This document shows, piece by piece, positions 1 to 64,000 of a stretch of DNA of 64,000 nucleotides. This DNA is from Hydrogenophaga sp. (GTDB taxonomy: Bacteria > Pseudomonadota > Gammaproteobacteria > Burkholderiales > Burkholderiaceae_C), in the NCBI RefSeq assembly GCF_030158645.1, contig NZ_JAOASO010000144.1, positions 8,815 to 72,814 on the forward strand. The letters are read 5' to 3'. Below the pieces are notes generated by a model that was not told where the DNA came from, did not search any database, and worked only from the letters and a program-made list of their open reading frames with translations. Each line of letters starts with the position of its first letter. Within the stretch, counting starts at the first letter, position 1. Position numbers and translations under genes: made by a program.

Positions 1-551
1 GCATCTCCTTCAACCTGACCGACCGCGTGGTGGACCTGGTGCGCGAGGGCTACGACATGGCCCTGCGCATCGGCAACGTGATCGACCCCAACTTCGTGGC
101 CATCAAGCTCGCGACCAACCAGCGCGTGGTGTGCGGCACACCGGCCTACTTTCGCAAGCACGGCAAACCCAGAACGCTGGAGGACCTGAAGGCGCACAAC
201 TGCCTGGCCTTCAACCTGCAGGGCGGTCAGCAGCGTGGCTGGTATTTCTTGCAGGACGGCAAGACCGTGACCGTGCGCGCCGAGGGCAACCTGGACTGCA
301 ACGACGGCGAGCTGCTGCACCGCTGGGTCAGCGAGGGCCTGGGCCTGGGCTGGCGCAGCACCTGGGAGATCCAGCTGCAGCTGCAACGCGGTGAACTGGT
401 GACCGTGCTCGACGAATTCGCCCTGCCCGAGTACGACATCCTGGCGGTGTACCCGCAGCAGCGGCACCTGCCGGCCAAGGTGCGCTTCTTCATCGACCAC
501 CTGAAAAAGATATACGCCAAGCCCGGATACTGGCTGCGCGACACACCCTGA
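1..551 (+). CDS. LysR-family transcriptional regulator, C-terminal substrate-binding domain (5' end outside window)
   Basis: Open frame from window edge (ISFNLTDRVVDLVREGYDMALRIG); CrgA/DmlR-like effector domain ending HLPAKVRFFID. Confidence 0.9.
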   Translation, partial: ISFNLTDRVVDLVREGYDMALRIGNVIDPNFVAIKLATNQRVVCGTPAYFRKHGKPRTLEDLKAHNCLAFNLQGGQQRGWYFLQDGKTVTVRAEGNLDCNDGELLHRWVSEGLGLGWRSTWEIQLQLQRGELVTVLDEFALPEYDILAVYPQQRHLPAKVRFFIDHLKKIYAKPGYWLRDTP

Positions 552-641
552 CCGCGCTGCAACGCACACGGTCGTGAAAAGCACAACCGCCTGGCCAGTG
601 AACTGGCGCAGGCGGTTGCAGGTTGGATGCCGGCGAGGAAA

Positions 642-2231
642 TCAGGCGCGGGCCACACCGGTCTTGAACACCGCCACCGACTCCACCAGTTGCAGCGCTT
701 GCTGCTTGAGGCTGTCGGCCGCGGCGGCGCTTTGCTCCACCAAGGCGGCGTTCTGCTGTGTGCCCTGGTCCATGCGGGTGATGGCCTGACCGACCTGCGC
801 CACGCCCGAACTCTGCTCGGCGCTCGCGGCGCTGATCTCGCCCACGATGTCGCTCACGCGGCGGATCGAGGCGACCACTTCCTGCATGGTGGTGCCGGCC
901 TGGTCGACCAGCGCTGAACCCTGTTCGACGCGGTCCACGCTGGCGCCGATCAGACCCTTGATTTCCTTGGCGGCTTCGGCGCTGCGCTGGGCAAGGTTGC
1001 GCACCTCGCCAGCCACGACCGCAAAACCCCGGCCCTGTTCGCCCGCACGCGCCGCTTCCACGGCGGCGTTGAGCGCCAGGATGTTGGTCTGGAAAGCGAT
1101 GCCGTCGATGACACCGATGATGTCGCTGATCTTGCGGCTGCTCTCGTTGATGCCCTTCATCGTCTGCACCACGCGGCCCACCACCTCGCCACCCTGGATC
1201 GCCACGCTGGAGGCACTCTGGGCCAGCTGGCTGGCCTGGCGTGCGTTGTCGGCGTTGTGGCGCACGGTCGTGCCCAGCTGCTCCATGGTGGCCGCGGTTT
1301 CCTGCAGCTCGCTGGCCTGCTGCTCGGTGCGGGACGACAGGTCCTGGTTGCCCGAAGCGATCTCGCCACTGGCGTGCGACACGTAGTCGGAGCTGCGGCG
1401 CACATCGGTCACGGCCTTGGACAGACCTTCCTGCATGGTCTGCAACCAGGCCAGCAAGCTGTCGGTGTCGCCCTTCTTCAAGTAGATGGGTGTCGTCAGG
1501 TCGCCCTCGGCCACCGCGCGGGCAATGCTCACGGCCGTTCGCGGCTCACCACCGAGCTGCCGCAACATGTTGCGCGTGATCATCATCGACAGACCGATGC
1601 CGATCACCAGCGACAGGCCGATCAGCCCCATGACCGCAAACCGGGCCTGGTTGTAGACCGTGGTGACCAGCGTTGCAGAGGCTTCACCGCCGTCGTAGTT
1701 GTACTTGAGCAGCGCCGTCAGAGTCGTGATCACCTCGTCAAACGCCATGCTGGCCAGTCCGTCGGCAATATCGGCAGCGTCCACTTGCAGCTTGTCGCGA
1801 CCGAGCTTGATGACTTTTTCGTTGGCCTGCAGGTAGGCGGTCCAGGCGGTGGACAGCTTGTTGTTCAGCGCCGTCTCTTCCTCGCCCGACACGCGCCCCT
1901 GATAACCCGCGAACAAGGCCTGCAATGACTTGCCGGCCTCCTTCATCTTGTCTTCGTACTCGGCGTGGTAGCTGGTGTCGTCGGTGCGGCTGTGTTTGAC
2001 CTCGAACTCGCGGTACTCGATCGCCAGCGCGCGGGCGTCCGACAGGGCGCCCACGCCCTTGAGCCATTTCTGGGACAGCGCGATGGCTTCGCCATCCACG
2101 CTCTTCAGTCCCACCAGAGCGGTGGCGCCCAGAGCAGCCGTCAACACCAGGATGGACGCAAACGCGCCGAAGAGCTGCTGGCCCACCGTCAAACGACGTA
2201 GCCAGCCAAAGGGATTGGGAAGTTTTTTCAT
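642..2231 (-). CDS. Methyl-accepting chemotaxis protein with four-helix-bundle periplasmic sensor
   Basis: Two TM segments, HAMP-like LGGEP, signalling hairpin [30 protein letters not shown]. Confidence 0.95.
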   Translation of the reverse strand: MKKLPNPFGWLRRLTVGQQLFGAFASILVLTAALGATALVGLKSVDGEAIALSQKWLKGVGALSDARALAIEYREFEVKHSRTDDTSYHAEYEDKMKEAGKSLQALFAGYQGRVSGEEETALNNKLSTAWTAYLQANEKVIKLGRDKLQVDAADIADGLASMAFDEVITTLTALLKYNYDGGEASATLVTTVYNQARFAVMGLIGLSLVIGIGLSMMITRNMLRQLGGEPRTAVSIARAVAEGDLTTPIYLKKGDTDSLLAWLQTMQEGLSKAVTDVRRSSDYVSHASGEIASGNQDLSSRTEQQASELQETAATMEQLGTTVRHNADNARQASQLAQSASSVAIQGGEVVGRVVQTMKGINESSRKISDIIGVIDGIAFQTNILALNAAVEAARAGEQGRGFAVVAGEVRNLAQRSAEAAKEIKGLIGASVDRVEQGSALVDQAGTTMQEVVASIRRVSDIVGEISAASAEQSSGVAQVGQAITRMDQGTQQNAALVEQSAAAADSLKQQALQLVESVAVFKTGVARA

Positions 2232-2244
2232 CGCGCCACCGCCA

Positions 2245-2733
2245 TCACTTCTTGTGACCGATGTAGCTGGCGCCGATCACTTTGCCGCCGGCGTCCTTGA
2301 TCGGGTTGTAGCAGGCGTCAAAGGCGGTGCCGAGCACGTCGATGGGGCCGCAGAACTGCTGGCCCTTGCTCACGGAGTCATAGGCGGCGTTGCGGGCGAG
2401 CTGGGTGCCCACGCCGCGTTTGCCTTCGGGCGTGAGCACGTTGGTGCTGACGCGCACGAACTCGTCGCCTTCTTTCACGAACACGGTGGCGGTGGCCTGG
2501 TGGCTCTTGCGGATGCCGTCGACCACGTCGAAGTTGTTGTTGATCTTGCGCTCGCCGAAGAACAGGGCGGGCACGGTCTTGCCGGCGACGGTGTCGGTGC
2601 CCTCGACGCGCGGTGCACCGATCTTGGTCAGGCGACCGTCGAGGTCGGCGATGGTGGCCTTGGGGTCGTTGGCGTGGGCGAAGGAGGCAGAGACGGCCAG
2701 CGTGGCCAGCATGAGGGCGCGGTTCAGTTTCAT
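2245..2733 (-). CDS. Secreted stand-alone Cache (Cache_3/Cache_2-fusion type) domain protein
   Basis: Sec signal MKLNRALMLATLAVSASFAHA; Cache signature ATVFVKEGDEFVRVSTNV...GVGTQL...YNPIKDAGGKVIGASYIG; no TM or output domain. Confidence 0.85.
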   Translation of the reverse strand: MKLNRALMLATLAVSASFAHANDPKATIADLDGRLTKIGAPRVEGTDTVAGKTVPALFFGERKINNNFDVVDGIRKSHQATATVFVKEGDEFVRVSTNVLTPEGKRGVGTQLARNAAYDSVSKGQQFCGPIDVLGTAFDACYNPIKDAGGKVIGASYIGHKK

Positions 2734-2783
2734 GAGAACTCCATATGGGACAAGGTTGAAGGGCATCCGGCGGATGTAAGCCT

Positions 2784-2810
2784 GTATCGGTCGCAACCCG
2801 TCGGACTTGA
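2784..2810 (-). promoter_or_regulatory. Probable sigma28 (FliA) promoter for the Cache-MCP operon
   Basis: Minus strand TCAAG-N14-ACCGATAC versus consensus TCAAG/TAAAG-N14-GCCGATAA, 50 bp upstream of the ATG. Confidence 0.7.
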
Positions 2811-2899
2811 ATTCTCAAGAGCCTGTCACCGCCCAAAACCGTGATGAACCGGGCTTTGGCCACCCATTTCGGGCGCTCGGCGCCTCGCGCGCGGTTCGA

Positions 2900-3187
2900 T
2901 CACACCAGGGTGACCAGCGCCAACCAGCCCACCGAGGCCCAGCGCTGTACCGGGCTGACCGGCTGGCGCCACACCGCCCCCACGAGGAACAGGTTGTAAG
3001 GCAGCGGCGTGAAATGCACCGCGGCGGCCCACGCCATGTCGACGCCGGAAGCCGCCATGGCCAGCGCAATGCCCGTGGCCAGCACATTGATCAGCGTGCC
3101 CACCAGCACCATGTCGCGCCAGAACAGCACGCGCATGGGCACCTGGGCGCGCCAGCGGGCGCTGAAAAATCCGGTGGCGTCCGGCAT
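2900..3187 (-). CDS. Small membrane protein of unknown function
   Basis: About 3 hydrophobic segments; ATG overlaps the stop of the upstream esterase (ATGA). Confidence 0.7.
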   Translation of the reverse strand: MPDATGFFSARWRAQVPMRVLFWRDMVLVGTLINVLATGIALAMAASGVDMAWAAAVHFTPLPYNLFLVGAVWRQPVSPVQRWASVGWLALVTLV

Positions 3188-3879
3188 CAGCTTGCGGCCA
3201 GCACGCGCACCAGCCAGGTGTTGAGATCGGCCACCTCCTGTGGGCAGACTGAGTGCTCCATGGCATAGGTGTGCCACTCCACCGGGTAGCCCAGCGCCTT
3301 CAAGGCATCGCGCGATTCGGTGCCGCGCTGCACCACCACCACCGGGTCCTGGCTGCCGTGCGCCAGAAAGATGGGCACGTCGCGGTTCGCCTCGGTGCGC
3401 TCGGTGGCGGTGCTGGCCGCCAACGGCAGATACCCCGAGAGCCCCACCAGACCGGCCAGGCGTTGCGGCGCGCGCAGCCCGGCCATGAGCGTCATGGCAC
3501 AGCCTTGCGAAAAACCCATGAGCACGGTGCGCCCGGGCGGCACGCCCCGCGCGGCCTCCCGGTCCAGCAGGCCCTGCACCAGGGCGCAGGACTCGCGCAG
3601 ACCGGCCTCGTCTTCCCGGCGCGACTGGCCGATGGGTGGATGGATGTCGTACCAGGCGCGCATCTCGTAACCACCGTTGAGGGTGACCGGGCGCACCGGT
3701 GCCGTGGGGAACACAAAACGCACCGGGCCGATGGCGTCCAGATCGAGCTCTTGTGCGATCGGCACGAAGTCGTTGCCGTCGGCGCCCAGGCCGTGCAGCA
3801 CGACGATGCTGGCCACGGGCGTGGCCGCGGGGTTGCTGCCAGTGAAGAGTTCGAGGGTTTCAAGCGTGTGTGAGGTCAT
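3187..3879 (-). CDS. Phospholipase/carboxylesterase (alpha/beta hydrolase)
   Basis: LHGLGADG, GFSQG nucleophile elbow, HGSQDPVV, EHSV. Confidence 0.93.
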   Translation of the reverse strand: MTSHTLETLELFTGSNPAATPVASIVVLHGLGADGNDFVPIAQELDLDAIGPVRFVFPTAPVRPVTLNGGYEMRAWYDIHPPIGQSRREDEAGLRESCALVQGLLDREAARGVPPGRTVLMGFSQGCAMTLMAGLRAPQRLAGLVGLSGYLPLAASTATERTEANRDVPIFLAHGSQDPVVVVQRGTESRDALKALGYPVEWHTYAMEHSVCPQEVADLNTWLVRVLAAS

Positions 3880-3934
3880 GACCTGCAGCATAGCGGCTGC
3901 CTATGATGAAAGCCCTTCGCTCATCACCTCGACC

Positions 3935-4723
3935 ATGACACCCCACGCATTGCTCGACCACATCGACCAAGGCCGCCTCTGGCCTGAACCCTCCGGCCTC
4001 TCGCTCGACGCCGCTTACGCGCAAGCACTGGCGGTGCGCCAGCTGCGTATGGCGCGCGGCGAACAACCGCGCGGCTACAAGATCGGCTTCACCAACCGGA
4101 GCATCTGGCCACGCTACAACGTGTTCGCGCCCATCTGGGGCAGCGTGTGGGACAGCACGCTCACGGTGTGCGACGGTGAGGGCAGCGTGTCGCTGGCCCA
4201 CACCTGCCAGCCAAGGCTGGAGCCCGAGGTGGTGTTCGGCCTGAAAGCCACGCCCGCACCCGAGGCCACGCTCGACGGGATTTTTGCGGCCATCGACTGG
4301 GTGGCACCCGGCTTCGAGGTCGTTCAGTCGCACCTGCCGGACTGGAAGTTCTTGCCGCCCGACACGGTGGCCGATGGTGGATTGCACGCTCGCCTGCTGG
4401 TGGGCCGTCGCACGCCGGTGCGCGATCTCGCAAACGGCGCCGCAGCGCTGGACGAACTGCTCGCGCAAGCCCGCGTGAGCCTGCTCAAGGGCGGTGCGGT
4501 GGTGGAAGAAGGCCAGGGCTCGAACGTGCTGGACAGCCCGCTGCGCGCGCTGCTGCACTTCACACAGACCCTGCGCGACTGCCCCGGCGCGCCCGACCTG
4601 CAGGCCGGCGATGTGGTCACCACCGGGACATGGACCGATGCCTGGCCGGTAACGCCGGGTGAACACTGGACCGCCCGTTTCTCCTCACCGCTGCCCAGGC
4701 TTGACGTGACTTTCACGGGTTGA
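3935..4723 (+). CDS. 2-keto-4-pentenoate hydratase-like (FAA hydrolase superfamily)
   Basis: GYKIGFT, PRLEPEVVF, AGDVVTTGT motifs. Confidence 0.85.
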   Translation: MTPHALLDHIDQGRLWPEPSGLSLDAAYAQALAVRQLRMARGEQPRGYKIGFTNRSIWPRYNVFAPIWGSVWDSTLTVCDGEGSVSLAHTCQPRLEPEVVFGLKATPAPEATLDGIFAAIDWVAPGFEVVQSHLPDWKFLPPDTVADGGLHARLLVGRRTPVRDLANGAAALDELLAQARVSLLKGGAVVEEGQGSNVLDSPLRALLHFTQTLRDCPGAPDLQAGDVVTTGTWTDAWPVTPGEHWTARFSSPLPRLDVTFTG

Positions 4724-4814
4724 CCCGCGCCGGTGCTTGCAGGTGAAACCCTCTAAACACAAGGCTGGAGCCTTGGTAGATTCGTCCGACATACCCACAA
4801 CGGAGACCTTCTTC

Positions 4815-6506
<1,692 letters not shown>

Positions 6507-6518
6507 GGTCGGGCCGGT

Positions 6519-6992
6519 TCAACCGGCCTGCGTCAGGCGCTTGAGAACGCCATCGGCGCCCTGCTCGCACAGGCGCATCACCACCTCGAAACCCTCGGCG
6601 TTGCTGTAATAGGGGTCGGGCACTTCGAATGTGCCCGGTACACCGGCGTACTCCAGAAACAGGTGCAGCTTGTGCTGGTGCTCGGGGGGACAGACTCGCC
6701 GCAGGTTGGCCAGGTTGTCACGGTCCATGGCGAGGATGAGGTCAAACAGCTGGAAGTCCTCGTCCTTCACCTTGCGCGAGCGCTCGTTGAGGATGTGGTG
6801 GTAACCACGCGCCTGGGCGAGCGTGATGGCCCGGCGATCGGCCTTTTCGCCGCGGTGCGCGCCGTAAGTCCCAGCCGAGTCCAACACCACCCGGTCGTTC
6901 AGTTGGCGGCGCTGCACCTCGGCGTGCATCACGCTGGCGGCCATCGGCGAGCGGCAGATGTTGCCCATGCACACGAGAAGGATCTTGGTCAT
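6519..6992 (-). CDS. Low-molecular-weight protein-tyrosine phosphatase
   Basis: VCMGNICRSP P-loop; VPDPYY. Confidence 0.93.
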   Translation of the reverse strand: MTKILLVCMGNICRSPMAASVMHAEVQRRQLNDRVVLDSAGTYGAHRGEKADRRAITLAQARGYHHILNERSRKVKDEDFQLFDLILAMDRDNLANLRRVCPPEHQHKLHLFLEYAGVPGTFEVPDPYYSNAEGFEVVMRLCEQGADGVLKRLTQAG

Positions 6993-7038
6993 GCCACAAG
7001 GATAGCGAGCCGCGGTGGGCGCTGGCGGGCGGGCGCCG

Positions 7039-7069
7039 AAAAACAAAAAACCCGCCGGCGGCGGGTTTT
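7039..7069 (-). terminator. Rho-independent terminator downstream of hns
   Basis: Stem aaaacccgc/gcgggtttt followed by a U-run on the minus strand. Confidence 0.8.
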
Positions 7070-7088
7070 CGGGAGACCGGGGGTGGAC

Positions 7089-7394
7089 TCAGATCAGGTA
7101 GTCGTCAACGCTCTTGCCGGAGGCCAGCACGGCGCGCACCCACTCGGGCTTGCGGCCCGGGCCACCCGCCCACAGCTCGCCGTTGGGGCCGCGGTACTTC
7201 GGCGCAGCTGCCGATTTTGATTTGCCCGTCTTCTTGACGCCGGTCGAACCGCCAAGATCGGCCACCGAAATACCGAATTGCTTCATCTTGGCCTTGATAT
7301 CGGCGATCACAGAAGCGAGTTCGTCTTTGCGTGCCTGCTCGGCTTGCGCCATCAGGGTTTGGGCTTGCGCCATGAGTTCGGAATAGCTGGCCAT
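7089..7394 (-). CDS. hns: H-NS family nucleoid-associated protein
   Basis: N-terminal coiled coil, IKAKMKQFGISVADL, PKYRGPNGELW...GRKPEWV. Confidence 0.9.
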   Translation of the reverse strand: MASYSELMAQAQTLMAQAEQARKDELASVIADIKAKMKQFGISVADLGGSTGVKKTGKSKSAAAPKYRGPNGELWAGGPGRKPEWVRAVLASGKSVDDYLI

Positions 7395-7466
7395 TGTTGG
7401 CTCCTTATAGAGAAGTTGAATTCGATCGGAATGTGCCATGACAAACTGCCGATGCAGTGCCGCATT

Positions 7467-8471
7467 CTAATCGGCTTTTCTCGACCCACCGGCGGACCAC
7501 GGTTGGAGTTCGGCAGGCAACTCCGCTTTCAACTCCATCGGACTTCCGGTGACGGGGTGACTCAATCGCAGTCGCCAGGCGTGCAAAAACATGCGTTTCA
7601 ATCCGTTGCGCATCAATTGCCGGTTCAGTTCGAAATCGCCGTATTTGTCATCGCCTGCAATCGGATGACCCGCGCTGGCGAGGTGCACGCGGATCTGGTG
7701 GGTTCGCCCGGTCTTGATCGTCACCTCGAGAAGGCTCAGACCCTCGGGCAACTCGGCGCTCAAGCCGGCGGGCGCCGGAATTCGGGCGGCAACCTTCACC
7801 AAGGTCACCGAATGCATGCCGTCCGGGTCGTCCTTGGTTGTCACCTTCACGCGCCGCTCGCCATCGGCCAGCAGGTATTTGTGCAGGGGTTGATCGAGCA
7901 CCTTCAAACGCGCAGGCCATGCGCCTTTGACCAAGGCCAGATAGGTCTTGCCCGTCTCCCGCTCCCGAAATTGATCCTGCATTGCCTTGAGCGCACTCTT
8001 CTTTTTGGCAATCAGCAACAGGCCGCTCGTTTCCCGGTCCAGACGGTGCACCAATTCGAGCAATTTGGCATCCGGACGGGCTTGCCGCATCTGTTCGATC
8101 ACACCAAAACTCACGCCGCTGCCACCGTGCACCGCGACGCCGGCGGGTTTGTCGATGGCCAAAAAGGCGTCGTCCTCAAACACCACCGGGAATTGGCGCG
8201 CCGGGGCTGGATTCTGTTGTTTCTCTTCTGCGCGTTCGGACAGGCGAATCGGCGGAATCCGCAACACATCACCGGCTTGTACCCGGTCATCCGCCCCCAC
8301 ACGACCCTTGTTTCGGCGCACTTCACCCGAGCGGATGATGCGGTAGATGTGGGTCTTGGGAACGCCCTTGAGTTCCCGGATCAGGAAGTTGTCCAAGCGC
8401 TGACCGGCCGACTCGTCGTCCACCGTGAGGTGCCGAACGGCGGCGGCTGGGGAGGTTGGGAGCTGAGGCAA
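7467..8471 (-). CDS. rluC: 23S rRNA pseudouridine synthase C (start uncertain)
   Basis: S4 domain GQRLDNFL, VHRLDRETSG catalytic Asp, TGRTHQIRVH; divergent from rne. Confidence 0.92.
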   Translation of the reverse strand: MPQLPTSPAAAVRHLTVDDESAGQRLDNFLIRELKGVPKTHIYRIIRSGEVRRNKGRVGADDRVQAGDVLRIPPIRLSERAEEKQQNPAPARQFPVVFEDDAFLAIDKPAGVAVHGGSGVSFGVIEQMRQARPDAKLLELVHRLDRETSGLLLIAKKKSALKAMQDQFRERETGKTYLALVKGAWPARLKVLDQPLHKYLLADGERRVKVTTKDDPDGMHSVTLVKVAARIPAPAGLSAELPEGLSLLEVTIKTGRTHQIRVHLASAGHPIAGDDKYGDFELNRQLMRNGLKRMFLHAWRLRLSHPVTGSPMELKAELPAELQPWSAGGSRKAD

Positions 8472-9087
8472 GGGAAATCGAGGGGGAAAGCGAAGGGAAA
8501 TAGGACACCGGGGCGACGGTTGGCTGTCTATAATGCGTCACTCTCGTCGCGCGCCGTAAGTGATTGATTTGCCTTGAGTTTAAGGCACGCACTGAAGGCG
8601 CTGACCTCCCGGCTCGACAAAGCGGGAGCGCGTCGTGAGATGGTTGCCACCCGCAGCACCCGGCACCTCCCACCGCACCCTCGACCATGGTTCATGGCTT
8701 CCCGGTGCGGTCAAGGTCCGGTCGACGTTGCGGGCGAACCGGTTGATGAAAACAGCGAACCCGATTACGGAATACCCCAATCGATCAGCTTCCCACATGA
8801 AGCTGGTCGAGGACAAAGTGAACACAGAGATAACCCGGCCAGATCCATGTCGTTGACAGCCATCCAGCCTTCCCTGCTCACCCAACTCCGCGCGCCTACG
8901 CCCTGACCTGGCGGTTCGACGCGGCACCCCGGTGCCCGCCTGTGTCGAACGCCTTCCCCGAACCGCGGGTCAACGGCTCTCCGGCAATTCCTCCCCCGTT
9001 CGCTTTTTCCGCTGGTTCACGGCGAGTTGACGCCTGTGGCTCTCAAGCCCGGGCGTCCTTGTGTGTTTGAACGAAGGAAATCGCATC

Positions 9088-12000
9088 ATGAAACGCATGC
9101 TGATCAACGCCACGCAGGCCGAAGAGCGCCGGCTGGCCATTGTGGACGGGCAAAAACTGCTCGACTACGAAATCGAAATCGAAGGGCGCGAACAGCGCAA
9201 GGGCAACATCTACAAGGCCGTCGTCACCCGCGTCGAGCCGTCGCTGGAGGCCTGCTTCGTCGACTACGGCGAGGACCGCCACGGCTTCCTGCCGTTCAAG
9301 GAGATCTCCAAGCAGTTCTTCAAGGAAGGCGTGACCGTCCGCGACGCGAAGATCCAGGACGTGATCTCCAACGGCACCGAGCTGCTGGTGCAGGTCGAGA
9401 AGGAGGAGCGCGGCAACAAGGGCGCGGCGCTGACCACCTTCGTGAGCCTGGCCGGCCGCTACCTGGTGCTGATGCCCAACAACCCGCGCGGCGGCGGCGT
9501 GTCGCGCCGCATCGAGGGCGAGGACCGCGAGGAACTCAAGGAGAACCTCGACCAGCTCGAGTACCCCAAGGGCATGAGCCTGATCGCCCGCACCGCCGGC
9601 ATCGGCCGCAGCGCACCCGAGCTGCAGTGGGACCTGAACTACATGCTCAAGCTGTGGAGCGCCATCGACGGCGCGGCCAAGGCGGGCAAGGGCGCCTTCC
9701 TGATCTACCAGGAGTCGTCGCTGGTGATCCGCGCCATCCGCGACTACTTCACCGCCGATGTCGGCGAGATCCTGATCGACACCGACGACATCTACGACCA
9801 GGCGCAGCAGTTCATGACGCATGTGATGCCGGAGACGGCGTCGAAGGTCAAGCGCTACCGCGACGACGCGCCGCTGTTCAGCCGCTTCCAGATCGAGCAC
9901 CAGATCGAGTCGGCCTACGCCCGCACCGTGCAACTGCCCTCGGGCGGCGCCATCGTGATCGACCACACCGAAGCCTTGGTGTCGGTGGACGTGAACTCGG
10001 CCCGCGCCATCAAGGGCGGCGACATCGAAGACACCGCGACCCGCACCAACCTGGAAGCCGCCGACGAAGTGGCGCGCCAAGCCCGCCTGCGCGACCTGGG
10101 CGGCCTGATCGTGATCGACTTCATCGACATGGAAGAGTCGAAGAACCGCCGCGACGTGGAAAACCGCCTGCGCGACGCGCTGCGCCAGGACCGCGCCCGC
10201 GTGCAGTTCGGCGCCATCAGCAAGTTCGGCCTGCTGGAAATGAGCCGCCAGCGCCTCAAGCCCGCGCTGAACGAAGGTTCGTCCATCCCCTGCCCGCGCT
10301 GCGGTGGCTCGGGCCACATCCGCGACACCGAGTCGTCGGCGCTGCAGATCCTGCGCATCATCCAGGAAGAGTCGCTCAAGGACAGCACGGCCGCCGTGCT
10401 GGTGCAGGTGCCGGTTGAAGTGGCCAGCTTCCTGCTCAACGAGAAGCGCACCGAGATCACCAAGATCGAACTCAAGCAGCGCATCAACGTGCTGCTGGTG
10501 CCCAACAAGTCGCTGGACACGCCCAACTACAAACTCGAGCGCCTGAAGCACGACGACCCGCGCCTGGACAACCTGGACGCCAGCTACAAACTGGCCGATG
10601 AGCCGGACGAGGCCACCGGCTTCACCCGCCGCAGCCAGGAACGCACCAACAAGCAGGAACCGGTGATCAAGGGCGTGTTGCCCGACGGTCCCGCCCCTGT
10701 GGCGGCGCCCCGCCCCGAGGTGGTGGCCCCCGTGGCCGCGCCTGTGGCGGCCAAGCCGGTTGCAGCCCCGGTGGCCGCACCGGTGGCCGCTGCACCGGCT
10801 GAAAAAGGCTTCTTCGGCTGGCTCAAGAGCTTGTTTGGCGGTGCTGACGCCGCGCCAACCGTGGCCCCCAAACCCGCTGTGGCCGCACCCGCTGCCAAGC
10901 CCGGCGCGCGCGAAGAGCGTGCCGACGGCCGTGGGCCGCGTGAAGGTGGGCGTGAAGGCGGCCGCGAAGGTGGTCGTGATGGCCGCAGCCGCGGTGGGCG
11001 TGGCGGCGCCGAAGGTCGCGGTCAACGCGAAGGCGGTCGCGAAGGCGGCCGCGGTGGTCGTGATGGTGCGCGCGAAGGCCGTCCGGTGGAAGGCCGTGAG
11101 CCTCGCGCGGAAGGCCGTGTCGAAGGGCGCCCGGAGGGCCGTGCGGAAGGCAGGGGCGAAGGTCGCCGTGGCGAAGGCCGCGGTGAGCCGCGTGGCGAAG
11201 GCCGCAACGAGGCACGCGGCGAACCCCGCGCTGAGGGTCGCGGTGAAGGCCGTGGCGAACGGGGTGAAGGTCGCCGGGGCGATGGTCGCCGCGACAACCG
11301 CCGCGATGCCGCTCCAGTGGAGGGCGCAGCGCCAGCCGAACTGGTGAACGGCACGCCGGTCAACGCACCGGGCGAAACTTCCGAAGGCGGCGACAACCAG
11401 CGCCGGGGCCGTGGCGGACGGGGTGGCGAGAACCGCCGCCGCCCGGCCGAAGGCGCCGAAGGCCAGCCGCCGGTTGTTCAAAACGATGCGGTACCCGCTG
11501 CCCAGGACGCTGGCGACAGCGCCGAAGCACCCCGCGAAGGCGAGATGCCTGAAGGCGGCGACGGCGCACCACGCGCCCCGCGCGAACGCCGCAGCCGCGA
11601 CCGCTATGGCCGCGACCGCCGCGAGCGCGGCCCGCGCGAAGCCAACGGCGCCCCCGAGGGCGTCGAAGGCGAAGCCCCCGCGGAGGTGCCAGCGAGCGAA
11701 GCGGCCTTTGCGGCCGCCTCGCCAGCGTCGGTGGACGAAGCCCCCACGCGCAGCTACTTCAGCCTGCCGGTGGAAGCGACTGCGCCGGTGGTGAGCGAAG
11801 CCCCTGCGGCCGCACCCGCTCCGGTGGCAGCGCCCGTTGCGGCGCCCATGGCAGCGCCGGTGATGGAACAGGCCGCACAGGCCCCGGTGACGGCACCTGC
11901 CGCGATGGCGCCGGTGGCCGCACCGGCACCGGTTGCGGCACACGCCCCAGCCCCCCGCGCGCCTGCCCCGAAGACCGCTGCACCGGTGGTGACCGAAGCC

Positions 12001-12267
12001 CCTGCGGCCCGCGGTCTGCCCAAGGTCGCCAGCTTCTCGCTGCCCCTGGACGACATGCAGCGGGTGGCCCAGGCCAGCGGCCTGGAGTGGGTCAACTCGA
12101 ACGCCGACAAGGTGGCCCAGGTGCAAGCCGCGATCGCGGCCGAACCCAAGCCCGTGCACGTGCCGCGCGAGCCGAAGCCGGCGGTGGTGCTGGACGACGG
12201 CCCGCTGGTGCTGGTCGAAACGCGCAAGGATCTGCGCGACATGCAACTGCCCTTCGAGGCACGCTGA
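9088..12267 (+). CDS. rne: Ribonuclease E
   Basis: MKRMLINAT...[26 protein letters not shown] Zn-link, long disordered C-terminal half. Confidence 0.98.
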
Positions 12268-12306
12268 CCCGGCAACACCGTCGGGCGCAACATCGCCTGA
12301 CGGTGC

Positions 12307-12354
12307 ATCCACCAAAAAGAAAAGCGCCCTCGGGCGCTTTTCTTTTTGGTGGAT
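12307..12354. terminator. Bidirectional terminator between convergent rne and hemY
   Basis: Perfect 23-bp inverted repeat atccaccaaaaagaaaagcgccc-tc-gggcgcttttctttttggtggat. Confidence 0.9.
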
Positions 12355-12366
12355 CGGCCGAGACCT

Positions 12367-13653
12367 TCAGTCGAGCAAGGCTGCCTGTTTCCAGGCGGCT
12401 TGCGCCGCCGCCTCGTCACCACGCTCTTCGGCCAGACGGGCCAGCGCACGCCAGGTGCGGCGCAACAGCGTGGGGTCGTTCAAGCCGTGGCTGGCCTGCG
12501 TGAGCAACTGGCTGGCCTTGCCCCAAAGCTGGCGCTGCAGGCAGGCCTGACCGGCCAGGTACTGCAGCAAGGCGTTGTTGGGAGAAGACCGCTGCTGTTG
12601 TTCAAGCCGCGCGAGCCAGGCACTGTCGAGTTGCGGCAAGCCGGGTTCGAAGGTCATCACCAGCTGGCGCTGCTGGGCAGGCTCCAGCGCGTCGAACTGT
12701 TGCCACATCGGCTCGAGCCAGGAACGCAGGCGCGCAGCAACCCGGCGCACTTCGTCGTCTTCTGCATCACGGCGCTGGAGCACCAACTGGTTGCCGCGCC
12801 GTGCGGCGGCCAGCGCGAGTTCGGGCATGGTTCTTTCGTCCGCATCCAGCCCGGTCCAGACCGCTTCGAGCTGGGCCATGTCGTGGGCATCGCGCAACGC
12901 ATCCAGAACGAGTCCGCGCACGATGCTGCGTGCCGTGTCGGGCGAAAACGCCTTGTGTTTGGCGAGCAGGCGGGCGGTCTCCAGGGCTTCGGACGTGGCG
13001 CCGCCCAGACGCGCCACGCGCAGCTTCAGGCGCAGCGCCTGGATGCGACGGCCCGCGCCCTGCGGCAGCTCGGCCAGGCGGCTGCGCGCGGCGTCCACGT
13101 CGCGGTCTTCCACGGCCCAACGCACCGCACGCAACAAAGCACCTTCGGACGCGTCGGGTGCGCCTTTGGACAAGGCCGGGTCGAGGGCGGCCTGCAGGTT
13201 TTCGTCGCGCCGTTCGCGGTTTTGCAGCGACTGCGCGCTCTCGGCCACCAACAGGTGCGCCAGCACCTGCAACTGGTCGCGCCGAGGCCACTGGCCAGGT
13301 GCCACCGATTTGAGCTGGTCCAGGGCGTGCTGTGCCGCGGATTGCGCGCGCACAAACCGCCCGGCGAGCTGGTGTGCCAGCGCGTCCATGACCGAGCCCA
13401 CCACCGAGCGTTCAACCTGCTGGCTGCGCCAGCGCTGGGCGCGCATGGGCAGGTCGCGGATGGCGCCGATGGCCAGCAGCGCAGCGTGCAGCAGCAAGAA
13501 GCCCGCGATGAGGCAGAACAGAACCAGATTGAAGGACACGTCGAACCGGTAAGGTGGCCAGAACAGCGTCACCGTGCTGGCGTTGTGCCCGACCAGCAGC
13601 GCCAGCGCGACCGCCAACGCCGCCAGGCCCAGCAGCCAGAACACGCTGCGCAT
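12367..13653 (-). CDS. hemY: HemY-like heme biosynthesis-associated TPR membrane protein (alternative start 13677)
   Basis: N-terminal TM MRSVFWLLGLAALAVALAL, VTLFWPPYRFDVSFNL, helical repeats; follows hemX. Confidence 0.8.
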   Translation of the reverse strand: MRSVFWLLGLAALAVALALLVGHNASTVTLFWPPYRFDVSFNLVLFCLIAGFLLLHAALLAIGAIRDLPMRAQRWRSQQVERSVVGSVMDALAHQLAGRFVRAQSAAQHALDQLKSVAPGQWPRRDQLQVLAHLLVAESAQSLQNRERRDENLQAALDPALSKGAPDASEGALLRAVRWAVEDRDVDAARSRLAELPQGAGRRIQALRLKLRVARLGGATSEALETARLLAKHKAFSPDTARSIVRGLVLDALRDAHDMAQLEAVWTGLDADERTMPELALAAARRGNQLVLQRRDAEDDEVRRVAARLRSWLEPMWQQFDALEPAQQRQLVMTFEPGLPQLDSAWLARLEQQQRSSPNNALLQYLAGQACLQRQLWGKASQLLTQASHGLNDPTLLRRTWRALARLAEERGDEAAAQAAWKQAALLD

Positions 13654-13676
13654 CGCACCCCGCTGGCGGCTGCGCA

Positions 13677-14858
13677 TCAACGGCCTCCCGCGGCGGCGGC
13701 CAGCGCAGCCAGGGTTTCGTCGGGGCGCGGCACGTCGGTGGCGACCAGGTCGCGGCGCAAACGGGCCACCAGGGTTTGCGCGTTGGCCACCTGCGGCACG
13801 CTGGTGTCGAAGTAGCGTGTGATCGCCACCTCCACCGCCAGCAGGTCGGCCTGGCTGGTGGTCCACTGGCGGGCCAGCAGGCCGAGCCGCGCGTTGAGCA
13901 GTTTGAGCTTGAGGTTCTCGCGCAGGAAAAAAGCCTGTTCGGGCGCGAGCAGCGCGGCTTCGGGGCGATCAATGCGGCTCACACGAACCAGTTCGCGGCC
14001 GCTGCGCGTGACTTCGGCCCAGGTGCGCGACCACAGCGCGCTCCACCAACCGGAGACGCGGCCCCAGCCGGCGCTGAGACCGCCCTCTTCGGCTGCCGCG
14101 TCTGCGGGGGGCACCGGCTCGGTGACCACCACGGGCTCGCTCGCTTCGGGCGGCACGGGCTTCACCGTTGCGGCCTTGGCAGCGGGTGCGGGCTTTTGGT
14201 GCCCCACCTGATTGAGCACCGGCCACTCGTCCACCTGCCGGGCCAGCTCGTCCAGCCGCAGCACCAGCGACGGGATGTCGGCCAGTGGCGCGGCCTGAAT
14301 GCGGTCGATGTCGCGTGCGATGGCGCGCTGCACCGGGTTGAGCCGCGGCTGGGCGGCGCGCGCGATGCGCTGGTCCGCCGCGCGCAGGGCCGCCACCATG
14401 GGTTGCGTGCTCCCGGTGAGCAGGGACTGCTGCTGCGCCAACTTCACGGCCGACTCCAGGTCCTGCACCAGGTTGTCGTCGCGCGAACGCGAGAGTGCCA
14501 GCATCAGTTCTTCGAGCTGGCTGCGCTGCAGGCTCACCTCGGACAGGCGCACCTCGGCCACCGTCAGGCGACCCTGCAGTTCCTGCGCCAGTGCTTCGGC
14601 CTGCGCGGCCAGCGTGCGGGCTTCCACCGCCTGGGCACCGCTGTCCTGCACGCGGCGGGCCAGCTCTTGTTGCGTGAAGCCGAGCTTTTGCCAGAGCATG
14701 CCGGTGAACACGAGCGCGATCGCCGCCAGCACCAGCGCCGCCCACACCAGACCTTGCCCGGCGCGGCGCACCGGTGAGGGCGCTGGCGCGGCCGCGCTGG
14801 CCGTCACCGCCGGTGGGGCGGTGTCGGTGGGGGGTGGGAGGGGTTGGTTGGAACTCAT
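13677..14858 (-). CDS. hemX: HemX (annotated uroporphyrinogen-III C-methyltransferase family)
   Basis: Single TM, coiled coil, LLAPEQAFFLRENLKLKLLNARLGLL. Confidence 0.88.
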   Translation of the reverse strand: MSSNQPLPPPTDTAPPAVTASAAAPAPSPVRRAGQGLVWAALVLAAIALVFTGMLWQKLGFTQQELARRVQDSGAQAVEARTLAAQAEALAQELQGRLTVAEVRLSEVSLQRSQLEELMLALSRSRDDNLVQDLESAVKLAQQQSLLTGSTQPMVAALRAADQRIARAAQPRLNPVQRAIARDIDRIQAAPLADIPSLVLRLDELARQVDEWPVLNQVGHQKPAPAAKAATVKPVPPEASEPVVVTEPVPPADAAAEEGGLSAGWGRVSGWWSALWSRTWAEVTRSGRELVRVSRIDRPEAALLAPEQAFFLRENLKLKLLNARLGLLARQWTTSQADLLAVEVAITRYFDTSVPQVANAQTLVARLRRDLVATDVPRPDETLAALAAAAGGR

Positions 14859-15715
14859 GGTGCAAACCGTTCCGATTCTAGGGCGCGCAACACGTCGTTC
14901 AGGCTCGGGCGTGATTCGATCACACGGCCAAAGCCGGTCTCGCGCGCGGCCTGAGCGATGCGCGGGTGTGTGGCCAGTGCCGTCGCGGCGCCCCAGTGCG
15001 CCTGGGGTTGCAACACGCGCAATGCGGCCAGCGCCTCGGAGCTGCTGAACAGCCACACGCTGCCGGCCTTGGCGGCTTCAAGCATGCGCTGCGCATCGCC
15101 CTCGGCCAGCACCGGCGGACGGCGCTCATAGGCGACGCAACCTTCCACCCGGGCGCCCGCGGCCTCGCATTGGCGGATCAACCAGTCGCGCCCGTTGCCG
15201 GCCACCGGCCCGCCACCGGGCGGCGCGTCCACCGAGAGACCGCGCACGATCAGGATGCGGCTGCCAGCATGCACCTGCGGCGCCACCACCGGCCAGAGGT
15301 GCTCGGAATCGAACTGGTCCGCGTCCTCGGCTGGCGAATCGATGCGATCGACCTCCACACCCAGCGTGGTCAGCGCCTGGGCCAGCAGGCGCGCAGTGCC
15401 GGGGCCGGGTGCCCAGAAGCGGGTGTTGACCGGCTCCACCGGGCGCGCGAGGGCGCCCTCGGCAAAAAAGTGGCTCACGGCCGCGCCGCTCACGAACATG
15501 AGGGCATCGGCCCGCTGCCAGTCGGCCCGCCAGGCCTGCAGCGCGGCCCTGGCTTCGGGCGAAGTGGGTTCACCAATGTCGATCAACGGCACGGCATGGG
15601 CCGGCCAGCCATGGGCGTGCAGCACCTGCACCCAGTGCGCCGCCTCAGTCGCCGGCCGCGTGACGATCAGCCGCGCCACCCGGCCAGGTTCGGGCCGCCG
15701 GGCGGTGGTGTCCAT
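14855..15715 (-). CDS. hemD: Uroporphyrinogen-III synthase
   Basis: LIVTRP, FVSGAAV, DSEHLW, LIVRG, YERRP, LFSSSEA; between hemC and hemX. Confidence 0.88.
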   Translation of the reverse strand: MDTTARRPEPGRVARLIVTRPATEAAHWVQVLHAHGWPAHAVPLIDIGEPTSPEARAALQAWRADWQRADALMFVSGAAVSHFFAEGALARPVEPVNTRFWAPGPGTARLLAQALTTLGVEVDRIDSPAEDADQFDSEHLWPVVAPQVHAGSRILIVRGLSVDAPPGGGPVAGNGRDWLIRQCEAAGARVEGCVAYERRPPVLAEGDAQRMLEAAKAGSVWLFSSSEALAALRVLQPQAHWGAATALATHPRIAQAARETGFGRVIESRPSLNDVLRALESERFAP

Positions 15716-15722
15716 CAAGGCC

Positions 15723-16676
15723 TCAGGCCTCCACGGGCGGCGGTGTGGCGCCGGCCGCGCGCAGGTCGGCGGCCACGCGCTGGCCCAGCGCCTCGGCCTC
15801 GGCCAGGGTTTGCACGCGGGCTTGGCCGTTGACGCGCACCACGGCCTGTCGGCCCTCGGGATCGCCCCAGGCGGCTTCCAGGCGCAGCGTGCCATCGGCC
15901 TGCCAGTCCGCATAAGCCGCCAGCGGCATGGAGCAGCTGCCGCCCATGGCGCGCGAAACCGTGCGCTCGGCCGCCACGCGTTGCCAGCTCGCGGTGTGCG
16001 CGAGTGGTGCGAGGGCGTCGATGAGGTCTTGCCGGTCGGCGCGCACTTCGATGCCCAGGGCGCCCTGGCCCGCTGCGGGCAACGAATCGGCCGGCTCGAA
16101 AATGTGGCGGATGCGCTCGCCCAGTCCCAGACGCTTGAGACCGGCCGCCGCCAGCACGATGGCGTGGTACTGGCCTTCGTCGAGCTTGCGCAGGCGCGTG
16201 TCGAGGTTGCCGCGCAGCGGTTCGATGCGCACGTCGCCGCGGCCCAGCCGGTCCAGTGATTCGCGCAGCAGCACCAGGCGGCGCAGGCTGGAGGTGCCCA
16301 CCACCGCGTTCGCCGGCAGCTCGGCCAGGCCGGCGCAGTGCGGCGACACCCAGGCGTCGCGCGGGTCTTCGCGCTCCATCACGCAAGCCAGCGCAAAGCC
16401 TTCCGGCAATTGCATGGGGACGTCCTTGAGCGAATGCACCGCGATGTCGGCCCGACCCTCTTCCAGCGCCACTTCGAGTTCCTTGACGAACAGTCCCTTG
16501 CCGCCGACTTTGGACAGGCTGCGGTCCAGGATCTGGTCGCCCAGGGTGGTCATGCCCAGCAGCGTCACGCGGTGACCCAGGCCTTCAAGCAGGGCCTTGA
16601 CGTGTTCGGCCTGCCACAGCGCCAGGCGGCTCTCGCGGGTGGCGATGGTGATGGCCAGGGAAGTGGAAGTGGGCAT
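15723..16676 (-). CDS. hemC: Hydroxymethylbilane synthase
   Basis: [58 protein letters not shown]. Confidence 0.97.
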
Positions 16677-16831
16677 GGAATTCAAGGGCGAACAAGGGCG
16701 GCACCAGCCGCGACATTTGGTACCCGGTTCGTAACCGGGCAGGGTGTTTTTGGATGCTAGCATGGCCCTTCCACCGGGTTTTCCCCAGATCACCCGGCCC
16801 AGTCGGCAGGCCACTCCTTCCCCACCACACC

Positions 16832-19660
16832 ATGAGCAGAACGCCCGTTCGCACCCGCTCCACCAGCCGCGCCGACAAGGACCAGCCGCTCATCGACGAC
16901 ATCCGCCTGCTCGGTCGCATCCTGGGCGATGTGATCCGGGAACAGGAAGGCGTGGCGGCTTTTGAACTGATTGAAAAAATCCGCCAGCTCTCGGTGGCGT
17001 TTCGCCGACACGACGACCAGTCGGCGGACAAGGCGCTGAAGAAACTGCTCAAGGGCCTCAGCGGCGACCAGACGGTGAGCGTGATCCGCGCCTTCACCTA
17101 CTTCAGCCACCTGGCCAACCTGGCCGAGGACCGACACCACATCCGCCGGCGAGCTGTGCATGAGCGTGCCGGCGACCTGCAAGAAGGCAGCCTGGCGCGC
17201 ACGCTGCAGCGCCTGCGCGAGGCGGGCATCGCGCCGGGTGCGATCGTCGGCACGCTGGCGCACAGCCACATCTCGCCGGTGCTCACCGCGCACCCCACCG
17301 AGGTGCAGCGCAAGAGCATCCTGGATGCCGAACGCGCCATTGCGCGCCTGCTGGGCGAGCGCGACGAACAGGAACGCCTGCCGCGCGAGCGCGCCGACAT
17401 CGAGGCGCAGATCCGCGCCCGCGTCACCCAGCTCTGGCAGACGCGACTGCTGCGCTTCACCAAACTCACCGTGGCCGACGAGATCGAAAACGCACTGACT
17501 TACTACGAGGCCACCTTCCTCACGCAGATCCCGCGCCTGTACCGCGAGCTCGAAGAAGGCCTGGGTGACCCTGGCGAGAGCGCGGTGATCGCACCGTTCC
17601 TGCGCATGGGCCAATGGATTGGCGGCGACCGCGACGGCAACCCCAACGTGACCGCGCAAACGCTCGAACTCGCGCTGCACAGCCAGGCCGACATGGTGCT
17701 GCGCCACCACCTCACGCAGCTGCACTATCTGGGCGCCGAGCTGTCGGTGTCGGCCATGCTCACCCGCGTCAGCCCGGCCATGCAGGCCCTGGCCGAGCGG
17801 TCTCCCGACACCAACGCCCACCGCCAGGACGAGCCCTACCGCCGTGCCCTCACCGGCATGTACGCACGCCTCGCGGCCACGCTGAAAGACCTCACCGGTG
17901 GCGAAGCGGCCCGCCACGCGGTGGCGCCCCAGCACGCCTACAGCAGTGCCGCCGAGTTGCTGGCCGATTTGCGCACCATCGAGGCATCCCTTCAGTCGCA
18001 CCACGGCGAAGCGCTGGCGCGCGCCCGGTTGCGGCCGCTCATGCGCGCGGTGCAGGTGTTCGGTTTTCACCTTGCCACGGTGGACCTGCGGCAAAGCTCG
18101 GACAAACACGAAGAGGTGGTGGCCGAACTGCTCGCCACCGCACGCATCGAGCCACGGTATTCGCAGCTGGACGAAGCCGGCAAACGGGCCGTGCTGCTGC
18201 GCCAGCTCAACGACGCCCGACCCCTGCGAGTGCCCGGCGTCACCTATTCGGCGCACACGCTGGGCGAGCTGGCCATCTTCGAGGGCGCACGCACGGGCCG
18301 CGAACGCCTGGGCGCACAGGCCATTCGCCACGCCATCATCAGCCACACCGAAACGGTGAGCGACCTGCTGGAAGTGTTGCTGCTGCAGAAAGAGACCGGC
18401 CTGATGCGCGGCACCCTGATCGAGGATGCCGTGTGCGACCTGATCGTGGTGCCGCTGTTCGAGACCATTGAAGACCTGGGCAATGCCGCGCCCATCATGC
18501 GTGAGTACCTGGCCCTGCCCGGCGTGCGCGCCATGGTCGAGCGCGGCGCGGCCGATGGCTACGGCGAGCAGGACATCATGCTCGGCTACTCCGACAGCAA
18601 CAAGGACGGCGGCATCTTCACCAGCAACTGGGAGCTGTACCGGGCCGAGACCGCGCTGGTCGAACTGTTCGATGCGCTGAATCAAGGCAGCCCGACCCCG
18701 ATCCAGCTCAGGATGTTCCACGGCAGGGGTGGCACCGTGGGGCGCGGCGGCGGTCCGAGCTACCAGGCCATCCTCGCGCAGCCACCCGGCACGGTGCGCG
18801 GCCAGATCCGCCTGACGGAACAGGGCGAGGTGATCGGCTCCAAATACGCCAATCCCGAGATCGGCCGGCGCAACCTGGAGACCCTGGTGGCGGCCACGCT
18901 GGAAGCCACGCTGCTGCAGCCCACGCGCAACGCGCCCAAGGCCTTTCTGGCCGCCGCCGACGAGCTCTCGCGTGCCAGCATGGCGGCCTACCGCGCGCTG
19001 GTGTACGACACCCCGCGTTTCGCCGAATACTTCTTTGCCGCCACGCCCATCCGGGAAATCGCCGAGCTCAACATCGGCTCGCGCCCGGCCTCGCGCAAGG
19101 CCACGCAGAAGATCGAAGACCTGCGCGCGATTCCCTGGGGGTTCAGCTGGGGCCAGTGCCGCCTCACGCTGCCGGGCTGGTACGGCTTTGGCACGGCGGT
19201 GCACACCTTTCTGCACCGCGACGGCCCCAAGGGCGTGGAGGCGCAAAAGGCGCTGCTGCAGAAAATGGTGAAGCAGTGGCCGTTCTTCAGCACCCTGCTC
19301 TCCAACATGGACATGGTGCTGGCCAAGAGCGATCTGGCGCTCGCCTCGCTGTATTCCGAACTCGTGCCCGACAAGCGCCTGCGAAAACAGGTGTTCACCG
19401 CGATCGAAGCCGAATGGCACCGCACCGCCGACGCGCTGGCGCTGATCACCGGCGAAAAGCAGCGGCTGGTGAACAACGCCGCGCTGCAGCGCTCCATGCG
19501 CCACCGCTTTCCCTACATTGACCCGCTGCACCACCTGCAGGTGGAGCTGGTGCGGCGCTACCGGGCGGACGAGAACCGGGCCCACACCGACGACAAGGTG
19601 CGTCGCGGCATCCACATTTCCATCAACGGCATTGCGGCAGGCCTCAGGAACACAGGGTGA
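16832..19660 (+). CDS. ppc: Phosphoenolpyruvate carboxylase
   Basis: [51 protein letters not shown]-terminal LRNTG. Confidence 0.98.
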
Positions 19661-19684
19661 ACGGGTAAAACCTAGAATGGATCC

Positions 19685-20542
19685 GTGAACACACTGACCA
19701 ACGCCGACCTGCACTGCCACTCCGTCGTCTCCGACGGCACCCTCACGCCCGAGGCACTGGCGCAGCGCGCGCAGGCCAACGGCGTGGAGCTGTGGGCCCT
19801 GACCGACCACGATGAACTGGGTGGACAAGACCGCGCCATCGCGGCGGCGCGCGACGTGGGCATGAGCTACCTCACCGGGGTCGAGATCTCGGTGACCTTC
19901 CTGGGCATCACGGTGCACATCGTCGGCCTGGGCATGGACCACACCCACCCCGGTTTGCTGGCCGGCCTGCGGGCCACCCGCGGTGGGCGCGAGCAGCGCG
20001 CACGCGACATGAGCGACGACCTCGCCCGCGTGGGCATCAAGGGCGTGTACGAAGGCGCGCTGAAATACGTCGGCAACCCCGAGCTGATCTCGCGCTCGCA
20101 CTTCGCGCGCTACCTGGTCGAGATCGGCGTGAGCAAGGACACCAACGACGTGTTCCGCAAGTACATCACCGAAGGCAAGCCCGGCTTCGTGCCGCACCGC
20201 TGGGCCAAGCTGGCCGATGCGGTGGGCTGGATCACGCAGGCCGGCGGGGTGGCGGTGATCGCGCACCCGGGCCGCTACAAGCTCACACCCAACGAAGAGT
20301 TCGCGCTGTTCACCGAGTTCAAGAGCCACGGCGGCCAGGGCGTGGAGGTGATGACCGGCGCGCACAACCAGGCCGACTACGTCAAATACGCCGGCTACTG
20401 CCAGGAATTTGACCTCGTTGCTTCGCGCGGCAGCGATTTCCACAGCCCCGAAGAGAGCCACACCGACATGGGCAAACTGCCGGACCTGCCCGGCAGCGTC
20501 ACACCGGTATGGGAGCTGCTGCAATCGCGCATCCTGCAGTGA
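19685..20542 (+). CDS. PHP-domain 3',5'-nucleoside bisphosphate phosphatase (YciV/TrpH-like)
   Basis: DLHCHSVVSDG, LTDHD, GVEIS, AHPGRY, GSDFH. Confidence 0.9.
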   Translation: MNTLTNADLHCHSVVSDGTLTPEALAQRAQANGVELWALTDHDELGGQDRAIAAARDVGMSYLTGVEISVTFLGITVHIVGLGMDHTHPGLLAGLRATRGGREQRARDMSDDLARVGIKGVYEGALKYVGNPELISRSHFARYLVEIGVSKDTNDVFRKYITEGKPGFVPHRWAKLADAVGWITQAGGVAVIAHPGRYKLTPNEEFALFTEFKSHGGQGVEVMTGAHNQADYVKYAGYCQEFDLVASRGSDFHSPEESHTDMGKLPDLPGSVTPVWELLQSRILQ

Positions 20543-21450
20543 CCACGGTGCCGCCGCGCTACGCGCCCGCACAGGCCGCACTGGGCATCGCGTTTCTGGT
20601 CCTGGCCACCGCCTGTTTTGCGGTGCTGGACACCACCGTCAAATACGTCGGGGCCTTTGTGCCGGTGCTCATGGCCGTGTGGTTCCGTTATGCATTCCAC
20701 GCGGTGCTGGTCACGGCCGTCATGCTGCCGTTGCGCGGGCGCAGCCTTGTGAAGACCGAGCACCCGCGCTTCCAGGTGCTGCGCGGCACTTTGCTGCTGG
20801 CGATCAGCGCGATTTCGTTCTTGGCACTGCAGTACATGCCGGTGGGCGAATTCACCGCCATCGTCATGATCACGCCGCTGGTGGTCACGCTGCTGGCCGC
20901 ATTGTTTCTGGGCGAGCGCGTGCCGCCCCTGCGCTGGGCGCTGGTGTGTGGCGGCTTTGCCGGTGCCTTGCTGGTGGTGCAACCGGGCGGTGACGTGATC
21001 GGATGGGCCAGCCTGTTGCCGCTGGTCATGGTGTTCACCTACGCCTGGTTCCAGATCCTCACCAGCAAGATGGCGCGCACCGAAGACCCCATGACCATGC
21101 ACTTCTACACCGGCTGGGTGGGCGCGCTGGTGGCCAGCCTGGCCCTGCCTTTTGTGTGGAAGGCCATCCCCGATGTGGCCACCTTCGCCCTGCTGTGCCT
21201 CATCGGTCTCATGGGCACGGTCGGCCATTTCCTGTTGATTCTGGCGTTCAAGCGCACGCAGGCTTCCACCCTCACGCCCTACCTCTATGGCCAGATCGGT
21301 TTCGCCATGTTTTGCGGTTGGGTGGTGTTCGGCCATGTGCCGGGCCAGCTGGAGCTCATCGGCATTGCGATGATCGTGCTCTGCGGCGCCACCGCCAGCT
21401 GGCTCACCGCGCGCGACCGGCGCCTGCCGGTGGAGCAGCCCGAAGCCTGA
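20539..21450 (+). CDS. DMT/EamA family transporter
   Basis: About 10 TM helices, two EamA repeats, LFLGERV motif; GTGA overlap with upstream stop. Confidence 0.88.
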   Translation: MTTVPPRYAPAQAALGIAFLVLATACFAVLDTTVKYVGAFVPVLMAVWFRYAFHAVLVTAVMLPLRGRSLVKTEHPRFQVLRGTLLLAISAISFLALQYMPVGEFTAIVMITPLVVTLLAALFLGERVPPLRWALVCGGFAGALLVVQPGGDVIGWASLLPLVMVFTYAWFQILTSKMARTEDPMTMHFYTGWVGALVASLALPFVWKAIPDVATFALLCLIGLMGTVGHFLLILAFKRTQASTLTPYLYGQIGFAMFCGWVVFGHVPGQLELIGIAMIVLCGATASWLTARDRRLPVEQPEA

Positions 21451-21462
21451 ACGGCCATCGCC

Positions 21463-22098
21463 ATGTCCCAGTTGTTTGAAGTCCACCCCGACAACCCCCA
21501 ACCGCGGCTGCTCAAACAGGCGGTGCAGCTGCTCGAGCGCGGCGGCGTGCTGGCCGTGCCCACCGATTCGAGCTACGCGCTGGTCTGCCACCTCGACGAC
21601 AAAACCGCCGCCGACCGCCTGCGCCGCATCCGCCAGGTGGACGACAAGCACCACCTCACGCTGATCTGCCGCGACCTGAGCGAACTCGCCAGCTACGCGC
21701 GGGTGGACAACCGCCAGTACCGGCTGCTGAAGCTCGCCACGCCCGGGCCTTACACCTTCATCCTGGAGGCCAGCAAGGAAGTGCCGCGGCGCCTGAGCCA
21801 CCCCTCACGCAAAACCATCGGCCTGCGTGTGCCCGAACACAAAACCCTGCTGGAACTGCTGGGTCTGCACGGCGCGCCGCTGCTCTCCACCACGCTGATC
21901 CTGCCGGGCCAGAGCGGGCCACTGAACGACGCGCACGACATCCGCGAACACCTGCAGCACGAACTGGCCGGCGTCATCGACGCGGGCGCCTGTGCGCTGG
22001 AGCCCACCACGGTGATCGACCTCACCCCCATGGGCAGCGGCGGCGAGCCCGAGGTGGTGCGCGCAGGCCAGGGCGCCCTCGGCCCGCTCGGGCTCTGA
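21463..22098 (+). CDS. yciO: YciO/Sua5-family protein (threonylcarbamoyl-AMP synthase-like)
   Basis: VHPDNPQPRLL, PTDSSYAL, PGPYTFIL, RKTIGLRVP. Confidence 0.88.
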   Translation: MSQLFEVHPDNPQPRLLKQAVQLLERGGVLAVPTDSSYALVCHLDDKTAADRLRRIRQVDDKHHLTLICRDLSELASYARVDNRQYRLLKLATPGPYTFILEASKEVPRRLSHPSRKTIGLRVPEHKTLLELLGLHGAPLLSTTLILPGQSGPLNDAHDIREHLQHELAGVIDAGACALEPTTVIDLTPMGSGGEPEVVRAGQGALGPLGL

Positions 22099-22160
22099 GC
22101 CCGCCCGGCGGAGCCAGCGTCCACTCTGGGACAATACGCGTTTGCCCCGAGCGCACCCCC

Positions 22161-22829
22161 ATGGATTTCGCCCAGATCGTTCAAACCGTTGCTCTCTACG
22201 CCATTCCGGTGTTGTTCGCCATCACGCTGCACGAGGCGGCGCACGGGTACGCGGCCAAACACTTCGGCGACCGCACGGCCGAACTCATGGGGCGCATCAC
22301 GCTCAACCCGGTCAAACACATCGACCCGGTCGGCACGATCGCGATGCCGCTCCTGCTGTACTTCGCCACCGCCGGCGCTTTCCTGTTCGGCTACGCCAAG
22401 CCGGTGCCGGTCAATTTCGGGCGGCTGCGCAACCCCAAGCGCGACATGGTGTGGGTGGCCCTCGCGGGACCGGGTGCCAACCTGTTCCAGGCGATTGTCT
22501 GGACCATCCTTCTCTATGTGCTGGCCGCCTTGAGCGTGCAGGAGCCGTTCTTCCTGGAAATGTGCCGCGCAGGCGTGCTGGTGAACCTGGTCATGTTCGC
22601 CTTCAACCTCTTTCCCCTGCCCCCGCTGGACGGCGGCCGCATCCTGGTGGGCCTGCTGCCCATGCGCCAGGCGGAGCTGGTCTCGCGCGTGGAGCCATGG
22701 GGCTTCTTCATCGTGATGGCGCTGGTCATCAGCGGTGTGGTGGGCAACCTCTGGCTGCGCCCGCTGATGATGCTGACCGAAAGCGCCATCCAGGTGCTGC
22801 TCACGCCCCTGCGCATGCTGATCCTCTGA
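22161..22829 (+). CDS. Site-2 protease (M50) family membrane metalloprotease
   Basis: HEAAH, NPVKHIDP, ALAGPGAN, FNLFPLPPLDGG. Confidence 0.92.
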   Translation: MDFAQIVQTVALYAIPVLFAITLHEAAHGYAAKHFGDRTAELMGRITLNPVKHIDPVGTIAMPLLLYFATAGAFLFGYAKPVPVNFGRLRNPKRDMVWVALAGPGANLFQAIVWTILLYVLAALSVQEPFFLEMCRAGVLVNLVMFAFNLFPLPPLDGGRILVGLLPMRQAELVSRVEPWGFFIVMALVISGVVGNLWLRPLMMLTESAIQVLLTPLRMLIL

Positions 22830-22837
22830 ACCCGACC

Positions 22838-24130
22838 ATGAAAACCCAACGCGTCCTCACCGGCATCACCACCTCCGGCACACCCCACCTGGGCAACTAC
22901 GTGGGCGCCGTGCGCCCCACCGTGCGCGCCAGCCGCCTGGCCGAGGTCGAGAGCTTTTACTTCCTGGCCGACTACCACGCGCTCATCAAGGTGGGCGAGC
23001 CCGCGCGCGTGCAGCGCTCGACGCTGGAGATCGCCGCCACCTGGCTCGCCTGCGGGCTCGATCCCGACAAGGTCACCTTCTACCGCCAGTCCGACATTCC
23101 CGAGATCCCCGAACTCACCTGGTTTCTCACCTGTGTGACCGGCAAGGGCGTGCTCAACCGCGCGCACGCCTACAAAGCCTCGGTCGACAAGAACAACGCC
23201 GCCAACGAGGACCCGGACGCCGGCGTCACGGCGGGTCTCTTCATGTACCCGGTGCTGATGGCGGCCGACATCCTGATGTTCAACGCGCACCAAGTGCCGG
23301 TGGGGCGCGATCAGATCCAGCACATTGAAATGGCGCGCGACATCGCGGCCAGCTTCAACCACCTCTACGGCGAGCACTTCACGCTGCCCGAAGCCGCCAT
23401 TGAAGAGCACGTGGCCACGCTGCCCGGGCTCGATGGCCGCAAGATGAGCAAGAGCTACGACAACACCATCCCGTTGTTTGCGCCGCGCGATCAGTTGAAG
23501 AAGCTCATCATGGGCATCGTGACCGACTCGCGCGCACCGGGCGAGCCCAAGTCCACCGAAGGTTCGGCGCTGTTCCAGCTTTACCAGGCCTTTGCCTCGG
23601 CTGACGAGACGGCCGCGCTGGCCAGTGCCTATGCCGACGGTATTGCCTGGGGAGAAGCCAAGCAGGCGTTGTTCGAGCGGCTGGACCGGGAAATTGCGCC
23701 GCTGCGCATGGTTTACGACGAACTGATCCAGGAACCCGAACGGATCGAACGCACGCTCAAGGCCGGTGCTGAAAAGGCACGCGCCATCGCCACACCGTTC
23801 ACCGCAAGGCTGCGACACGCCGTCGGCTTGCGCCCCCTGCAGGTGGCCACAACGCCGGCTGCCACCAAAGGCAGCAAAACAGCGGCGCCCGCCTTCAAGC
23901 AGTACCGGGAACATGACGGTCTGTTCTATTTCAAACTGATGGGCGCACACGGCGAGTTGCTGCTGCAGAGCACCGGCTTCGCCGTGCCGCGCGATGCGGC
24001 GCAGGTCGTGACACGCCTGCAGCGCGAAGGCCCTGCGGCGCTGGAGGCACTCGCAACCCAGCTGACCATCCTCGGCGAGGCGGGTGACGTGCGGGCCGCA
24101 TTGCGCTGGTTCAGCGAACGTGACGCCTGA
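22838..24130 (+). CDS. trpS: Tryptophan--tRNA ligase with extra C-terminal domain
   Basis: TTSGTPHLGNY (HIGH-like), PVGRDQIQHIE, KMSKS. Confidence 0.95.
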   Translation: MKTQRVLTGITTSGTPHLGNYVGAVRPTVRASRLAEVESFYFLADYHALIKVGEPARVQRSTLEIAATWLACGLDPDKVTFYRQSDIPEIPELTWFLTCVTGKGVLNRAHAYKASVDKNNAANEDPDAGVTAGLFMYPVLMAADILMFNAHQVPVGRDQIQHIEMARDIAASFNHLYGEHFTLPEAAIEEHVATLPGLDGRKMSKSYDNTIPLFAPRDQLKKLIMGIVTDSRAPGEPKSTEGSALFQLYQAFASADETAALASAYADGIAWGEAKQALFERLDREIAPLRMVYDELIQEPERIERTLKAGAEKARAIATPFTARLRHAVGLRPLQVATTPAATKGSKTAAPAFKQYREHDGLFYFKLMGAHGELLLQSTGFAVPRDAAQVVTRLQREGPAALEALATQLTILGEAGDVRAALRWFSERDA

Positions 24131-24254
24131 TGGGGAGCCCCTTGAGGCGGTGCTGGCCGACCGCTGCGCTCCTTTGGGTAACATCTCGGCTTTCATGCGC
24201 GTACCATGTGGGGTATTCAGCCGTCGGGTGCCTGAGCGCTTCATACCGTGCGGC

Positions 24255-24276
24255 AAGTCCCACGCCGGGACTTTTT
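24255..24276 (+). terminator. Terminator-like hairpin between trpS and the response regulator
   Basis: aagtccc-acgcc-gggactt followed by ttt. Confidence 0.5.
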
Positions 24277-24357
24277 CTGCCCTGGGCGGCATCGCCAACG
24301 GTCCGACGAGTCGATATGCTCTTTGGTTGACACCATTTATTACCAGCACAGCCCGAT

Positions 24358-24951
24358 ATGAGTATTTTTGTTATTGACGACCACCCGCTCATGCGTGAAG
24401 CCGTCGTCATGCTGCTTCGCCGCCTACGGGCCTCGACCCAGGTGATTGAACTCGAACGGCTGGCGTCGGTGAGCAAGGCCATTGCCGAACACGGCGAACC
24501 CGAACTGGTCTGTCTGGACCTCAAGTTGCCCGACACCAACGGCGTCTCCGGTGTGAGAGAAGTGCGCCAGATGTTGCCCGATACCTCGTTGATCGTGCTG
24601 TCCGCATCGCCGTCGTCCGACTACGAAGACCTGGCCCGCGAAGCCGGTGCCGACGCGTACGTGGAGAAATCGGCCGGCGCGGCGCAAATCGCCAAGGTGC
24701 TGCGCGAGTTCCTGACCGACGAAGTGGAAGACGAAAACGCACCCACCATTCCGGACAAACTCTCCAAGCGCCAGAAACAGCTGCTGGTCATGCTCGACCG
24801 CGGCCTGAGCAACCGCGACATCGCCGAACAACTGCAAATCAGCGAGCACACGGTCAAGGTGCACTTGTGGCGCCTGTTCCGCCGGCTCAACGTCAAGAGC
24901 CGCTCACAAGCCAGCCACCTCGCCCGCACCGCCGGCCTGCTGGACCTTTGA
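24358..24951 (+). CDS. NarL/LuxR-family response regulator
   Basis: VIDDHPLMR, LDLKLPD phospho-acceptor, LSKRQKQLL...GLSNRDIA...HTVKVH HTH. Confidence 0.92.
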   Translation: MSIFVIDDHPLMREAVVMLLRRLRASTQVIELERLASVSKAIAEHGEPELVCLDLKLPDTNGVSGVREVRQMLPDTSLIVLSASPSSDYEDLAREAGADAYVEKSAGAAQIAKVLREFLTDEVEDENAPTIPDKLSKRQKQLLVMLDRGLSNRDIAEQLQISEHTVKVHLWRLFRRLNVKSRSQASHLARTAGLLDL

Positions 24952-24977
24952 AGCCACGGAGCGCGAGCGGCCTGTGA

Positions 24978-26435
24978 TCAGGCCGGACCGCGCACCACCG
25001 TGGGTTCGGGCAACCCGGTGCCCTCCTGCTGGGTGAACGCCGGCAACATCACCCGGAACACGCTGCCCCGATTCGCTTCCGAAGTCAGGGCCAGCTGATA
25101 GCCCATCAACGACGCCAGTTTCGACACGATCGTCAGGCCGAGTCCGAGGCTGTCCTCGGTGCCCTGGTGCTGGGACACCCGGAAGAACTCCTGGAAGATC
25201 GCCTGTTGGTGTTCGCGCGCGATGCCCACGCCGGTGTCCCAGACCTCGAACACCAGCATGTCTTCGCGCTGCCGCAAGGCGAGCAAGACGCCGCCCTGGT
25301 GGGTGTGCCGCAGCGCATTGGAGACCAGGTTGCCCAGAATGCGTCGCAACACCACCGGGTCCGACCACAGCGTGATGGGGCGGGTGTGGGTGCGAAGTCG
25401 CAGCGACTTCCCCACCGCCACCGGCTCGAACTGCAGCGACAGATCGGCAAACAGCTTGATCACGTCCACGTGCTGCAGACGCACCTTGTAATTGCCCGCG
25501 TCGATGCGCGTGAGATCGAACAACGAATCAAAGAGCTCGTTGATCGCCCGGGTGGACTGCAGGATGCGCGGCGCGATGTCGCGCGCCATTTCGGGCTCGG
25601 TGGCCAACCAGTCGGCGTACAGGCTCAACGCATGCACGGGCTGGCGGAGGTCGTGCGCTGCAGAGGCCAGAAAACGGTTTTTGGTGGCCACGGCACGCAA
25701 CGAGGCGCGGGTCTGCAAGGTCAGGGAATCGATCAGCTCCTGATTGGAAAACTGCAACTCAAAACTGGCATGGTGGACCCGGTGCATGCGTGTGCCGGTC
25801 ATGACGAGCAAACCCCAGAAAGCCACCAGGAGCGCCATCAGCACCAACCCGGTCTGCGTTGCACCGACAGGCTGAGAAGAGAAGATCGTGATACCCACCA
25901 GGCTCAGAAACACCGAGAGCATGAGGGCGTTGGCATAGGTGCGGTACACCGGCAGGTACGAGCTGAACGAAGTGAGCGTGAGCAGACCCTGCCCCAGCAC
26001 CACCAGCGCGCACACAAACTGGGTGGCGGCTGGCGCCTGCTGGTAGCTCAACAACACCGGTCCCCCCCATAGAAAGGCCACGGCGGCCCACGTCCAGTGG
26101 TAGCGGTTGATGAAGGTGATGCGTTGCGGCCCTTCCAGGCTGTCGTAACGCAGGCGGTAAATGCCGATCAGCCGATACCGGTACACCAGCATGGCCAGCA
26201 TGAGGACCGCCCAGACCAGCAGTCCCACCGTGTTGACCTCCCCCGCCATCATGTAGATGAGCAATGGCAGAGACAGCGTGGCCACGATCAGCGAAGGCCC
26301 CATGCCATCCATCAACACGCCAATGAGCTGCGAATTGACCCAGTGGTCACGCACCTCTGGCGATGCCGGCACGTGTTGGTAAGTCGCGGGTTGGGTGTCG
26401 ACGAGCATGGGCAGTGAAGAGCGGCGGTGAGGCAT
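24978..26435 (-). CDS. Membrane sensor histidine kinase (start could be 26408)
   Basis: Multiple TMs, H-box ASAAHDLRQPVHAL, NLVSNALRHT, DTGVGI, GLGLGL; convergent with the LuxR regulator. Confidence 0.92.
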   Translation of the reverse strand: MPHRRSSLPMLVDTQPATYQHVPASPEVRDHWVNSQLIGVLMDGMGPSLIVATLSLPLLIYMMAGEVNTVGLLVWAVLMLAMLVYRYRLIGIYRLRYDSLEGPQRITFINRYHWTWAAVAFLWGGPVLLSYQQAPAATQFVCALVVLGQGLLTLTSFSSYLPVYRTYANALMLSVFLSLVGITIFSSQPVGATQTGLVLMALLVAFWGLLVMTGTRMHRVHHASFELQFSNQELIDSLTLQTRASLRAVATKNRFLASAAHDLRQPVHALSLYADWLATEPEMARDIAPRILQSTRAINELFDSLFDLTRIDAGNYKVRLQHVDVIKLFADLSLQFEPVAVGKSLRLRTHTRPITLWSDPVVLRRILGNLVSNALRHTHQGGVLLALRQREDMLVFEVWDTGVGIAREHQQAIFQEFFRVSQHQGTEDSLGLGLTIVSKLASLMGYQLALTSEANRGSVFRVMLPAFTQQEGTGLPEPTVVRGPA

Positions 26436-26523
26436 TGTCTCACCGGCTTTGTGCGCCGCGCGGGCCGACCTCGAGCACTCGAGCGCCTGCTATACTCGCT
26501 GGCTAACGATGAAGACCGACACC

Positions 26524-26612
<89 letters not shown>

Positions 26613-26621
26613 CAAGTCCAG

Positions 26622-26648
26622 AAGCCCCTGTTACGCAGGGGCTTTTTT
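26622..26648 (+). terminator. Terminator after tRNA-Ser
   Basis: aagcccctg-ttacg-caggggctt followed by a T-run. Confidence 0.85.
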
Positions 26649-26948
26649 GTTGGCGGGGCGCCCGTGTTCACGCTGGGTTCGGGAGGCTTCGGTTTCTCGG
26701 TCCTCTCACGGAGTTGATGGTCGCGGAATTGCACGCGGCCAATGAAGCATCGCGGGACTCCAATCAGCCGACCTCATCGCCGTGGGCGGCGATCGTCTGA
26801 TGCCACCTCGACATCGCCCGACCCACCCAAGCAATAGCCCTACACCGTTGGTGGGATTGCCGCATTTCTTGTCGGAGGTTGCGGCCTGCCTCACAGTCAA
26901 GTCCGTGTAAAGCCTCGGTGTCTGTTTGAATCGTTACGACTTTTTCGC

Positions 26949-27485
26949 ATGAGCTCGACCCCCTTTCCCCCTCCGCTGCTCAGTTCGGCCGACATCCAGC
27001 TCGACAGAGACATCTTCCTGCGTGCGCTGCTTCGCGAGCTGTCCGGCACACTGGAAAATGTGGTCGGGCTTGACGACGCTTCTGGATTCATCAGCGTGGT
27101 GGGTCAGCGTGTGGGCGAGTGGATTGAAGCGGAATACCGCGCTGTGCTTGGCTCATCCCAAATGGACAGAGAGCAGGTCACGGCGGTGCTGATCGATCTC
27201 AAACGCCGCATCCACGGCGACTTCTATGTCATCGAGGCGGACGACACCAAAATCGTGCTGGGCAATCGTGCCTGCCCATTCGGCGACAAGGTGTTGGGGC
27301 GCTCCTCACTTTGCATGATGACGTCGAACGTCTTTGGGACGATCGCCGCGCAGAACCTCGGTCGAGCCAAGGTGGTGCTGCAAAAAACGATCGCCAAAGG
27401 CTCGACCACGTGCCAGGTGGTGCTCCACTTGAAGCCAGGTGCAGAAGCTGACGCTGAGGACGGGCGCGAATACTTTCGCATTTGA
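26949..27485 (+). CDS. Stand-alone methanogen output domain 1 (MetOD1)/V4R-like protein
   Basis: LDRDIFLRALLRELSGTLE, NRACPFG, LCMMTSNVFG, KTIAKG...C pattern recognised from memory of the family. Confidence 0.75.
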   Translation: MSSTPFPPPLLSSADIQLDRDIFLRALLRELSGTLENVVGLDDASGFISVVGQRVGEWIEAEYRAVLGSSQMDREQVTAVLIDLKRRIHGDFYVIEADDTKIVLGNRACPFGDKVLGRSSLCMMTSNVFGTIAAQNLGRAKVVLQKTIAKGSTTCQVVLHLKPGAEADAEDGREYFRI

Positions 27486-27498
27486 GGGCACATCTCCG

Positions 27499-29568
27499 AT
27501 GAGCTTCTCTCCTCAGCTCTGTGTGCAGATGTTCGAGGCGCATCCCGATGCGCACTGGCTGGTTGACGATCGTGGTGTGCTGAAACACGCCAACAAGGCC
27601 GCCCTTCGCCTGATGGGAAACCTGGCGACAGTGCCGGTTGGCGAAAAGATCTCGACCCTGGTCGTCGATGAGCCGACGCGCTGTGAAGAGCTCATTCGGC
27701 AGGGCTTGCGCAGCACGATTTCGACGCCGGCGCGATTGCGGTTGCGCACCGGCGACGCGGGTGAGGTCACCTGCCGGTGTGACATTGCGCTGCTGAGCCC
27801 GGCTTCTTGCGGGGAACCCGCCTTGCTGTGGTGCAGGCTGGTGGAACAAGGTTTGGGGAAAAACCAGTTCGCGGTTCTCAACCAGCAGATTCAAGCCTTG
27901 AAGCTCGAAATCGCAAGAAGACAGGCCGCAGAAGCGGACATGAGGCGGCAGAGCGAATGGCTGGAAACGGTGTTGCTGGGCATCGCCGAGGGCGTCATTG
28001 CCATCGACTTGGATGGCTGCGTGCTGTTCATGAACCAGGTGGCTGCCGAACTGACCGGCTGGCCCAGGGCCCTTTCAATGGGCCGATTGATCGGCGAGGT
28101 GATTCAACTGGTCGCGGTGGGGAGTTCAGACCGGAAGGAACAAGTTGCCGTCAACGTGCCACTCCCGGAAGGCCATCTCGACGGCAGGCGGCTGCAACTG
28201 GTGGGGCGGAGCGGGAAAGCCAGCATGGTGCAGGTGTCCACTTCAGCGCTGACCAGCGAGTCGGGCGCGAACCGGGGCACCGTGTTTGTTCTCCGCTCGG
28301 TTGAGGACGAACTGAAGGCTGAGCGTGAACAGCTTGCGCTCGAGCATCAGCTGCGCGAATCCCAGAAGATGGAGGCCTTGGGCACGATGGCCGGCGGCAT
28401 CGCGCACGATTTCAACAACATCGTCGCGGCCATTCTGGGCAATGTGGAGATGGCGCTCGAGGACACGCCGCCGGAGTCGGACTCCAGCGTGAGCCTCCTG
28501 GAGATTCGCAAATCGGGCCGGCGAGCACGTGACCTGGTGCAACAAATCCTGACCTTCAGCCGCCGGCAAGACAACACCCGAGCGCCCGTCGCCGTGGCAG
28601 CGCTGCTGCACGAGGCGCGACACATGCTCCGAACCGCTCTCCCGCCAGAAGCGGAGTTGGTGATTCACGCCGACGGAGAGCTTCCCAAGGTTTGGGGGAA
28701 CGCGACGCAAATCGAGCAAGTCTTCCTCAATTTGACGGGCAACGCGGCGCAAGCGTTGGAGGGGCGCTCGCTCGGCAAGGTTTGGGTGCACGTGAGCAGG
28801 TTCGAAGGCTTGCCACTGCCCTGCGACCCGGACGAAATCGACGTGATACCGACCGATCTGCAATCCTCGAACGTCAGCTTGTGCATCCGTGTGAGCGACA
28901 ACGGGGTCGGTATGACACCGCAGACCCTGTCCAGAATATTCGAGCCCTTCTTCACAACAAAAGCGGTGGGAAGTGGCACGGGGCTTGGGCTCGCGGTGGT
29001 GCACGGCATTCTGCGCGAGCACAACGCAGCGCTCAGGGTCAAGAGCACACAGGGCCAAGGCACCACGTTCTCGGTCTGGTTACCCGCCATGGACGAAGCC
29101 GATTCGTTGGATGCATCGGTGCCAGCGACACTGGCAGCAGCGGAGCCATTCAAGGCAAAGGTCGCCAACGCTTCGCAAATCCTGTACGTGGATGACGACG
29201 AAGCCATGGCGTTTCTGGTGCAACGCTTTCTCGAGCGCAACGGGTACCGGGTCACCACCTGCTTCAGCCCGGACGAAGCCCTGAACGTCCTGCGCTCGAA
29301 TGCGTTGGTCTTCACGTTGTGCATCACCGACTACAACATGCCCGGGATGTCAGGCCTTGGGCTTGCCAGAGCGATCAAATCGCTTCAGCCGACGCTCTCC
29401 GTTGCAATCGCCTCCGGCTACATCAGCGATGAACTTCGTGAGCTGGCACCGAAGGCGGGCGTGAGTGAACTGATCTACAAGCCCAACACCGTGGAAGAGC
29501 TGTGCCGCACGATTGAGCGCTTGATTGAGAGGGACACCGCGTGTGAAGCGAACGGATCGCACGAGTGA
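27499..29568 (+). CDS. Cytoplasmic PAS-PAS hybrid histidine kinase with receiver domain
   Basis: Two PAS-like regions, GGIAHDFNN, NLTGNA, DNGVGM, FEPFFTTK, GTGLGL; receiver VDDD...TDYNMP...YKP; no TM. Confidence 0.93.
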   Translation: MSFSPQLCVQMFEAHPDAHWLVDDRGVLKHANKAALRLMGNLATVPVGEKISTLVVDEPTRCEELIRQGLRSTISTPARLRLRTGDAGEVTCRCDIALLSPASCGEPALLWCRLVEQGLGKNQFAVLNQQIQALKLEIARRQAAEADMRRQSEWLETVLLGIAEGVIAIDLDGCVLFMNQVAAELTGWPRALSMGRLIGEVIQLVAVGSSDRKEQVAVNVPLPEGHLDGRRLQLVGRSGKASMVQVSTSALTSESGANRGTVFVLRSVEDELKAEREQLALEHQLRESQKMEALGTMAGGIAHDFNNIVAAILGNVEMALEDTPPESDSSVSLLEIRKSGRRARDLVQQILTFSRRQDNTRAPVAVAALLHEARHMLRTALPPEAELVIHADGELPKVWGNATQIEQVFLNLTGNAAQALEGRSLGKVWVHVSRFEGLPLPCDPDEIDVIPTDLQSSNVSLCIRVSDNGVGMTPQTLSRIFEPFFTTKAVGSGTGLGLAVVHGILREHNAALRVKSTQGQGTTFSVWLPAMDEADSLDASVPATLAAAEPFKAKVANASQILYVDDDEAMAFLVQRFLERNGYRVTTCFSPDEALNVLRSNALVFTLCITDYNMPGMSGLGLARAIKSLQPTLSVAIASGYISDELRELAPKAGVSELIYKPNTVEELCRTIERLIERDTACEANGSHE

Positions 29569-30118
29569 TGGAGTCGGCATGACAGGCCCCCTGCTGCCGC
29601 ACCCCTCAAAAGGCGGGATGCCGGTTTAGACCCCATGCCCGGGGACCGTCTGCGGCGGGGACTGTTTCCTTGAACCCAGCCTGGGCCGGCAGCACACGCC
29701 ACTCAGCGCTCCTCCACCTTGAGCGGTCGAGCGACAGCACGCACGCCGTCGCTGCCTCCACAAAACCAGCGGGTCCGGCCCCGATCGGCCATCCCTGGCG
29801 AAGGTCAGGAAGAAGCGCCCCATGATCCATGTCAAACCGGGCACCCAGGCTCGGGCCCACACTGAAGGCACGGACCGGCAGCCCTTCCTTGTTTGACCGA
29901 TTCTTGACGCCTTGAACCCGCGCCCTGGAGAAAGCGCCGCAAACCTGAGTGCGGTCCACCGCTCCCTGTGGCTCTCGGCGAAGGCGTCCAGACCATCCAT
30001 CGGCGCCGTGCCTTTGGGGCCATGAACAGAAGATGAACGCGCCGTTCAGCCTGCATGCACGCATGCATTTCCACAATGCAGGCATGTCACACGCTGACCC
30101 GCCTTGAAAGAACGTCCC

Positions 30119-30442
30119 ATGAAACACTCCCCCTGTCTTCGACATGGCTTGCTGGCGCTGTCACTCAGCTGGGCCGCGTTGCCAGCTCTGGCCGACGATG
30201 ACTGCGATGCGCCGCTGAATCGCTGGCAGTCACGCGACGCCGTGCATCAGATGGCCGCCGCCCAGGGCTGGCAGATCCAGCGGCTGAAGATCGACGACGG
30301 TTGCTACGAAGTGCGCGGCACCGATGCCCTGGGCCGCACCTTCAAGGCCCGGATTGATCCGGAGACCCTGAAGGTCTTGAAGCTCAAGCAGGAAGACCAC
30401 CAACGAGACCGTGATCGCGATCGCGATCGCAAGGCCGAATGA
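30119..30442 (+). CDS. Secreted PepSY-domain protein
   Basis: Signal peptide, DDDC...WQSRDAV...GWQIQRLKIDDGCYEV...IDPETL. Confidence 0.85.
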   Translation: MKHSPCLRHGLLALSLSWAALPALADDDCDAPLNRWQSRDAVHQMAAAQGWQIQRLKIDDGCYEVRGTDALGRTFKARIDPETLKVLKLKQEDHQRDRDRDRDRKAE

Positions 30443-30467
30443 CCACCACCCCCACCGGAGCACCACC

Positions 30468-30944
30468 ATGTCCAGACCCCTTTTGACGATTGTGGCCACC
30501 GCTTGCGCGCTGGCCCTGCCCGCCCTGGCACACAGCCGCCCCCTCACGCTGACCGCCCAGCTCAAGAACTACGGCGGCGACGGCGCCTACATCGCGGCCT
30601 ACCTGACCGATGCCAAGGGCGCCTATGTGCGCACGCTGTGGGTCGCTGGCGGCAAGGCCAAATACCACCAGCACTTGTCCGACTGGAACCGCCTCTCGGC
30701 CGGCGACACCAAGCGGCTGGACGGCGTCACCGGCGCCAGCGTGGGCGCGGGGCGAACACTCAAGGTCACCGCCGAGCTGGCCGACGCGCTGATCGACGCG
30801 GGCTATGAGATCCGCATTGACGCCGCGGCAGAAGACATGCGCGACAGCCCGTCGGAAGTCCGCATACCGCTGTCCACCGCCAACGTGGGCAAGCCACAGC
30901 CCGGCAAGCAGTACATCCAGTCCGCGACCTTCGAGCTCAAGTGA
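30468..30944 (+). CDS. Secreted DUF2271 protein with flavinylation motif
   Basis: Signal peptide, YGGDGAYIAAYL, DGVTGAS at 30720-30740. Confidence 0.85.
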   Translation: MSRPLLTIVATACALALPALAHSRPLTLTAQLKNYGGDGAYIAAYLTDAKGAYVRTLWVAGGKAKYHQHLSDWNRLSAGDTKRLDGVTGASVGAGRTLKVTAELADALIDAGYEIRIDAAAEDMRDSPSEVRIPLSTANVGKPQPGKQYIQSATFELK

Positions 30945-30954
30945 AGGCGCTCGC

Positions 30955-33162
30955 ATGAGCTGGAAAGCCCTCCACCGCTGGCTGGGCCTGACCGTGGGCA
31001 CCCTGGCCGTGGTGCTGGGTGTCAGCGGCGCCCTGCTGGCGATCGACCCGGTGCAACAGGCTTGGCAGGCACCCGCCGCACCGCGCGATCTGCCGGTGGC
31101 CACGCTGGTGGAGCGCGTCACACGCACCGTACCCGGTGCAGAAGAAATTCGTCGTCTGCCCTCGGGTGCCATCGTGGTGTTCAGCTTTGCGGGTGACCAG
31201 CCACAAGCGTCTTACGTGGATCCGGCCGCTGGCCGGGTGCTGGGTGCCTGGCAAGCCTCGGCGCTGCCGCGCTGGGTGAAAAACCTGCACCGCTCGCTGC
31301 TGCTGGGCGACGCCGGTCGTTGGGGTGCCGCGGGCATTGCGCTGACCATGGCCTTGCTGTGCGCTTCTGCCCTGATGCTGCTGCTGCGCCGCATGGGCGG
31401 CTGGCGGCGGCTGGCGGCGCGGGTGCGCGGCTCGCTGGCGCAGCGCATCCATGTGGTCGCGGGTCGCGTGGTGCTCGCCGTTTTGTGCCTGACGTCGCTC
31501 ACGGCGCTGACCATGAGCGCATCGACCCTGGGGCTGGTCGCGCTGGACACCCGGGCCGAACCCGACGTGCTTTCTCAAGTCACTGGTCAGACCGCGCTGC
31601 CCGCCGCCCAACTGGCCGCGCTGCAAGGTGTGGCCATGCCGGATCTGCGCAAGCTGAACATTCCGAGCGCCAGCGATCCGCAAGACACCTGGAAGGTCAC
31701 CACCGCCCAAGGTCAAGGCTGGATCGACCGGTATTCCGGCCAGATGCTGGCCTGGCAGGACGCCACCCTCGCGCAACGCACGTACGACCTCGCCGTGGTG
31801 CTGCACACGGGCGAAGCGGCCTGGCCCTGGGCCGTGGTGCTGGGGTGCGTGGGCGCCAGCGTGCTGCTGTTCTGGCTGTCGGGCGTTGTGATCTGGTGGC
31901 AGGCTCGCCGGCTGGCGCCCCACATCACGGGCAATGCCCCGCTGGCGCAGGCCGACGTGCTCATCTACGTGGCCAGCGAAGGCGGCAGCACCTGGGCCTT
32001 TGCCCAAACGCTGCAAGACGCGCTGAGCCAGGTCGGCCACCGCGTGCACACCAGCGCGCTGGAGAACTTTCAAACCACGGCCGCCACGCGGCAGGTGTTC
32101 GTGCTGGCCGCCACCTACGGCGAAGGCCAGGCCCCGGCGCACGCCAGCCATGCCCTGGCGCACATCGCCAGGCTCAAGGCTGGCGCCGTGCCGGTGACGG
32201 TGCTGGGCTTTGGCGACCGGCAGTTCCCCGCCTTCTGCGCGTTTGCCCAGGCGCTCGATGAGACGCTGCGCACCCAGGGATGGCCCGCGCTGCTGCCCCT
32301 CGAATGCATCCACCAGCAATCGGGCCAGCAGTTCGCCCGCTGGGGCATTGCACTGGCTCAAGCCATGGGTGAGCCCTTGGTGCTCGAGCATGTGCCGTGC
32401 ACGCCGCCCACCACACCGCTCACGCTCACAGCGCGCCGGGACTACAACGGTGGGGCCGGGCCGGCCACGGCGATCCTGCGATTTGCCTGGCCGGCACAGA
32501 CCCTGGGCGCACGCCTGCGCGGGCACGGCCTGGCGCGGTTTGCAGCGGGCGATCTCGTGGGCATCGTGCCGCCGGGTTCGGCCGTGCCGCGTTACTACTC
32601 GCTGGCCTCGGGCCAGGAAGACGGCTTCCTGGAAATCTGCGTGCGTCAGATGGCGGGCGGTCTGTGCTCCACGCATTTGCTGGGCCTCCAGCTGGGGGAC
32701 AGCACCACCGCCTTCATCCGGTCCAACCCGGGTTTTGCATTGCCGCGAACGCGGCGGCCGGTGCTGCTGATCGGGGCGGGCACCGGCGTGGCACCGTTGG
32801 CCGGCTTCATCCGCCGCAACGACCGACGCACACCCATGCACCTGTACTTTGGCGGGCGCGACCCGGCGCGGGACTTTTACTTTGGCCCCGACATCCAGCG
32901 CTGGCTCGTTGAAGGCCGCCTGGCCACGCTGCACACGGCGTTCTCGCGCGTGCCCGATGGCGGCGGCTACGTGCAGGACGCTCTGCGACGCGACGCCGAG
33001 CAACTGCGTGACTGGGCCTCACAGGGCGCGATCGTGCGCGTTTGCGGCGGCCGCGCCATGGCGCAGGGCGTGGCCGAGGCGCTGGACGCGGTGCTGGCGC
33101 CGCTGCAACTGAGCGTGGCCAAGCTCAAAGCCAGCGAGCGTTATGCCGAAGATGTCTTCTGA
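30955..33162 (+). CDS. PepSY-associated TM protein fused to flavodoxin and FAD/NAD(P)H-binding reductase domains
   Basis: LHRWLG/LHRSL/LHTG heme-type His helices; YVASEGGST flavodoxin; PRYYSLAS, GAGTGVAP, LYFGGR; CysJ-like end YAEDVF. Confidence 0.88.
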   Translation: MSWKALHRWLGLTVGTLAVVLGVSGALLAIDPVQQAWQAPAAPRDLPVATLVERVTRTVPGAEEIRRLPSGAIVVFSFAGDQPQASYVDPAAGRVLGAWQASALPRWVKNLHRSLLLGDAGRWGAAGIALTMALLCASALMLLLRRMGGWRRLAARVRGSLAQRIHVVAGRVVLAVLCLTSLTALTMSASTLGLVALDTRAEPDVLSQVTGQTALPAAQLAALQGVAMPDLRKLNIPSASDPQDTWKVTTAQGQGWIDRYSGQMLAWQDATLAQRTYDLAVVLHTGEAAWPWAVVLGCVGASVLLFWLSGVVIWWQARRLAPHITGNAPLAQADVLIYVASEGGSTWAFAQTLQDALSQVGHRVHTSALENFQTTAATRQVFVLAATYGEGQAPAHASHALAHIARLKAGAVPVTVLGFGDRQFPAFCAFAQALDETLRTQGWPALLPLECIHQQSGQQFARWGIALAQAMGEPLVLEHVPCTPPTTPLTLTARRDYNGGAGPATAILRFAWPAQTLGARLRGHGLARFAAGDLVGIVPPGSAVPRYYSLASGQEDGFLEICVRQMAGGLCSTHLLGLQLGDSTTAFIRSNPGFALPRTRRPVLLIGAGTGVAPLAGFIRRNDRRTPMHLYFGGRDPARDFYFGPDIQRWLVEGRLATLHTAFSRVPDGGGYVQDALRRDAEQLRDWASQGAIVRVCGGRAMAQGVAEALDAVLAPLQLSVAKLKASERYAEDVF

Positions 33163-34126
33163 AACAGCGGTGACTGGCCAGCGCACCACCCTGCACGGTC
33201 CGGCCATGGGCACGCGTTGGTCGGCCACGATCGACGCTGACCTCTCCCTGGACCGGGAAGCCTTGCGCCAGGACCTCGCCGCTGCGGTGGAGCGGGTGGA
33301 CGGGCAGATGTCCCCCTGGAAGCCGAACAGCGACCTCCTGCGCCTGAACCGCGCGCCTGTGGACGCCTGGGTGGACCTGCCCGCCGACCTGCTGGCGGTG
33401 CTGGACTGTGCGCTCGATGTCCAGCGCCGGAGCGCGGGTGCCTTCGACCCGTGCGTGGGGGACCTGGTCGATGCCTGGGGCTTCGGCGCGGTGCGCGACA
33501 CACCCGACGCGGCGGCCATCACCGCCACGCGCCAGACCAGACCACGCACGGTGCACGAAGGCATCGAGTTGGAACGGCCCGCGCGCCGTGCCCGCAAGCG
33601 CGCGCCCTTGCAAGTCGACCTGTGCGGCATTGCCAAGGGCTACGCGGTGGACCGCATGGTGGCTGTGCTGCAACAGCACGGTGTGCGGCACGCACTGGCC
33701 GCGTTGGACGGGGAGCTGCGCACCGTGGGTGCGCAGGCCAACGGCGTGCCCTGGGCGGTGGCGCTGGAGCAACCCGAGGAAGGCCACCGTGCGGTGCGTG
33801 GTGTCATCGAGCTGGAGGACCTGGCCTTGGCCACCTCGGGCGACTACCGGCGCTGTCTGCAAGTGGGCGATGCGCGCCTGGCCCACACCATGGACCCGCG
33901 CCGCCGCGCGCCGGTGAACAACGCCGTGGCGTCGGTCACGGTGCTGGCGCGCACCGGCATGCAAGCAGACGCCTGGGCCACGGCCTTGCTGGTGGCGGGC
34001 CCCGACGAAGGTCTGGCCATGGCGCAGCGCATGGGGCTGGAGGTGCTGTTCCTGCTTCGCCGAGCCGAGGGCCTGGTGGAGCTGGGGCTGGGTCGGTTTG
34101 GCCGTTCCTCAACCCCGTCACGTTGA
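33143..34126 (+). CDS. apbE: FAD:protein FMN transferase (ApbE family), no signal peptide
   Basis: MGTRWS, FDPCVGDLVDAWGFG, DLCGIAKGYAVD, ATSGDYR, ADAWATAL. Confidence 0.9.
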   Translation: MPKMSSETAVTGQRTTLHGPAMGTRWSATIDADLSLDREALRQDLAAAVERVDGQMSPWKPNSDLLRLNRAPVDAWVDLPADLLAVLDCALDVQRRSAGAFDPCVGDLVDAWGFGAVRDTPDAAAITATRQTRPRTVHEGIELERPARRARKRAPLQVDLCGIAKGYAVDRMVAVLQQHGVRHALAALDGELRTVGAQANGVPWAVALEQPEEGHRAVRGVIELEDLALATSGDYRRCLQVGDARLAHTMDPRRRAPVNNAVASVTVLARTGMQADAWATALLVAGPDEGLAMAQRMGLEVLFLLRRAEGLVELGLGRFGRSSTPSR

Positions 34127-36760
34127 CGGCTTTCGACGGGCCCACTTGATGCCTTCAAACCACCACACGCTCAGCAAACCCAAGCCGCAGGCAGCGGCCA
34201 GCTCGTGGACAGGCAGCGGCGCGAAGCGCAGCACCCCCACCGCCCAGGGAACGTAGAGCGCCGCCAGCAACAAACCACTGGCCAGACCCAGCACAGCCCA
34301 CAGCGTGCGGTTGGGCGTGCGCAGCGTCGCCCACAGCGAGCGGGTGCTCGAACGGTTGGAGAGGATCAGGGCGAGGTTGGCCACGACCAGGGTGGCAAAC
34401 GCAAAAGCACGGGCCTCGGGCTCGGGGATGCGCGCACTGGCCCATGCAAATGCGGCCATGACGACGGCCAGCACACCCAACCCCTGAACCAGCGCGAGGA
34501 TGAGGGTGGTGCCGCCAAACAGGGGGGCGCTCGCATCCCGCGGCGGGCGCTGCATCACGTCGTCTTCTGCCGGCTCGTTCTCGAAGGCGACCGAGCAGGC
34601 CGGATCGATGATGAGTTCGAGCAGGGCGATGTGCATCGGGTACAGCAAGGCCGGCCAACCCAGCAACACCGGCAGCATCGCCATGCCGGCGATGGGCACG
34701 TGCACCGCCAGGATGTAGGACATGGCCTTGCGCAGGTTGTCGAAAATCCGGCGACCCAGCCGAACAGCGGCGACGAGGGACGCGAAGTTGTCGTCGATCA
34801 GCACCAGCGAAGCCGACTCGCGGGCCACGTCGGTGCCGCGCTGGCCCATGGCCACCCCCACATGGGCTGCGCGCAACGCCGGGGCGTCGTTCACGCCGTC
34901 GCCCGTCATCGCGACAATCTCGCCTCGGGCCTTCAGTGCCTGCACGATGCGCAGCTTCTGCTCGGGCGCGATGCGGGCGCAAACGCTGACGGTGGCCAGG
35001 CGCTCGCGCAGTGCCCCGTCGCCCAGTCCCGCGATCTCGTCGCCGGTCAGCACATCCCCGTCGCGCACGGCCAGTCCGGCCTGACGCGCGATCACCCGCG
35101 CCGTGGCCGGGTAATCGCCGGTGATCATCACCACCCGGATGCCAGCGGCGCGGCACTCGGCCACGGCGGCGGGCACCTCGGCGCGCACCGGATCGGCCAG
35201 ACCGAGCAAACCGACAAACTCGACGTCGAATCCGTGTTCTTCCGCTGGCCAGTCCTGGCCTGCAAACGATCCGCGCGCCACGGCCAGCACCCGCAGGCCC
35301 TGGGCCGCCAGCAACTCCACTGCGCCGCCGATGCGGGCTCTCTGCGCATCGTCGAGGTGGCACAGGTCCATCACCGCCTCCGGTGCACCCTTGGCGGCGA
35401 CGGTCTGGAGGCCATCACCCGGCGCGGCCCACACGTGCGACATGGCCCGCAGCGCCGGGCTGAGCGCGTAGGTGCGCACCAGGCGCCAGTCGTGATGCAG
35501 GTGTTCGGTGTCCGTGAGAAAGCGCTCCCCCAGCTGATGGAAAGCTTTCTCCATCGGGTCGAAGGGATCGACCACGCTGGCCAGGATCGCGAGTTCCAAC
35601 AGCGGGTGGAAGGCCTCGGGCAACCGGCTGTCGGCCAGCGTGTCCAGCGCCAGGCTTTCGGTCAGACCGAGACCACCGGCGACCAGGTGCGTCACCGTCA
35701 TGCGGTTCTCCGTCAGCGTTCCCGTCTTGTCGGTGCACAGCACCGTGGTGGCGCCCAGCGTCTCGATGGCGTTGATGCGCCGGGTGAGCACGCCCTCCCG
35801 GGACAACCGGCGTGCACCCAGCGCCGGAAACACCGTCAGCACCACCGGGTATTCCTCGGGCAGCAAGGCCATGGCCAGGGCAATGCCCGCCAGCAGCGCC
35901 TGCAGCCAGTCGCCCTGGATCACGCCGTGCGCCAGGACCAGCAGCAGGCTGAGCACCAGCGCCAGCAAGGCGAGGTGGCGCACCAGCCGGGCCGTCTGTT
36001 TCTGCAGTGGCGATCGCTCACTCGCCACGGCACCGAGCGATGCACCGATGCGGCCGATCTCGCTGCGCTCGCCGGTGGCGGTGACCCAGGCGAGCGCATG
36101 GCCCTGCACGATCAGCGTGCCCGCGTACACCCAGGGCAGATCGTCACCGCCCGGCACCTGGCGCGTGGCGCCGGACGCCTTCCCCGATGCAGCGCGTTCA
36201 TCGGCCCGGGCCACCCGCTTGCCCACCGGAACGGCCTCGCCGGTCAGCAGCGATTCATCGGCCCTCACGCCGTCGGCAGACACCAGCAGCGCATCGGCCG
36301 GAACCCGGTCGCCTTCGCTCAGCTTGAGCAGGTCGCCGCGCACCACGTCTCGCCCGGCGATGCGCAAGGGCCGACCGTCGCGCAGGACCAGGGCGCGCGG
36401 GCTCGTGAGATCGCGCAGCGCTTCGATGGCGCGCTCGGTCTTGCCCTCCTGGTACAGCGTGAGCCCCACGGTGACCACCACGAACCCGAAGAGCGTGAGT
36501 CCCTCCCGCAGGTCACCGAAGGCCAAGTACAGGGTGCCCGCTGCGAGCAGCAACAGGAACATCGGCTCGCGCACGGTGGCCCAGACCATCGACAGCAGGT
36601 TACGCCGCTGACCACCGGGCAAGGCATTGGGACCCTCTTGCGCCAGGCGTTGCGCTGCCTGGAATGTGGAAAGACCCCGGTCAAGATCCACCGCCGGCAC
36701 GGGCGTTTCAATGGGGGGGCCGGGTGGGACGTCGGCCCGGGCGGCTTGGCTGGTCGGCAT
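34118..36760 (-). CDS. Cation-transporting P-type ATPase
   Basis: DKTGT, TGEA, PEEYP, KGAPE, MITGD, GDGVNDAPAL. Confidence 0.93.
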   Translation of the reverse strand: MPTSQAARADVPPGPPIETPVPAVDLDRGLSTFQAAQRLAQEGPNALPGGQRRNLLSMVWATVREPMFLLLLAAGTLYLAFGDLREGLTLFGFVVVTVGLTLYQEGKTERAIEALRDLTSPRALVLRDGRPLRIAGRDVVRGDLLKLSEGDRVPADALLVSADGVRADESLLTGEAVPVGKRVARADERAASGKASGATRQVPGGDDLPWVYAGTLIVQGHALAWVTATGERSEIGRIGASLGAVASERSPLQKQTARLVRHLALLALVLSLLLVLAHGVIQGDWLQALLAGIALAMALLPEEYPVVLTVFPALGARRLSREGVLTRRINAIETLGATTVLCTDKTGTLTENRMTVTHLVAGGLGLTESLALDTLADSRLPEAFHPLLELAILASVVDPFDPMEKAFHQLGERFLTDTEHLHHDWRLVRTYALSPALRAMSHVWAAPGDGLQTVAAKGAPEAVMDLCHLDDAQRARIGGAVELLAAQGLRVLAVARGSFAGQDWPAEEHGFDVEFVGLLGLADPVRAEVPAAVAECRAAGIRVVMITGDYPATARVIARQAGLAVRDGDVLTGDEIAGLGDGALRERLATVSVCARIAPEQKLRIVQALKARGEIVAMTGDGVNDAPALRAAHVGVAMGQRGTDVARESASLVLIDDNFASLVAAVRLGRRIFDNLRKAMSYILAVHVPIAGMAMLPVLLGWPALLYPMHIALLELIIDPACSVAFENEPAEDDVMQRPPRDASAPLFGGTTLILALVQGLGVLAVVMAAFAWASARIPEPEARAFAFATLVVANLALILSNRSSTRSLWATLRTPNRTLWAVLGLASGLLLAALYVPWAVGVLRFAPLPVHELAAACGLGLLSVWWFEGIKWARRKPST

Positions 36761-36836
36761 GTCCCGCCTTTCTGGCTGAGCGTTCTGCTCGGGTGGGTTC
36801 CTCCGCCGCAGTGTGTTCGCGGCTGAAGGCGCTTCC

Positions 36837-36850
36837 TGGAGCATGCTCAA
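36837..36850 (-). promoter_or_regulatory. FNR-type box upstream of the P-type ATPase
   Basis: TTGAG-CATG-CTCCA on minus strand; CACACT -10 at 36815-36810. Confidence 0.5.
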
Positions 36851-36907
36851 TGCCACCGGGAGACTTCGCATTCTGCGGCCACGCGCGGGCAATGAACCGC
36901 ATCTTTG

Positions 36908-36921
36908 TTGCGCAGCGTCAA
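36908..36921 (+). promoter_or_regulatory. FNR-type box upstream of cytochrome c
   Basis: TTGCG-CAGC-GTCAA; CACAAT -10 at 36943-36948. Confidence 0.55.
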
Positions 36922-36987
36922 TGGTTCGACGATGGGAGTGGCCACAATGGCTGGCAGCTCAACCGCGATCGCCCGACCCCGGCTGAC

Positions 36988-37353
36988 GTGAAGCGAAGGA
37001 GTTTCCTTGTGTCCCTGGCGTGCAGCTCGCGGGTGTCCACCTTGCTCGTCGCGGCGGCGCTGGCAGGTCCTGCCACGGCCCAGGGTCGCGGTGAGTTGCT
37101 GTACACCGCGCATTGCAGCGCCTGCCATTCGGAACAGATCCACTGGCGCTCTGCGAAGGCCGTGACGGACTGGACCAGCCTCAAGGCCGAGGTCGTCAAG
37201 TGGCAGGGCATGGCCAGGCTGGCGTGGAGCGAAGACGATGTGACCGACGTGGCACGCTTCCTGAACGAGCGCATCTACCGTTTTGAGACACCCCTTGCAA
37301 CGGCGTCCAAAGTTCCACCGAGCCTGCGGGCGCCCGGTGCAGGCGCTCCCTAG
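36988..37353 (+). CDS. Small periplasmic monoheme cytochrome c
   Basis: GTG start, signal ending PATA-Q, GELLYTAHCSACH. Confidence 0.8.
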   Translation: MKRRSFLVSLACSSRVSTLLVAAALAGPATAQGRGELLYTAHCSACHSEQIHWRSAKAVTDWTSLKAEVVKWQGMARLAWSEDDVTDVARFLNERIYRFETPLATASKVPPSLRAPGAGAP

Positions 37354-37404
37354 TCACCGCGTCGCACCTGCCATGTTCCTCACAACCCATCCAACGGCAA
37401 CCGA

Positions 37405-38118
37405 ATGGACATGACCATGAGATCCCTGCACAGCCACACCGAACGCCACCGGACGGACCGCATCGGCTGGTTGCGCGCTGCGGTGCTGGGTGCCAACGAT
37501 GGCATCGTCTCCACCGCCAGCCTGGTGGTCGGCGTGGCCGCCGCCGGATCGAGCCACAGCAACGTCCTGATCACAGGCGTGGCGGGGCTGGTGGCGGGGG
37601 CGATGTCGATGGCCGCGGGCGAGTACGTGTCGGTGCATTCACAGGCGGACACCGAGGCCGCCGACCTGCGGCGCGAGAAAGCGGAACTCGCGGCGGACCC
37701 GGTGGCGGAGCAACGCGAGTTGGCGTCGATCTACGTGGGCCGGGGGCTGGGGCCCGACCTGGCGCAGCAGGTGGCCGCACAGCTGATGGCGCATGACGCG
37801 ATCGGTGCCCATGGGCGCGACGAGCTCGGCATCTTCGACGCCCACCTGGCCCGCCCGATTCAAGCGGCGCTGGCCTCTGCGGCCAGCTTCGCCCTGGGCG
37901 CCCTGCTTCCGCTGGCCGTGACCGCCCTGGCCCCCGAGCGGGGCGTGATTGCCTGGGTCACCGGGCTTTCGCTCGCCTTCCTGGCCCTGCTGGGTGCTGT
38001 TGCCGCGCAGGTGGGCGGTGCCCGGGTGCTCGCCGGCGCCTGGCGCGTGTTTTTCTGGGGCGCTCTGGCCATGGGCATCACCGCGGCGGTGGGGTCCCTG
38101 TTTGGTGCGGTCGTGTGA
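37405..38118 (+). CDS. VIT1/CCC1 family iron/manganese transporter
   Basis: LRAAVLGANDGIVS, GAMSMAAGEYVSV, ARPIQAALASA. Confidence 0.93.
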   Translation: MDMTMRSLHSHTERHRTDRIGWLRAAVLGANDGIVSTASLVVGVAAAGSSHSNVLITGVAGLVAGAMSMAAGEYVSVHSQADTEAADLRREKAELAADPVAEQRELASIYVGRGLGPDLAQQVAAQLMAHDAIGAHGRDELGIFDAHLARPIQAALASAASFALGALLPLAVTALAPERGVIAWVTGLSLAFLALLGAVAAQVGGARVLAGAWRVFFWGALAMGITAAVGSLFGAVV

Positions 38119-38183
38119 TCGAGAACAAATCGATCAGAGCTTCACCCCTTCGTGAACCAGGCGCCCGTGTGGAGCGCACCCGC

Positions 38184-38455
38184 TCAAGGCCGAACGGCAA
38201 TTTCGTTGCGGACAGCCTTCACGCCGTTGACCCGACGGGCGAGGGATTCGGCGGTGGATTTTTCGGCGGCGCTTTTTGCGAAACCCGACAACATGACGGC
38301 GCCGTTGAGGGTTTCGACCCGGATGCTGGTCGCGTCCACCGTCTTGTTGTCGGCAAAGCGGCTCTTCACCCGGGTGGTGATGACCGTGTCGTCGACACAG
38401 GCACCCACGGATTCCTGGCCGCGCGTCACGGCACAGCCGGACGCGGTGAGCAACT
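38184..38455 (-). pseudogene. BON-domain lipoprotein with N-terminus apparently deleted
   Basis: LLTASGC lipobox then AVTRGQESVG..VDDTVITTRVKSRF...GAVMLSGFA; no hydrophobic signal or usable start in front. Confidence 0.65.
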
Positions 38456-38494
38456 CCAGGGCATCCCATCTTTTACGGACAGACTGTCCTGTCA

Positions 38495-38508
38495 TTGATT
38501 CAACTCAA
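38495..38508 (-). promoter_or_regulatory. FNR/ANR-type box facing the BON gene
   Basis: TTGAT-TCAA-CTCAA, 9/10 match to TTGAT-N4-ATCAA. Confidence 0.65.
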
Positions 38509-38573
38509 CGCCAGCGCAAGCAAGGGCGGCGCGAGCCGGCGCGGCGGACCGAGCCCTCGCGTGACCCGCTGCA

Positions 38574-38587
38574 TTGACACAGATCAA
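38574..38587 (+). promoter_or_regulatory. FNR/ANR box of the arc operon
   Basis: TTGAC-ACAG-ATCAA; CACCAT -10 at 38610-38615 places the box at -41.5. Confidence 0.85.
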
Positions 38588-38686
38588 GGGTCAGGGGGCA
38601 TGCGGGGTCCACCATGCAAGGCGATGCACCGTGAGTTCCTTGCCATCCTGGCTGGATTCGCATCTGCGTCGCAGGAGGCAGAGACC

Positions 38687-40138
38687 ATGAAGGATCCCGC
38701 AAACCCCGTGGCAACCGCCCCCGAAGCGCCCAGCGTTCAGGACCGGTTTCCCACCGCGTACACCATCCTCTTTGCGCTGATCGTCCTGATGGCCGTGCTC
38801 ACCTGGATCCTGCCCGCTGGCCAATACCAGCGCGTGGCCAATGAGGCTTTGGGCAAGGACGCGCCGGTGCCCGGCACCTACCAGGTGGTGGAGCCCGCGC
38901 AACAAGGTGTGTTCGACGTGTTGCTGGCGCCCATCACCGGCTTCTACAACCAGAGCACGGGCATGGCCAACGCCATCGACGTGTCGCTGTTCGTGCTCGT
39001 CATCGGCGGTTTTCTGGGTGTGGTGAACGCCACGGGCGCCATCAACACCGGCATCGAGCGCGTGATGCTGCGCCTCAAGGGCCGCGAGAAATGGATGATC
39101 CCCGCCCTGATGCTGTTGTTTGCCGCCGGCGGCAGCACCTACGGCATGGCCGAGGAAACGCTGGCGTTTTATGTGCTGCTGATTCCGCTGATGATCGCGG
39201 TGGGCTACGACGCGCTCACCGGCGTGGCCGTGATCATGGTGGGTGCGGGCATCGGCGTGATCGGGTCCACCATCAACCCGTTCTCCACCGCCATCGCTTC
39301 CAACGCGGCCGGCATTCCCTTCACCCAGGGCCTCGCCCTGCGGCTGGTGATCCTCGCGCTCGGCTGGTTGATCTGCGTGGCTTATGTGATGCGCTACGCC
39401 GAACGGGTGCGCAAGGACCCGGCGTCCTCGCTGGTGGCCGACCTCAAGGCGTCCAACGAGGCGCATTTCCTGCGCAACCGCGAGGACCATAGCGCATCGG
39501 TGCTCACCACCCGGCAGATGCTCATCCTGTTGATGTTCGGCGCCACCTTCGCCGCCATGGTCTGGGGCGTGGCATCGCAAGGCTGGTGGATGGCCGAGAT
39601 GTCGGCCCTGTTCCTGGCCTCTTCGATCGCGGTGGGCCTGGTGGCCTGGCTGGGCGAAAAACCCTTCACCACCGCCTTTGTCGACGGCGCGCGCGACCTG
39701 CTGGGCGTGGCCCTGGTGATCGGGCTGGCGCGCGGCATCGTGGTCATCATGGACCAGGGCAAGATCACCGACACCATCCTGCACACCTTCGAAGGCTGGA
39801 TCACCGGCATGCCCGACGTGGCGTTTGTCAACGCCCTGTTCGCCACCGAAGGCCTGCTCAGCCTGCTGGTGCCGTCCACCTCCGGGCTGGCGGTGCTGAG
39901 CATGCCCATCCTGGCGCCGCTCTCCGACTTCGCCGGCGTGCCGCGGAACCTGGCCGTGACCGCCTTCCAGACCGCGATCGGCATCACCAACCTGGTCACA
40001 CCCACCTACGCCGTGGTGGTGGGCGCGCTGGCCATTGGCCGGGTGCCCTACCAGCGCTGGGTGCGTTTCATCTGGCCGCTGATGCTGATGCTGACCGTGC
40101 TCAGCATGGCCAGCCTGAGCGCGGCGGTGCTGCTGTGA
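38687..40138 (+). CDS. YfcC-family arginine/ornithine antiporter (functional ArcD)
   Basis: RBS aggagg; [32 protein letters not shown]; first gene of the arc operon. Confidence 0.88.
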
Positions 40139-41382
40139 ACGCCGTCAGCGCCACCGATGCCGGTGCAGTGCGGCTGGGCGTGTATTCCGAAGTGGGCAAG
40201 CTGCGACGGGTGCTGGTGAGCGCGCCCGGCCTGGCGCACGAACGCCTGACGCCAGCCAACTGCGACGGGCTGCTGTTCGACGACGTGTTCTGGGTGCAGC
40301 AGGCCCGCACCGACCATTTCGACTTCGTCTCCAAGCTGCAGGACCGCGGCGTCGAGGTGCTGGAGATGGGCGAGTTGCTCGCCGACACCCTGGCCATCCC
40401 GGCGGCGCGCGAATGGGTGCTGCAACGCAGAATCACGCCCGACCACGTGGGCGTCGGCATGCTCGACGAGCTCAAGGGCTGGCTGTGGGACCTGCCCGCC
40501 GAAGCGCTGGCACGCTACCTCATCGGCGGTGTGGCGGTGCACGACCTGCCGTTCAAGCCCGCCGGCATGTTCGGGCCCTACCTGGGGGCCGACGGCTTCG
40601 TGCTGCCGCCGCTGCCCAACATGCTGTTCACCCGCGACACCAGCGCCTGGATCTACGGCGGCGTCACCCTCAACCCCATGCACTGGGCCGCGCGCCGCCA
40701 GGAAACGCTGCTGACCGCGGCGGTGTACCGGCACCACCCGCTGTTTGCGCAGGCCGGTTTTCCGGTGTGGTGGGGCGACCCCGACGTGGACCATGGCCCG
40801 GCCACGCTGGAGGGCGGCGACATCATGCCGATCGGTCACGGCGTGGTGTTGATCGGCATGGGCGAACGCACCACACCACAGGCGGTGGGGCAGCTGGCCC
40901 AGGCCCTGTTTGCGGCCGGTGCCGTGCAGCGCGTGGTGGCCTGCCAGATGCCGCAGTCCCGCGCGGCCATGCACCTGGACACCGTGTTTTCGTTCTGCGA
41001 CCGCGACACCGTGACCAGCTTCGTGGGCGTCGCGAACCAGGTCGTCTGCCACAGCCTGTACCCGACCGAACGCGGGGGCATCGACCACCGGCGCGAGAGC
41101 CAGTCGCTGTTCGAGGTGGTGGCGCAATGCCTTGGGCTGAAGGAGCTGCGCGTCATTCCCACCGGCGGTGACAGCTACGAGCAGGCGCGCGAACAGTGGG
41201 ACGACGGCAACAACGTGGTGGCCCTGGAGCCGGGCGTGGTGGTCGGCTACGACCGCAACACCCACACCAACACCTTGCTGCGCAAGGCCGGCATCGAAGT
41301 CATCACCATCCGCGGCAGCGAACTCGGCCGCGGCCGGGGCGGCGGCCACTGCATGACCTGCCCCATCTCTCGCGACGCTTGA
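40135..41382 (+). CDS. arcA: Arginine deiminase
   Basis: [51 protein letters not shown]. Confidence 0.97.
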
Positions 41383-41393
41383 AAGAAAAAACC

Positions 41394-42395
41394 ATGGCAT
41401 TCAACTTAAAGAACCGAAGCCTGCTGACCCTGCGCGACTTCACAGCGGACGAGATCGGCTTTCTGCTCAAGCTCGCCGCCGACCTGAAGGCCGCCAAGTA
41501 CGCCGGCACCGAGCAGCCGATGCTGCGCGGCAAGGAGATCGCACTGATCTTCGAGAAGGACTCCACCCGCACGCGCGTGGGCTTCGAGGTGGCGGCGCAC
41601 GACCAGGGCGCCACCGTCACCTACCTCGGCCCCTCGGGCAGCCACATCGGCCACAAGGAATCCATCAAGGACACGGCGCGTGTGCTGGGGCGGGTGTACG
41701 ACGCCATCGAGTACCGGGGCTTCGGTCAGGCGGTGGTGGAGACGCTGGCGAAGTGGTCGGGCGTGCCGGTCTACAACGGCCTGACCGACCAGTTTCACCC
41801 GACGCAGATCCTGGCCGACCTGTTGACCATGCGCGAGCACTGCGAGAAGCCGCTGCGCGAGATCGCCTTCTGTTTTCTGGGCGATGCCGGCAACAACATG
41901 GGCGACTCGCTGCTGATCGGGGCGGCCAAGCTGGGCATGGACGTGCGCCTGTGCGGGCCCGCCTCGCTGTGGCCCGACCAGACCATCATCGATGAAGCCC
42001 AGGCCCTGGCCCGCGACAGCGGGGCGCGCATGCTGTTGACCGAAGACGTGGCCGCCGGTGTGAAGGGCTGCGACTTTCTGTACACCGACGTGTGGGTCTC
42101 GATGGGCGAGCCGGAATCGGTCTGGGCCGACCGCATCCGCCTGCTGCTGCCCTACCAGGTGAACGCCGCGGCGATGGCGCTCACCGGTAACCCGCGCGTG
42201 CGCTTCATGCACTGCCTGCCCGCCTTTCACAACACCGAGACCGAAGTGGGCGCACAGATCGAGCGGCTGCACGGCATCACCGCCATGGAAGTCACCGACG
42301 AGGTGTTCGAGAGCCCGGCCTCCATCGTGTTCGACCAGGCGGAGAACCGCATGCACACCATCAAGGCGGTGCTGGTCGCCACCCTGGGCGGTTGA
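41394..42395 (+). CDS. arcB: Ornithine carbamoyltransferase, catabolic type
   Basis: [41 protein letters not shown]. Confidence 0.95.
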
Positions 42396-42396
42396 G

Positions 42397-43317
42397 ATGG
42401 CCCGCGTCGTGGTGGCCCTGGGTGGCAACGCACTGTTGCGGCGCGGTGAACCGGTGAGCGCGGCCACGCAGCGCGCCAACATCCGCCGCGCCGCGGTGGC
42501 CCTCGCCCAGCTCATGGCCGATGGACATCAGCTGGTCATCACCCACGGCAACGGACCGCAGGTGGGTTTGCTCGCGCTGCAGGGCGAGGCCGCCGGCCAG
42601 GCCGCCTTTCCGCTGGACGTGCTGGGTGCCGAAACCGAAGGGATGATCGGCTACGTGCTGCAGCAGGAGCTGGACAACGCCTTTGAGGGCGGTGCGCGTT
42701 TTGCGACGCTGCTGACGCAGGTGCAGGTGGACCCAGACGACCCGGCGTTTGCCGCGCCGAGCAAGCCGGTGGGTTCGGTCTACAGCGAGGCCGATGCCAA
42801 ACGGCTGGCCGAACAACGCGGCTGGTCCATCGCACCCGACGGCGATGCCTGGCGGCGCGTGGTGCCATCACCCCGGCCGGTTCGCATCCTGGAGATCGAG
42901 GTGATCCGCCTGCTGGTGGACCAGGGCGTGACCGTGATCTGCGCAGGCGGAGGCGGCATACCGGTGGCGCAGCTGACCGACGGGACCTGCGTCGGCGTGG
43001 AAGCGGTGATCGACAAGGACCACGCCAGCGGCCTTCTGGCCGCAGAACTGCAGGCCGACGCCTTCCTCATGTTGACCGACGTGCCCGCCGTGTACACCGG
43101 CTGGGGCACACCGGCCCAGCACGCGCTGGGCGACGTGACCCCTGATGAACTCGCCGCGCTCGACTTTGCCGCCGGCTCCATGGGCCCCAAGGTGCAGGCC
43201 GCGTGCGATTTCGTGAACCACGGCGGCGGCATGGCCGGCATCGGGGCACTGGAAGACGTGGCCGGCATTCTGATGCGGCGCGCCGGCACACGGGTCGTGC
43301 CGTCACACGGCACATGA
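42397..43317 (+). CDS. arcC: Carbamate kinase
   Basis: [38 protein letters not shown]. Confidence 0.97.
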
Positions 43318-43437
43318 GGTCTGTGGCTTGGATCCGCGACGCGCAGACCCGGGTCCGTGTGCGTCAGTGCATGGAGCGGAACAAATGCCGCGGGATCTGC
43401 GATACCCACGGCGTCGGCGTTGGCCCCCTGGAAGCGC

Positions 43438-44451
43438 TCAGTCTCTCAGTACTCGGTGCAACAGTTCGCGCGCCGGTGCGCTCGCCAGGGTGTTGGCCAG
43501 CGTGCTGAAGTGCGCCTGGGGAAGGGCCGCCGTCAGTTCCGGGCCCGCCTGCTGCATGGCCTCGACGAAGGCGGCGGCGCGAGCGTCGTCGAGGTCTGCG
43601 CGGGCCAGGATCAGGTTCACCGATCCGACCGTGGGCAACGGCGACTCGATGCCCGGGTAGGACTGGGCCGGGACCTCCATCCCCTTGAGCAATGGATAGC
43701 GGGCGAGGATGCCGGGAATCTGCGCTGGCGACGGCCCGATGAAGCGAGCCCCACCCGGCGACTGGGCCACCTGCACGAACCCAGGCCAGCCCTCACCCGC
43801 GCCCCACAGCGCATCCGCTTCGCCGGTCAGCACGATGCGGGGTGAATCGGCGGCGCGTTCGACATAGATGGCCTTGAAATCACGGTCGATGTCCAACCCG
43901 ATGCCCGTGAACACCTGACGGGCCAGCGCGACGAGCCCGCTGGTCCGCACGCCGAAGACGACGGGTTTGCCGGCCAGGTCTTCAAGGCGTCTCGCTGCGG
44001 ACGCTCTGGGCACAGCCAGCATGCCGGGGCTCGGGTACATCGCATACAGGATGCAAAGGCCGCCCGCGGGCCCTTTCTGAAGCACTTCGTCGGCGGACGT
44101 GCCCTGGATCAGGGCCATGTCCAGTTCGCCGCGCTGCAGGAGGTCGAGATTGTCGACCGTGCCGCGGGTGGGCCGCGCGTGCAGCCAGTCCCGGCCCTGG
44201 CGCCGGTTCAACACGGTCTGCAAGAGCTCGTCGTACTGCGAGAAGCCCCCGCCGGGCGTCGAGGTTCCCAGCCGCAGCGGCCGCCAGGCGGCAGGGACCG
44301 CAGACGGTGCGTTTCCTGCTGAAGGTTGGGTTGCGGCCTTGCGCGGCAAGGCCAGAAGACACGCACAAAAGGGCGCCGCCAGCAAGCAGCGGCGGCGCAG
44401 GCCCACCTTGGCCACCAGGGCCGAATCAAGAAGGGAACTGTCGCAGGGCAT
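43438..44451 (-). CDS. TAXI-family TRAP solute-binding protein (orphan)
   Basis: LGTSTPGGGF, TRGTVDNL, Tat-like RRRCLL leader. Confidence 0.8.
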   Translation of the reverse strand: MPCDSSLLDSALVAKVGLRRRCLLAAPFCACLLALPRKAATQPSAGNAPSAVPAAWRPLRLGTSTPGGGFSQYDELLQTVLNRRQGRDWLHARPTRGTVDNLDLLQRGELDMALIQGTSADEVLQKGPAGGLCILYAMYPSPGMLAVPRASAARRLEDLAGKPVVFGVRTSGLVALARQVFTGIGLDIDRDFKAIYVERAADSPRIVLTGEADALWGAGEGWPGFVQVAQSPGGARFIGPSPAQIPGILARYPLLKGMEVPAQSYPGIESPLPTVGSVNLILARADLDDARAAAFVEAMQQAGPELTAALPQAHFSTLANTLASAPARELLHRVLRD

Positions 44452-44643
44452 GGGAGCTCCTTGGCGGAAAGGGTGCCGGGCGGGTTGGGACGCACCGGAG
44501 CTCAATGTAGACGAACGCCCGGTTGGCTTGCGTCCGCTGCGGTTGTTCGGCCCGCATGGGCTTCTGGCCAAGCGTCAACCGCTGGATTCGGGTTGGGCGC
44601 TTCGCGGGCCAGTTCGAACGTGCGGCCGGTCAGCCGCGCACAG

Positions 44644-46185
44644 TCACCGGAACACCTTGACGGCCTGAGCCAGTCGTTGAGCACGACTGCCCAGCGATTT
44701 GGAAGCCTCGCTGGACTGCTCCACCATGGAGGCGTTCTGTTGCGTCATCTGGTCGAGCTGGCTCACCGCGGCATTGACCTGACCGATGCCCGTGCTCTGC
44801 TCCCGGGCTGAGCGGCTGATGTCGGTGATCATGCGGGTGACCGATTGGGCTTCCCTCAGGATGGATTCCATGGCGCGACCCGCCTCCGCGGTGAGCGCTT
44901 GTCCGTTCTCGACCCGCTCCGAACTGTCCGTGATCAAGGTCTTGATTTCCTTGGCTGCCTGCGCGCTGCGCTGGGCCAGGTTGCGAACTTCGCCCGCCAC
45001 GACGGCAAATCCCCGGCCCTGTTCTCCTGCGCGCGCGGCTTCCACCGCTGCATTGAGCGCCAGGATGTTGGTCTGGAAAGCAATGCCATCGATCACCGAA
45101 ATGATGTCGGTGATGCGCCGTGAACTCGTGCTGATTTCGTCCATGGTCTTCACCACGTCGTTCACGATCAGGCCACCGGCCCGTGCGGCCTCACTGGCTT
45201 TTTCGGCCATCGTGCTGGCCTGCACGGCGGTTTCACTGGTGGTGTTGACGGTGGCGGTCATCTGCTCCATGGACGCAGCGGTTTCCTCCAGGTTGGAGGC
45301 GGCTTGCTCGGTGCGCACACTGAGATCCCGGTTGCCTTCGCTGATTTCGCGGCTGACGTTGCTCACGCCGTCGATCTGGACGCTGACATCGTCCAGCAAG
45401 GCCCGAAGGTTCAAGCCGGACTGGTTGACCGTGCGCATCAGCATGCCGATTTCGTCCACCCGATCCAGCTGTTAGTTGCTGCCGGGCTGACCGGCGGCCA
45501 CCGATTGCGCCTGGCGCACCACGCGCTGCAACGGCGCCACGATTTGCCGCTCCAGCCACCACCCCAGCGCCGCCAACATGACGGCCACCTGGGCGCTCTG
45601 CACCACGGCATCCGACGTGGGCAGGAGGTAGAACACCGACGCGGTGATCGCACAGAACGCCATCACCATGGGACAGAGCACGCGGGCGCGCAGCGACGCT
45701 GTTTGCGTCCACGACAAGAGGCGTGCCGCGCCGGTGCGCACGATGAGCCCCTTGTGAAAGGCCAGAGAGCCTTGCTCTCCTCTGACGAAACGGCCGTACA
45801 GGTTCTCGGCGGCCTGCACTTCCGTGCGCGAGGGTTTGGTGCGCACCGACATGTAGCCCACCAGCCGCCCCTCGCGAACCACCGGCGTCGCATTGGCCCG
45901 AACCCAGTAATGGTCCCCATCCTTGCGGCGGTTTTTCACCAGCGCCGTCCAGCTCTGGCCCGCTTTGAGGGTGGCCCACATGTCGGCAAACGCTTCACGG
46001 GGCATGTCGGGGTGACGAACCAGGTTGTGTGGTTGACCCACGATTTCTTCGGCGGTGAAGCCGCTGACCGCCAGGAAAGACTCGTTGGCGTAGGCGACGT
46101 GACTGTCCACGTTTGTCGTGGACAGAAGTGTGGCGTTCTCCGGGAAGTCGTATTCGCGTTGCGTGACAGGAAGGTTCTGGCGCAT
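44644..46185 (-). pseudogene. aer: Aer-like PAS aerotaxis receptor interrupted by one in-frame TAA (45472-45474)
   Basis: MRQNLPVTQREY PAS, HPDMP, KNRRKDGDHYWV; reading frame continues AAC TAA CAG CTG GAT CGG GTG GAC GAA into HAMP and MCP domains. Confidence 0.88.
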
Positions 46186-46215
46186 GGGGAACTCCTAAGG
46201 TGTTGAGTCATAGGC

Positions 46216-46242
46216 GTTTCGGCGGAATTCCTTTTGTCTTGA
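46216..46242 (-). promoter_or_regulatory. Probable sigma28 promoter of aer
   Basis: Minus strand TCAAG-N14-GCCGAAAC. Confidence 0.7.
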
Positions 46243-46564
46243 ACAAATGAAGCGCCAGCTTGTGCGAAATTCCCTCGGTGGCTGGCTGCGGGCCCCCACC
46301 GGTGCCGTTCACGGCGACTTGCGTCCACGCCCCCGTCCGCCTCGAATCCGGCGCGGAATCGCCGGGCCCTGGCCCGAGGAGGCAGGCCGCACCAGTGCAT
46401 GCGAGGGGAAGGAAGGGGTTGGGAGACCCGGCGGTGTGCACCGGGTTCGCTGCCGCAGGCGCAGGACAGCGTCACCGCGCCGCCGGGGGAGTGTTCAGAC
46501 GGCGGGAGAGCGCGCAGGCGCAGCGGGACGCGATGGCCGCCGCCGCTCGCGCACCGGCACTGAC

Positions 46565-47491
46565 TTACCGGATGGTCACAGGCGCGAGCGCGCGCGTGAG
46601 GCTGGCCTCGCCACGGCCATGCAGCTGGACCTTGTAGCCCTTGATGGTGTCCTGGCGCGCGGTGTTGAGCAGCTGGTTGGTGATCTGCACCGGCGTCGCC
46701 TTGGTGAACTTGCTGCCCAGCACCGCGGCGTAACCGGTGATCACGGGGGCCGCGAACGAGGTGCCGTACAGGCCGGTCTGGGCGCCTTCCACACCGACCA
46801 CCAGGAACTGCTTCTGCACCGCCGTGTCGGTGCCGGCGGTGTTGGAGTAAGACGCCAGCGTGGCGGGCGCGGCCTTGGTGCCGTTGGTGTTGAGCGCACC
46901 CACGTAAATGGCGGTCGGGGCGCCCTTGAGCGCGAGGTTGAGGTAGTCGGTCTGGCCGCGGGCGTTGCGACCGAGCACGGCGATGCCGTCGTTGCCGGCG
47001 GCCTTGGAGATCACGGCGGTGCCGTTCTTGGCGTAGGTGATGATGGAATTTTCCTGCGCGCTCCAGCGAATCTGGCTGGCGCTGTAGCCGGCGGCGGCCA
47101 TCATGCCGTAGCTCAGGTTGAGCACGTTGAGGCCCTTGCTGAGCTTCACCGCGGTGCCGCTGGTGAAGTCCTGCGTGGCCACACTGGCCAGCGGCGCGAT
47201 CATGCCGGCCTCCATGGCGGTCCACTGGCCGTGGCGCAGCCGCTGGCTGGCGGTGCCCAGCTTGCCGTTCAACAACGAGGCACTGCGAAAGTCGTCGACC
47301 ACGGTGATGGTCACCCCTTGACCCTTGTAGCCCTTGGTCCATGCGTCACCAACCTCGGTGCTCATCCACCCGGGCGTGGCGGCCGAGGCCGCCAGCGCGG
47401 TGTCGATGGTGGCTTCGCCGTCCTGGGCGAAGACGGCAGTGGCACCGAGGGCGCCGCAAAGGGCCACGGCGAGTGTGGCGGGGTGTTTCAT
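46565..47491 (-). CDS. Secreted S8 (subtilase) serine protease lacking a propeptide
   Basis: Signal ending AVFA; triad VVDD, RHGQW, GTSFAAP; oxyanion AAGND. Confidence 0.88.
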   Translation of the reverse strand: MKHPATLAVALCGALGATAVFAQDGEATIDTALAASAATPGWMSTEVGDAWTKGYKGQGVTITVVDDFRSASLLNGKLGTASQRLRHGQWTAMEAGMIAPLASVATQDFTSGTAVKLSKGLNVLNLSYGMMAAAGYSASQIRWSAQENSIITYAKNGTAVISKAAGNDGIAVLGRNARGQTDYLNLALKGAPTAIYVGALNTNGTKAAPATLASYSNTAGTDTAVQKQFLVVGVEGAQTGLYGTSFAAPVITGYAAVLGSKFTKATPVQITNQLLNTARQDTIKGYKVQLHGRGEASLTRALAPVTIR

Positions 47492-47518
47492 GGGGGTCTT
47501 TCTGCTGGGTTGGACTGG

Positions 47519-48175
47519 TCAGAACGCGTGGGAGAACAGGACCGACACCTGCCGCTGGTCACGGGCGGTGTCGTTGAACAGGTAGCGCAGCGTCTCGGTC
47601 GGCTCGAGTTCGGACGCGGCCAGGCGGCAGTTCACCGCCTGCACACCACCGATGTCGCCGTAGTCGGCGGTGCAGGGGCGCTCGCGCAAACGGCCGCCCA
47701 GCGTGGTGGTGGCGCGCAGCGTGAACGTGGTGCGGCGGCCAAGGCGCGCCTGGTGAATGAGGCCGAGCTTGAAGCTGGGCGAGATGCGGTACTTGACGCC
47801 CTGCTCGCCCGTGCCCACGCCCCAGATGAGGCCGGTGTCGCGGGTGAGCTGGGTCATCCAGGCGATCCGAACGTCGGTCCAGCGGGTGCTGTACCAGGCG
47901 GCAAAGTCCACGCGATCGCCACCCGACGATTCAAAGCCCTGGCCCTTGAGGCCCCGCATCCGGCCGGAGAGGTCGGATCCCTGCCGGATCTCGATCAGGC
48001 TGGTCGAGCGGGCCGATGGCACGGCAAGCGCCCAGTCAGCGTCGCTCCATCCTGCGGCCCGCACGCCGCTCCCGGTTGCAAGGCCGAGCAACAAGCACCC
48101 CAGCACCCGCGCGCGGCCGATGTTCAACGCCGACAGCGTCGGCCAGGGGGATGGGGTGGGGTGGGGCTGGGTCAT
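47519..48175 (-). CDS. Hypothetical secreted protein, possible outer-membrane beta-barrel
   Basis: Signal-like N-terminus, amphipathic strands, terminal QVSVLFSHAF. Confidence 0.6.
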   Translation of the reverse strand: MTQPHPTPSPWPTLSALNIGRARVLGCLLLGLATGSGVRAAGWSDADWALAVPSARSTSLIEIRQGSDLSGRMRGLKGQGFESSGGDRVDFAAWYSTRWTDVRIAWMTQLTRDTGLIWGVGTGEQGVKYRISPSFKLGLIHQARLGRRTTFTLRATTTLGGRLRERPCTADYGDIGGVQAVNCRLAASELEPTETLRYLFNDTARDQRQVSVLFSHAF

Positions 48176-48263
48176 GCAAACCGGCTCAAGTGGCCGCCTT
48201 GTTGCCCGTAGAGATCGACCCGGCCCGGGTGGGCTTGAGGGGTGTTTTGCGCAGATTCGACGC

Positions 48264-49991
48264 TTATCGAGCCTCGGTGTGCTGTCCGTCACACGGCGCA
48301 CCCGGCGTGGTTCGCAATTGCCGCTTCATCAGCTTGCCGTTGGGGTTGCGCGGCAGGGGTGTGGGGCTCAGGGTCAGGTGCTCTGGCACCTTGTAATCGG
48401 CCAGGCGCTCGGCGCAGAAAGCCTTCAGCTCCCCCACAGCCAGATCAAGGCGCTGCGTGTGCACATGGGCGTGCACGCGTTCACCCAGGACGGGACAGGG
48501 CACACCCACAACGGCGGCTTCGATGACGCCGGGCATCTGCAGCAGCACGTTCTCGACCTCGGTGCTGAAGACCTTGTAACCGCCCCGGTTGATCATGTCC
48601 TTCTTGCGGTCCAGAACCCGGACGTAACCCTCTGCGTCGACACAACCGAGGTCGCCGGAGTGCCACCACCCCGCAGTGAACTCGCGGGCAGTGGCGGCCG
48701 CATCGTTCCAGTAGCCTTTGACCACCATGGGCCCGCTGATCCAGAGTTCCCCCACTTCGCCAGCGGGCAGTTCACACCCCTGCTCGTCCATCACCACCAC
48801 CGCCGCGCAGGGCAAGGGGATGCCCACCGTGTCGGCGTGCGCACGGGTCTGGCCGATGGGCATCAGGGTGGTGGGCGAGGTGGTTTCGGTGGCACCGTAG
48901 GCGTTCAGCAGTTGCAGGCCGGGAAGGCACTTCGCCAGATCGTCGATGGTCGAGGTGGGCATGGGCGCACCACCAAAGCCGCCGATGCGCCAGTTCGGGA
49001 GCTTGAACTCGCTGAAGTGGGGATCGAGCAGCAGGAGCTTGTACATGGCCGGCACCATCAGGGTGTGGGTCATCCCTTCCCTGGCGGCCAGTTGCAGGAA
49101 ACGCGTTGCCTTGAAGGTCGGCAGCACCAGCAGTGCGGCACCCGCCCCCACGACCGCCATGAGGTTGGCAATCAGGCCTGTGACGTGGGTCACCGGAACC
49201 GCCAGCATGGATCGGTCGGACTCGGTCAGCGCCATGCAACCGATGAAATGCCGGACCGAGTGCACGACGTTGAAGTGGGTCAGCATCGCCCCTTTGGGAC
49301 GCCCGGTGGTGCCCGAGGTGTAGAGCACGATGGCCGTGTCCTCCTCGTGCACAGGCTGGACGTGGCCGCACGGTGGCTCCAGGAGCAACCCGTCAAACCC
49401 GCCACGAAACCGCTGATCCGCATCCGCGAGGCCAGCCCGGGGGCGCTGTTGGTCGGTCTCCAACTCGGCCGGGACATCGACCGAGACCACCCACTGCAAG
49501 GCGGGCGCATCGGTCGCACCGGGCAAGCGTTCAAGCAGGTGGCTGTCACACACCACGCCTCGCGCGCCGCAGTGCTGGATGATCCAGGCCAGGCCTTCTT
49601 TTTGTTCGCGTGGCCCCACGGCCACGGCCACCGCACCCAGCTGTTGCAGTGCCAACATGGCCATCACAAAGCTCGGGTGGTTGCTCTGGTACAGAACCAC
49701 CCGGTCGCCGGGCTGCAGGCCCAGTTTCAAAAATCCGCTGGCCGCACAGGCCGAACGTTCGGCGAGTTCACGCCAGGTCCAGCGCTGCGCTTCAAAGACC
49801 ATCGCCAAACGCTCACCGTGGCGCGCCACCGTGGCTTCCAGCATGGCATGCAGACTGCCCCATCGGTCCGGAAAACACGGCAGCACGCGGTCACCAAAGT
49901 GGGCTTCCCGGCGCCGCGCCGGCACCTGAATGCCGGCCCAGAGGCCCTGCAAGCCCGGGTCGGCTTCTGCAGCGAAGGCGTCGGTGGTCAT
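48264..49991 (-). CDS. Class I adenylate-forming enzyme (acyl-CoA ligase)
   Basis: LYTSGTTGRPKG, NAYGATE, WHSGDLG, RKKDMINRGG, PRNPNGK. Confidence 0.92.
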   Translation of the reverse strand: MTTDAFAAEADPGLQGLWAGIQVPARRREAHFGDRVLPCFPDRWGSLHAMLEATVARHGERLAMVFEAQRWTWRELAERSACAASGFLKLGLQPGDRVVLYQSNHPSFVMAMLALQQLGAVAVAVGPREQKEGLAWIIQHCGARGVVCDSHLLERLPGATDAPALQWVVSVDVPAELETDQQRPRAGLADADQRFRGGFDGLLLEPPCGHVQPVHEEDTAIVLYTSGTTGRPKGAMLTHFNVVHSVRHFIGCMALTESDRSMLAVPVTHVTGLIANLMAVVGAGAALLVLPTFKATRFLQLAAREGMTHTLMVPAMYKLLLLDPHFSEFKLPNWRIGGFGGAPMPTSTIDDLAKCLPGLQLLNAYGATETTSPTTLMPIGQTRAHADTVGIPLPCAAVVVMDEQGCELPAGEVGELWISGPMVVKGYWNDAAATAREFTAGWWHSGDLGCVDAEGYVRVLDRKKDMINRGGYKVFSTEVENVLLQMPGVIEAAVVGVPCPVLGERVHAHVHTQRLDLAVGELKAFCAERLADYKVPEHLTLSPTPLPRNPNGKLMKRQLRTTPGAPCDGQHTEAR

Positions 49992-50647
49992 GCCACCGCG
50001 CGACGAGGCGCTGCGTTGGATCCCCGCTCGATCACCACTTCCTGGTCGAGCATGGAGGCTGCGTGATTGAGTTCAGACTGCGCGATCACCACGGTCATGT
50101 CTTTGCCGCGCAAGCCGAAGATCACGTCCGAGAGGCGTTGTGACAAGGCGGGTGCCACCCCTTCAAACGGCTCGTCGAGCAACAGCAGGCGTGTGCCGAC
50201 CGCCAGTGCGCGGGCCAGGGCCACCAGCTTCTGCTGGCCGCCCGACAGCAACAAGGCGCGGCGGTCCTTCATGTCCTTGAGCTCGGGCAGCACCCGGTAC
50301 ACCATCTCGAGACACGCCTGCGGCTGCAGGCTGGACGACACCCAGACGGGAATCAGGATGTTCTCCTCCACCGTCAGCTCGGGCACGAGACCGCGGTCTT
50401 CAGGCATGTAACCAATGCCCAGGGCGGCACGCGCGTGGGGCGGCATCGTTGCCAGGTCCTTGCCGTCCCACAGGAGCCGGCCCTGCGTGGGCTTCAGGTG
50501 GCCCATGACCGTGCGCAGCAAGGTGGTCTTGCCCGCCCCGTTGCGCCCGACCAGGCCCACCATCTGGCCCACGGGGACCTCCAGGGAGAAGCCCCGCAGG
50601 GCCTGGACGGACTGGATGGTGACGTGCACCGAATCGATTGTCAGCAT
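49988..50647 (-). CDS. Liv-type ABC transporter ATPase (LivF-like)
   Basis: GRNGAGKT, LSGGQQK, LLLDEP. Confidence 0.92.
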   Translation of the reverse strand: MLTIDSVHVTIQSVQALRGFSLEVPVGQMVGLVGRNGAGKTTLLRTVMGHLKPTQGRLLWDGKDLATMPPHARAALGIGYMPEDRGLVPELTVEENILIPVWVSSSLQPQACLEMVYRVLPELKDMKDRRALLLSGGQQKLVALARALAVGTRLLLLDEPFEGVAPALSQRLSDVIFGLRGKDMTVVIAQSELNHAASMLDQEVVIERGSNAAPRRAVA

Positions 50648-50648
50648 G

Positions 50649-51419
50649 TCAGTGCCCTCGCTTGATCGAACCCGTGACGTAGCGCTGGACCTGGGGATCG
50701 TCCAGCACGGTCGACGGTGGGTCATCGGCAATCACGCGACCGCTGTAGAACGCGATCACCCGGTCCGAATACCGCGTGACGATTTCCATGTCGTGCTCGA
50801 CGAACAGAACGGTCACCCGCTCGCTCGCCAGGGCCGCGCTGATGGTGTCCATCATGGGAAATTTTTCGTCCACCGACACGCCGCTGGTGGGCTCGTCGAG
50901 CAGCAGCAGCTTGGGTCTGCCGGTCAATGCCATGGCAATGTCCAGCAACTTGCGAACACCGCCGGGCAATTCCGACACCCGTCGGTGGGCGTGCTCCTCG
51001 AGACTGAACTTGGACAGCATCGCCATGGCGCGGTCGATCCGGTCGGACGCGTGGGCCGGTCGCCAGAACGACTGATGCCCATCGTTGCAGGCGGCGGCCA
51101 CGAGCATGTTGTCCAGGGCGCTCATGTCCAGCGCCAGTTGCGGAATCTGGAACGAGCGCGCCACACCCAATCCGGTGATCCGCCTCGGTCCCAGGCCCGC
51201 GATGGACTGGCCATCGAGTTCGATCGTTCCGGCGTCCGGCTTGAGGTAGCCCGTCACCATGTTGACGAACGTGGTCTTGCCTGCGCCGTTGCTGCCGATC
51301 AGACTGACCCGCTGGCCGGTGGGGATGTCGATGTTGACGTTGTCGGCGGCGGTCACGGCGCCAAAGGACTTCATCAGGCCCCGTGCCGACAGCATCGTCT
51401 GGGTCTTGGCGGTCGTCAT
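50649..51419 (-). CDS. Liv-type ABC transporter ATPase (LivG-like)
   Basis: GSNGAGKT, ARSFQI, LLLDEPTSG, VEHDM. Confidence 0.92.
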   Translation of the reverse strand: MTTAKTQTMLSARGLMKSFGAVTAADNVNIDIPTGQRVSLIGSNGAGKTTFVNMVTGYLKPDAGTIELDGQSIAGLGPRRITGLGVARSFQIPQLALDMSALDNMLVAAACNDGHQSFWRPAHASDRIDRAMAMLSKFSLEEHAHRRVSELPGGVRKLLDIAMALTGRPKLLLLDEPTSGVSVDEKFPMMDTISAALASERVTVLFVEHDMEIVTRYSDRVIAFYSGRVIADDPPSTVLDDPQVQRYVTGSIKRGH

Positions 51420-52387
51420 GCGGAGCCTCCTTCCTGGCCGGTGGTCTTCTTTTTGCGTCGGTTCGTCCAGAGACTCCCGAGTCCCAGGGGCAGGAAGCGG
51501 ATGACGACCAGCAAAAACAGGCCCATAGCCAATTGCCAGGTGTTGGGGAAATACAGGTTCGAGAAGGAACGCACCACCTCGACGACGAACGAACCCACGA
51601 ACACCGCGAGCATGCTGTGGTGCCCCGCCAGGATGGCGACAAACACAAACTCACCCGACGTCGTCCAGTAGGCGAAGTTGGGTTCGATGTGGCCGAGCGA
51701 CATGAGCGTGAGTGCACCACCGACACCCCCCATGAACGAAGCCAGCAGGTAGTTGAGCGCCACCGCCTGCGACACCGATGCACCCAGGTACTCCACCCGG
51801 AGTTCGTTTTCACGGATCGCCAGCGAAACCAGGCCGCGCACCGAGTCCACGTAGATGCGGGCCAGGGTGGCCAGCACGCCCACCACCAGCACCGCCACGC
51901 TGTACAGCAGCCAGTTGGATTGCTCGGACGCGATGCTTTGGCCAAACAGCGTGGGTCGGCTGACATTGAAGCCATCCGAGCCACCCAGGGCTTCCGTCTT
52001 CACCAGGATGCCGTAGAGCACCATCGAGATGGCCAGCGTCAACATCGCAAAGAAGATGCCCCGGTAACGCGACAACAGCGGTGCGAACGGCAGTGCGCAC
52101 AGGACCGCGGCCCCGCCGCCGATGAGGACCATCAGGAAGGCATCGGTGATGCCCAGGTGGTTGGCGGCCATGGCGCTGGCATAGCCGCCCACGGCAAACA
52201 CAAAGCCCTGGCCGAAAGACACCACACCGATGCGCATCAACAGCACGATGCCCAGGGACACCAGACCGTGCGACAGCGCCATGGTCGACAAGAAGAGCAG
52301 CCACTTGGGCATGGCCAGGCCGGCTGCCAGAAACAGCACGGTCAGCGCCGTGCCGATCAGAAGCGTTTTTTTCAAGCTGTTGGTCAT
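51416..52387 (-). CDS. Liv-type ABC permease (LivM-like)
   Basis: VSFGQG, FFAMLTLA, GGSDG, SLAIRENE. Confidence 0.9.
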   Translation of the reverse strand: MTNSLKKTLLIGTALTVLFLAAGLAMPKWLLFLSTMALSHGLVSLGIVLLMRIGVVSFGQGFVFAVGGYASAMAANHLGITDAFLMVLIGGGAAVLCALPFAPLLSRYRGIFFAMLTLAISMVLYGILVKTEALGGSDGFNVSRPTLFGQSIASEQSNWLLYSVAVLVVGVLATLARIYVDSVRGLVSLAIRENELRVEYLGASVSQAVALNYLLASFMGGVGGALTLMSLGHIEPNFAYWTTSGEFVFVAILAGHHSMLAVFVGSFVVEVVRSFSNLYFPNTWQLAMGLFLLVVIRFLPLGLGSLWTNRRKKKTTGQEGGSA

Positions 52388-53280
52388 CAGATCTTCCTCG
52401 CCTGGATGCGATGAAACAGACCCTCGGGCCGAAACATGAGCACGATGGCCATGGCGATGTAGATGCTGAAGAGTTCTGCCGCAGGCCAGGTGTGAACCGC
52501 CAGTGCACGCGCCAGACCGACGATCACGGCACCGATCGCCGCACCCTCGATGCTGCCCAGGCCACCAATGATCACCACCGCAAACGAAACGATGATCACA
52601 CCCGAGGCCAGACCCGGCTGGACGGAGATCATGGGCGACGTCAGCGCACCAGCCAGCGATGCCAGGAAGATGCCGAACATGAAAGCGAGGGTGCAGACCT
52701 TCGCCACGTTGATGCCCATGCTGGCCGCGATCTCGTTGCTGTGGATCACCGCCAGCACGATCTTGCCGGTGCGGGTGCGGTTCAGGCCCCACCAGACACC
52801 CAGGCCACAGACGATGGCGAAGCCGATCAGGACGAAGTCGTAGCCCACGTAAGACATGAGCCCGATATCGAGCACGCCGAACAGCATGTAGGGTTCGGTC
52901 ACGTAGTACGGGACCGCGCCCCAGATCAGCTTGGTCACGTCCTCCAGGATCAGGAACAGCGCATAGGTGACCAGCACCAGCAGCACTTCATCGCGTCCAT
53001 AGAAAGAGCGCAGCAACAGCCGCTCCACCAGGGGCGCAAGCAGGAGCGACACGGCCAGGGCCGCCAGCAGCATGAACAGCAGGGACCAGGCCGGTGACAT
53101 GCCGGCACCCACCGACCAGGACACAAACGATGCGGTGACGTAAGCCCCGACCGCGTAAAAGCTGCCGTGGGCAATGTTCAGGATTTTCAGGACGCCAAAG
53201 ATCAGCGTCAGCCCCAGGGCCACGATGAAGAGCCAGGAGGCATAAATGATGCCGTCAAAAAGGATGGTGAGTGCAAGCAT
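52387..53280 (-). CDS. Liv-type ABC permease (LivH-like)
   Basis: ALGLTLIFGVLKILNIAHG, VVIIGGLGSIEGA. Confidence 0.9.
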   Translation of the reverse strand: MLALTILFDGIIYASWLFIVALGLTLIFGVLKILNIAHGSFYAVGAYVTASFVSWSVGAGMSPAWSLLFMLLAALAVSLLLAPLVERLLLRSFYGRDEVLLVLVTYALFLILEDVTKLIWGAVPYYVTEPYMLFGVLDIGLMSYVGYDFVLIGFAIVCGLGVWWGLNRTRTGKIVLAVIHSNEIAASMGINVAKVCTLAFMFGIFLASLAGALTSPMISVQPGLASGVIIVSFAVVIIGGLGSIEGAAIGAVIVGLARALAVHTWPAAELFSIYIAMAIVLMFRPEGLFHRIQARKI

Positions 53281-53364
53281 GTGGGATTCCGCTCCAGGTG
53301 GAGGACCGCTGGAACCGGACGCAGCACCATCGATGCCGGCCGGGACAACTCGCGTGTTGGACCA

Positions 53365-53388
53365 TGCCCCTCTGCAAACAGAGGGGCA
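53365..53388. other. Intercistronic hairpin after the binding-protein gene
   Basis: Perfect 10-bp stem tgcccctctg-caaa-cagaggggca; typical mRNA-stabilising position. Confidence 0.6.
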
Positions 53389-53427
53389 CGGCGCAGACGA
53401 TCGTGAAAGGTCGTTAAACGACGCGGG

Positions 53428-54732
53428 TCAGCACTTGGCGCCCTTGAAGCCGCTCTTGATCCAGTCTTCGGTCTTCATGTCGGCGGGCGGATTCACGCAC
53501 TCGGCGGGGAATCGCATGATGTCCACCAGATCCACCCGCTTCTTCTCGGGGTTGTACTTGGTGGTGCCGATGGCGGTGTCCTGGATGGCCTGTTGGCCTT
53601 TGCCATTGACCATGCGGATCATGCCGGCAGGGGACTCCCATGAGGAGCCGCGCAGGGCTGCCGCGAGCTGCTCGGGGTTGGGCTTCTTGCCACCGTTGGC
53701 GGCCATCGCCTTTTCAACCGCCAGCTTCAAGCCCATCAGGCTTTGCGCCATGCGGTAGGGCGCCTGCACGGGGATGACTTTCTCGCGGTCCTCGTACAGC
53801 TTGAACCACCAGCGGTTCAAGGGGGTGTCGGGTGACATCAGGCCGTAAGCACCGCGAGCACCGAGGATCACGCCATCGGGCATCTTCTCGCCCAGACCCG
53901 GCAGCACGTGATCGCCCGCCGACAGGACCAGTTGCGAGCGGCGCATGACACCGCGCGGGCCCGCTTGCAGGATGAACGACTGCAGGTCGCCACCCCAGAG
54001 ACTGGAGTGCGTGACGCTGGCGGGCGAGGACAGCAGCGACGAGATCTCCGTGCCGTACTGGCCAGCACCGAACTTGGGGCGCAGGTCCTGGCCCGTCTTG
54101 GCCTGCGGGAACAGCTGCTCTGCGCTGAGCTGGAAATCCTTGAGCGAATCGTGACCCCAGGCGTAGTCCTGATTGATGTAGTTGATGGTCTCGACCTTGG
54201 CGTTCTTGGCCTTCAGATAGCGACCGAGCGAGACGTTGTCCATCGCGGCGTGTGCGGCCGTGCGGAAGACATAGCTGTAATCGCGCTCTTCAAAAATACG
54301 GGGGGTGCCGCAGTCGTACAGGATGAGGAAACGCTTCATTTCCTCGGCCACGGGCGCCACGGCCAGGCAGTCGCCCGAACCCACGTAACCCACCACGGCA
54401 TCCACTTTCTCGCGGTCGTACAGGTTGCGCAGTTCCTGCACCTGCTTGGTCGCACCACCGGCCTCGTCCACGTAGATGGCCTCGATGCGCATCCCGCCGA
54501 AACCCTTGTTGTTGTAGGGTGCCGGCGCCTGGCCGTTGTTGAAAGCCTCGACCAGCAGCTTGGCTCCGTTCACAGCCGGGATGCCGAAGCTGTCCGCCGC
54601 CTGGCCCGAAAGGAAGCTGACAATACCGACCCGGAAAGTTTCCTGCGCTTGCACCTGAGTGGACAGGCCAGTCCCCAGCAACATCGCCGCAGCCACCGCC
54701 GACAGCTTCACCAACAGTTTGTTCCGTCTCAT
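53428..54732 (-). CDS. Liv-family ABC substrate-binding protein
   Basis: Signal peptide ending QVQA, RVGIVSFLSG, YVFRTA, DYAWG. Confidence 0.9.
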   Translation of the reverse strand: MRRNKLLVKLSAVAAAMLLGTGLSTQVQAQETFRVGIVSFLSGQAADSFGIPAVNGAKLLVEAFNNGQAPAPYNNKGFGGMRIEAIYVDEAGGATKQVQELRNLYDREKVDAVVGYVGSGDCLAVAPVAEEMKRFLILYDCGTPRIFEERDYSYVFRTAAHAAMDNVSLGRYLKAKNAKVETINYINQDYAWGHDSLKDFQLSAEQLFPQAKTGQDLRPKFGAGQYGTEISSLLSSPASVTHSSLWGGDLQSFILQAGPRGVMRRSQLVLSAGDHVLPGLGEKMPDGVILGARGAYGLMSPDTPLNRWWFKLYEDREKVIPVQAPYRMAQSLMGLKLAVEKAMAANGGKKPNPEQLAAALRGSSWESPAGMIRMVNGKGQQAIQDTAIGTTKYNPEKKRVDLVDIMRFPAECVNPPADMKTEDWIKSGFKGAKC

Positions 54733-55058
54733 CACTTGTCTCCAGAATTTTTTGAACGACCAGCACAGCCCTGCGTCGAAAAGACCGCAGGGAACAATGA
54801 CCAGAGTCACCAGCGCCCAGCCTTGCCGGTGGGCGCCACCATCGGGGCTCAGATCACCGTCTGATGGCCCTGAAGGTGAAGGCATCCTATCGACCGCCCA
54901 GGGCATGACTTGTCCCTGCAGCGACAAGACGCCGACAACGGCCGCGAGACCCCATGGAAACCCTAGGCGCCCGAACCGTTGTCGACGTGTGAAGGCGGGT
55001 GGGTTTTGCAGGCGCGTGCGCGGGCACGGACCATGGGGCGCGTGAGGCGATACACACC

Positions 55059-55406
55059 ATGAAGACCGATGCACAACACGAGATGGGCGTGTAGGCCGAA
55101 CTCGCATCGGAGCCGGCGGTGGATTCGTCGCACAGCGGCGTTGCCGAACAGATGGTGCGCCCCATCACGGGTGTGCGCGATGGCACCGACCGCATCACGC
55201 TCAAGACCACCTGCACGCCCTCGAACCTCGCCGGGCGCATGGAGCAGGCGTTGGGTCACCAGGCCGAGCGCGAGACCAAGGCCATCGAGGTCACGGTCAA
55301 TGGGGCCTCCGCCACGTTTTGCGGGCAGGTGCATTCGACCCGGCCGCCCACCACCACACCCCAGCCAGGAGCTCGGCGCGCCCAGCCACCTGCGCGGTGT
55401 GAGTGA
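55059..55406 (+). pseudogene. Decayed multi-BON (OsmY-like) gene
   Basis: MKTDAQHEMGV*AELASEPAVDSSHSGVA joined to EQMVRPITGV...IEVTVNG...GQVHS; TAG at 55092-55094, internal deletion, eroded 3' end. Confidence 0.72.
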
Positions 55407-55470
55407 GATTGACGCTCCCACCCGCGACCATCGCGTCACCCCCGACAGAACGCTCCATCGAGATAGCGGT

Positions 55471-55995
55471 TCAGGCGGGAGCCTGGTCCTGCAACGGAGG
55501 CAGCGAGACGGACACCGAAGGCACCCGTTTGAGTTCCAGCAGAAAGCGCCGCAGCGCCGGATCGCGCTGGCATTGGGGCACCACACGTTCGGTCAGCGCC
55601 AGCCGGGTCAGCGCCGGGTGCCCGCACAAGCGCTCCAGATCGTCCAGCGCCTTGGCTTGGCCGGAGCCGCCACAGGTGCAGAACAGCGCCACGTGGGTCA
55701 GCGCCGCGTGATGTCGCCTCACCCAGGTTCGAACGGGACTGGCCACGCCCCAGAACCACACGGGCGTGCCCACAATCACCAGGTCGTAGTCGCCCGGGCG
55801 GTGGCGCCCCTGTTCGATGGCCGGGTGCAAGCCCAACAGCGCTTCGAGCGACGACCGCAGATAGCCGACCACCCCCCGGCGCGGTTGGCGGTCCTGGATG
55901 CGTTCCAGGTCCGCGTGGCAGCGAGACGCGATCTGCCGGGCGACGAATTCGGTGTGCCCACTGCCGGAGTAATAAACGACCAGGATACGGTTCAT
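55471..55995 (-). CDS. Flavodoxin-family protein
   Basis: ILVVYYSGSGHT, IVGTPVW, ALFCTCGG. Confidence 0.88.
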   Translation of the reverse strand: MNRILVVYYSGSGHTEFVARQIASRCHADLERIQDRQPRRGVVGYLRSSLEALLGLHPAIEQGRHRPGDYDLVIVGTPVWFWGVASPVRTWVRRHHAALTHVALFCTCGGSGQAKALDDLERLCGHPALTRLALTERVVPQCQRDPALRRFLLELKRVPSVSVSLPPLQDQAPA

Positions 55996-56181
55996 GGTGC
56001 CATTCCTTTCATGACCACCCACACATCACGTCATCAGCCGCAGCGGCACGGGCGAACTGTCGACGTCCTCCAGGACCGGGGGCGCAAGGGTCGCGCCGTA
56101 CACCGGGTTGCTCCCGTTCACGCGTGCCGTGGTCAAGCCATCGACGGCGATGAAGCGCCGAACATGGTTCGCTCCGGACCG

Positions 56182-56646
56182 TCATGGTTGAGCGCGCCAG
56201 CTGCCATCGGGCTGACGGCAGGCCGTGCCCCACATCTGCTCAACGCGCCCGCCGATGACGGCGTTCACCTGGTATTCGCGGCAAGGGCCGTCCTCGCTGC
56301 CGTAGGTGCGTGTGGGTACCACGGTGTAGCGGTACCCGGTGTCCGGGTTGACCCACTGGCTGGGCACACCGGTGCGCACCGTCTCCAGCGTCTGTGCGGT
56401 CAGGTAGCGGTCGCGCTCGGCCATGGAACGACCCACCGCGCCGCCCACGGCCACGCCGGTGAGCGTGCCCAGGATCACCGCCGCGGTGCGACCGCTGCCG
56501 TGGCCGAACTGGGAGCCCACCACGCCACCGAGCAGGCCGCCGATCACCATGCCGCTTTGCTCCTGTGTCACGGGGGTCTGGCAGGCCACCAGCGCCAAGG
56601 CGGCCAGCACCATGGGCAACGAACGTTTCAGAGAGCTTGTGTGCAT
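56182..56646 (-). CDS. RT0821/Lpp0805-like (17-kDa antigen) glycine-zipper lipoprotein
   Basis: Lipobox LVAC, glycine zipper GGLLGGVVG, WVNPDTG, CREY, GTACRQPDGSW. Confidence 0.88.
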   Translation of the reverse strand: MHTSSLKRSLPMVLAALALVACQTPVTQEQSGMVIGGLLGGVVGSQFGHGSGRTAAVILGTLTGVAVGGAVGRSMAERDRYLTAQTLETVRTGVPSQWVNPDTGYRYTVVPTRTYGSEDGPCREYQVNAVIGGRVEQMWGTACRQPDGSWRAQP

Positions 56647-56715
56647 GGTGAAGGTCCAGCAACGTCGCGGCGCGCGGCGGATAGCCCAGTCTGTGGGGGA
56701 CAGCGCGCGGCGCGC

Positions 56716-56729
56716 TTGAGCGTGCTCAA
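56716..56729 (-). promoter_or_regulatory. FNR-type box upstream of the lipoprotein
   Basis: Palindrome TTGAG-CGTG-CTCAA; CAGACT -10 at 56693-56688 gives -41.5 spacing. Confidence 0.7.
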
Positions 56730-56792
56730 TGCCGGCGCAGCTGGTCACGCCCCTGGGCGTGGCGCCACCGGCAGCGCCTGCGTGCCCCCGCA

Positions 56793-56806
56793 TTGATCGC
56801 ACTCAA
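56793..56806 (+). promoter_or_regulatory. FNR-type box upstream of the host-attachment/degP operon
   Basis: TTGAT-CGCA-CTCAA; TAGATT -10 at 56829-56834 gives -41.5 spacing. Confidence 0.8.
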
Positions 56807-56862
56807 GCGTGGGGGTTCTCGTGGGTCGTAGATTGGGTGCCCTGAACACCCAAGGACACGTC

Positions 56863-57249
56863 ATGAGAAAGCAGTGGATTCTGGTTGCCAACGGGTCACG
56901 CGCCCGCTTCTTCTGCCGCGACGGTGTGGGCGATCCCCTGGTGGCGCTGGAGACCATGGACGGCCCCGAGGCTTGTACCCGGGGCAACGCCCTCCAGCGC
57001 GACCACCCATTCGCCCACGAACTCGCCCAGCGGCTGGAGGAAGGCGTGGTCGACGGCGAGTACGAGACCTTCTGGCTGATCGCCTCCAGTCCGCTGCTGA
57101 ACGAGATCCAGCATTGCCTGAACCGGGGTGTGGACTACCGTCTGAAATGGACGCACGACGCCGACTTCACCAGCCTGGACGCAGGAACACTCGAGCGCCG
57201 GCTGCGTGAGTTGCGGGAATTGCATGAACCGGGCATGCCCGTCCACTGA
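56863..57249 (+). CDS. Host-attachment (baeRF12-like) family protein, short form
   Basis: WILVANGSRARFF, FAHELAQRL, LIASSPLL, DFTSL. Confidence 0.75.
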   Translation: MRKQWILVANGSRARFFCRDGVGDPLVALETMDGPEACTRGNALQRDHPFAHELAQRLEEGVVDGEYETFWLIASSPLLNEIQHCLNRGVDYRLKWTHDADFTSLDAGTLERRLRELRELHEPGMPVH

Positions 57250-57282
57250 CGTCATGGCCGGGCGGGCCACACCGACCGAACC

Positions 57283-58662
57283 ATGAAAAAAGCCGCCAAG
57301 CATCTCGCCGCGCTGGCGCTGCTGGCCTGCGCGTTGGCGGTGCCAGCCGCCGAGCCCACCGCAGCGGCGCCGGCGCTGCCGGGTGGACTCGCTCCCAATC
57401 ACCGCGCCATCGTGGAACTGGCCGGACCGGCGGTGGTCGGCGTCGACGTGGTCGGCATGCGCATCCCCCCGGCTTCGGTCTGGACACCCGGCGACAACGC
57501 GCCCGCATGGCCGCCCATGGACGCGCTGCCCTTTCGCGCTCAGGGCTCGGGGTTCATCATCAGCAGCGACGGACTGCTGCTCACCAGTGCACACGTGATC
57601 GAAGGCGCGCGACGCATCACCGTGCGCCTGAGCGACCGGCGCCAGTTCCAGGCCCAGCTGGTGGGCAGCGACCCGACCACCGATGTGGCCGTGCTGCGCG
57701 TGAATGCCCAAGCCTTGCCGGTGGTGCGACTGGGCCGGTCCAGCCGTTTGCAGGTGGGCGACCCGGTGGTGGTCATCGGGTCGCCGTTCGGGCTGGAGCA
57801 GAGCGTCTCGCAAGGCATCGTCAGCGCCTTGGGCCGCGCCCTGCCGGGTTTGGCTGCGGTACCGCACATCCAGACCGACGCCTCCGTCAACCCAGGCCAC
57901 TCGGGCGGACCGCTGCTCGATGCCAGCGCCTCGGTGGTGGGCATCAACTCGCAGATCTACACCCTGTCGGGCGGCTACGAAGGCCTGTCGTTTGCGGTGC
58001 CCATCGACGTGGCACTGCGGGTCAAGGACCAGATCGTCGCCCATGGACGGATGCTTCACGGCTATCTGGGCGTGACGATCCAGAACCTGGACCTCACGCT
58101 GGCCAGCGCCTTTGGACTGGATCGTCCGCGAGGCGCGCTGGTGGCCGCCACCGATGCGGGGAGCGCGGCAGACCAGGGAGGCCTGCGCGCGGGCGACGTC
58201 ATCATTGCCTTCAACGGTGAACCCCTGGGCCAGGCGGGCGAACTCACCAGCCACCTGGGCCTGACAGCGCCGGGCGAACGGGTGCGACTCACGGTGTGGC
58301 GGGACCAGCAGGCCACGGACCTCACCGTCCGGCTGGACCAGGCGATGGACCTGGCGCTTGAGAACCCGATCGGCCAAGCGGGTGCTGCGCAGGCCCGGGT
58401 TGAACTGGGCTGGCAATTGCGAATCCTGACCGCTCAGGAGCGCAGCGTGCTGGGCGTGGTGGGTGGACTGTGGGTGGAACAGGTGAGCGGGCTCACAGCG
58501 CAAGCCGGCCTGCGCGCAGGTGACGCGCTGCTGTCCATCAATCTCAGGCCCGTGCACACGCTGGAAGACGTGCGTCTGCAGCTGCGCGAGCGCCCCTTGA
58601 ACGCAGCCCTGCTGGTGGATCGGGATGGAGAACGCCAGTTCATCCCGCTGCTGCTGGACTGA
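57283..58662 (+). CDS. DegP/DegQ-like HtrA protease with two PDZ domains
   Basis: Signal peptide, GSGFIIS, AHV, DVAVL, PGHSGGPL, GLSFAVP, two GL..GD PDZ motifs. Confidence 0.9.
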   Translation: MKKAAKHLAALALLACALAVPAAEPTAAAPALPGGLAPNHRAIVELAGPAVVGVDVVGMRIPPASVWTPGDNAPAWPPMDALPFRAQGSGFIISSDGLLLTSAHVIEGARRITVRLSDRRQFQAQLVGSDPTTDVAVLRVNAQALPVVRLGRSSRLQVGDPVVVIGSPFGLEQSVSQGIVSALGRALPGLAAVPHIQTDASVNPGHSGGPLLDASASVVGINSQIYTLSGGYEGLSFAVPIDVALRVKDQIVAHGRMLHGYLGVTIQNLDLTLASAFGLDRPRGALVAATDAGSAADQGGLRAGDVIIAFNGEPLGQAGELTSHLGLTAPGERVRLTVWRDQQATDLTVRLDQAMDLALENPIGQAGAAQARVELGWQLRILTAQERSVLGVVGGLWVEQVSGLTAQAGLRAGDALLSINLRPVHTLEDVRLQLRERPLNAALLVDRDGERQFIPLLLD

Positions 58663-58740
58663 GTCGCCACCGGCAGCACCAGGAGCGGATGGGCATCACG
58701 GACGCCTCCCGGCCCGTTCTTCGACCGGCACCTTCCAGTG

Positions 58741-61516
<2,776 letters not shown>

Positions 61517-61630
61517 GGGAGCGTGGGGGATCATGGGCAGCAGTGTGGCGCAAACGGCGGAGAACGGGGCGCTGCGGGTGGGATGGAGCAGGTATTGTAA
61601 AAACACGGCCTGCAACAGGGAGAAACGCAC

Positions 61631-62323
61631 ATGGATGGCCTTGTCGTGGTCGGGCTCAAGAGCCTGCCGATGGATGCGCGACCGCGCGAAAAACTGCTGG
61701 CGCGCGGGCCGGCAGCACTCAGCGACGTGGAACTGCTGGCGTTGCTGCTGCGCACCGGCATCCGCGGCAAACACGTGGTGCAGCTCGCGCAGGAGCTGCT
61801 GGAGCACTTTGGCGGGATGGCCGGTTTGCTGCACTCCAGCGCCGAAGCGCTCAAGCAGATCAAGGGCCTGGGCCCGGCCAAACGAGCCGAGGTGCTGGCG
61901 GTTCTCGAACTCGCCCGCCGTGCGCTCACGCAGCGCCTGCAGGAGAAAACCCTGATGGAGAACCCACAGGCGGTGCGCGAATACCTGCAACTGCAACTGG
62001 GTGGACGGCAGCACGAGGTGTTTGCGGTGATGTTTCTCGATTCACAAAACCGGCTGGTCGCGCTCGAAGAACTGTTTCGCGGCACCCTGACGCAAACCAG
62101 CGTGTACCCGCGCGAAGTGGTGCTGCGCGCCCTGCACCACCACGCGGCGGCCGTGGTGCTGGCCCACAACCACCCCAGTGGCACCGCCCTGCCCTCGCGC
62201 GCCGATGAAGCCTTGACCGCCACCTTGAAGTCGGCGCTGGCGCTGGTGGACGTGAAGGTGCTGGACCACTTCATCGTCACGCGCAACCAGGCTGCGTCCA
62301 TGGCCGAAATGGGCCTCATCTGA
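61631..62323 (+). CDS. radC: RadC/JAB-domain protein
   Basis: [41 protein letters not shown]. Confidence 0.93.
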
Positions 62324-62384
62324 CACCGCAGGGTTGATCGCGGCGCCCCGGTGGGTGGTGAGGGCGCTCCGTCACAATCGCCGC

Positions 62385-63020
62385 ATGAAAGTCAACACGC
62401 TGGCCGATCTGAAAACGCTCAAACGCGTGATGGCCGAGCGTGCGGCGGCCGAAGCGGCGCGGCGCGAAGCCGCGCGCCAGGCCGAGCTGCAGCGCGAACG
62501 CGAGCGCCGCCTGTTTGCACTGGCCGTGGGGCCGGTGCAGCCCATCGTGGATCCCGGCCGCATCGAACCGCGCCCGGTGCCGGTGGAGCCTCTGCCTGTG
62601 CAGCGCCAGCTCGACGAGGCCTCGGTGATGCGCGAAGCGCTCAGCGACGAGTTCGACATCGAGACCCTGCTGCACACCGACGACATGCTGAGCTACCGCT
62701 GCCCGGGCATCGGGCCGGACGTGATGCGCAAACTGCGCGATGGCAGCTGGAGCATCCAGCGCCAGATTGATCTCCACGGTCTGCGCACCGATGAAGCCCG
62801 CGAAGCCCTGGGCCGCTTCATCCGCGAGGCCCACCAGCAAGGTCTGCGCTGCGTGCGCGTGGTGCACGGCAAGGGCCTGGGCTCTCCGGGGCGCATGCCG
62901 GTGCTCAAGAACCGCGTGCTGCGCTGGCTGATCCAGAAGAGCGAGGTGATGGCGTTTGTGCAAGCGCGACCGGCCGAGGGTGGGGCCGGGGCGCTGGTGG
63001 TGTTGTTGCGGTCGGGGTGA
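62385..63020 (+). CDS. Smr-domain protein
   Basis: IDLHGL, VVHGKGLGS, GGAGALVV. Confidence 0.9.
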   Translation: MKVNTLADLKTLKRVMAERAAAEAARREAARQAELQRERERRLFALAVGPVQPIVDPGRIEPRPVPVEPLPVQRQLDEASVMREALSDEFDIETLLHTDDMLSYRCPGIGPDVMRKLRDGSWSIQRQIDLHGLRTDEAREALGRFIREAHQQGLRCVRVVHGKGLGSPGRMPVLKNRVLRWLIQKSEVMAFVQARPAEGGAGALVVLLRSG

Positions 63021-63104
63021 ACTCCCCGCCATGGCGCTTCGCTTCGTCACCGCCCTGTTGGGCGGTGTTTTCAATCCAGAGGCTGAACGCCTTGAAAGGT
63101 CGGC

Positions 63105-63503
63105 ATGAACGAACGTTGGAAGAACATCGGCTTTGTCGCAGCCGGGCTCATGAACATCGGCGGCGTGCTCGTCTTTTCGCGGGCTTTCACCAACACGGCC
63201 ATCAACGAGGCCGACCCGGTGGTGATGTCGAACTTCGGGCTTCTGATGATTGTGGTGTGGGGCCTGGCTTACCTGGGCGCTGCGACCGTCACATCGGGCG
63301 TCCGATGGATCGCCGGTGCATTCGCGCTGGAGAAACTTGTCTATGTCGTTGTCTGGTTCCAGTGGCTGTCGGCGAACAGCCTCGACGATCTCTACGCCAA
63401 GGATGTGTGGGCGGGCGTGTTCTTCAGCATCTACGGCGCCAACGACCTGGTGTTCATGTTGTTCTTTGCCTGGGTCTTCTTCCTGAAGCAGCCCTCCAGG
63501 TAA
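63105..63503 (+). CDS. Small 4-TM membrane protein of unknown function
   Basis: Clean ORF after a purine-rich RBS-like stretch, four hydrophobic segments. Confidence 0.7.
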   Translation: MNERWKNIGFVAAGLMNIGGVLVFSRAFTNTAINEADPVVMSNFGLLMIVVWGLAYLGAATVTSGVRWIAGAFALEKLVYVVVWFQWLSANSLDDLYAKDVWAGVFFSIYGANDLVFMLFFAWVFFLKQPSR

Positions 63504-63551
63504 GGCACGACCCTCGCACCGCGCGCCCCGCCGACGGACACCACCGGGAGG

Positions 63552-63962
63552 CTACGCCGGCGAATTCCGCATCCAGTCCGCCGTCTGGAAAAAGCTGGTC
63601 TTGAGCCGCGCGCGCAGCACCGGGTCCACGCCCGTTTCACCCATCGCCTGGTCCATGCAGGCCAGCCACTGGTCGCGCTCCTGCACACCGATGGCAAACG
63701 GCATGTGGCGCATGCGCAGGCGGGGGTGGCCGAACTGCTCGGTGTAGAGCTGCGGGCCGCCGAGCCAGCCACAGAGGAACCAGAACAGTTTCTGGCGCGC
63801 GTCTTCCAGCGTGTTGCCGTGGGCGGCGCGCAACTCGGCGTAGCCGGGCTCGATGTCCATGAGGTCGTAGAAGCGGTCGACCAGGGCGCGCACTCGGTCT
63901 TCGCCACCGATCCATTCGAACGGCGTGGCGAACGGTGCGGGCTCTTGAATGTCGGTCGTCAT
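63552..63962 (-). CDS. Group II truncated hemoglobin
   Basis: IGGEDRVRALVDRFYD, FLCGWLGGP.LY, GHPRLRMRH, RDQWL. Confidence 0.92.
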   Translation of the reverse strand: MTTDIQEPAPFATPFEWIGGEDRVRALVDRFYDLMDIEPGYAELRAAHGNTLEDARQKLFWFLCGWLGGPQLYTEQFGHPRLRMRHMPFAIGVQERDQWLACMDQAMGETGVDPVLRARLKTSFFQTADWMRNSPA

Positions 63963-64000
63963 GCTGCGGCCTTGCGCAAGGTTTCCACCACGGGGGTGCG

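Follow-up and report, generated by a model that had tools for sequence, protein, structure and literature searches.

A minimal propeptide-less S8 subtilase co-inherited with an exported beta-rich partner, a possible external chaperone and inhibitor

The subtilase gene and its exported partner

The window is a stretch of 64,000 nucleotides from Hydrogenophaga sp. (contig NZ_JAOASO010000144.1), and all coordinates below are window positions. It contains two neighbouring genes, both on the minus strand, the upstream one encoding a small exported protein (the partner) and the downstream one a peptidase of family S8.

47519..48175, minus strand: partner gene, 218 aa from ATG, stop codon TGA at 47519-47521; exported protein of an undescribed family
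48056..48175, minus strand: partner signal peptide, residues 1-40, with an n-region, the hydrophobic segment VLGCLLLGLATGSGV and a VRA|A cleavage site; Sec type
47492..47518, minus strand: intergenic spacer of exactly 27 nt
46565..47491, minus strand: gene of the S8 subtilase (308 aa): signal peptide, variable linker of about 19 aa, bare catalytic domain
47426..47491, minus strand: S8 signal peptide, residues 1-22 (…AVFA|QDG), from the family alignment
47294..47296, minus strand: codon of the catalytic Asp66 (VVDDF), invariant in 133/133 relatives
47231..47233, minus strand: codon of the catalytic His87 (RHGQWT), invariant in 133/133 relatives
46991..46993, minus strand: codon of the oxyanion-hole Asn167 (AAGND), invariant in 133/133 relatives
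46757..46759, minus strand: codon of the catalytic Ser245 (GTSFAAP), invariant in 133/133 relatives

A preliminary description of this DNA, made from the letters and their translations, had proposed an S8 protease of 308 residues with a complete triad, no room for an I9 prodomain and no C-terminal barrel, preceded at 27 bp by a secreted protein with a Cys pair and a terminal Phe. All these points were confirmed by the analyses that follow. The membership of peptidase family S8 is established by the order of Asp, His and Ser in their motifs, by the oxyanion Asn and by a significant match to PF00082 (45.3 bits for a cut-off of 21.8), this match spanning only residues 118-280. The signal peptide ends at AVFA22 and the first conserved block begins at W42, which leaves about 19 residues between them. 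As the catalytic Asp is residue 66 in this protein and lies at a median position of 64 in 109 homologues (range 52-106), there is no space for an I9 domain of about 75 residues, and the Pfam search detected no match to I9 (PF05922) in the S8 protein. The arrangement is thus different from that of pre-pro-subtilisins, where an I9 domain of 70-80 residues leads from the signal peptide to the catalytic domain, and the propeptide is absent from every member of this S8 clade. At the other extremity, the protein stops at the normal subtilisin C-terminus (…HGRGEASLTRALAPVTIR) without extension. PF00082 is its sole Pfam match, and the 12-strand barrel (PF03797) that type Va autotransporters carry at the C-terminus of the same chain is missing. 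The protease is a minimal catalytic domain of 285 aa. Foldseek aligns it with subtilisins (E-values of about 1e-10, TMt of about 0.6, identity of about 20%), and the closest solved S8 structure by profile is the Serratia autotransporter Ssp (PDB 8e7f, E = 2.6e-7). PADLOC returned a generic, partial subtilase similarity alone (E = 7e-9) for the S8 protein and no match for the partner, and an anti-phage defence subtilase system was rejected on this basis.

Both proteins carry cleavable Sec signal peptides. In the partner, whose ATG start is kept in near relatives, an A-x-A-type signal peptidase I site is kept at the VRA|A position across homologues, and the signal segment is helical with low confidence in the AlphaFold model. 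Lipoprotein variants were considered and rejected, the Cys residues found in the hydrophobic region being incidental and without a consistent lipobox. The residues between the signal peptide and position 57 are variable and disordered. No relative of the partner was detected in Pfam, NCBIfam, PADLOC or the sequences of the PDB: Pfam families, including the outer-membrane, autotransporter and Omp85 ones, gave no match at E<=1 either with the window protein or with 58 members of its family, and the PDB sequence and profile search gave none at E<=10. A scan of 1.84 billion proteins recovered 183 representatives of the family at E<=1e-3, all stand-alone proteins of about 200 aa and none longer than 265 aa. 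The conserved features of the C-terminal half are the following.

47627..47674, minus strand: loop between Cys168 and Cys183, CTADYGDIGGVQAVNC; both Cys invariant, with hairpin couplings P167-A180, A170-V181 and E165-C183
47522..47548, minus strand: C-terminal strand VSVLFSHAF, terminal Phe near-invariant

Exactly two Cys residues, C168 and C183, are present in 133 of 133 relatives, and they probably form a disulfide. The terminal residue is Phe in 331 of the 366 family sequences (91 of the 92 non-redundant full-length ones), position -5 is Y, F or L, and positions -7 and -9 are L, V or I. The partner thus combines a signal peptide with a C-terminal aromatic beta-signal having hydrophobic residues at -3, -5, -7 and -9, as outer-membrane proteins do, although this feature is not specific to them.

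Co-inheritance of the pair and its predicted complex

Of 156 informative loci, which come from Beta- and Alphaproteobacteria, 154 have a gene of the S8 clade next to the partner gene. Across 161 partner loci, the S8 gene lies directly downstream and on the same strand in 145 and is nearby or in another arrangement in nine more, a recurrence that rejects a chance neighbourhood; just two partner loci with room for it are without an S8-clade gene. Seven genomes with a match to the S8 clade, the window's own included, were drawn from samples of 200 genera and of 400 genomes of the order, and all seven carry an adjacent partner. The co-occurrence put forward as a check in the preliminary description is observed from both genes. 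Among Alpha- and Betaproteobacteria, the partner occurs in about 140 species genomes, the genes flanking the pair are unrelated from host to host, and the pairwise distances of the partner and of the S8 protein are correlated (r = 0.67, Mantel p = 0.001). The two genes are strictly co-inherited and form a self-contained cassette. Of 28 host genomes, only 11 have a bona fide GspD, the type II secretin; the two proteins therefore cannot generally meet outside the cell.

In the window, the two genes share one reading frame (the TGA plus nine codons). They are in frame in 49 of the 145 same-strand loci, about one third as expected by chance. Read-through of the partner stop codon is thus not a conserved feature, and a programmed read-through fusion was rejected. 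A scan for promoters and terminators gave nothing above chance.

The in-frame loci, 42 in number, were read through their stop codons to obtain a paired alignment. A mixed alignment, composed of the fused query and of unpaired partner and S8 homologues, was discarded because MAFFT had aligned both families to each other. AlphaFold2, applied to the read-through fusion with the 43-row paired alignment, reached a pTM of 0.71 with 96 of the 536 residues disordered. The pTM was estimated at about 0.52 (0.51-0.55) for domains left unplaced and at 0.70-0.72 if the inter-domain error were 4-5 A. On the indirect argument that compares 0.71 with about 0.52, a specific complex between the partner and the S8 protease is predicted. 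Inter-protein coevolution was not used as evidence: its top scores, as high as the best ones within either protein, indicated the neighbourhood of the active site, and they are unreliable, since they rest on associations at clade level or on single outlier sequences (Meff 69). Charge complementarity provided no support, both proteins being basic.

Fold of the partner and its possible roles

AlphaFold models the partner as a confident six-strand meander sheet with a disulfide-bearing cap, and the strand order was derived from coevolution.

47522..48004, minus strand: folded core, residues 58-218, with six long amphipathic strands; pLDDT >90 over residues 60-218 (AlphaFold)
Partner strands, by residue: b1 58-65, b2 100-110, b3 114-126, b4 129-144, b5 149-165, b6 about 200-218
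Other elements of the core, by residue: helix 68-76, hairpin 79-91, cap 166-199

The four strands that had been named by eye correspond to predicted strands (E102-109, E114-121, E134-144 and E149-160, pLDDT >90). In the coevolution analysis, the five adjacent strand pairings score 1.05-1.75 and the barrel-closing b1-b6 pairing scores 0.70, for a background of 0.50-0.75 between non-adjacent strands, which supports an open six-strand meander over a closed membrane barrel. One face of b2-b6 is strongly hydrophobic, with a stripe of 4-6 residues, and Gly, Ser, Thr and Arg abound on the opposite face. At the end bearing both termini the turns (TRDT and LGRR) are short, and the loops of the other end are long. 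Couplings to the cap segments did not differ significantly between the hydrophobic and the polar face. Foldseek gave a best E-value of 0.1, with TM values of 0.2-0.28 even to 8-strand barrels; the best 50 matches, none of them significant, are almost all outer-membrane barrels (FapF, OccK8, OmpA, FadL). The partner is therefore a confidently modelled domain isolated from any described family.

Subtilases are the textbook case of propeptide-dependent folding, and to our knowledge a separately encoded subtilase chaperone has been described only for the ASP-ORF2 family. We propose, with a probability of roughly 0.45, that the partner is an external chaperone and inhibitor of the S8 protease, analogous and not homologous to ORF2 of Aeromonas. 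Both proteins would be exported by Sec to the periplasm, where the partner, through its beta-rich domain of about 160 residues with one disulfide, would bind the propeptide-less catalytic domain one-to-one. It may thereby act as a separately encoded stand-in for the missing propeptide, helping or stabilising the folding of the S8 domain, and may hold the enzyme in an inactive state that ends when the complex comes apart or the partner is degraded. The C-terminal Phe could sit in the S1 pocket of the protease as a product mimic. Such a chaperone need not be strictly required, since many S8 domains fold without a propeptide, for example the autotransporter passengers and the mycosins. If the proposal is right, the outsourcing of the propeptide arose more than once, here with an unrelated family, a different fold and a minimal subtilase of 285 residues; the pair would offer a simple two-protein system for the study in trans of protease folding and inhibition. 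The partner would also give a name to a family annotated today just as hypothetical protein.

The preliminary description had inferred a split-autotransporter-like or chaperone/anchor system matching no named type V subtype. The co-inherited two-gene system and the absence of a matching subtype stand, and a chaperone or anchor role is reasonable; the split autotransporter and the outer-membrane barrel are not supported. In this reading, which we regard as unlikely, BAM would use the C-terminal Phe to insert the partner as a small integral beta-barrel into the outer membrane, in monomeric or oligomeric form, and the barrel would anchor or even export the S8 protease at the surface. Its signal peptide, the near-invariant terminal Phe with alternating hydrophobic residues, the hydrophobic stripe opposed to a Gly/Ser/Thr/Arg-rich face, the short turns at the terminus end, the nature of the best 50 Foldseek matches and the autotransporter Ssp as nearest solved S8 by profile would all suit a barrel. 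A closed barrel of at least eight strands is nevertheless made less likely by just six long strands, a b1-b6 closure at background when the five other pairings are clear, and Foldseek E-values of at least 0.1 with TM values below 0.3. Strand b1 places E/D62 and R/K64 on the hydrophobic side, and several residues of the hydrophobic face (T58, L60, T108, W118, I131, L163) show almost no variation; positions that face lipid are not usually so conserved. The absence of outer-membrane, autotransporter or Omp85 Pfam matches among the 58 members also argues against a barrel, and the cap would face outwards, yet the S8 protease is without an outer-membrane route in the 17 of 28 hosts lacking GspD. The barrel or split-autotransporter reading is thereby weakened, to a low but not negligible probability. 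The pair differs as well from type Vb secretion, in which an Omp85-type TpsB of about 550 aa with POTRA domains serves a cargo with a TPS domain: the partner has 218 aa and the S8 protein no such domain. The traits of the partner that recall outer-membrane proteins (terminal Phe, alternating hydrophobic residues, asymmetry of turns and loops, hydrophobic face, barrels as best though insignificant Foldseek matches) also count against a chaperone.

The partner could alternatively be a dedicated substrate or pro-protein processed by the S8 protease, the predicted complex being then that of an enzyme with its substrate. Strict pairing, co-inheritance and predicted association would fit a single-substrate enzyme equally well, many propeptide-less S8 enzymes are narrow processing proteases (NalP, SphB1, mycosins), and the stretch of the partner from the signal peptide to residue 57 is variable and disordered. 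We consider this improbable: no conserved cleavage motif was seen in that stretch, conservation is confined to the compact, confidently folded domain, and neither an effector function nor a structural one can be recognised in the partner. The probability is similarly low for a stable regulatory or specificity subunit of a heterodimeric periplasmic protease, an adaptor rather than a transient foldase or inhibitor, comparable to NlpI for Prc or LbcA for CtpA. Linkage and predicted complex fit it equally, both proteins are periplasmic judging by their signal peptides, and the lack of a type II secretin in many hosts suggests that the protease probably acts within the envelope. Known adaptors are nevertheless TPR lipoproteins that are not co-encoded with their protease, no third party to recruit was identified at this pair, and the missing propeptide and the gene order favour a surrogate of the pro-domain. 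Also of low probability is a minimal outer-membrane beta-sheet protein (a six-strand barrel or the protomer of an oligomeric one) that would, with BAM, carry or hold the protease at the surface; this would represent a type V-like system of two genes for secretion and anchoring, with no relation to autotransporters or Omp85 transporters, and, if the partner were membrane-embedded, a new type of outer-membrane protein.

Comparison with known systems

The dentilisin of Treponema denticola (PrcB-PrcA-PrtP) is also a subtilase in an envelope complex, and its operon carries the accessory genes immediately upstream; three proteins, of which PrtP and PrcB are lipoproteins, make up this complex of the spirochaete outer sheath (PMC8167434). 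It has no homology with the pair described here. The S8 autotransporters Ssp, NalP and SphB1 share with our protein an S8 domain placed directly after the signal peptide without I9, whereas their chain also includes a 12-strand barrel (PF03797). In our pair the catalytic domain is the last part of the S8 protein, and no closure was detectable for the six strands of the partner. In the systems Lif/LipH-LipA and CpaB-CpaA, an adjacent gene encodes the private steric chaperone of one exported hydrolase, with which it forms a periplasmic complex; these chaperones, of which Lif is helical, have an inner-membrane anchor and act on substrates of type II secretion (PMC13381987, PMC4713064). The partner, in contrast, is a protein of beta fold exported with a cleavable signal peptide, and GspD is missing from most of its hosts.

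The closest analogy is provided by the propeptide-deficient subtilase ASP of Aeromonas sobria (PDB 3WQB), which, in the account of PMC5638518 (citing Kobayashi 2015 J Biol Chem 290:11130), needs the adjacent ORF2 (Pfam PF18492, ORF_2_N). According to the same account, ORF2 inhibits ASP temporarily, and its C-terminus is lodged in the catalytic site. The terminal Phe of the partner is, by this parallel, possibly a product-like residue of the active site, as an alternative to a BAM signal. In both cases, as far as that account describes ASP, a Sec-exported propeptide-less subtilase has a neighbouring gene that encodes a small exported protein, and the operon is kept as a pair; ORF2 is there stated to bind ASP in the periplasm, whereas the complex here is only predicted (pTM 0.71). 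The partner shows no sequence similarity to ORF2: neither it nor 58 members of its family gave a Pfam match at E<=1, the PDB gave no sequence match, and ORF2 is not among its best 50 Foldseek matches. The gene order is reversed, the partner being upstream; ASP is kexin-like with a P-domain whereas the S8 protein is a minimal catalytic domain of 285 aa; and the hosts here are Alpha- and Betaproteobacteria, mostly without a type II secretin.

With the I9 propeptide (PF05922), the partner shares neither homology nor fold, nor does it with ORF2, and this too counts against a chaperone. The partner forms a polypeptide of its own, which carries a signal peptide and gives no PF05922 match, and its domain of about 160 residues is mostly beta with a disulfide, whereas I9 is an alpha/beta fold of about 75 residues. 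The I9 propeptide ends in an aromatic P1 residue: that of BPN' ends in …AHAY, and the partner ends in …SHAF. I9 lies N-terminal to the catalytic domain, and likewise the partner gene lies upstream of the S8 gene. I9 is both an intramolecular chaperone and an inhibitor, and it is this same dual role that we propose for the partner.

Organization and distribution of the gene pair

The partner and the S8 protease are encoded by two adjacent ORFs, in agreement with the gene pair, the spacing of 27 bp and the 308-residue protease reported in the preliminary description:

47519-48175, strand -, partner (exported beta-rich protein), 218 codons, start ATG, stop TGA
46565-47491, strand -, S8 subtilase, 308 codons, starting exactly 27 nt after the partner stop

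The two genes share one frame, separated by the TGA and nine codons, and the read-through product would comprise 536 aa. The genes are in frame at 49 of 145 same-strand loci, as chance predicts (about 1/3). Read-through is therefore no conserved feature and the shared frame in the window looks accidental. An acyl-CoA ligase gene upstream and an Aer-type chemoreceptor gene downstream flank the pair; neither is kept beside it in the other loci compared. The chemoreceptor gene (44644-46185, strand -) is interrupted within the HAMP region by an in-frame TAA (45472-45474); the N-terminal portion with PAS comprises 237 aa and the portion with MCP signalling 271 aa. Either the gene is a nonsense pseudogene, or the stop reflects strain variation or an error in assembly.

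The partner profile was scanned against species genomes and metagenomes and gave 160 loci, 80 per collection (141 and 194 matching stretches, respectively, encode a relative). Linkage was counted on these loci plus the locus L010. Of the 161 loci, 145 contain S8 directly downstream of the partner on the same strand and nine contain it nearby in a different arrangement; in five the contig end is too close to judge and in two S8 is absent despite sufficient room. In the reverse search from S8, which covered 200 genera from the family and 400 genomes from the order, the partner was found immediately upstream in all seven genomes matching the S8 clade, including the window's own. The co-occurrence that the preliminary description had proposed to examine is thus observed from both sides. 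Other arrangements and tandem loci include the following:

L071, L086, L090 (Rhodobacterales and metagenome loci): S8 convergent, on the opposite strand
L072, L093, L108 (Rhodobacterales and metagenome loci): S8 upstream of the partner
L016, 4817-6584, and L066, L070, L074, about 4580-6691: partner gene, then two tandem S8 paralogues of the same clade

In the first two groups the genes are still adjacent despite the new order or orientation, indicating that linkage survives rearrangement. The tandem loci belong to an uncultured betaproteobacterium and to several Mesorhizobium.

The pair occurs in Betaproteobacteria (Comamonadaceae, Rhodocyclaceae and others) and in Alphaproteobacteria (Rhodobacterales, Mesorhizobium and Sinorhizobium). 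Since the pair is rare (5-6 of 200 genera) and its flanks are unrelated between loci, its behaviour is that of a mobile cassette of two genes. The pairwise distance matrices of partner and S8 correlate (r = 0.67, Mantel p = 0.001), and the rate of evolution is about 1.2 times higher in the partner. One pair is located on the 1-Mb plasmid pMspAR07d of Mesorhizobium sp. AR07 (L085) and two copies occur on one Mesorhizobium chromosome (L074, L080), which fits horizontal spread and duplication. Comamonadaceae-like pairs were also detected in metagenome-assembled genomes titled Synechococcus, Chitinophaga pinensis, Akkermansia muciniphila or Bordetella parapertussis (L013, L019, L032, L056 and others), which are probably mislabelled or mis-binned.

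The S8 protease

S8 matches PF00082 with 45.3 bits (cut-off 21.8) over residues 118-280 only. All the triad motifs are found, with Asp66 in VVDDF, His87 in RHGQWT and Ser245 in GTSFAAP, together with the oxyanion residue Asn167 in AAGND, which confirms the complete triad described previously. None of these four residues varies in 133 of 133 relatives. Between the signal peptide, which ends at AVFA22, and the conserved catalytic domain, which begins at Trp42, lie about 19 residues of variable sequence. In 109 homologues the median position of the catalytic Asp is 64 (range 52-106), which leaves none of them space for the subtilisin propeptide domain I9, as had been claimed for the window protein. 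Over the family this linker varies from 20 to about 100 residues; the longer N-termini, from Rhodobacterales, add only a low-complexity linker, Gly- or Pro/Glu-rich (poly-Gly runs or DPPAE repeats), and no domain:

L052, 4746-5906; L061, 4744-5739; L083, 949-2169: S8 with a long low-complexity linker

The chain stops at a normal subtilisin C-terminus, and the C-terminal barrel is absent, as initially noted. In structural terms S8 is a divergent subtilisin (Foldseek E about 1e-10, target-normalised TM about 0.6, identity about 20%). Among solved sequences, the autotransporter Ssp and mycosin come closest (E about 1e-7).

Predicted fold of the partner

The partner signal peptide combines a long n-region with a hydrophobic core and the signal-peptidase site VRA|A, whose A-x-A form is kept across homologues; no conserved lipobox was found in the family. 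Pfam gave no match at E<=1, whether the query was the window protein or any of 58 family members, and NCBIfam, PADLOC and PDB sequences (profile search included) gave none for the partner. Among 1.84 billion representative proteins, the profile recovered only 183 relatives, all stand-alone and of at most 265 aa, without any fusion.

An AlphaFold2 model was obtained from a 58-row alignment whose query, P0001, differs from the window partner solely by T34S in the signal peptide. Residues 60-218 are predicted with pLDDT >90 as six long strands (b1 to b6), the helix 68-76, a small hairpin (79-91) and a cap (166-199) containing the invariant pair Cys168-Cys183, the Cys pair noticed initially.

The preliminary description proposed a split-autotransporter-like or chaperone/anchor system with an outer-membrane-like partner. 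An outer-membrane anchor or exporter for S8 is the most probable of the alternatives, although we consider it unlikely. The terminal Phe, reported earlier, indeed ends 331 of 366 sequences, and positions -3, -5, -7 and -9 are hydrophobic. Strands b2-b6 have one strongly hydrophobic face and one rich in Gly, Ser, Thr and Arg, and the model has short turns at one end and long loops at the other. Foldseek found no PDB match below E = 0.1, and the weak top matches are almost all outer-membrane barrels, with TM of just 0.2-0.28. However, mean-field coevolution (Meff 227) clearly supports the five neighbouring pairings from b1-b2 to b5-b6 (band scores 1.05-1.75), whereas the barrel-closing pair b1-b6 scores 0.70, inside the range of non-adjacent strands (0.50-0.75). 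Moreover, E/D62 and R/K64 of b1 lie on the hydrophobic side, the hydrophobic-face residues Thr58, Leu60, Thr108, Trp118, Ile131 and Leu163 are nearly invariant, and the helix 68-76 is coupled with the upper parts of b3-b6. Taken together, these features fit an open curved sheet better than a lipid-exposed barrel, with the hydrophobic face covered by the partner's own cap and perhaps also by S8. In an outer-membrane protein, this cap would point outwards. Finally, GspD exceeds the curated cut-off in only 11 of 28 host genomes, leaving S8 in most hosts without an evident route to the outer side; GspD is present in the window's genome but missing from a complete congeneric genome.

Predicted complex and proposed role of the partner

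The TGA of the partner gene was read as a residue, giving a 536-residue partner-S8 chain, and a paired alignment of 43 rows was used (the window and 42 further loci with in-frame genes). AlphaFold2 yielded a pTM of 0.71, with 96 disordered residues (partner leader, spacer, S8 leader and linker). From the pTM formula, we estimate that confidently folded domains without relative placement would score 0.51-0.55, and that an error of 4-5 A between the domains would correspond to 0.70-0.72. A specific complex is therefore what the model predicts. Inter-protein coevolution was unreliable.

We tentatively propose (probability about 0.45), by analogy, that the partner does for S8 the job of ORF2, the external chaperone of the Aeromonas sobria protease ASP. 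The partner would bind newly exported S8 in the periplasm, assist or stabilise its folding and block its activity, and its invariant C-terminal Phe may serve as a product-like P1 residue. The propeptide of subtilisin BPN' ends in AHAY and the partner in SHAF, a resemblance that is a lead and not a test. That the partner is instead a dedicated substrate of S8, or a stable adaptor subunit of the protease, seems in both cases quite improbable.

ASP-ORF2 is the nearest known system, but the partner belongs to neither the ORF2 nor the I9 family: neither sequence nor fold matches, the two genes lie in the reverse order and the proteases differ in architecture. As summarised in PMC5638518 (citing Kobayashi 2015), ASP has no propeptide and requires the adjacent ORF2, whose C-terminal residues occupy the catalytic site; while the protease folds, ORF2 inhibits it temporarily.
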